From contig DAHWNL010000040.1 of assembly GCA_027339965.1 (NCBI GenBank), positions 1-22,373 of the forward strand: a stretch of DNA of 22,373 nucleotides. Reading direction: 5' to 3'. The stretch comes from Granulicella sp. GTDB lineage: Bacteria; Acidobacteriota; Terriglobia; Terriglobales; Acidobacteriaceae. Below, one piece after another: positions 1 to 22,373 of the stretch; the first letter of the stretch is position 1, and each line of letters opens with the position of its first letter. The position numbers and the translations under genes were made by a program. Under the pieces are notes generated by a model that did no database searches, was not told the origin of the DNA, and saw only the letters and a program-made list of their open reading frames with translations.

Positions 1-146
1 GCACATCCTGCGCAAAGCCAAGGCAAGAAGCGAAGAGCTGCTCGATCAAGCCACGGGCGAGGCGCTGAAACTCATCACCCCGGAAGATGCCAGGGGATGG
101 TTCCGGCTCTGCGCCACAGATCTATCGTATTTTGCAGAATGGTCTA
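1..146 (+). mobile_element. IS630-family insertion sequence, 3' end (partial transposase C-terminus and right end)
   Basis: Frame 2 from base 2 reads HILRKAKARSEELLDQATGEALKLITPEDARGWFRLC, a typical IS630 transposase C-terminus (LRK..AR....L..A...AL..IT..DA.GWF..C). It is followed by TTTTGCAGAATGGTC-TA (TA at 145-146), exactly where ISAzo13 homology on the minus strand stops. IS630 elements target TA. Confidence 0.8.
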
Positions 147-1132
147 AGGTTCACAATCGTTTCGTAGTCCTGCAGTGGTTCCCCACGCCAGTTGGAGGAG
201 ATGAAGGAGAACAATCGGTGTTCGACTTTATTCCATTTGCCGGTTCCGAGAGGGAAATGGCAGACCGAGACGGCTACCCCTGACTCATCGGCGAATTTCT
301 GCAGTTCCAGTTTCCACAGGCGCAGACGCCAGCCATTGCTGCCTCCGCCGTCGGCGTTGATCAGCAGGCTTTTGGCGCGCGGATAGAGTCGCCTCCTTTC
401 ATGACGCCACCATCCCCGAATCGAAGCAACGGCAAAGGCACCCGTAATGCCATAGGGAGAAGCGCGGGCACGTCAGGCTGTGGAAAGTTATGCCCGCGCA
501 CCAGGCGCGGCTGTTTAGCCGCAAGCCACTGCCGGCCGCCATTGTAGTAGTTGCCGATGAGTTCCTTCTCTTACGTATCCACGTAAATCACCGGCCAGCC
601 CTGCTTCAGGTATCGTTTCGCAGTGGTGCTGATGTGCCGGAACTGCGCATCCCGATCAGGATGATCTTCCCCTTCTTCCGTCTTGCGGTTGCTCTGCAGA
701 CTGTAACCCTGCTCATGCAGAATCTGCGCTACCTTGGTATGGCTGACCGGATGCCGGCGGCGGATGAGGACCCCGGCAATGGCGCGCGTGGCTCTTCGAA
801 GTCCAGAGCAGCAGCGATTCCGGATCGCCTCGCGTCTGCGCGTCGAGAATTGCCCCCAGCCTTTCGACCAGTTGGGGATCGGGCTGGGTAATGGCTTCCG
901 GCCACCTCCGGCGCGGCGGATACGACCCTCCAGCCCCACCCCGCTCTCAAGCTCCTGAATCCCCCTTTGAATGGCCTTGCGTGACAAGCCGCATGAACGG
1001 CTGACCCGGCTCACGCCTTCGTAGCCGAGGGCCTTGGCCTTGCTGGCCGCCGCCAGCCGGCGCGTGCGTTCGTTCAAGTGCGGCCGGAGGGTGCCAAGCT
1101 TCGCCGATAGCTTCATTAGGAGTGCTCACCAT
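147..1132 (-). pseudogene. ISAzo13-family transposase pseudogene, interrupted by IS630
   Basis: Motifs LNERTRRL, GVSRVSRSCGLSRKAI and RIRRAGGGRKPL. An alternative frame gives TRGDPESLLLWTSKS (compensating frameshifts ~890 and ~790). Then GYSLQSNRKTEEGEDHPDRDAQF, an in-frame TAA at 571-573 (VDT*EKELIGNY), a further frameshift/deletion at ~445-465, and LLINADGGGSNG..RLWKLELQ..VCHFPLGTGKWNKVEHRLFSFISSNWRGEPL..YETIVNL, truncated at 147. Confidence 0.9.
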
Positions 1133-1373
1133 TCAGCAGCGCAATGCAGGGAGATTTCGATTGTTCACACGCTCGTAATCCTGTATGTTCAGACTATCCA
1201 AAGACCTTGTACTGCGTTAGCGATCTGGGGCTGAGCCCGTGACCATAGGGGGCGTCCGCTCGCTGAGTGTTGCCCACAGACAAGAGTCAACTCTGTCCAT
1301 GCAAGCCGCGATGCGTCACGGTTGCTGCGGCCTGCTTTGCCGTTGTCCGCATTCACTTTGAGGAGAGTCAGCT

Positions 1374-4300
1374 ATGCGAAAGCTTCTTGTAGTGGCATTG
1401 TCTGTGGGTCTTTTTGCCGGCACTGGTGCAGCGAGGGCGCAACAGACCCTTGGGTCTTTGAACGGGACGGTGGAGGACGACTCGGGAGCAGCGGTGTCGG
1501 ACTCCATGGTGACGGCGACCGATCACGCCATCGGCGTGACCCGAACCACGAAGAGCCAGGCGAATGGATACTTCCAGATCTTTGACCTGCCGGTGGGCAC
1601 CTACGAGGTGACCACGACGCATGATGGTTTTGACACGACTGACTTGACCGGCGTCGAGGTCCAGGAGGCTACCGCCAAGACCCTGCTGGTGAAGCTGAAG
1701 GTTGGACACGTTGCAACTGCGGTGACGGTGACGGCCAATCCCCTGCTGAATGCGACCGATACCACCAACGGCTACACGCTGGACAAGGCCCAGATCGCCC
1801 TGACGCCTTTGGCCACGGGCAGCTTCACGCAACTGGCAATCCTTTCGCCGGGCGTGAACGCTGAGCTGCTGAGCGGCGAAGGCGTCAACGCTGGTTTGGG
1901 GAATCAGCCCATCTGGGCCAACGGCCAGCGCGACACCTCCAATACCTTTCAGGTGAACGGCGTGGACGCTGACAATCTGTTCAACGGCAAGAGCTCCAGC
2001 AGTGACACCTCGCAGCGCTATAACTTCAACATTGGCCAGGGGAACACCGTCGGCGGAGCCATCATCGAAGGTAGTTCGGTGTATGGTTCCAACGGAAACA
2101 GCCTGCCGGCGCCCCCGCCAGAGTTCATTCAGGAGCTGCGCGTCAATGCCTCCATGTATGACTCGGAGGAGGGCGCCACCAGTGGAGCGCAGATCGACGT
2201 CAACACCCAGACCGGCACCAACCACTATCACGGTCAGGTGTATAGCAACTATTCCAACAGTGCGTTGAACTCGGCGCCATTCTTCTTCAATCAGGATGCC
2301 GTTCTGGCGGAGCAGGGTGTGGGAGCCTTTCCCATGTCGCTGCGTGATCCGCTGCTGCATCGCTGGACCCTTGGCGGCACATTGGGCGGCCCGGTCATCA
2401 AAAACAAGCTCTTCTTCTTTGTGGCTTATCAGCATCTTTATGACTCGGATCAGGCCACGGGCCTGACCCAGATGACCGTGCCGCAGGCGTTCAACACCAC
2501 CAACTGTCCCAACGGCCGCACCAGCGCGTGTCTGCAGGCGCTGAACCAGGGATACTCCGGCGGCACAAGCCCGATTACCCTGGATCCCTCCGGGGTCGCC
2601 GAGGCGTTGTTCAACGCCACCCTGCCCAACGGGCAGTATCTGATTCCCTACGCTCAGACCTCAGCGCCCTTTGCCTACGATGTCCCTAACGTCACACTCC
2701 AAGGTACTTCGTTGTTCAAGGGAGATCAGGCGACGGGCAGCCTGGACTACGACGTTACCCAAACCGACAGGTTGAGCTTCAAGTACTACTATCAGACCGA
2801 CCCGGTTACCATGCCCTACGGCTTTACCTCAGAGGTGGGAGGATTTCCCTCTGTCACCGAGAACCATGCTCAGGTGGCCGCGCTGGACAACACGATCCAA
2901 CTGGGGCCGCGGCTGAACTGGGAGCAGCGCGTTGGCTGGGATCGCATGGGCACCTATACCACCTACAATCAGACGGTGGTCAACAATGCGACGGGCGCCA
3001 ATGCCGGTCCTACCTTCGGCATCACCGATGATGTTCCGGGTCAGCCCGGCCTGCTTCCCAGCTTCAACATATCGAGATTCGCTGTGAACGAGTCGGGCAC
3101 GCCCAGCCTTCGCGTGGGCCCCAACAGCAGCTTTGTGAACACCGGTTACTACCAGAATCGGATCAATCCGTCGAGCAACGCGATTCTGATCCTCGGCAAC
3201 CACACCCTGATGGTTGGCGGAGGCTACAGCTACACGCAACTGAACATCGAAAACAACCGCAACGGCCTGATAACAGAAAATTTTTCCAACCTAAAGAACT
3301 TTTTGGAAGGGAATGTGCACACTTCAAGCGTGCTGGAGACGCTCTCCTCCAACGGAAAGAACCTCGCCAATCGTTACTATCGCACCAATGAGGGCGCCTC
3401 TTACCTCCAGGATAAATGGCAGGCGCTCTCCAATCTGAGCATCACCGCGGGCGTGCGTTGGGACTATCACGGCGGCATGACGGAGAAGTATGGCAACTTC
3501 TTCAACTTCGATCCGAACACCTATGATGTCACCGGCACGGATCCAGCGGTAGGCGGCAGCGGCTTCACGGTAATCAATGACGGCCTGGTGGTGGCCGGTA
3601 ACAATCCAACGGCGCGCACGCCGGGAACCAGCGCCTCCACACTCACGGGACGCCAGTGGGGGATCTCCCCGCGCATCGGCTTCGCCTGGTCGCCCAAGCG
3701 GGATGGAGGCAAGTTCGTGATCAACGGTGGCGCTGGTATTTATTATGACCGCGGTGAACTGTTCGCTTATCTCTCGCCCCCGGCGGGTGGTGGAGTGGGT
3801 GGACCCTTCGGCGTGACGCAGGAGGCTCCGCTGGTGAGCGCGGTGAGTGGCACCGGGACCTCGATTGCGAATCCTCTGGGTTCAGCCGCCCTGCTCACCA
3901 GCAGCACCACGCCTCCCGCGCCCAGCGAGAATCCCGCGGTGGAGACAACGGCGCTGCAGAATCAGCTCAACTACATGACGGGCAGCACCGCTGGGTTCGG
4001 CCTCAACTGCGGCGGCGTAGGCAACTTCGAGAATGAGTGCTCCCAGACGCCTCTGTACATCGGATCCTATGACAAGAACAATGTTCTGCCTTACACAATG
4101 AACTACACGCTGAACATCCAGTGGCAGCCAAGGAATGATCTGGCGGTAACCATCGGCTACTCCGGCAATCTGGGCAGGCATTCAGTGATTCCACTGCCGT
4201 TCAATATGCCGCAGGTGGCTACCCCCGGTAGCCCAGCGATGATTCTCGGCAAGGATCCGCACTCCAGCGGAGAGATTTACAGCTACGGCTATGATGTGAC

Positions 4301-5567
4301 GAACGGAAATACGAGCTGCGGAGCCTACGGTGATCCGTGCCCGATCGCCTCTGAGCCCTGGTCTACCTACGATGGCGGGAACTCAGACTTTCGCGCTCCC
4401 TACGTGGGCTACAGCCCTTACTCCGCGATGTACAAGACGGTGGGCAACTCCTCCTACAATGCGCTGAATACCCATCTGGAAAAGCGCCTCTCGCACTCTT
4501 TCCAGGTCGGCGCCAGCTATACGTGGAGCCACGCGCTGGATGAACAGAGCGACATCGGCCTGTTCTTTACCGGAGACAATCCCAACGATCTGAAGCAGTC
4601 CTATGCTTCATCGGACTTCGACCGCACCCATGACTTCACCGCAAACTTCCAAGTAGTGCTTCCCAACGCCGCGCCGGAGCACTCTCTGATGGCGCTTCTG
4701 ACCAACGACTGGACCCTGACCGGCATGACCGTTCTGCAAAGCGGCGAGCCCTACTCTCTCTACGAGTACAACGGAGCGGTGGCCAGCGCACAGCTCGGCT
4801 ACTTCCCCACCCTCATCAATCCGATCCTCTCGATTGCCGATCCCGGCAACCATCGCTCTGCCTTGACGGGCCGCTCCGGCCGATATCGCGGTGTGGGCGG
4901 GGAGTACATGCCGGCACTGGATCCCACTCAGATTGCGGTGGAGTACCTGGCGCCGGGTCAGGGCGGAGTTCCTCCAGCCTCCGCAGGCGCCCCAACGGAT
5001 CCAGTCGACGTCTACGAGACTGCGTTTGCTCCGGGTGACCAGCGCAACATCTTCCGCCAAGGAGCGCAGCGCAGCCTGGATCTCTCCCTGCGCAAGGAGT
5101 TTCACATCAAAGGACGAGTCGATCTTTTGTACTCCTTCAACGTCTTTAACATCACCAACACCACCAGCATGGACGTTCCGCAGGACTCGGCGACCATCGG
5201 TCAGCACGGTTCCTGCGCCAATAACTACCTCGCCGGTTCTGGCGCGCTCTATGACTGCGTGAACGGTTATGAAAACTACGGCTTGATCGTCACCAGCCAG
5301 GCGGATCAAGGATCGACGGTTACGGGCGCGGGTCCTGCTGGAGGCGGCTCCGCGGGGGACAACCTGTATGAGAAGCCCTACACGGGCGGCACTTCGGGTC
5401 GGGCTACCACAGTCCCCTTGACGCTTCCGTTTGGCGTCTACGGCTGCTCGGTGGCCACAGAGGTGACCCCCAGCGGTTGTGCGAACAACAACGCCCAGTT
5501 AGGCTCGGTCACCGGCACCATCGGCAGCCAGCGCATGATTTCCATGGACCTTCACATCACGTTTTAG
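1374..5567 (+). CDS. TonB-dependent receptor, Oar-like, with N-terminal carboxypeptidase-regulatory-like domain
   Basis: 1397 aa with SD GAGGAG upstream. Signal peptide (ARA|QQ), then GSLNGTVED..GAAV..GYFQIFDLPVGTYEVT..GF domain, plug (NGQR..N.FQVNGVD, EFIQELRV), barrel motifs (GGTLGGPVIKNKLFFF, YLQDKWQ..NLSITAGVRWD, SPRIGFAW, SYTWSHALD, FNVFNITN) and C-terminal Phe. Confidence 0.95.
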   Translation: MRKLLVVALSVGLFAGTGAARAQQTLGSLNGTVEDDSGAAVSDSMVTATDHAIGVTRTTKSQANGYFQIFDLPVGTYEVTTTHDGFDTTDLTGVEVQEATAKTLLVKLKVGHVATAVTVTANPLLNATDTTNGYTLDKAQIALTPLATGSFTQLAILSPGVNAELLSGEGVNAGLGNQPIWANGQRDTSNTFQVNGVDADNLFNGKSSSSDTSQRYNFNIGQGNTVGGAIIEGSSVYGSNGNSLPAPPPEFIQELRVNASMYDSEEGATSGAQIDVNTQTGTNHYHGQVYSNYSNSALNSAPFFFNQDAVLAEQGVGAFPMSLRDPLLHRWTLGGTLGGPVIKNKLFFFVAYQHLYDSDQATGLTQMTVPQAFNTTNCPNGRTSACLQALNQGYSGGTSPITLDPSGVAEALFNATLPNGQYLIPYAQTSAPFAYDVPNVTLQGTSLFKGDQATGSLDYDVTQTDRLSFKYYYQTDPVTMPYGFTSEVGGFPSVTENHAQVAALDNTIQLGPRLNWEQRVGWDRMGTYTTYNQTVVNNATGANAGPTFGITDDVPGQPGLLPSFNISRFAVNESGTPSLRVGPNSSFVNTGYYQNRINPSSNAILILGNHTLMVGGGYSYTQLNIENNRNGLITENFSNLKNFLEGNVHTSSVLETLSSNGKNLANRYYRTNEGASYLQDKWQALSNLSITAGVRWDYHGGMTEKYGNFFNFDPNTYDVTGTDPAVGGSGFTVINDGLVVAGNNPTARTPGTSASTLTGRQWGISPRIGFAWSPKRDGGKFVINGGAGIYYDRGELFAYLSPPAGGGVGGPFGVTQEAPLVSAVSGTGTSIANPLGSAALLTSSTTPPAPSENPAVETTALQNQLNYMTGSTAGFGLNCGGVGNFENECSQTPLYIGSYDKNNVLPYTMNYTLNIQWQPRNDLAVTIGYSGNLGRHSVIPLPFNMPQVATPGSPAMILGKDPHSSGEIYSYGYDVTNGNTSCGAYGDPCPIASEPWSTYDGGNSDFRAPYVGYSPYSAMYKTVGNSSYNALNTHLEKRLSHSFQVGASYTWSHALDEQSDIGLFFTGDNPNDLKQSYASSDFDRTHDFTANFQVVLPNAAPEHSLMALLTNDWTLTGMTVLQSGEPYSLYEYNGAVASAQLGYFPTLINPILSIADPGNHRSALTGRSGRYRGVGGEYMPALDPTQIAVEYLAPGQGGVPPASAGAPTDPVDVYETAFAPGDQRNIFRQGAQRSLDLSLRKEFHIKGRVDLLYSFNVFNITNTTSMDVPQDSATIGQHGSCANNYLAGSGALYDCVNGYENYGLIVTSQADQGSTVTGAGPAGGGSAGDNLYEKPYTGGTSGRATTVPLTLPFGVYGCSVATEVTPSGCANNNAQLGSVTGTIGSQRMISMDLHITF

Positions 5568-5584
5568 GTTCCAGCATGGATACA

Positions 5585-5623
5585 GCGCGGCCCATATCTC
5601 GCAGGTGAAGATAGGGGCCGCGC
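5585..5623. terminator. Hairpin between convergent genes, probable bidirectional terminator
   Basis: GCGCGGCCC-A-TATCT ... AGATA-G-GGGCCGCGC inverted repeat in the 62-bp gap between two convergent stop codons. No strong U-tract. Confidence 0.65.
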
Positions 5624-5629
5624 GTTGCT

Positions 5630-6955
5630 TCAAGTGATCCATTTGGCCATTGCCGTCAGCAACCGGGTATAGGGAATGCCCTCAGCGTAGGTCTTCAGGA
5701 TCAAGGACCGCATCCAGGGGGTGCGCATGGCCTTGAAGCCTCGCTCTGGCCGGGTGTGGAACGCCTGGGCGGCGCGCATCGAAAAGGACAAGGTCCGTTG
5801 CAGGGGGCTCAGGTGGCGAGCATACGCCGCAGCGACCTCGCTGGAACGCTCTGCCTCGGGGAACTCCAGGATGGCCGCGGCGGCGGCCTGGCCGCTGACG
5901 ATGGCAGAGTGGATCCCTTCTCCGGTGAGGGGATCAACCAGACCGGCGGCGTCTCCGGTAAGAAGCACGCGGCCTTTTGGGACGTAGTTGTGGCCACCCA
6001 TTCCCAGTTGTTGACCGGTGATGTGGGTCAGCGTGGCCACGCCTAGCTTCTGTTGTGCATAGCTCCGCAGCAGCTCGCGGGTGATCTGCTTCAGCGTCCT
6101 GCTACCGATGCCATGGGCAGCAGCGAAGGCTCCCACGCCGATGTTGACGTGGTCGGCTTTGGGGAAGAGCCAGCCGTAGCCGCCGCGCAGGGGAGTGAAG
6201 TCAAATACCAGATCCTGGGGGGACCTGCCGCCGGGCAGCGACTCCGGCAGAGCGCTGTAGGGCACGGTGGCCTCCAGGGCAAAGCCGTCCTGCTCAAAGC
6301 TGGTGATAGTCCGGCCGGCTGCGGAGGAGTATTGGCCGGCCAGGCGTCGTGTCTGGCCATTGGCTCCGTCGGCGCCGATCAAGATGGGTGCGCGATAGGT
6401 ATTCGTGCGCGTCTCGCAGTCCTGAGTGCACTCGACATCCACCTCGACATACTCCGGGCCTTCGCGCAGCGCGGCGATGCGGCGAATCTGCCGCAGCGAG
6501 ATGGCTCCGCCGTCCCGCGCTGAAGCCAAGGTCTGATGAAGGCAAAAGGCGTCAAACCTTTCCCGGACAGCCATAGCGCAGATGGGGCTGGAGCTGCTCA
6601 ACCGGAGCGGGCCGGTCGAGCCGGAGTCAGTTGGAGGGGCAGGTTGGGTTCGGTCAGCCGGTGCCGGAGGCGTTGCCGGCTCTGGGCGGCTGGCGGGTTC
6701 TGCGTTCCAGGCTGAATCTGGCGTGCGGGTTGGTTCCAGGACGATCTCCGAACAGACCCGCTCAATCACTGGGTCCACGGAGTAGCGCAGCGCCTTCAAC
6801 GTCTTTTGCGTCAGGCCGCAAGCGCAGGGTTTGTGGCGTGGAAAGCGGCTCTTGTCCAGCAGCAGGACGTGTTTGCCGGCGCTCGCCAGGTCGTAGCCGG
6901 CCGCGCAGCCTGCAGGGCCGGCTCCAACGATCAGAATCTCGAAGTCAAGAGTCAT
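5630..6955 (-). CDS. Geranylgeranyl reductase family FAD-dependent oxidoreductase
   Basis: ILIVGAGPAG dinucleotide-binding motif, FPRHKPCACG (RxKxCGxG-like), R..FDAF, LIGADGANG, GYGWLFPK, NIGVG, LLTGDAAGLVDPLTGEGIHSAIVSG. Confidence 0.92.
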   Translation of the reverse strand: MTLDFEILIVGAGPAGCAAGYDLASAGKHVLLLDKSRFPRHKPCACGLTQKTLKALRYSVDPVIERVCSEIVLEPTRTPDSAWNAEPASRPEPATPPAPADRTQPAPPTDSGSTGPLRLSSSSPICAMAVRERFDAFCLHQTLASARDGGAISLRQIRRIAALREGPEYVEVDVECTQDCETRTNTYRAPILIGADGANGQTRRLAGQYSSAAGRTITSFEQDGFALEATVPYSALPESLPGGRSPQDLVFDFTPLRGGYGWLFPKADHVNIGVGAFAAAHGIGSRTLKQITRELLRSYAQQKLGVATLTHITGQQLGMGGHNYVPKGRVLLTGDAAGLVDPLTGEGIHSAIVSGQAAAAAILEFPEAERSSEVAAAYARHLSPLQRTLSFSMRAAQAFHTRPERGFKAMRTPWMRSLILKTYAEGIPYTRLLTAMAKWIT

Positions 6956-7351
6956 GCCTGGAGTTCAGTGTAGTTCTGTTCGCTGCTGACGGCGAGAGGC
7001 TGGATTGGCTGCATGGGGTTCTGGGGATCTCTAGTTTGAAGGATGGAGCCCGGGGCGCACAGCCACCGATCCCGTTGAACCATGGCTGCCGCTTTGTCCC
7101 GCGGCGACTGGTGAGCTGCCTCGCCGCAGATTCCAGCTAACTTCTTGTTCATGTCGCCCGCGAAGATGTCCCCTTTGGATGAGAGATGCGGCATTCCGTT
7201 GGAGGGAAGATTACTCTAGAGACGGGGCCGGTGCGGTTGGTTCTCCGCCTGAAGCGGCATCTTCAGGGAGAGAGCCAATGGCTGGGGGCGTTTTGGAGCT
7301 TTCGGTCGCCAGGCTAAGATCCTGGCGGGATTCCAATTCGTGGAGGTATCC

Positions 7352-9049
7352 GTGGACGGCAAGCAGCACCAAGCAAAGGTCATCCTGGCGTTGCTTCTGT
7401 TTGCTGGTGCGGCGCCGTGTCATCCTCTGCTGGCCCAGAGCGGCGCTGATCCGTTGAATGCCTTGCGTCATGGAACCCTGGTGGTTTGGTATGTCGGGAA
7501 CTCGGTTCACTCCCAGGAGATGGCGATTCAAGCCGTGTCGGCGTTGAACGACTTCACGCCGTTGAACTACACCGAACACAGCGTGGCCAACTTTGGCCAG
7601 AACGCCTCCAGCTTCGGCCAGAATGCAGCCAGCTTCGGGGTGGACGCAGACAGCAAAAGCATCAGTGTGCCGTCCATTCCGGCCAACCGGGATGCCACTA
7701 CGGCCACGCCGAACGGCATCGGGTACAAGCAGCAGGACAGCAGCACCTTTGGGCAAAACGAGGCCGGCTTTGGCAGCACAGCCGGCAACTACGGTATGGA
7801 GAGCAGCAGCTATGGCCAGAACAGCGCCGGCTTTGGGCAGACCTCGGCGAGCTATGGCACAGAAGCAAGCAACGTGGGCCAGAACGCCTCCAGCTTCGCC
7901 GAACCGGAGAATCAGACAACGGCGCTCAGCAGCGTCAGCCAGTCCCTCCAGATGTCGAGCAGTCCGGAGGAAGAGAGGATACAGCAGAGATTGCGCCAGG
8001 CATATCCGGATCTGCAGGTAAGCTTCTATGCCGTTTCACCCAGCGACTTGCAGTCGATGCTGACCGGCTCCAGGGGGTCCAAGGAGTATCCGGATGTGCT
8101 GGTGGGAACATTGCCCGCGGCATGGTGGGCGGGGATGGACAGCAACTTTGGACTGGTGTCGCTGCAACCCGCGGTGTTTTATCCCAACGGAGTGTTGAAC
8201 CATCCGGAGAGCGCGGCGGAGGTGGCCATTCTGGCCGATGCAGCGAACATGCAGGCGGCGCGGGCCTTCGCCTTGTGGATGAGCGAACCTTTTTCCGATT
8301 GTCCGGGTTGCGTAGCCAAGAGTCTCTCCGGCCCGGCCGCGGGGGCGGCGGAGGTGGCCCGCAAAGCGATCCAACGGCTGGTGAACGGGGTTCCGCTGGG
8401 TAGTCTTGCGGATCCTCGCATGGCCCGCAACAGCTCCCAGGGGCAGCGGCATTTGCTGGCCACGATCGGCGACGCTGCGAGCGTGAACGGGGGGATGCTG
8501 GTGCAGGTGGAGCAGGCCTCCGTGCATGGCAGCCTGGCGGCCATTGCGTTGCGTGTGCTGATCTCCACGCCTGGAATCTTTGGAGTCGTGCATCCTCTGG
8601 TGGTCTTGCGCCAGAGCCGGCGAACGACCAAGCCCGGGCCATGGAAGGTTCTGCAACTGACGTTGGACCTTCCCCAGTATGAACAGACCCAGGAGCGCCG
8701 GGTGCTCATGGTAAGCGATCCTCCCACCTGGGCCGAACAGCGCGGGGGAGTGAAGGGGGTTTCCCTGCTGCAGCCCACGGATGGGCAAGATGTGGTCCAG
8801 ATGCCGCAGCTGCTGTGGCAGAACCATGGCGGCGCAGGGCTGGAGGTGGTGGAGTGGCAGAAGGGTGAAGGCCAGGGCTGGTCGGAGTCGCGCCTCTACT
8901 TTGTCGAAGATCAGAATCCAACCCTGCGCATGCAGGCGATGGCCAAGTTCGCCGTCCAGAACGGGCGCTACCGCTGGCGTTTGTGGAGCGTGGGTGCGCA
9001 TGGGGAGATGAAGATCAGCTCCTGGAGCTCTTTTTTCCTGGAGCAATAG
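7352..9049 (+). CDS. Secreted hypothetical multidomain protein with heptad Gly/Ser/Gln/Asn-rich repeats
   Basis: Long ORF (track 7340..9049). SD GGAGGT at 7342-7347 favours GTG at 7352. Signal peptide MDGKQHQAKVILALLLFAGAAPCHPLLA|Q. Protein-like composition, co-oriented with the downstream ABC ATPase. Confidence 0.85.
   Translation: MDGKQHQAKVILALLLFAGAAPCHPLLAQSGADPLNALRHGTLVVWYVGNSVHSQEMAIQAVSALNDFTPLNYTEHSVANFGQNASSFGQNAASFGVDADSKSISVPSIPANRDATTATPNGIGYKQQDSSTFGQNEAGFGSTAGNYGMESSSYGQNSAGFGQTSASYGTEASNVGQNASSFAEPENQTTALSSVSQSLQMSSSPEEERIQQRLRQAYPDLQVSFYAVSPSDLQSMLTGSRGSKEYPDVLVGTLPAAWWAGMDSNFGLVSLQPAVFYPNGVLNHPESAAEVAILADAANMQAARAFALWMSEPFSDCPGCVAKSLSGPAAGAAEVARKAIQRLVNGVPLGSLADPRMARNSSQGQRHLLATIGDAASVNGGMLVQVEQASVHGSLAAIALRVLISTPGIFGVVHPLVVLRQSRRTTKPGPWKVLQLTLDLPQYEQTQERRVLMVSDPPTWAEQRGGVKGVSLLQPTDGQDVVQMPQLLWQNHGGAGLEVVEWQKGEGQGWSESRLYFVEDQNPTLRMQAMAKFAVQNGRYRWRLWSVGAHGEMKISSWSSFFLEQ
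7592..7900 (+). repeat. Coding 21-bp-period (heptapeptide) imperfect tandem repeats in two blocks
   Basis: Block 1: FGQNASS FGQNAAS FGVDADS. Block 2: FGQNEAG FGSTAGN YGMESSS YGQNSAG FGQTSAS YGTEASN VGQNASS FA. Exact 22-nt repeat GGCCAGAACGCCTCCAGCTTCG at 7595-7616 and 7877-7898. Confidence 0.9.
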
Positions 9050-9137
9050 CGTTTTCTGGAGCCATAGCGCCCTTGCCTGCGCCCCCCCCAACCTTGGGTT
9101 GCCGCCGGGACGAGTCTCGATCCGCTATGCTCGTAGG

Positions 9138-10049
9138 GTGAGTCTTGCGGCCCAGGACGATTCGTTTCCTCAACTGCTTTCCGTGCAGGATCTTTGCATC
9201 GCCTTCTCCGGAAGGCCGGCCGTGCGCGGGATCTGTTTTGGGATCGCGCCGGGGGAGACCCTGGGACTGGTGGGCGAGTCCGGTTCTGGAAAGTCGGCTA
9301 CGGCGTTGGCGCTGCTCCGCCTGTTGCCGCCGTGCGCGACCGCCGCCGGCAGCGCCCGTTTGGCGCTCAGCGCCGATACTGCGGGTGGCGCGGACGACCT
9401 GCTGCGTCTGCCTGAAGAGGCTGTGCGGCGGCATCGTGGGGCATCGATCGCGATGATCTTTCAAGAGCCGATGACGGCTCTCAATCCCGTAATGACGGTC
9501 GGGCGGCAGATCGGTGAGGCGCTGCTTGCCCATGCGCCGGGAAGATCCCTCTTCGTTCGGGGCGGAATCTCCCGGCGGCAGCTTCGCGAGCGCGTGCTGC
9601 AGGCGATGCGTGAGGTCGCGCTGGCTGACCCGGAGCGGCGCATCGACGACTATCCGCATCAGTTCTCCGGCGGTCAACGCCAGCGCATCACGATTGCCAT
9701 GGCGCTGATCAACAAGCCGCGGCTATTGATCGCCGATGAGCCGACCACGGCACTGGATGTCACCGTGCAGGCGCAGATTCTAGATCTGCTGCGGGTACTC
9801 AAACGTGAGCATCATCTTTCCATGCTCTTCATCTCTCACGATCTGGCTGTGGTCGCTCAAGTCGCTGACCGGCTCGCGGTGATGCGTCGTGGAGAGATCG
9901 TCGAGCAGGGCGAAGCGAGACAGGTGTTGACTCGTCCCCGTCACGAGTACACACGTCAGCTTCTGGCTTCCGCCCCTACCATGAACACCGCCCGCGACCG
10001 TCCGCTGGCGACGATGCTCAAAGCAGCCTCTCCGCGGAGGGTCTCCTAG
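9138..10049 (+). CDS. ABC transporter ATP-binding protein, DppD/OppD (peptide/nickel) family
   Basis: Walker [10 protein letters not shown]-loop [12 protein letters not shown], signature [12 protein letters not shown], Walker [18 protein letters not shown]-loop [14 protein letters not shown] (HPYT-like). Start uncertain (GTG 9138 versus track 9099). Confidence 0.93.
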
Positions 10050-10198
10050 ATGACGGCCGAGCGCGCCTGCGCGCCATCCAACTGCGCCCAGCGGAGGCTT
10101 GGGGCGGGTATGTCAGAGCCTGCCAATCTACTGAGTGACCGCATTCGGTTGTACATCTCTCGAAGAGCCCGTTTCACCACTCGACCGGTTGGTAGTCC

Positions 10199-10978
10199 AT
10201 GCGCGCCCTGGTAATCTCTGACATTCACGGAAATCTGCATGCGCTGGAGGCAGTGCTCCAGGCCGCGCGGATCCCCATCGGGCGAGGTTTCGATGAGCTG
10301 TGGAACCTTGGCGATGCGGTGGGCTATGGGGCGCGTCCCAATGAGGTTATCGACCTGCTGCGCTCCACGCAGGCCAGGCGCATCCTGCATGTTCGCGGCA
10401 ACCATGATCGTGTCTGCTGCGGACTGAGCAGTTCGCAAGGGTTCAACCCGGTGGCCGCGATGGCCGCCGGCTGGACCCGCCAGCATCTGCGCCCGGAGAA
10501 CCGGGAGTGGCTGCGAGCATTGCCCATGGGCCCGATTCAGGCAACCAGCAGAGCGCTCTGCGCGCATGGCTCGCCTTTGCATGAGGACCAGTACGTCGCG
10601 TCGATGCGAGATGCCTGGATTCCTCTCCAGCGTATGCCCGTCGAGCTCGCGTTCTTTGGCCATACGCACCTGCAGGGAGCTTTTTCCCGTCGTGGAGAGT
10701 GCTGGTCAGAAGAGCATCCTGATTATCCGGCGGAGTCCAGGGAACAGTTGCAGCAGTTCACCCTTCGCGTGCCGAGCGGCGCGCGTTATCTGATCAATCC
10801 AGGCGGAGTGGGGCAGCCGCGCGATGGCGACTGGAGAGCGGCGTTCGCCATCTACGACCAGAGCAACGAGCAGGTCACCTTCTTCCGCACTCCCTACGAT
10901 GTCGCTGCGGCGCAGGCGGCGATCCGGGAAGCGGGCCTGCCGGAGCGGCTGGCCTCTCGGCTAAGTGCCGGCAAGTAG
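10199..10978 (+). CDS. Metallophosphoesterase family protein (calcineurin-like)
   Basis: Motifs SDIHGN, LGDAVGYG, RGNHD, HGSP, FGHTH, INPGGVGQPRDGD, and PYD..LP..LA.RL..G. Confidence 0.93.
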   Translation: MRALVISDIHGNLHALEAVLQAARIPIGRGFDELWNLGDAVGYGARPNEVIDLLRSTQARRILHVRGNHDRVCCGLSSSQGFNPVAAMAAGWTRQHLRPENREWLRALPMGPIQATSRALCAHGSPLHEDQYVASMRDAWIPLQRMPVELAFFGHTHLQGAFSRRGECWSEEHPDYPAESREQLQQFTLRVPSGARYLINPGGVGQPRDGDWRAAFAIYDQSNEQVTFFRTPYDVAAAQAAIREAGLPERLASRLSAGK

Positions 10979-11047
10979 AACATCTCGTGACTGACCCGGT
11001 CCTGCCCCGGCCCATTGCGTGGCCAAAAATCCGGAGAGTATCACGCG

Positions 11048-11671
11048 CTATGGCTCGTACTCCACAAACAGATCGGAAAACTGTCTTTTCAATGCCTCGA
11101 TCTTGGGGATGTCGCAGACCTGGATGTACGGATTGTGCGGATTCTTCATCGCATAGTCCTGGTGATACTCTTCGCCGCGATAGAAGGTGGAGAGCGGAAC
11201 GATCTGAGTCACAATCGGTCCGGCGAAGACCTGAGCAGCGTCGAGTTGCTGTACATAGGCTTGCGCGACCGTTCGCTGCTGCTCACTGGTATAGAAGATT
11301 GCGGAACGATAGCTCGCGCCCACATCCGCGCCCTGGCGATTGAGCTGCGTGGGGTCATGCACCACGGAGAAGAAGACACGCAAGAGCGTGCCGTAACTCA
11401 CCACGGCGGGATCGTACAGGATCTCAATGGCCTCAGCGTGTCCGGTCTTCTGGCTGCAAACATCGTGGTAGTTGGCGGTGGCGGCAGAGCCCCCGCAGTA
11501 GCCAACGGTGGTCTGGACAACTCCCCGCACGCGTTGAAAGACGGACTGCACTCCCCAGAAACATCCTCCAGCGAAGATGGCTCGGTCCCGAGAGCCCGGA
11601 GAGTGTTCACCGGCAGAAGGCTGGAGATCGTGAAGAGGGGCGGGAATCGTCTGCTTGGAATGGGTGGTCAT
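11048..11671 (-). CDS. msrA: Peptide-methionine (S)-S-oxide reductase MsrA
   Basis: AGGCFWG catalytic motif, TGHAEAI, HDPTQLNRQGADVG..YRSAIF, EEYHQDY. SD GGAGGT upstream. Confidence 0.96.
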   Translation of the reverse strand: MTTHSKQTIPAPLHDLQPSAGEHSPGSRDRAIFAGGCFWGVQSVFQRVRGVVQTTVGYCGGSAATANYHDVCSQKTGHAEAIEILYDPAVVSYGTLLRVFFSVVHDPTQLNRQGADVGASYRSAIFYTSEQQRTVAQAYVQQLDAAQVFAGPIVTQIVPLSTFYRGEEYHQDYAMKNPHNPYIQVCDIPKIEALKRQFSDLFVEYEP

Positions 11672-11944
11672 CAGTGTGGAACCTCCAGTGTTGTAGTATC
11701 CGCGCCGCGCGCTGGATGGTCAGGATGAGCTGCTTGACGGAAGATCTTTTCCACTCTGCAGGGAAGAGCCGACCGCGTCCTATCGATCGAACTAGGAAAA
11801 TATTTTCTCTTCAGAGCTTGATGGGAAAACTCTTTCTCTTCTGCGTGCAAAGGCTTGGTGGAGAGGACGCAAAGTTTGGGTGAAGGCGGACGAAACGCCA
11901 GTAACGACAAGGGTTGCAGCGAGTGAACCATGCGAGTTAACGCC

Positions 11945-11967
11945 CACCTAAAGCCTCACTTTAGGTG
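11945..11967. promoter_or_regulatory. Perfect 9-5-9 inverted repeat, candidate operator or hairpin upstream of msrA
   Basis: CACCTAAAG-CCTCA-CTTTAGGTG in an AT-richer part of the HIT-msrA intergenic region. Confidence 0.4.
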
Positions 11968-12241
11968 TTAGAAATCACTAAGGGAGGAAGGTGACTTTAC
12001 GCGATTTTTTGGTTACTTCGCTTCTCGATGATGGATTACTTCCGTTCATTTTGGTAACTGCTGCGTTCGAAGTTCGCCTCACGAGTTTCCACGAAGCTGG
12101 GTGCCATGGATGAGCAAGCGCTCGCGCGAAGAGTGCTTCCAGAAGGTGATTTGCAACCTCGCAGTCCCGGCAAGGCGCTCGAGGCCCTTGCCTCGCCGCC
12201 GAGAGATCGAGGATCCTCAAGCCAGCCTCCATGCCGAGTCT

Positions 12242-12607
12242 CTAGCCGGGCGGCCATCCCATCTCTCTTCCGCCGAGCAAATGCAGATGCAGGTGATCGA
12301 CGCTCTGCCCTCCGTCGGGGCCAGTGTTGATCACCAGGCGAAAGCCGCCGCCGCCGGGATGCACGCTGAGGCCTTGCTGCTGTGCCACTACGCTGGCTGC
12401 GCAGAGAAGCTGACCCAGCAGAGGCGACTCTCCGGCGGTGCAGTGGGTGAGAGACCCGAAGTGCTGTTTAGGAATCAAGAGGACGTGCACAGGCGCTTGT
12501 GGATGAATGTCGGGAAAGGCCAGCACATCGCTGTTCTCATAGAGACGCTTCACCGGGATGGCGCCACTTGCGATCTTGCAGAAGAGGCAATCAAAGTCAG
12601 TAGCCAT
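12242..12607 (-). CDS. hinT: Histidine triad (HIT) nucleotide-binding protein, HinT-like
   Basis: DCLFCKI, AFPDIHPQAPVHVLLIPK, GFRLVINTGPDGGQSVDHLHLHLLGGR.MGWPPG. Confidence 0.95.
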   Translation of the reverse strand: MATDFDCLFCKIASGAIPVKRLYENSDVLAFPDIHPQAPVHVLLIPKQHFGSLTHCTAGESPLLGQLLCAASVVAQQQGLSVHPGGGGFRLVINTGPDGGQSVDHLHLHLLGGREMGWPPG

Positions 12608-12801
12608 GGGTGCATCTTAAACCCAGCCGAGGCGAGATGATCAAGCGGCCGTGAAGCTCGCGTTCGTGAGGCGCAGATAGAAAGGCAAAGCTCCCGACGC
12701 AGAGCTTTGCGGACCATGGTGCGCCGCCACCTGCGCTTCCTTTCTGCTGCGCTTTGCACGTTGCTGCGGCGCGGCGGCCTCACGCCGTTTCATAGCATTT
12801 T

Positions 12802-12900
12802 CAGTGTTGATGGGTGTCCCGAAGAGGGTCTACAGTGGCGTTTTCATTGGGGAAAACGCCCATAGAAGTCGAGGCATTGGGTACACCTACACTCAAACTG
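12802..12900. other. ~100-nt imperfect palindrome (rod-like stem-loop)
   Basis: Nested pairs CAGT(G)TTGA/TCAAACTG, TGGGTGTCCC/GGG(T)ACACCTA, TCTA/TAGA and GGCGTTTTC/GAAAACGCC around the loop ATTGGG. Confidence 0.6.
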
Positions 12901-12902
12901 CT

Positions 12903-14264
12903 TTAGCGTCTGAAGTAGCGGGGATCCTGGCCTGGCGCCCACGGATTGTAGGCTTGCGCGAAGGCCGCGCGATACCCGATCGAGGGGTGGGAGTAGGTCC
13001 AAAACACGTAGAACGGGTTCGGGTTGGGATCAGCCAGAGAGGTTTGGCCCAGCACGTCGAAGGCGTCTCTGGCGGTTGCCTGGGGATCAGCGACCAACCC
13101 ATGGATGGCCTCTTCCCCGTAGATGTCGGCGGCATGTTCATGCCCGCGGCTGTAAGAGTTTTCCATGGGCTCCAGCAAGGCCCCAAAGAAGGAAATGGCC
13201 AGCAGCAGAACGGCCAACGCCGCCCAGTCGTTCTGTGAAGGCACGCCCCATCTGGAACCAAACTTCTTGATGGACCACTGTACAAAGAGATAGCCAAGAT
13301 AAAAGGCTGCCAGAAGCAGGACAAGGATGAAGACGATGGTGTTGCGAATGTGATGCAAAACATAGTGCCCGGACTCATGGCCAAAGACGAAGACGATCTC
13401 ATCCGGAGTCATGCGCGCGATCGTGGTATCCCACACCACCACGCGCTTGCTGGCTCCAAAGCCCTCCACGTCAGCGTTCAGGGTCGAGAGCTTGGCGCTG
13501 GCCTTCATCAGGAACATCCGCTGCGGCGGGATGTTCATATGGCCCTTCTGCACCACCTGCTCCAGGCGGAGGACCAGGGCGGGGTTGGTCTTCTCCAGCG
13601 GCTGGTACTGGAAGAACATGGGCTCCATATAGGGCGCGACAAAGATCCCGAAGAACAAAATGGGGATCGAGACGCACCAGAAGACCAGCCACCACATCCG
13701 CTCCATCTTGCGGATGATCCAAAACAGGAGCATGAGCAGCAAACCGCCAATCCCCCACGCCAGCGCAAAGACTTTGATCTGATCGCGGAACCAACTGGGC
13801 CAGCCTTGTACGGACAGGCCGTAGTGCAGCGAGAGGTGGTGAGCGTAGAGATCCAGCGGGAGATCGAGCAGCGTGGTCGCAAGAAGAAACAGGAAGAGAA
13901 AGACATAGCCCTGCGCCCAGCGATTGGGGCTGATCTTGAGGGATCTGTCACGCATCCAGGCGATGCCGCCGAAGCTGAGGAGAAGAACAAGACACAGGAT
14001 ATCCCAGGCCTCGCCGCCAAAGTGCAACAACTGGCCGACGCTGCTGAGATGCTGTGCCTTGACCAACTCCGCCGGAGCCAGAGAGTACTGCGCCGTGTTG
14101 CCGTGGGGCGGAGCGGCGGCCAACTCCTGTCGGGCAGCTAGGTCGGCGGCATGCTCGGCTCTGGTCTGGCCGGCGCAACCGGTCAGGCACAGGACGAGGA
14201 CGCCGAGCAGAAACAAGAGCGAGCAAAGACGGGTAGAGGACGAATTCCAGGACATCCAGCGCAT
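12903..14264 (-). CDS. M48 family zinc metallopeptidase, Ste24-like, multi-pass membrane
   Basis: HESGH (HExxH), downstream EHAAD, NADVEGFGASKRVVVWDT, YSHPSIGYR and several hydrophobic helices. SD AGGAGA, 10 nt after the rlpA stop. Lipobox-like LTGC at the N-terminus. Confidence 0.93.
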   Translation of the reverse strand: MRWMSWNSSSTRLCSLLFLLGVLVLCLTGCAGQTRAEHAADLAARQELAAAPPHGNTAQYSLAPAELVKAQHLSSVGQLLHFGGEAWDILCLVLLLSFGGIAWMRDRSLKISPNRWAQGYVFLFLFLLATTLLDLPLDLYAHHLSLHYGLSVQGWPSWFRDQIKVFALAWGIGGLLLMLLFWIIRKMERMWWLVFWCVSIPILFFGIFVAPYMEPMFFQYQPLEKTNPALVLRLEQVVQKGHMNIPPQRMFLMKASAKLSTLNADVEGFGASKRVVVWDTTIARMTPDEIVFVFGHESGHYVLHHIRNTIVFILVLLLAAFYLGYLFVQWSIKKFGSRWGVPSQNDWAALAVLLLAISFFGALLEPMENSYSRGHEHAADIYGEEAIHGLVADPQATARDAFDVLGQTSLADPNPNPFYVFWTYSHPSIGYRAAFAQAYNPWAPGQDPRYFRR

Positions 14265-14274
14265 CTCAGATCTC

Positions 14275-15006
14275 CTAATTCAATCGAACCAGATAGGGAA
14301 CGACATGCGGGAACGGCCGGCCGATCCACTCCATGATCGCCACGGCCTCGGCGCGATCGGGACGGGCCGGGCGAATGCGTACCCAGTAGCCGGTGGCTCC
14401 GGCGAACTCTATAACCTGGGATCCGGCGTAGCGGCGCAGCAGCGCCCTCTTCAGGTCCAGGGCATCCTTCCTTGTGGGGAAGACGCCGGTTTGCACGCAC
14501 CAGCTGGACTGGGTCGCAGGCGAGGTACGCAAGTATGCTTCCACCCGAACCCTGGCCACGCCCATACGATAGAGATCGATCTTCTTGGCTGCGCTTTCGG
14601 AGAGGTCGATGATACGCCCGTGCACGAAGGGCCCGCGGTCGGTGATGCGCACCAGCACGGACTTGTTGTTGGAAAGATTGGTCACCCGAACGATGGTCTC
14701 CAGCGGAAGTGTCTTGTGAGCCGCGGTCATACCGGCGCCATCGTAGTAGGAGCCGTCGGCGGCGCGATGTCCGCTGGGAGCGTACCAACTGGCCATGCCG
14801 GTTTCCACAAAATCCGGCCGTCCCTTGGGTAGGGGAATCGGAGCCCGTTCTGAGCGTGCGGCGTTGCTCTGCTGGCCGCCCAGCGTCGGTGGCGGCGGCA
14901 CAGAGGGCTGTGGGCTGCGGTGATGGCAGCCACCGGAGAGCAGCGTCAGCACGCTGGCAGCGATCCAGCCGGCCAGGACCGGCTTTGGCCGCTCCCCGCG
15001 CCTCAT
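14275..15006 (-). CDS. rlpA: Septal ring lytic transglycosylase RlpA family lipoprotein (DPBB + SPOR-like domain)
   Basis: ETGMASWY, MTAAHKTLP, VRVTNL.N.KSV.VRITDRGPF..GRIIDLS..AA. C-terminal VQTGVF..YWVRI SPOR-like domain. Lipoprotein-type signal ending LSGGC if the start is ATG 15006. Alternative ATGs at 15051, 15084 and 15219. Confidence 0.92.
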   Translation of the reverse strand: MRRGERPKPVLAGWIAASVLTLLSGGCHHRSPQPSVPPPPTLGGQQSNAARSERAPIPLPKGRPDFVETGMASWYAPSGHRAADGSYYDGAGMTAAHKTLPLETIVRVTNLSNNKSVLVRITDRGPFVHGRIIDLSESAAKKIDLYRMGVARVRVEAYLRTSPATQSSWCVQTGVFPTRKDALDLKRALLRRYAGSQVIEFAGATGYWVRIRPARPDRAEAVAIMEWIGRPFPHVVPYLVRLN

Positions 15007-15363
15007 GGGCCGGCGGTGACCGGAGACGGTTGCCCTCTGGCCATCCGGCATCCCCGCCGTCAATGGGCTACCCTTGTTCAACATCCAGCCTTCATGATTC
15101 TTGGCCACGGTTCCCGCCGTCAACGCCGTAGCCGGTAGCGTGTGCCTAGCTGGATTCCTTTGTATCTTTATCCTTGCGTACCACACCCGAATTCGGGCTG
15201 CGTCTTTCGCATTTTCCATGTGTCCTCAGGGTCCGATCGCAAGGGAGGGAAGGCGCCGTGCCGAACTCGATGGCGAACGCTCTTGCCTGCGGCTGTGCAG
15301 ATGATCGGTACAGCCGGCACCGCTGCCTCAGAACTCTCCCTGTTGCAGGGCTTTCCAGAGGGC

Positions 15364-15385
15364 GGACGTGGCGGCGTCCTTTTTT
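15364..15385 (+). terminator. Intrinsic terminator-like hairpin plus T6 on the plus strand
   Basis: GGACGT-GGCG-GCGTCC followed by TTTTTT. No convincing plus-strand gene precedes it. Confidence 0.45.
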
Positions 15386-15473
15386 CTGCCCCAGCCGACA
15401 GCCCGCAGTTGGACCGAGTTCGGGGAAGGTGCCCATCAACGCCGAGGATAAGCACGGCCCTGCAAGGAAGTCG

Positions 15474-15502
15474 CCTGGGTGGGATTTGTTCATCCCGCCA
15501 GG
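15474..15502 (-). terminator. Hairpin immediately after the bamA stop
   Basis: CCTGG-G-TGGGAT ... ATCCCG-CCAGG abutting the TAA. No U-tract. Confidence 0.45.
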
Positions 15503-18500
15503 TTAGAAGGATTCGCTGATGGTGAAGCGGAAGGTTTTGCGTGGCTCACGCAGAACGTAATCCGCTCCGTAGTATTGCAGCGCCTGCTGGTAGGTATAGG
15601 CTGCCGCGCCCGGCTCTGTGGCGAATGGGAAGAAGTCCTTGAAGCACTCCTGAGATGTGCCGGAGCACGCCGAACCGCTGGGAGCCACGATCTGCTGCGG
15701 TATCGCCCTGTAAAGCCGCAGCGGGTTATAGGCGTAGTAGATCTGGAACGGCGCATTGATAATCGGCATCAGCACTTGCATATAAAGCCCCGTAGACATG
15801 CGCGGAACGATGTTGGTATGAGGCACGTCCTTCAGGAACTCAGAGTAGGGCGGTAGTTGATAGCCCTGCAGACACTCTCCGTTGACCACCTCCGGGCAGC
15901 CATAGGTGGGGCTGTTGATGGTTGAGAGGCCTTCGGGGCTCATCATCAACTGGTGCGGCTCCAGGTTCATCGTCAGGCCAAAGTCATCGAAGATCGCGAA
16001 GGTGATCTGATTAATGATCGGGAAACGGTACTCCAGGTTCGTGATGGCAGAGGTATCGCCGCCAATCGGCGCCAGACGATAGATGGGCAACGGGATCTGC
16101 ACATCGCCCAGAGCCTGGTCGGTCGGATCGCGAGGGACGCCGGTTCCATCCGGATTCGTCAGGTTGAATAAAACCTTGGTGGGCATGAAGGTATAGGGAG
16201 AGAGGGAACGGATGTCGAAGCCGCGCAGATCATTCTCGCCGCCGTTGTAGATGCGGGAGAAGGGAGGCGCCACCTGGCCGCCAAAGCCGGAGATGTTGGC
16301 TAGCTGAATCCGATAGGCCAAAACATTGTGACCTTCTTTATTGATTCTGATTCCCTTCATGGGGAAGAACTGCCGCCAGGCAACCACAGGCGAGTAGTAC
16401 TTCGTGTTGCCGCCCATACCCGCGAATTGGATAGCAACACTCAGATCCTTGCCGTTATGTGGCCCAATGGGCCGATCCAGGGTGCTGAAGCTGAAGCTGG
16501 GCGTCAGCACGGAGGTGACGATGCCGTTCAACTGGTTCGGACCCTCGATGCCGGAGCGAAAGGCCAGAGTCTGGAAGACGCTGAGCGTGTTCTGGTTGAA
16601 GGTTGTAATGCCGGAGCTCGACCAGGAGTAGGCCACTCCGATTCGGGCTACGCCGGTGCGGCGGAAGAGCGTGCGCAGTGCTTCCGTGGTTTGGATGGTC
16701 AGGCCCTTGGCCGACTGATTGAAGTTGTTCAGCAGCGACTGCTGGGCTGTGGCCAGGTTTTGATTGGAACCGGTCACGGAATAGCTTTTGGAGGGGTTGA
16801 AGTCGGTTTTGCGGTCGAAGACCTGAACGCCAAGCGAGATCGGCTTGTTGTGCAGGTAGGGCTCGGTGAAGCCGAAGCTCAGATTGCGCTCCAGGTCGCC
16901 GATGTTGGCGGTGACGTTCAGCGTCTCTCCAAAGCCGAGAAAGTTGTTGGTTGCATAGTTCACTCCCAGGAAGGAGCCGGAGAGCCCGCTGACGCCACCA
17001 TTGATGCCGATGGAGTTCTTGCCTTTTTCGTGGAGCTTGATGAGCAAGTCCACCGTGCCCGCATCGGTGTTCTGCTGCGTCTCCACGTCCTGGTCGGTCT
17101 TCAGTGTGTCGAAGTAGTCCAGTTGGTTGAGACGCATCAGGGAGAGGTCGACCAGGCGGCTGTTGTACACCTGACCCTCTTGAATCAGCATTTCGCGCCG
17201 GATGACGCGGTCGCGCGTCAGTGTGTTGCCGGTAAACTCGATGCGTGAGACATAGAACTGCTTGCCTTCATCGATGTCGACGTTCAGATAGATCAGATGC
17301 TTGGCCTCGTCGATTCGTGGAATCGGGGTCGGCACCATGTTGATATAACCGCCCTCGCCGTAGGCCTTCTTGAGATTATCGATGCCCTTGGCAAAGAGTC
17401 TTGCATTGAACCAGGTGCCGTCAGCCTCTGGGAAGAGCGCGCGCAGGGCCTTGGCGTTACGGTAAGACTTGTTCCCGGAAAAGGTGATTCCACCCAGACG
17501 GTAGCGCTGGCCCTCTTCGATCGGGATGACGATATCCACGCGCTTGCCCTTGGAGGGGCGCAGGGTGAACGGATTGATGCCGCCGGCGTTGCGGACATGG
17601 GTCCGGGGCTCGCCGGTGATGGCCTTGAAGTAACCCTTGTCGCGGTAGGCTTCGCGCACGCGGTCCGCGTCTTCATCCAGCTTGCTGGCATCATAGGTAC
17701 GCGGGAACAGGTCTTCAAAGATGATCGAGTGCGGAATCCCGATCGGCCTCAGGTTCGCCATGGCTTCCACCAGTTGGCGATGGGAGAGCGCATGGTTGCC
17801 GGTGAAGGCGATCTTGCCCACCTTCACGGTGGGGCCTTCCTTCACGACAAAGGTGAGCGCGACACGCGCCGGAGGAATCGTCTTGACTTCGGTTTTAATG
17901 GTGGCGAACTGATGTCCGTGCTCTCCCAGCATCTCCTGGAGCACCACTTCAGCGTGCTTCACCCGGGTGCGGTCAAACTGACTTTCCACGTTCAGGCCGA
18001 CGTGTTCCTTCTTCAGGCGGTCCATCACGTCGGAGGCCGTGATGGAGCTCAGGCCCTTGTAGTTGATCTCGCTGATAGTGGGTTTTTCGCGCACGTACAC
18101 CAGCAACTGCAGACATCCCTTGCCTTCGACCTTCTCAATCCGCACGGTGTCGAAGTAGCCGGTATTCCATAGTGAATTGAAGTCGCGCTCCACCACGGAA
18201 GGATCATAAACATCGCCGGCGTGGCTGAAGAGCCGCGCGACGATGGATTCCTTGGGAATGCGGCGGTTACCGATCACTTCCACCGGGCAGAGGATCTGTG
18301 GCGCTGAGGCGGCAGAGAACGGAGGGGAGACCTGGACTTGCGCCCTGGCCAGCGCGGAGCCGGCCGGCGCCAGAAGGATGGCCAAAGTAGCCAGACCCGC
18401 GGCGACACCCAGACGCGAGAAGCTCCGGCGATGGGCAGAGATGACGACACGATTCAGGCCGGAGTGGCTTTGGCCAAAGCCAAGGATGCCCAATCGGCTC

Positions 18501-18574
18501 GAGCGCGTGCGCACAGGCTGGGACAAAGACTTCACGGAGCTTGCGCTCACTCGGATTCCGGTAAAAATGACCAC
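15503..18574 (-). CDS. bamA: Outer membrane protein assembly factor BamA
   Basis: Five POTRA domains (ending VREK, VKEG, IEEG, IDEG, LHEK; GN..TRDRVIRRE in POTRA5). Barrel motifs NNFLGFGETL, FTEPYL, LRGF (VRGF/Y) and GGD....NLEYRFP. C-terminal Phe. GTG start with GAGGGT upstream; exact start uncertain. Confidence 0.96.
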   Translation of the reverse strand: MVIFTGIRVSASSVKSLSQPVRTRSSRLGILGFGQSHSGLNRVVISAHRRSFSRLGVAAGLATLAILLAPAGSALARAQVQVSPPFSAASAPQILCPVEVIGNRRIPKESIVARLFSHAGDVYDPSVVERDFNSLWNTGYFDTVRIEKVEGKGCLQLLVYVREKPTISEINYKGLSSITASDVMDRLKKEHVGLNVESQFDRTRVKHAEVVLQEMLGEHGHQFATIKTEVKTIPPARVALTFVVKEGPTVKVGKIAFTGNHALSHRQLVEAMANLRPIGIPHSIIFEDLFPRTYDASKLDEDADRVREAYRDKGYFKAITGEPRTHVRNAGGINPFTLRPSKGKRVDIVIPIEEGQRYRLGGITFSGNKSYRNAKALRALFPEADGTWFNARLFAKGIDNLKKAYGEGGYINMVPTPIPRIDEAKHLIYLNVDIDEGKQFYVSRIEFTGNTLTRDRVIRREMLIQEGQVYNSRLVDLSLMRLNQLDYFDTLKTDQDVETQQNTDAGTVDLLIKLHEKGKNSIGINGGVSGLSGSFLGVNYATNNFLGFGETLNVTANIGDLERNLSFGFTEPYLHNKPISLGVQVFDRKTDFNPSKSYSVTGSNQNLATAQQSLLNNFNQSAKGLTIQTTEALRTLFRRTGVARIGVAYSWSSSGITTFNQNTLSVFQTLAFRSGIEGPNQLNGIVTSVLTPSFSFSTLDRPIGPHNGKDLSVAIQFAGMGGNTKYYSPVVAWRQFFPMKGIRINKEGHNVLAYRIQLANISGFGGQVAPPFSRIYNGGENDLRGFDIRSLSPYTFMPTKVLFNLTNPDGTGVPRDPTDQALGDVQIPLPIYRLAPIGGDTSAITNLEYRFPIINQITFAIFDDFGLTMNLEPHQLMMSPEGLSTINSPTYGCPEVVNGECLQGYQLPPYSEFLKDVPHTNIVPRMSTGLYMQVLMPIINAPFQIYYAYNPLRLYRAIPQQIVAPSGSACSGTSQECFKDFFPFATEPGAAAYTYQQALQYYGADYVLREPRKTFRFTISESF

Positions 18575-18658
18575 ACCCTCACTGCTCTTTGAATCTGTCC
18601 ACGCTTGTTGGACACGTCAGTTGATACCAGCACTGCGAAACACCAAGGTAGAGCTTTG

Positions 18659-18664
18659 ATTATA
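18659..18664 (-). promoter_or_regulatory. Candidate sigma70 -10 box for bamA
   Basis: Perfect TATAAT on the minus strand 84 nt upstream of the bamA start in GC-rich DNA. No good -35. Confidence 0.45.
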
Positions 18665-18867
18665 GGCGACCGGAAGCGGCCCATGCGAACCCAAACGTCG
18701 CTCTGAACCAATTAATCGCAGAACTTTAGGGGGCTGAACGCCGAGCCGGACCCCTTCCAGGCCAGCCACGCGTCTTTTCTCTGCCCGGTCCTGAAAAGCC
18801 GTGTGGCCGGCTCCCGTCTCCGCGCTCTGTTTCTGGGGCGTGCCCCGGCCCTACAACGCAGCCCCCA

Positions 18868-18913
18868 ACGGGCAGGCCCGATGCCGTGTGCGGGCTAGAT
18901 TCTGCCTGCCCGT
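18868..18913 (-). terminator. Stem-loop downstream of xrtJ
   Basis: Perfect 10-bp ACGGGCAGGC/GCCTGCCCGT inverted repeat 15 nt past the xrtJ stop. No U-tract. Confidence 0.5.
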
Positions 18914-18928
18914 GCGGCCCGACGGTCG

Positions 18929-20575
18929 CTACTGCCGGCTGTACGGCTCGGTGACCGCGAGCAGGTTTGCCCCCTCCAGAAAGGAGGCCAATGCGGAGGC
19001 CAGGCGCGGCTCCATCAGGCTGACCGGGGTGATCGTATCCAGGCTCTCCACCTTGAGCATCACGGGAATGGGGCGCAACCGGCCGCTCTCCAGCGGCAGC
19101 CCTCGGTGCGGCTCGGCGTAGATCAGGGTAAGGTTCCGGCTGGTCCCCGAGTACTGCCGGCAGGCTCCATGGTCACAGACGGTGGAGGCCTCCAGCTCCT
19201 GGGTGGCGCCGTTGTTGTACGTAGCGACCGTCAGATCGACCTCTCCGCCCGCAGTCTGGACCACCATCTGGCCGCGCCAGGTGGGGTCATCTCCCCGCGC
19301 CAGATGACAGACCTCGGCGTCATGCACGCTCTGCGGCGACACACCCAGCATCACGTGCATTTCCGTGGCGCCACTCCCGGCGGGCTTCGCGTAATCGCCC
19401 CAGGTGTACACCAGCACGCCGAACTGGGTCTCTTTCCAGGTGCGCTGCAGGGTGAAAGCGCCCACCTGTGCGGGCAGCATGGGCTCCGGCTGGGCTGCCT
19501 CCCAGGCCGCCTCCAGATGGTGCTGGCGCATGGCGTCCAGCCCGAACATGACGGCCATCGCCAGCACAACGGCTACCTGCGCCCGTACCATCGCCAGCCC
19601 CTGGGGTTGGTGTGCCCCTTCCGGCCCGCTGGCTGTGCGGGCGGCGCCGTTCAGGGGGTCCGGATCTCCGCGCAGCTTGTTGGCTAGGGTAAAGAAGATC
19701 GCCAGGGCGCAAACGAACAGGCAGCCGCCGATGACGTAGTCTGCTGTTTTGGCGTGGTGCTGCATCCACGGGTAGGGAAGAGCCAGCTTATAGTACAACA
19801 CCAGAAGGCAAAGCCTAAGGAAGTTGAACAGGTATCCCAACAGCACCGCCCCGGCTACCACCGGGGCGCAGACATACCAACGAAAGCGGTAGAGATAGCT
19901 GACCACAACCGCTGCCAGGCCGAGAGTGACGGCGCCGCGGATGCCATTGCAGCCGGGTGCAATGAACATGCCGAAATCCGGGGTGAACATCAAGCGCAGC
20001 TTGTCCTGGGTAAGTTGCTCTCCCAGAGTATGGGCCCAGGCCCGGGCCACCATGGCCGAGGCATGTTGCAGGGGCAGGTCCACCCAGGTGCTGAAGCTCT
20101 GCGGTACGGGGATCACCGTCCCCATCAGTAGCACCGGAAACCAGGCGGCCTTGAGCAGCCGCTGGCCGCCAAAGAGTAGCACCATCGCCGCAGCGTAGAG
20201 CACAGCCACCAGAGGGAGCGGTGGAAGCTCCAGCAGCCAGTGCCGGCGGATGGTCACGATCAGCATCATCTGGCTGCGCAGAAAGACGATGGATGCGGTG
20301 GCCGCCAGCAGGACAACGCCCCACCAGGAGCCATCGGTCTCCCAGTCCAGGGCCCGCCAGGCACGCAGAATCAGCAGATAGCAGACCAGAGGCACGGCCA
20401 TGCCCATCGATTTGAGGTCATCGGTGGTCCAAACGCCGATCAGCGACTGCACGGTGGGCCAGATGGTCAAAAGCCCTGCAGCCGCGCAGATCGTGGCCAT
20501 GGTGGCCGTTCTGGAGGAGTGTCGGGAGGCCATTTCCATAGGGCTCATGGTCGCAGACCAGGCCGGCGAAGGCAA
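18929..20575 (-). CDS. xrtJ: Exosortase J (exosortase/EpsH domain fused to an EpsI-like extracytoplasmic domain)
   Basis: Multi-TM protein. IAPGCNGIR (catalytic Cys, 19949-19951), FNFLRL (Arg, 19814-19816), IPVP...DLPLQ. C-terminal domain with HDAEVC (EpsI H.PEVC-like). Adjacent PExPT-type target. Start could be ATG 20548. Confidence 0.88.
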   Translation of the reverse strand: MPSPAWSATMSPMEMASRHSSRTATMATICAAAGLLTIWPTVQSLIGVWTTDDLKSMGMAVPLVCYLLILRAWRALDWETDGSWWGVVLLAATASIVFLRSQMMLIVTIRRHWLLELPPLPLVAVLYAAAMVLLFGGQRLLKAAWFPVLLMGTVIPVPQSFSTWVDLPLQHASAMVARAWAHTLGEQLTQDKLRLMFTPDFGMFIAPGCNGIRGAVTLGLAAVVVSYLYRFRWYVCAPVVAGAVLLGYLFNFLRLCLLVLYYKLALPYPWMQHHAKTADYVIGGCLFVCALAIFFTLANKLRGDPDPLNGAARTASGPEGAHQPQGLAMVRAQVAVVLAMAVMFGLDAMRQHHLEAAWEAAQPEPMLPAQVGAFTLQRTWKETQFGVLVYTWGDYAKPAGSGATEMHVMLGVSPQSVHDAEVCHLARGDDPTWRGQMVVQTAGGEVDLTVATYNNGATQELEASTVCDHGACRQYSGTSRNLTLIYAEPHRGLPLESGRLRPIPVMLKVESLDTITPVSLMEPRLASALASFLEGANLLAVTEPYSRQ

Positions 20576-20675
20576 TCCGGATGTGGTTTCAGAGTTCGCT
20601 CGTCCTGTAGGGAAGGCGGCCTGGATCGGGCTTGATTACGACCGCCTGGCAAGGCTCGCCTGCACCGCATGCCGG

Positions 20676-20876
20676 CTACTTCCAGGGATCATGGCTCTTC
20701 GTTCGCCGTGCCCGCAGCCGAGTTCGCAGAGAGGAGATGAAGTAGGCCCCACCCGCCAGACCGGCAAGAACCAGAGTGGGGTTTTCGGGCGAGTCTTCAC
20801 AACCTCCCTGAGCGAAAGCAGGGAGGGCAACCAGCAGAGCGAGTGCGAGAGTGGTGAGCAGAAGGGTCTTCTTCAT
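20676..20876 (-). CDS. PExPT-CTERM / XrtJ-associated TM-motif-TM small protein (66 aa)
   Basis: MKKTLLLTTLALALLVALPAFA|QGGCEDS-PENPT-LVLAGLAGGAYFISSL-RTRLRARR: signal peptide, short motif, TM helix and basic tail (tripartite sorting signal), directly upstream of the exosortase. Internal ATG of track ORF 20676..21020. Confidence 0.88.
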   Translation of the reverse strand: MKKTLLLTTLALALLVALPAFAQGGCEDSPENPTLVLAGLAGGAYFISSLRTRLRARRTKSHDPWK

Positions 20877-21004
20877 AAAGGGAGATCCGGTTTCCGCCGC
20901 GACCGCTGGGGCCCATGGCTGTACTGCGATGAGATGAACTGCGCCGATCCGAAGGACGAATCGCACTTCTATACATCTGGGCGCTACGAGGTCTATCTGC
21001 GTTG

Positions 21005-21033
21005 AGGATATCGTCGGCAAAGGCGAAAGTCAA
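21005..21033 (-). promoter_or_regulatory. Sigma70-type promoter for the PExPT-CTERM/xrtJ unit
   Basis: TTGACT (21033-21028), 17-nt spacer, TATCCT (21010-21005) on the minus strand. Confidence 0.65.
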
Positions 21034-21323
21034 CGATTCGAGGTGTCAAAGTAGTGCCCCCGATACGTTCGCAGAGATGTCATGGCGAAGGATGGGTCCA
21101 CCGTTTCCGCGCCAGGCATATAAGACTCTCGCGCTGTAAAATCAGGGCTACGGGCAAGGCATAGGTGAGGTTGCGGGCCGAGGAGATTGCCGCATCCCCC
21201 GTCAGCCTCTGGTTTCGCTGGGCGAGCGTGCGCGGTTGGCGGCTTTTCCATCGAAATCCCCCAAATCTACGGGAACAAGGCTCTGCCGGCGCAACCGGTG
21301 GATTTCAGGAGGTGATCACGACC

Positions 21324-21908
21324 ATGGCATCAACGATGACAGGGATGGAGGGGCTTTCCGGCGTCTATGAAGGCATCAAGGCGCGCATGAACAAGTCCGT
21401 GGAGGACTTCCGCGCCCACCTGGTGAGTGTCCGTACCGGCCGCGCCTCGGTCCATATGCTGGACGGCATCAAGGTTGACTACTATGGTACCGAGACGCCA
21501 CTCTCTCAGGTAGCACAGATCACAACCCCGGAAGCCAGCCTGATTCTGGTGCAGCCCTGGGAGCCGCATCTAGTTCCACTGATTGATAAGGCCATCCGCA
21601 ACAGTCAGCATGGGTTCAACCCCATGCATGATGGCAAGATCGTCCGCGTGCCCATTCCGCCCATGACCGAGGAGCGCCGCAAGGAGACGGTGAAGCACTT
21701 GGCCGGCATGGCGGAGGACCACAAGACGACCATCCGCAATATCCGCCGCGAGGGCAATGAGGCTGTCAAGAAGGCTGCGAAAGACAAGCTGATTTCGGCC
21801 GATGACGAGAAGCGCGCCAACGCTGAGATCCAGGAACTCACCGACGCCGAGATCAGGCGTCTCGACGAGTTGTTCCGCGCCAAAGAAAAAGAGATCCTGA
21901 CTATCTGA
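21324..21908 (+). CDS. frr: Ribosome recycling factor
   Basis: RTGRAS, VDYYG..TPL.QVA, NP..DG..VRVPIPPMTEERRKE.VK, IRNIRR, ISADDEKR, KEKEILTI. SD AGGAGGT before ATG 21324. Confidence 0.98.
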   Translation: MASTMTGMEGLSGVYEGIKARMNKSVEDFRAHLVSVRTGRASVHMLDGIKVDYYGTETPLSQVAQITTPEASLILVQPWEPHLVPLIDKAIRNSQHGFNPMHDGKIVRVPIPPMTEERRKETVKHLAGMAEDHKTTIRNIRREGNEAVKKAAKDKLISADDEKRANAEIQELTDAEIRRLDELFRAKEKEILTI

Positions 21909-21946
21909 GCCCAGCCAACGGGCTTCAGTGCTGCCGGGCGAGCTTT

Positions 21947-22373
21947 GGCGACTCTGATCAAGTATCGGCTGGGTTGATATTTCTTAATCTGAGTCGAATT
22001 TTGGGTCGAGTTGCTAGGGTATTGGGCGTTGGCGCTCTGAACAAGTGTAGTTTTCCGTACTTCGGGCAGACTACTGCCCGGGCACGGCCATCAGTTTTTG
22101 CGCTGTGATGAGGTGGATGAGGGCGAAGCTGGTGTAGAGCCTGTGCAGGTTCTTGGCCAGGCCCCGGTAGCGCACCTTGACGAAGCCGAAGCGTTGCTGG
22201 AGCGGAGCGAAGAGGTGTTCAACGCGGGAGCGAAGCTTGCTCTTGATGCGGTTGGCTTCGCGCACCTCGGGCCAGATGTGGAGCTTGCTGCGCCAGCGTC
22301 GGCAGGTCAGGTCTTCGGCCTTGGGCGCGTGCTGGGCCAGCACGGCGGCCTGGCCCTGATAAGCCTGGTCGCC
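21947..22373 (-). mobile_element. IS5-family insertion sequence, right part
   Basis: Transposase C-terminus plus an IS5-type terminal IR-like sequence GGCGACTCTGATCAAGT at 21947-21963, with a second copy at 22031-22046. Exact end uncertain. Confidence 0.7.
22071..22373 (-). CDS. IS5-family transposase, C-terminal part (runs off the window)
   Basis: GDQAYQG (second catalytic Asp region), NRIKSKLRSRVEHLF (catalytic Glu), FGFVKVRYRGLAKN. Confidence 0.93.
   Translation of the reverse strand, partial: GDQAYQGQAAVLAQHAPKAEDLTCRRWRSKLHIWPEVREANRIKSKLRSRVEHLFAPLQQRFGFVKVRYRGLAKNLHRLYTSFALIHLITAQKLMAVPGQ

Follow-up and report, generated by a model that had tools for sequence, protein, structure and literature searches.

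In Granulicella sp., the 66-aa precursor encoded beside exosortase J (XrtJ) most likely gives rise to a small peptide anchored in the membrane and working together with large beta-propeller lipoproteins, rather than to a quorum-sensing ring. Our leading but tentative explanation is that cleavage is coupled to lipid attachment, and that the resulting thiol-bearing micro-lipopeptide serves lipoproteins of an NHL-propeller family. XrtJ/PExPT-CTERM is a catalogued acidobacterial gene pair, and the locus described here appears to be a member that differs from it in nothing of kind. No paper naming the pair was found in the literature searched, and by title and abstract none of the papers on Acidobacteria exosortases or NHL-repeat lipoproteins deals with the XrtJ system; XrtJ may already be covered by the 2012 catalogue of exosortase subfamilies with its supplements.

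The window, meaning the whole 22,373-nucleotide stretch that was analysed, contains the following features.

20676..20876, minus strand: PExPT-CTERM micro-precursor gene, 66 aa (TIGR04200, 88.5 bits, cut-off 40)
20811..20876, minus strand: signal peptide predicted from the sequence, residues 1-22, ending in P-A-F-A, with presumed cleavage
20790..20810, minus strand: cargo Q-G-G-C-E-D-S, residues 23-29 (family consensus G-C-x-[DN]-S)
20801..20799, minus strand: codon of Cys26 in the cargo
20775..20789, minus strand: PENPT sorting motif, residues 30-34 (P, E, P and T in 97-100% of 379 cores)
20679..20774, minus strand: hydrophobic helix (residues 35-50) and basic tail (residues 51-66), read from the sequence
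18929..20575, minus strand: xrtJ, exosortase J, up to 548 aa (TIGR04199, 632.6 bits, cut-off 200; PF09721)
19949..19951, minus strand: Cys209, presumed nucleophile, C-x-G motif (76/76 XrtJ)
19814..19816, minus strand: Arg254, N-x-x-R motif (76/76 XrtJ)
19739..19741, minus strand: Asp279, D-x-x-x-G instead of the canonical H-x-x-x-G (76/76 XrtJ)
18932..19486, minus strand: C-terminal soluble, predicted periplasmic, EpsI-like domain (Mog1/PsbP/DcrB-like fold, Z 7-8.4)
21005..21033, minus strand: sigma70-like site TTGACT-17-TATCCT, ~130-160 bases upstream of the precursor
21165..21908, plus strand: frr, divergent neighbour, context only (TIGR00496)
15503..18574, minus strand: bamA, downstream neighbour, context only (TIGR03303)

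In the translated precursor reading frame, QGGCEDS is followed by PENPT, 16 hydrophobic residues and an Arg-rich tail. Together with the TIGR04200 match this bears out the preliminary description of a 66-aa precursor with that cargo and a PENPT-TM-basic tail. The exosortase J reported to follow it is equally secure, although its length of 548 aa depends on a TTG start; a later ATG may be the true one, giving 522-539 aa. Precursor homologues carry PF27850 and are named ‘TM-motif-TM protein’ in databases. Both genes exceed the cut-offs by far and are adjacent in the order usual for XrtJ/PExPT-CTERM loci (TIGR04199, TIGR04200 targ_of_XrtJ, PF27850), spaced by 100 bases. Compared with other such loci, the copy here falls within a frr-bamA branch, has its own promoter-like site and lacks an adjacent NHL gene. 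Across the family frr adjoins xrtJ in ~37/81 loci and bamA in ~33/81. No terminator-like site was found in 18500-21400, the stretch between precursor and xrtJ has no unusual structure (z -0.65), and only short unrelated pieces matched in three RNA runs of the same study. The two genes had been called a self-contained unit, which is correct here, where frr and bamA flank the pair, but not for the family, in which an NHL lipoprotein is linked.

The unit had also been credited with its own sigma70 promoter. Taken alone, the TTGACT-17-TATCCT site (match 9/12) is no better than chance, with one found against 0.6 +/- 0.8 in shuffles, but a like motif is kept upstream of 37 of 42 window-type precursors, compared with 0/49 other precursors and 0.34% of random 255-mers. 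A sigma54-type site was present upstream of only one of 123 precursors.

Across homologues the cargo Cys and its spacing to the sorting motif are nearly invariant, with Cys at -4 from PExPT in 367/379 precursors. The distance from the P-x-x-A site to this Cys is 3 residues in 240 sequences and up to 17 in others. Because the Cys is fixed relative to PExPT but variable from the signal peptide, it is the sorting motif that positions it. The P-x-x-A pattern, from which we infer the signal-peptidase site AFA|Q, occurs in 313 of the 379 precursors, and 244 of these give a 7-residue cargo; calling by this pattern over-calls some cargos of 13-20 residues. The first cargo residue is Q in 243/313, so that the proposed N-terminal pyroglutamate is not required, although it is possible with the glutaminyl cyclase present in the genome. 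Residues of the set FLIMWY occupy positions -3, -2, -1, 0 and +1 in 26, 2, 0, 0 and 0 of 379 precursors, and one cargo, [LM]GGCTNS, is common to 17 loci whose XrtJ share only 60-91% identity. The sequence of the precursor helix follows the XrtJ branch in a tree obtained by a quick search rather than a careful one, with L033 left out. The cargos of sister enzymes, which share the PENPT motif and the Asp, read HGRHS, HGKKS or RRRRS or have their Cys at another position; the Cys-less ones suggest that this type of enzyme does not need a cargo Cys. An Lgt/signal peptidase II lipobox around the cargo Cys was considered and rejected, since the spacing to the signal peptide varies up to 17 residues. 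In comparison with a lipobox, most cargos have Q at -3 and D/E/N is allowed at -2, only the LGGC subgroup being lipobox-like.

A tail profile run against the 70,941 ORFs of the genome had a single match, this precursor (E 1e-16; next 0.42), and thus identified no large PExPT-tailed protein. Two longer database proteins matched with a PExPT tail, both with over-called starts, and hundreds of conserved tiny homologues are found in databases. The near-invariant Cys spacing and the lack of a large PExPT protein give good support to the earlier suggestion of a product that consists of the peptide itself or its conjugate. The precursor profile also picked up one XrtE/VPEID-CTERM locus (L148). That system (TIGR04162/TIGR04161) likewise pairs an exosortase of its own with an adjacent short substrate almost devoid of passenger, but it has another motif, a Cys-less cargo and an enzyme fused to a CAAX-protease domain.

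The membrane domain of XrtJ matches PF09721 at 124.9 bits, the only Pfam match to the protein. It has no solved relative by sequence or fold, with helical-bundle matches only; the structure model has a pLDDT of 83. Residues G211 and N251 accompany C209 and R254 in all 76 XrtJ, forming the C-x-G and N-x-x-R motifs of exosortases (PMC1569441). D279-x-x-x-G283 is just as constant, while His stands at the Asp position in 10/10 aligned canonical enzymes. This Asp appears to be a trait of the XrtJ subfamily, one that bars an EpsH/XrtA-type label but not XrtJ membership. In the C-terminal domain H418-D419, C423-H424, R427, E462, C467 and C472 are invariant. Three invariant Cys make an odd number; in canonical EpsI domains the part that begins with the HSPxxC motif holds a single Cys in 10/10. 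The domain has no TIGR02914 or Pfam match, its HDxxxC aligns weakly on HSPxxC (probability 0.2), and sister enzymes match TIGR02914 below cut-off. The ESM Atlas returned unnamed clusters only for this domain and for the N-terminal domain of the NHL protein. XrtJ resembles PEP-CTERM/EpsH-EpsI systems of XrtA and XrtD type in its C-x-G and N-x-x-R motifs, its EpsI-like domain and some links to polysaccharide genes, but differs in having D-x-x-x-G for H-x-x-x-G, 1 to 5 tiny substrates per genome rather than many large ones, and linkage to NHL genes.

The family of NHL-propeller lipoproteins, a third component overlooked in the earlier reading, has members in 14/15 XrtJ genomes against 32/286 others, counts that come from a profile built on XrtJ-linked members and from related rather than independent genomes. 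An NHL gene lies within ~1.3 kb of xrtJ in 11/15 XrtJ genomes, in four orientations, and near xrtJ in 28/80 further loci. Twenty-one orphan precursors include 11 adjoined by an NHL gene and 10 without such a neighbour. All three pairwise linkages are seen: precursor with xrtJ, xrtJ with NHL in the lack of a precursor (L111, L114, L166, L167), and precursor with NHL in the lack of xrtJ (e.g. L176-L180). The XrtJ branch of the window is never beside an NHL gene (0/43 rows), yet its genomes still keep the family (this genome and 5/5 checked). In this genome the NHL lipoproteins are encoded on contig C73, 29289-35139. The NHL proteins carry a lipobox themselves, and the Cys downstream of it are mostly even in number; for these reasons a model in which the sorting tail is supplied in trans by a disulfide to the NHL protein was rejected as the main model.

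The mechanism that we propose begins with Sec export of the 66-aa protein and a probable cut by signal peptidase I. QGGCEDS-PENPT would then lie on the periplasmic face, anchored by the C-terminal helix, and XrtJ Cys209 would, as expected from the family, cut in or beside S-P-E-N-P to form an acyl-enzyme. The few N-terminal residues would be passed to an acceptor in the envelope, giving (pyro)Q-G-G-C-E-D-S-(P...)-lipid; the likeliest acceptor is the phosphatidylethanolamine amine, following the model put forward for archaeosortase ArtA. The product Cys, dispensable for turnover, would be the working group, as a free thiol, disulfide or acyl/lipid carrier kept at a fixed distance from the membrane. 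Such a micro-lipopeptide may act in the envelope as a ligand, cofactor or assembly partner of Acidobacteriaceae NHL-propeller lipoproteins, with some paralogues serving polysaccharide loci. The analysis itself demonstrates how the genes are built, the families they belong to, the pattern of conservation and the linkage of the three genes, whereas the two cleavages, the acceptor, the part played by the thiol and a physical contact with the lipoprotein belong to the proposal.

ArtA/PGF-CTERM of Haloferax volcanii is a precedent for lipid attachment, with a homologous enzyme family (TIGR04178 signature) and a tripartite C-terminal signal. Its source presents the coupling of ArtA cleavage to ethanolamine-lipid attachment as a speculative model (10.1101/863746), and PMC6098224 calls the ArtA cut site unresolved. 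The literature consulted establishes no cut site or acceptor for a bacterial exosortase. Phosphatidylserine decarboxylase is present in our genome, providing a candidate pathway to a PE-type acceptor. ArtA differs in anchoring large proteins, compared with a ~7-residue passenger with fixed Cys here, and in XrtJ the third position is Asp and an EpsI-like domain is fused to the enzyme. Lipid attachment is also favoured by analogy with rhombosortase, by the single tiny substrate, by the Cys-less cargos of sister enzymes and by a cargo common across species; the NHL co-occurrence and the pairwise linkages argue for the lipoprotein role. Against the micro-lipopeptide, the Asp in place of the triad His may mean a chemistry other than amine transfer, and ring closure would account more directly for the fixed Cys spacing. 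The NHL role is weakened by the lack of NHL neighbours in the window's own branch and at 10 of the orphans, by the 32 genomes that have the family but no XrtJ, and by the make-up of the profile and genome set. Co-folding of XrtJ with the mature precursor scored 0.17 (mark 0.32) and was counted neither for nor against any reading.

A bolder reading, which we consider rather unlikely, takes XrtJ as an exosortase turned maturase, making a Cys-closed thiolactone or thioester-activated peptide that NHL-propeller lipoproteins bind or accept; it draws on the Asp replacing His together with the second Cys/His site in the periplasmic domain.

The specific ring proposed in the preliminary description, a signal of AgrB/AgrD type, is less supported, and we regard it as unlikely; the NHL lipoprotein would be its binding protein. 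The cargo Cys would attack the XrtJ thioester to close a macrocycle of C-x-D/N-S (4 residues) or C-x-D/N-S-P (5, the AIP ring size), leaving a variable N-terminal tail. AgrB/AgrD does offer a membrane Cys peptidase, an acyl-enzyme, an acidic residue after Cys, a variable N-terminal tail, and Cys 4-5 residues before the possible cut, compared with -4 from PExPT here, where the cut site is only presumed. The Cys is fixed to the motif and not to the signal peptide, like the AIP ring with its variable exocyclic tail (PMC10482373); the replaced His and the several different cargos of some genomes, each beside a different NHL paralogue (G490), point the same way. However, AIP activity needs hydrophobic ring residues (PMC10482373), and the ring positions here are polar. 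The [LM]GGCTNS cargo is shared, sequences have diversified little, and the sister clade combines Cys-less cargos with the same Asp. XrtJ lacks AgrB homology (neither XrtJ nor the genome matches PF04647) and has the opposite topology, with a periplasmic motif and C-terminal helix. No linked AgrC/AgrA was seen: among 74 of 89 representatives of neighbour clusters recurring in >=3 of 80 loci (ORFs >=200 aa; the other 15 are xrtJ, bamA, frr, NHL or their shadow frames) there was no sensor kinase, response regulator or exporter. No literature on exosortase peptide thiolactones was found. Prolyl thioesters, moreover, react sluggishly.

Ligation of the peptide by XrtJ onto a macromolecule, whether an envelope protein such as the NHL lipoprotein or an intermediate of polysaccharide/LPS, is likewise improbable. 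H418, D419, C423, H424, R427 and E462 do resemble a second site, and with the odd Cys count a thioester relay through Cys423 is possible within this reading. Three PECPT-type orphan precursors immediately precede genes for polysaccharide export or rmlA-like genes, and xrtJ and NHL are closely coupled translationally, <= 1 kb apart in 25/80 loci and often with a 4-base gap. Against it, NHL proteins mostly have even Cys numbers, and a pilin-type Lys acceptor is unsupported: the candidate Lys close to the C-terminus of NHL proteins gives way to Arg, Gln or Val in several members, among them the copy of this genome.

Somewhat more doubtful still is a small protein that is never turned over and remains in the membrane to serve XrtJ as accessory subunit, pseudo-substrate or thiol/acyl shuttle. 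The analogy would be to the small DltX- and PatC-type proteins that accompany membrane acyltransferases. The database name, the missing triad His and the helix sequence that follows the XrtJ branch would fit, but the tripartite tail resembles other cleaved sorting signals, the signal-peptidase pattern is conserved, and additional copies of the precursor gene accompany NHL genes at a distance from xrtJ.

We give little credence to hydrolysis alone, by which XrtJ would release a linear thiol peptide that is free, joined by a disulfide or S-lipidated before the cut. One-step transpeptidation is unproven for the exosortase family, and PMC11980579 proposes Cys lipidation followed by cleavage for myxosortase substrates. 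MYXO-CTERM tails also have an invariant Cys (often G-C) just before the helix and basic tail. Myxosortase, however, is a CPBP-family (Rce1-like) enzyme with large substrates, unlike XrtJ with its sole PF09721 match, and here the Cys precedes a distinct PExPT motif. Cleavage by ArtA is dependent on lipid synthesis (10.1101/863746), and a 7-residue polar peptide would probably be short-lived in the periplasm.

An ordinary sorting system, with large PExPT-tailed proteins as real substrates and the precursor a degenerate remnant, is largely refuted and hardly credible: five PEP-CTERM proteins in the genome exceed the cut-off, but they have their own exosortase and EpsI on contig C2, and the tail profile and the hundreds of tiny homologues speak against it.

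A natural substrate with a ~7-residue product would make the exosortase cut site and acceptor answerable directly by mass spectrometry. Whether micro-lipopeptide, ring or protein tag, the product would be a small ribosomal product that lacks a description in the literature searched. If the maturase reading were true, it would constitute a new RiPP-like class and provide a Gram-negative soil lineage with a cyclic-peptide signal or a covalent tag, paralogous cargo-lipoprotein pairs giving specificity. With the XrtJ/PExPT pair already catalogued, the NHL lipoprotein appears to be an additional linked component, and the system suggests a role for a large, so far uncharacterised family of Acidobacteriaceae lipoproteins.

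The precursor and exosortase genes of the preliminary description are both present in the window, 100 bases apart and both over their NCBIfam cut-offs, in a two-gene unit flanked by frr (divergent) and bamA:

20876..20676, minus strand: precursor gene, 66 aa, TIGR04200 PExPT-CTERM protein (88.5 bits, cut-off 40)
20575..18929, minus strand: xrtJ, 548-aa ORF, TIGR04199 exosortase J (632.6 bits, cut-off 200)
21033..21005, minus strand: promoter-like site upstream of the precursor

The precursor runs from a signal-peptide-like N-terminus ending in PAFA through the cargo QGGCEDS (20810..20790), PENPT and a hydrophobic helix to an Arg-rich tail. The actual xrtJ start may be a later ATG than that of the 548-aa ORF. 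A sigma70 promoter of its own had been claimed for the unit; the single site, taken alone, shows no excess over chance, but 37 of the 42 window-type precursors (the branch with the frr-bamA setting) are preceded by a similar motif, which none of 49 other precursors has and which turns up in 0.34% of random windows. Other genes of the window are as follows:

571-1116, minus strand: partial ISAzo13 transposase, at one contig end
1374-5567, plus strand: TonB-dependent-type outer membrane barrel
7340-9049, plus strand: ORF of 569 aa, unmatched in Pfam and NCBIfam, that precedes an oligopeptide-type ABC ATPase gene
12903-14264, minus strand: M48 peptidase
14275-15219, minus strand: rlpA, which comes after bamA in many window-type loci
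22071-22373, minus strand: transposase fragment, presumably IS5-like, at the other contig end

A cargo-blind profile (motif, helix and tail only) recovered 89 precursors at 88 of 99 exosortase loci, 86 of them with Cys at -4, counted back from the PExPT motif. Among 379 distinct precursor cores pooled from all sources, Cys stands at -4 in 367, at -5 in three and at -7 in two and is absent in seven, counts biased towards Cys by the Cys-bearing queries with which the database sets were retrieved. The Cys and its spacing, whose invariance had been put forward as a test, are nearly invariant. Variation of the neighbouring residues holds in part: with the consensus G-C-x-[DN]-S-P-E-[ND]-P-T, free variation is confined to the N-terminal tail and the position that follows Cys, the rest of G-C-x-[DN]-S being kept, and large hydrophobic residues almost never follow the Cys. 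Because the Cys lies at varying distances from the predicted signal-peptidase site (three residues in 240 sequences, up to 17 in others), it is placed by the sorting motif and not by the signal peptide; this variable spacing also rules out a lipobox reading. The cargo [LM]GGCTNS is common to 17 loci, among which XrtJ identity is 60-91%. The suggested pyroglutamate is likely in the window precursor, since the source genome encodes a glutaminyl cyclase, but is not required in the family, where Gln comes first in 243 of 313 cargos.

Run against 70,941 ORFs of the source genome (98.9% complete), the cargo-blind profile gave one match (E 1e-16; runner-up 0.42), and no larger PExPT-tailed protein was found, in keeping with the dedicated substrate first described. 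Five ordinary PEP-CTERM proteins score over the cut-off and are served by an exosortase and EpsI on contig C2, separate from XrtJ. Longer database proteins searched for the tail yielded two matches, both small precursors with over-called starts, which carries little weight; the one long protein (407 aa) among the best 150 representatives is a read-through with a sugar transferase behind the tail. On the lone tail match and the separate exosortase for PEP-CTERM proteins, an ordinary sorting system with large PExPT-tailed substrates was rejected.

C209, N251 and R254 are invariant in 76 full-length XrtJ and fit the exosortase motifs C-x-G and N-x-x-R given in PMC1569441. The third motif, H-x-x-x-G elsewhere, reads D279-x-x-x-G283 in 76 of 76 XrtJ, against His in 10 of 10 canonical enzymes aligned. 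Within the C-terminal domain H418, D419, C423, H424, R427, E462, C467 and C472 are invariant. A weak alignment suggests that this domain is probably a diverged EpsI; its fold resembles Mog1/PsbP/DcrB at middling but consistent scores (Z 7-8.4, rmsd 3.4-5), and the membrane domain had no match among solved structures. In each of 10 canonical EpsI domains (L005:2310-2966, L026-L036) the sequence from HSPxxC onward contains one Cys only, and this lone Cys-His pair, apparently unpaired and periplasmic, could be a second acyl-transfer site. In several genomes (G171, G222, G188, G126) frameshifts or stops interrupt xrtJ or divide it, and the precursor is degenerate at locus L075; decay or assembly error could account for both.

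Exosortases of a sister clade, scoring under the XrtJ cut-off (L024, L025, L027, L033, L117-L123), adjoin micro-substrates with PE[ND]P[TS] and cargos HGRHS, HGKKS, RRRRS, DERCRRS, QACNKPHPS or GLIPSFDTKLPLG. In the four sister enzymes that were aligned, too, the third motif has Asp in place of His. So neither the Asp nor the micro-substrate design needs a Cys at -4. The clade is unnamed, its EpsI is fused or separate, and its substrates are basic and mostly Cys-less (HGKKS-PENPT, RRRRS-PENPT). A further locus, L148, is XrtE/VPEID-CTERM-like, and its substrate is likewise nearly passenger-free.

Clustering the neighbours of 81 xrtJ loci returned, as recurrent genes, housekeeping genes and a lipoprotein family (630-1000 aa) whose members combine a lipobox and an NHL beta-propeller with an unnamed N-terminal domain. 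The 74 recurrent-neighbour representatives scanned included no kinase, regulator or exporter. Examples of the family are:

Locus L161, 4109-6055: NHL lipoprotein
Locus L179, 1742-3751: NHL lipoprotein
Source genome G000, contig C73, 29289-31988: NHL lipoprotein

The NHL gene is present at 28 of 80 xrtJ loci, no more than 1 kb from xrtJ in 25. In one sample of 301 genomes from the taxonomic family, whose denominators include the unpublished G268 and G173, XrtJ exceeds the cut-off in 15 genomes and the lipoprotein domain occurs in 46, namely 14 of the 15 XrtJ genomes versus 32 of 286 others, with kin not independent and the profile built from XrtJ-linked members. The single XrtJ genome without it is a 70% complete assembly. 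The two genes lie within about 1.3 kb in 11 of 15 XrtJ genomes, in four orientations. The family is absent from four sister-clade genomes, which is consistent, yet expected at the 11% base rate. On a quick XrtJ-locus tree, a 61-row branch (support 99) has the NHL gene in the locus for 40 rows and the window-type branch for none of 43; the source genome carries two tandem copies on C73, and 5 of 5 other window-type genomes checked carry 4-11 each. An internal C-[VI]-[ND]-[ST] (e.g. ACVNS) matching the cargo consensus marks one subfamily; among 48 complete lipoproteins 11 carry it, and in 10 of these the C-terminal tail is longer. It is missing from the subfamily that is co-transcribed with xrtJ, and the likeness may be chance.

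Genomes hold up to five precursors. Precursors not directly beside xrtJ (orphans) number 21, from 11 genomes: an NHL gene adjoins 11 of them, seven adjoin neither NHL nor polysaccharide genes, and three precede polysaccharide genes. These three are all PECPT variants, which have a second Cys, and the gene immediately downstream of them is one for polysaccharide export or one that we take to be rmlA-like:

L174, 3611-3874: PECPT orphan precursor
L175, 4065-4331: PECPT orphan precursor
L181, 3903-4199: PECPT orphan precursor

At L078 and L101 xrtJ has no adjacent precursor and lies beside glycosyltransferase- or epimerase-like genes; these genomes have two to three precursors elsewhere, mostly adjoining NHL genes. 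Tandem precursor pairs with differing cargos occur at L173:4683-5318 and L102:4448-4978.

Beyond these observations of gene anatomy, family membership, conservation and linkage, the precursor would be exported by Sec and cut by signal peptidase, and XrtJ would then cleave close to PENPT by way of a thioester on Cys209; the ArtA cut site is called unresolved in PMC6098224. We tentatively favour transfer of the peptide from this thioester to an amine of the envelope, with phosphatidylethanolamine the likeliest, because it is the sole acceptor proposed from experiment in this enzyme family (a speculative model in 10.1101/863746), the pathway gene is present in the source genome, and Cys-less sister cargos point to a turnover that needs no internal thiol. 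In that case a micro-lipopeptide would result, with the cargo Cys as its working group, to serve the NHL lipoproteins.

An AgrB/AgrD-like thiolactone signal had been proposed, the cargo Cys resolving the XrtJ thioester by ring closure. Ring closure is the most direct account of the fixed Cys spacing. Prolyl thioesters are sluggish. A cut after the first Pro would give an AIP-sized ring, going by PMC10482373. Against an agr-like signal are the polar residues at ring positions, identical cargo across species and the lack of a sensor among the recurrent neighbours scanned. Ring closure is unlikely, and a new class of cyclic or thioester peptides is a minority prospect. Ligation of the peptide to protein or polysaccharide through Cys423 is unlikely too. 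An uncleaved precursor with an accessory role, for which the small proteins DltX and PatC, partners of membrane acyltransferases, offer an analogy, is rather doubtful, and plain hydrolysis by XrtJ is improbable. Further literature used was 10.1101/2023.06.07.544157, PMC12188702 and PMC11980579.

The window pair adds one more member to a family that is catalogued but functionally uncharacterised. Literature searched under the names of the family yielded no paper, and the 2012 exosortase-subfamily paper or its supplements may describe XrtJ. Contributed here are the replacement of His by Asp, the sister clade with its Cys-less cargos, the fixed register between Cys and motif, the conservation of the promoter-like site, and the counts. 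With so minimal a natural substrate, the cut site and acceptor of an exosortase become directly testable.
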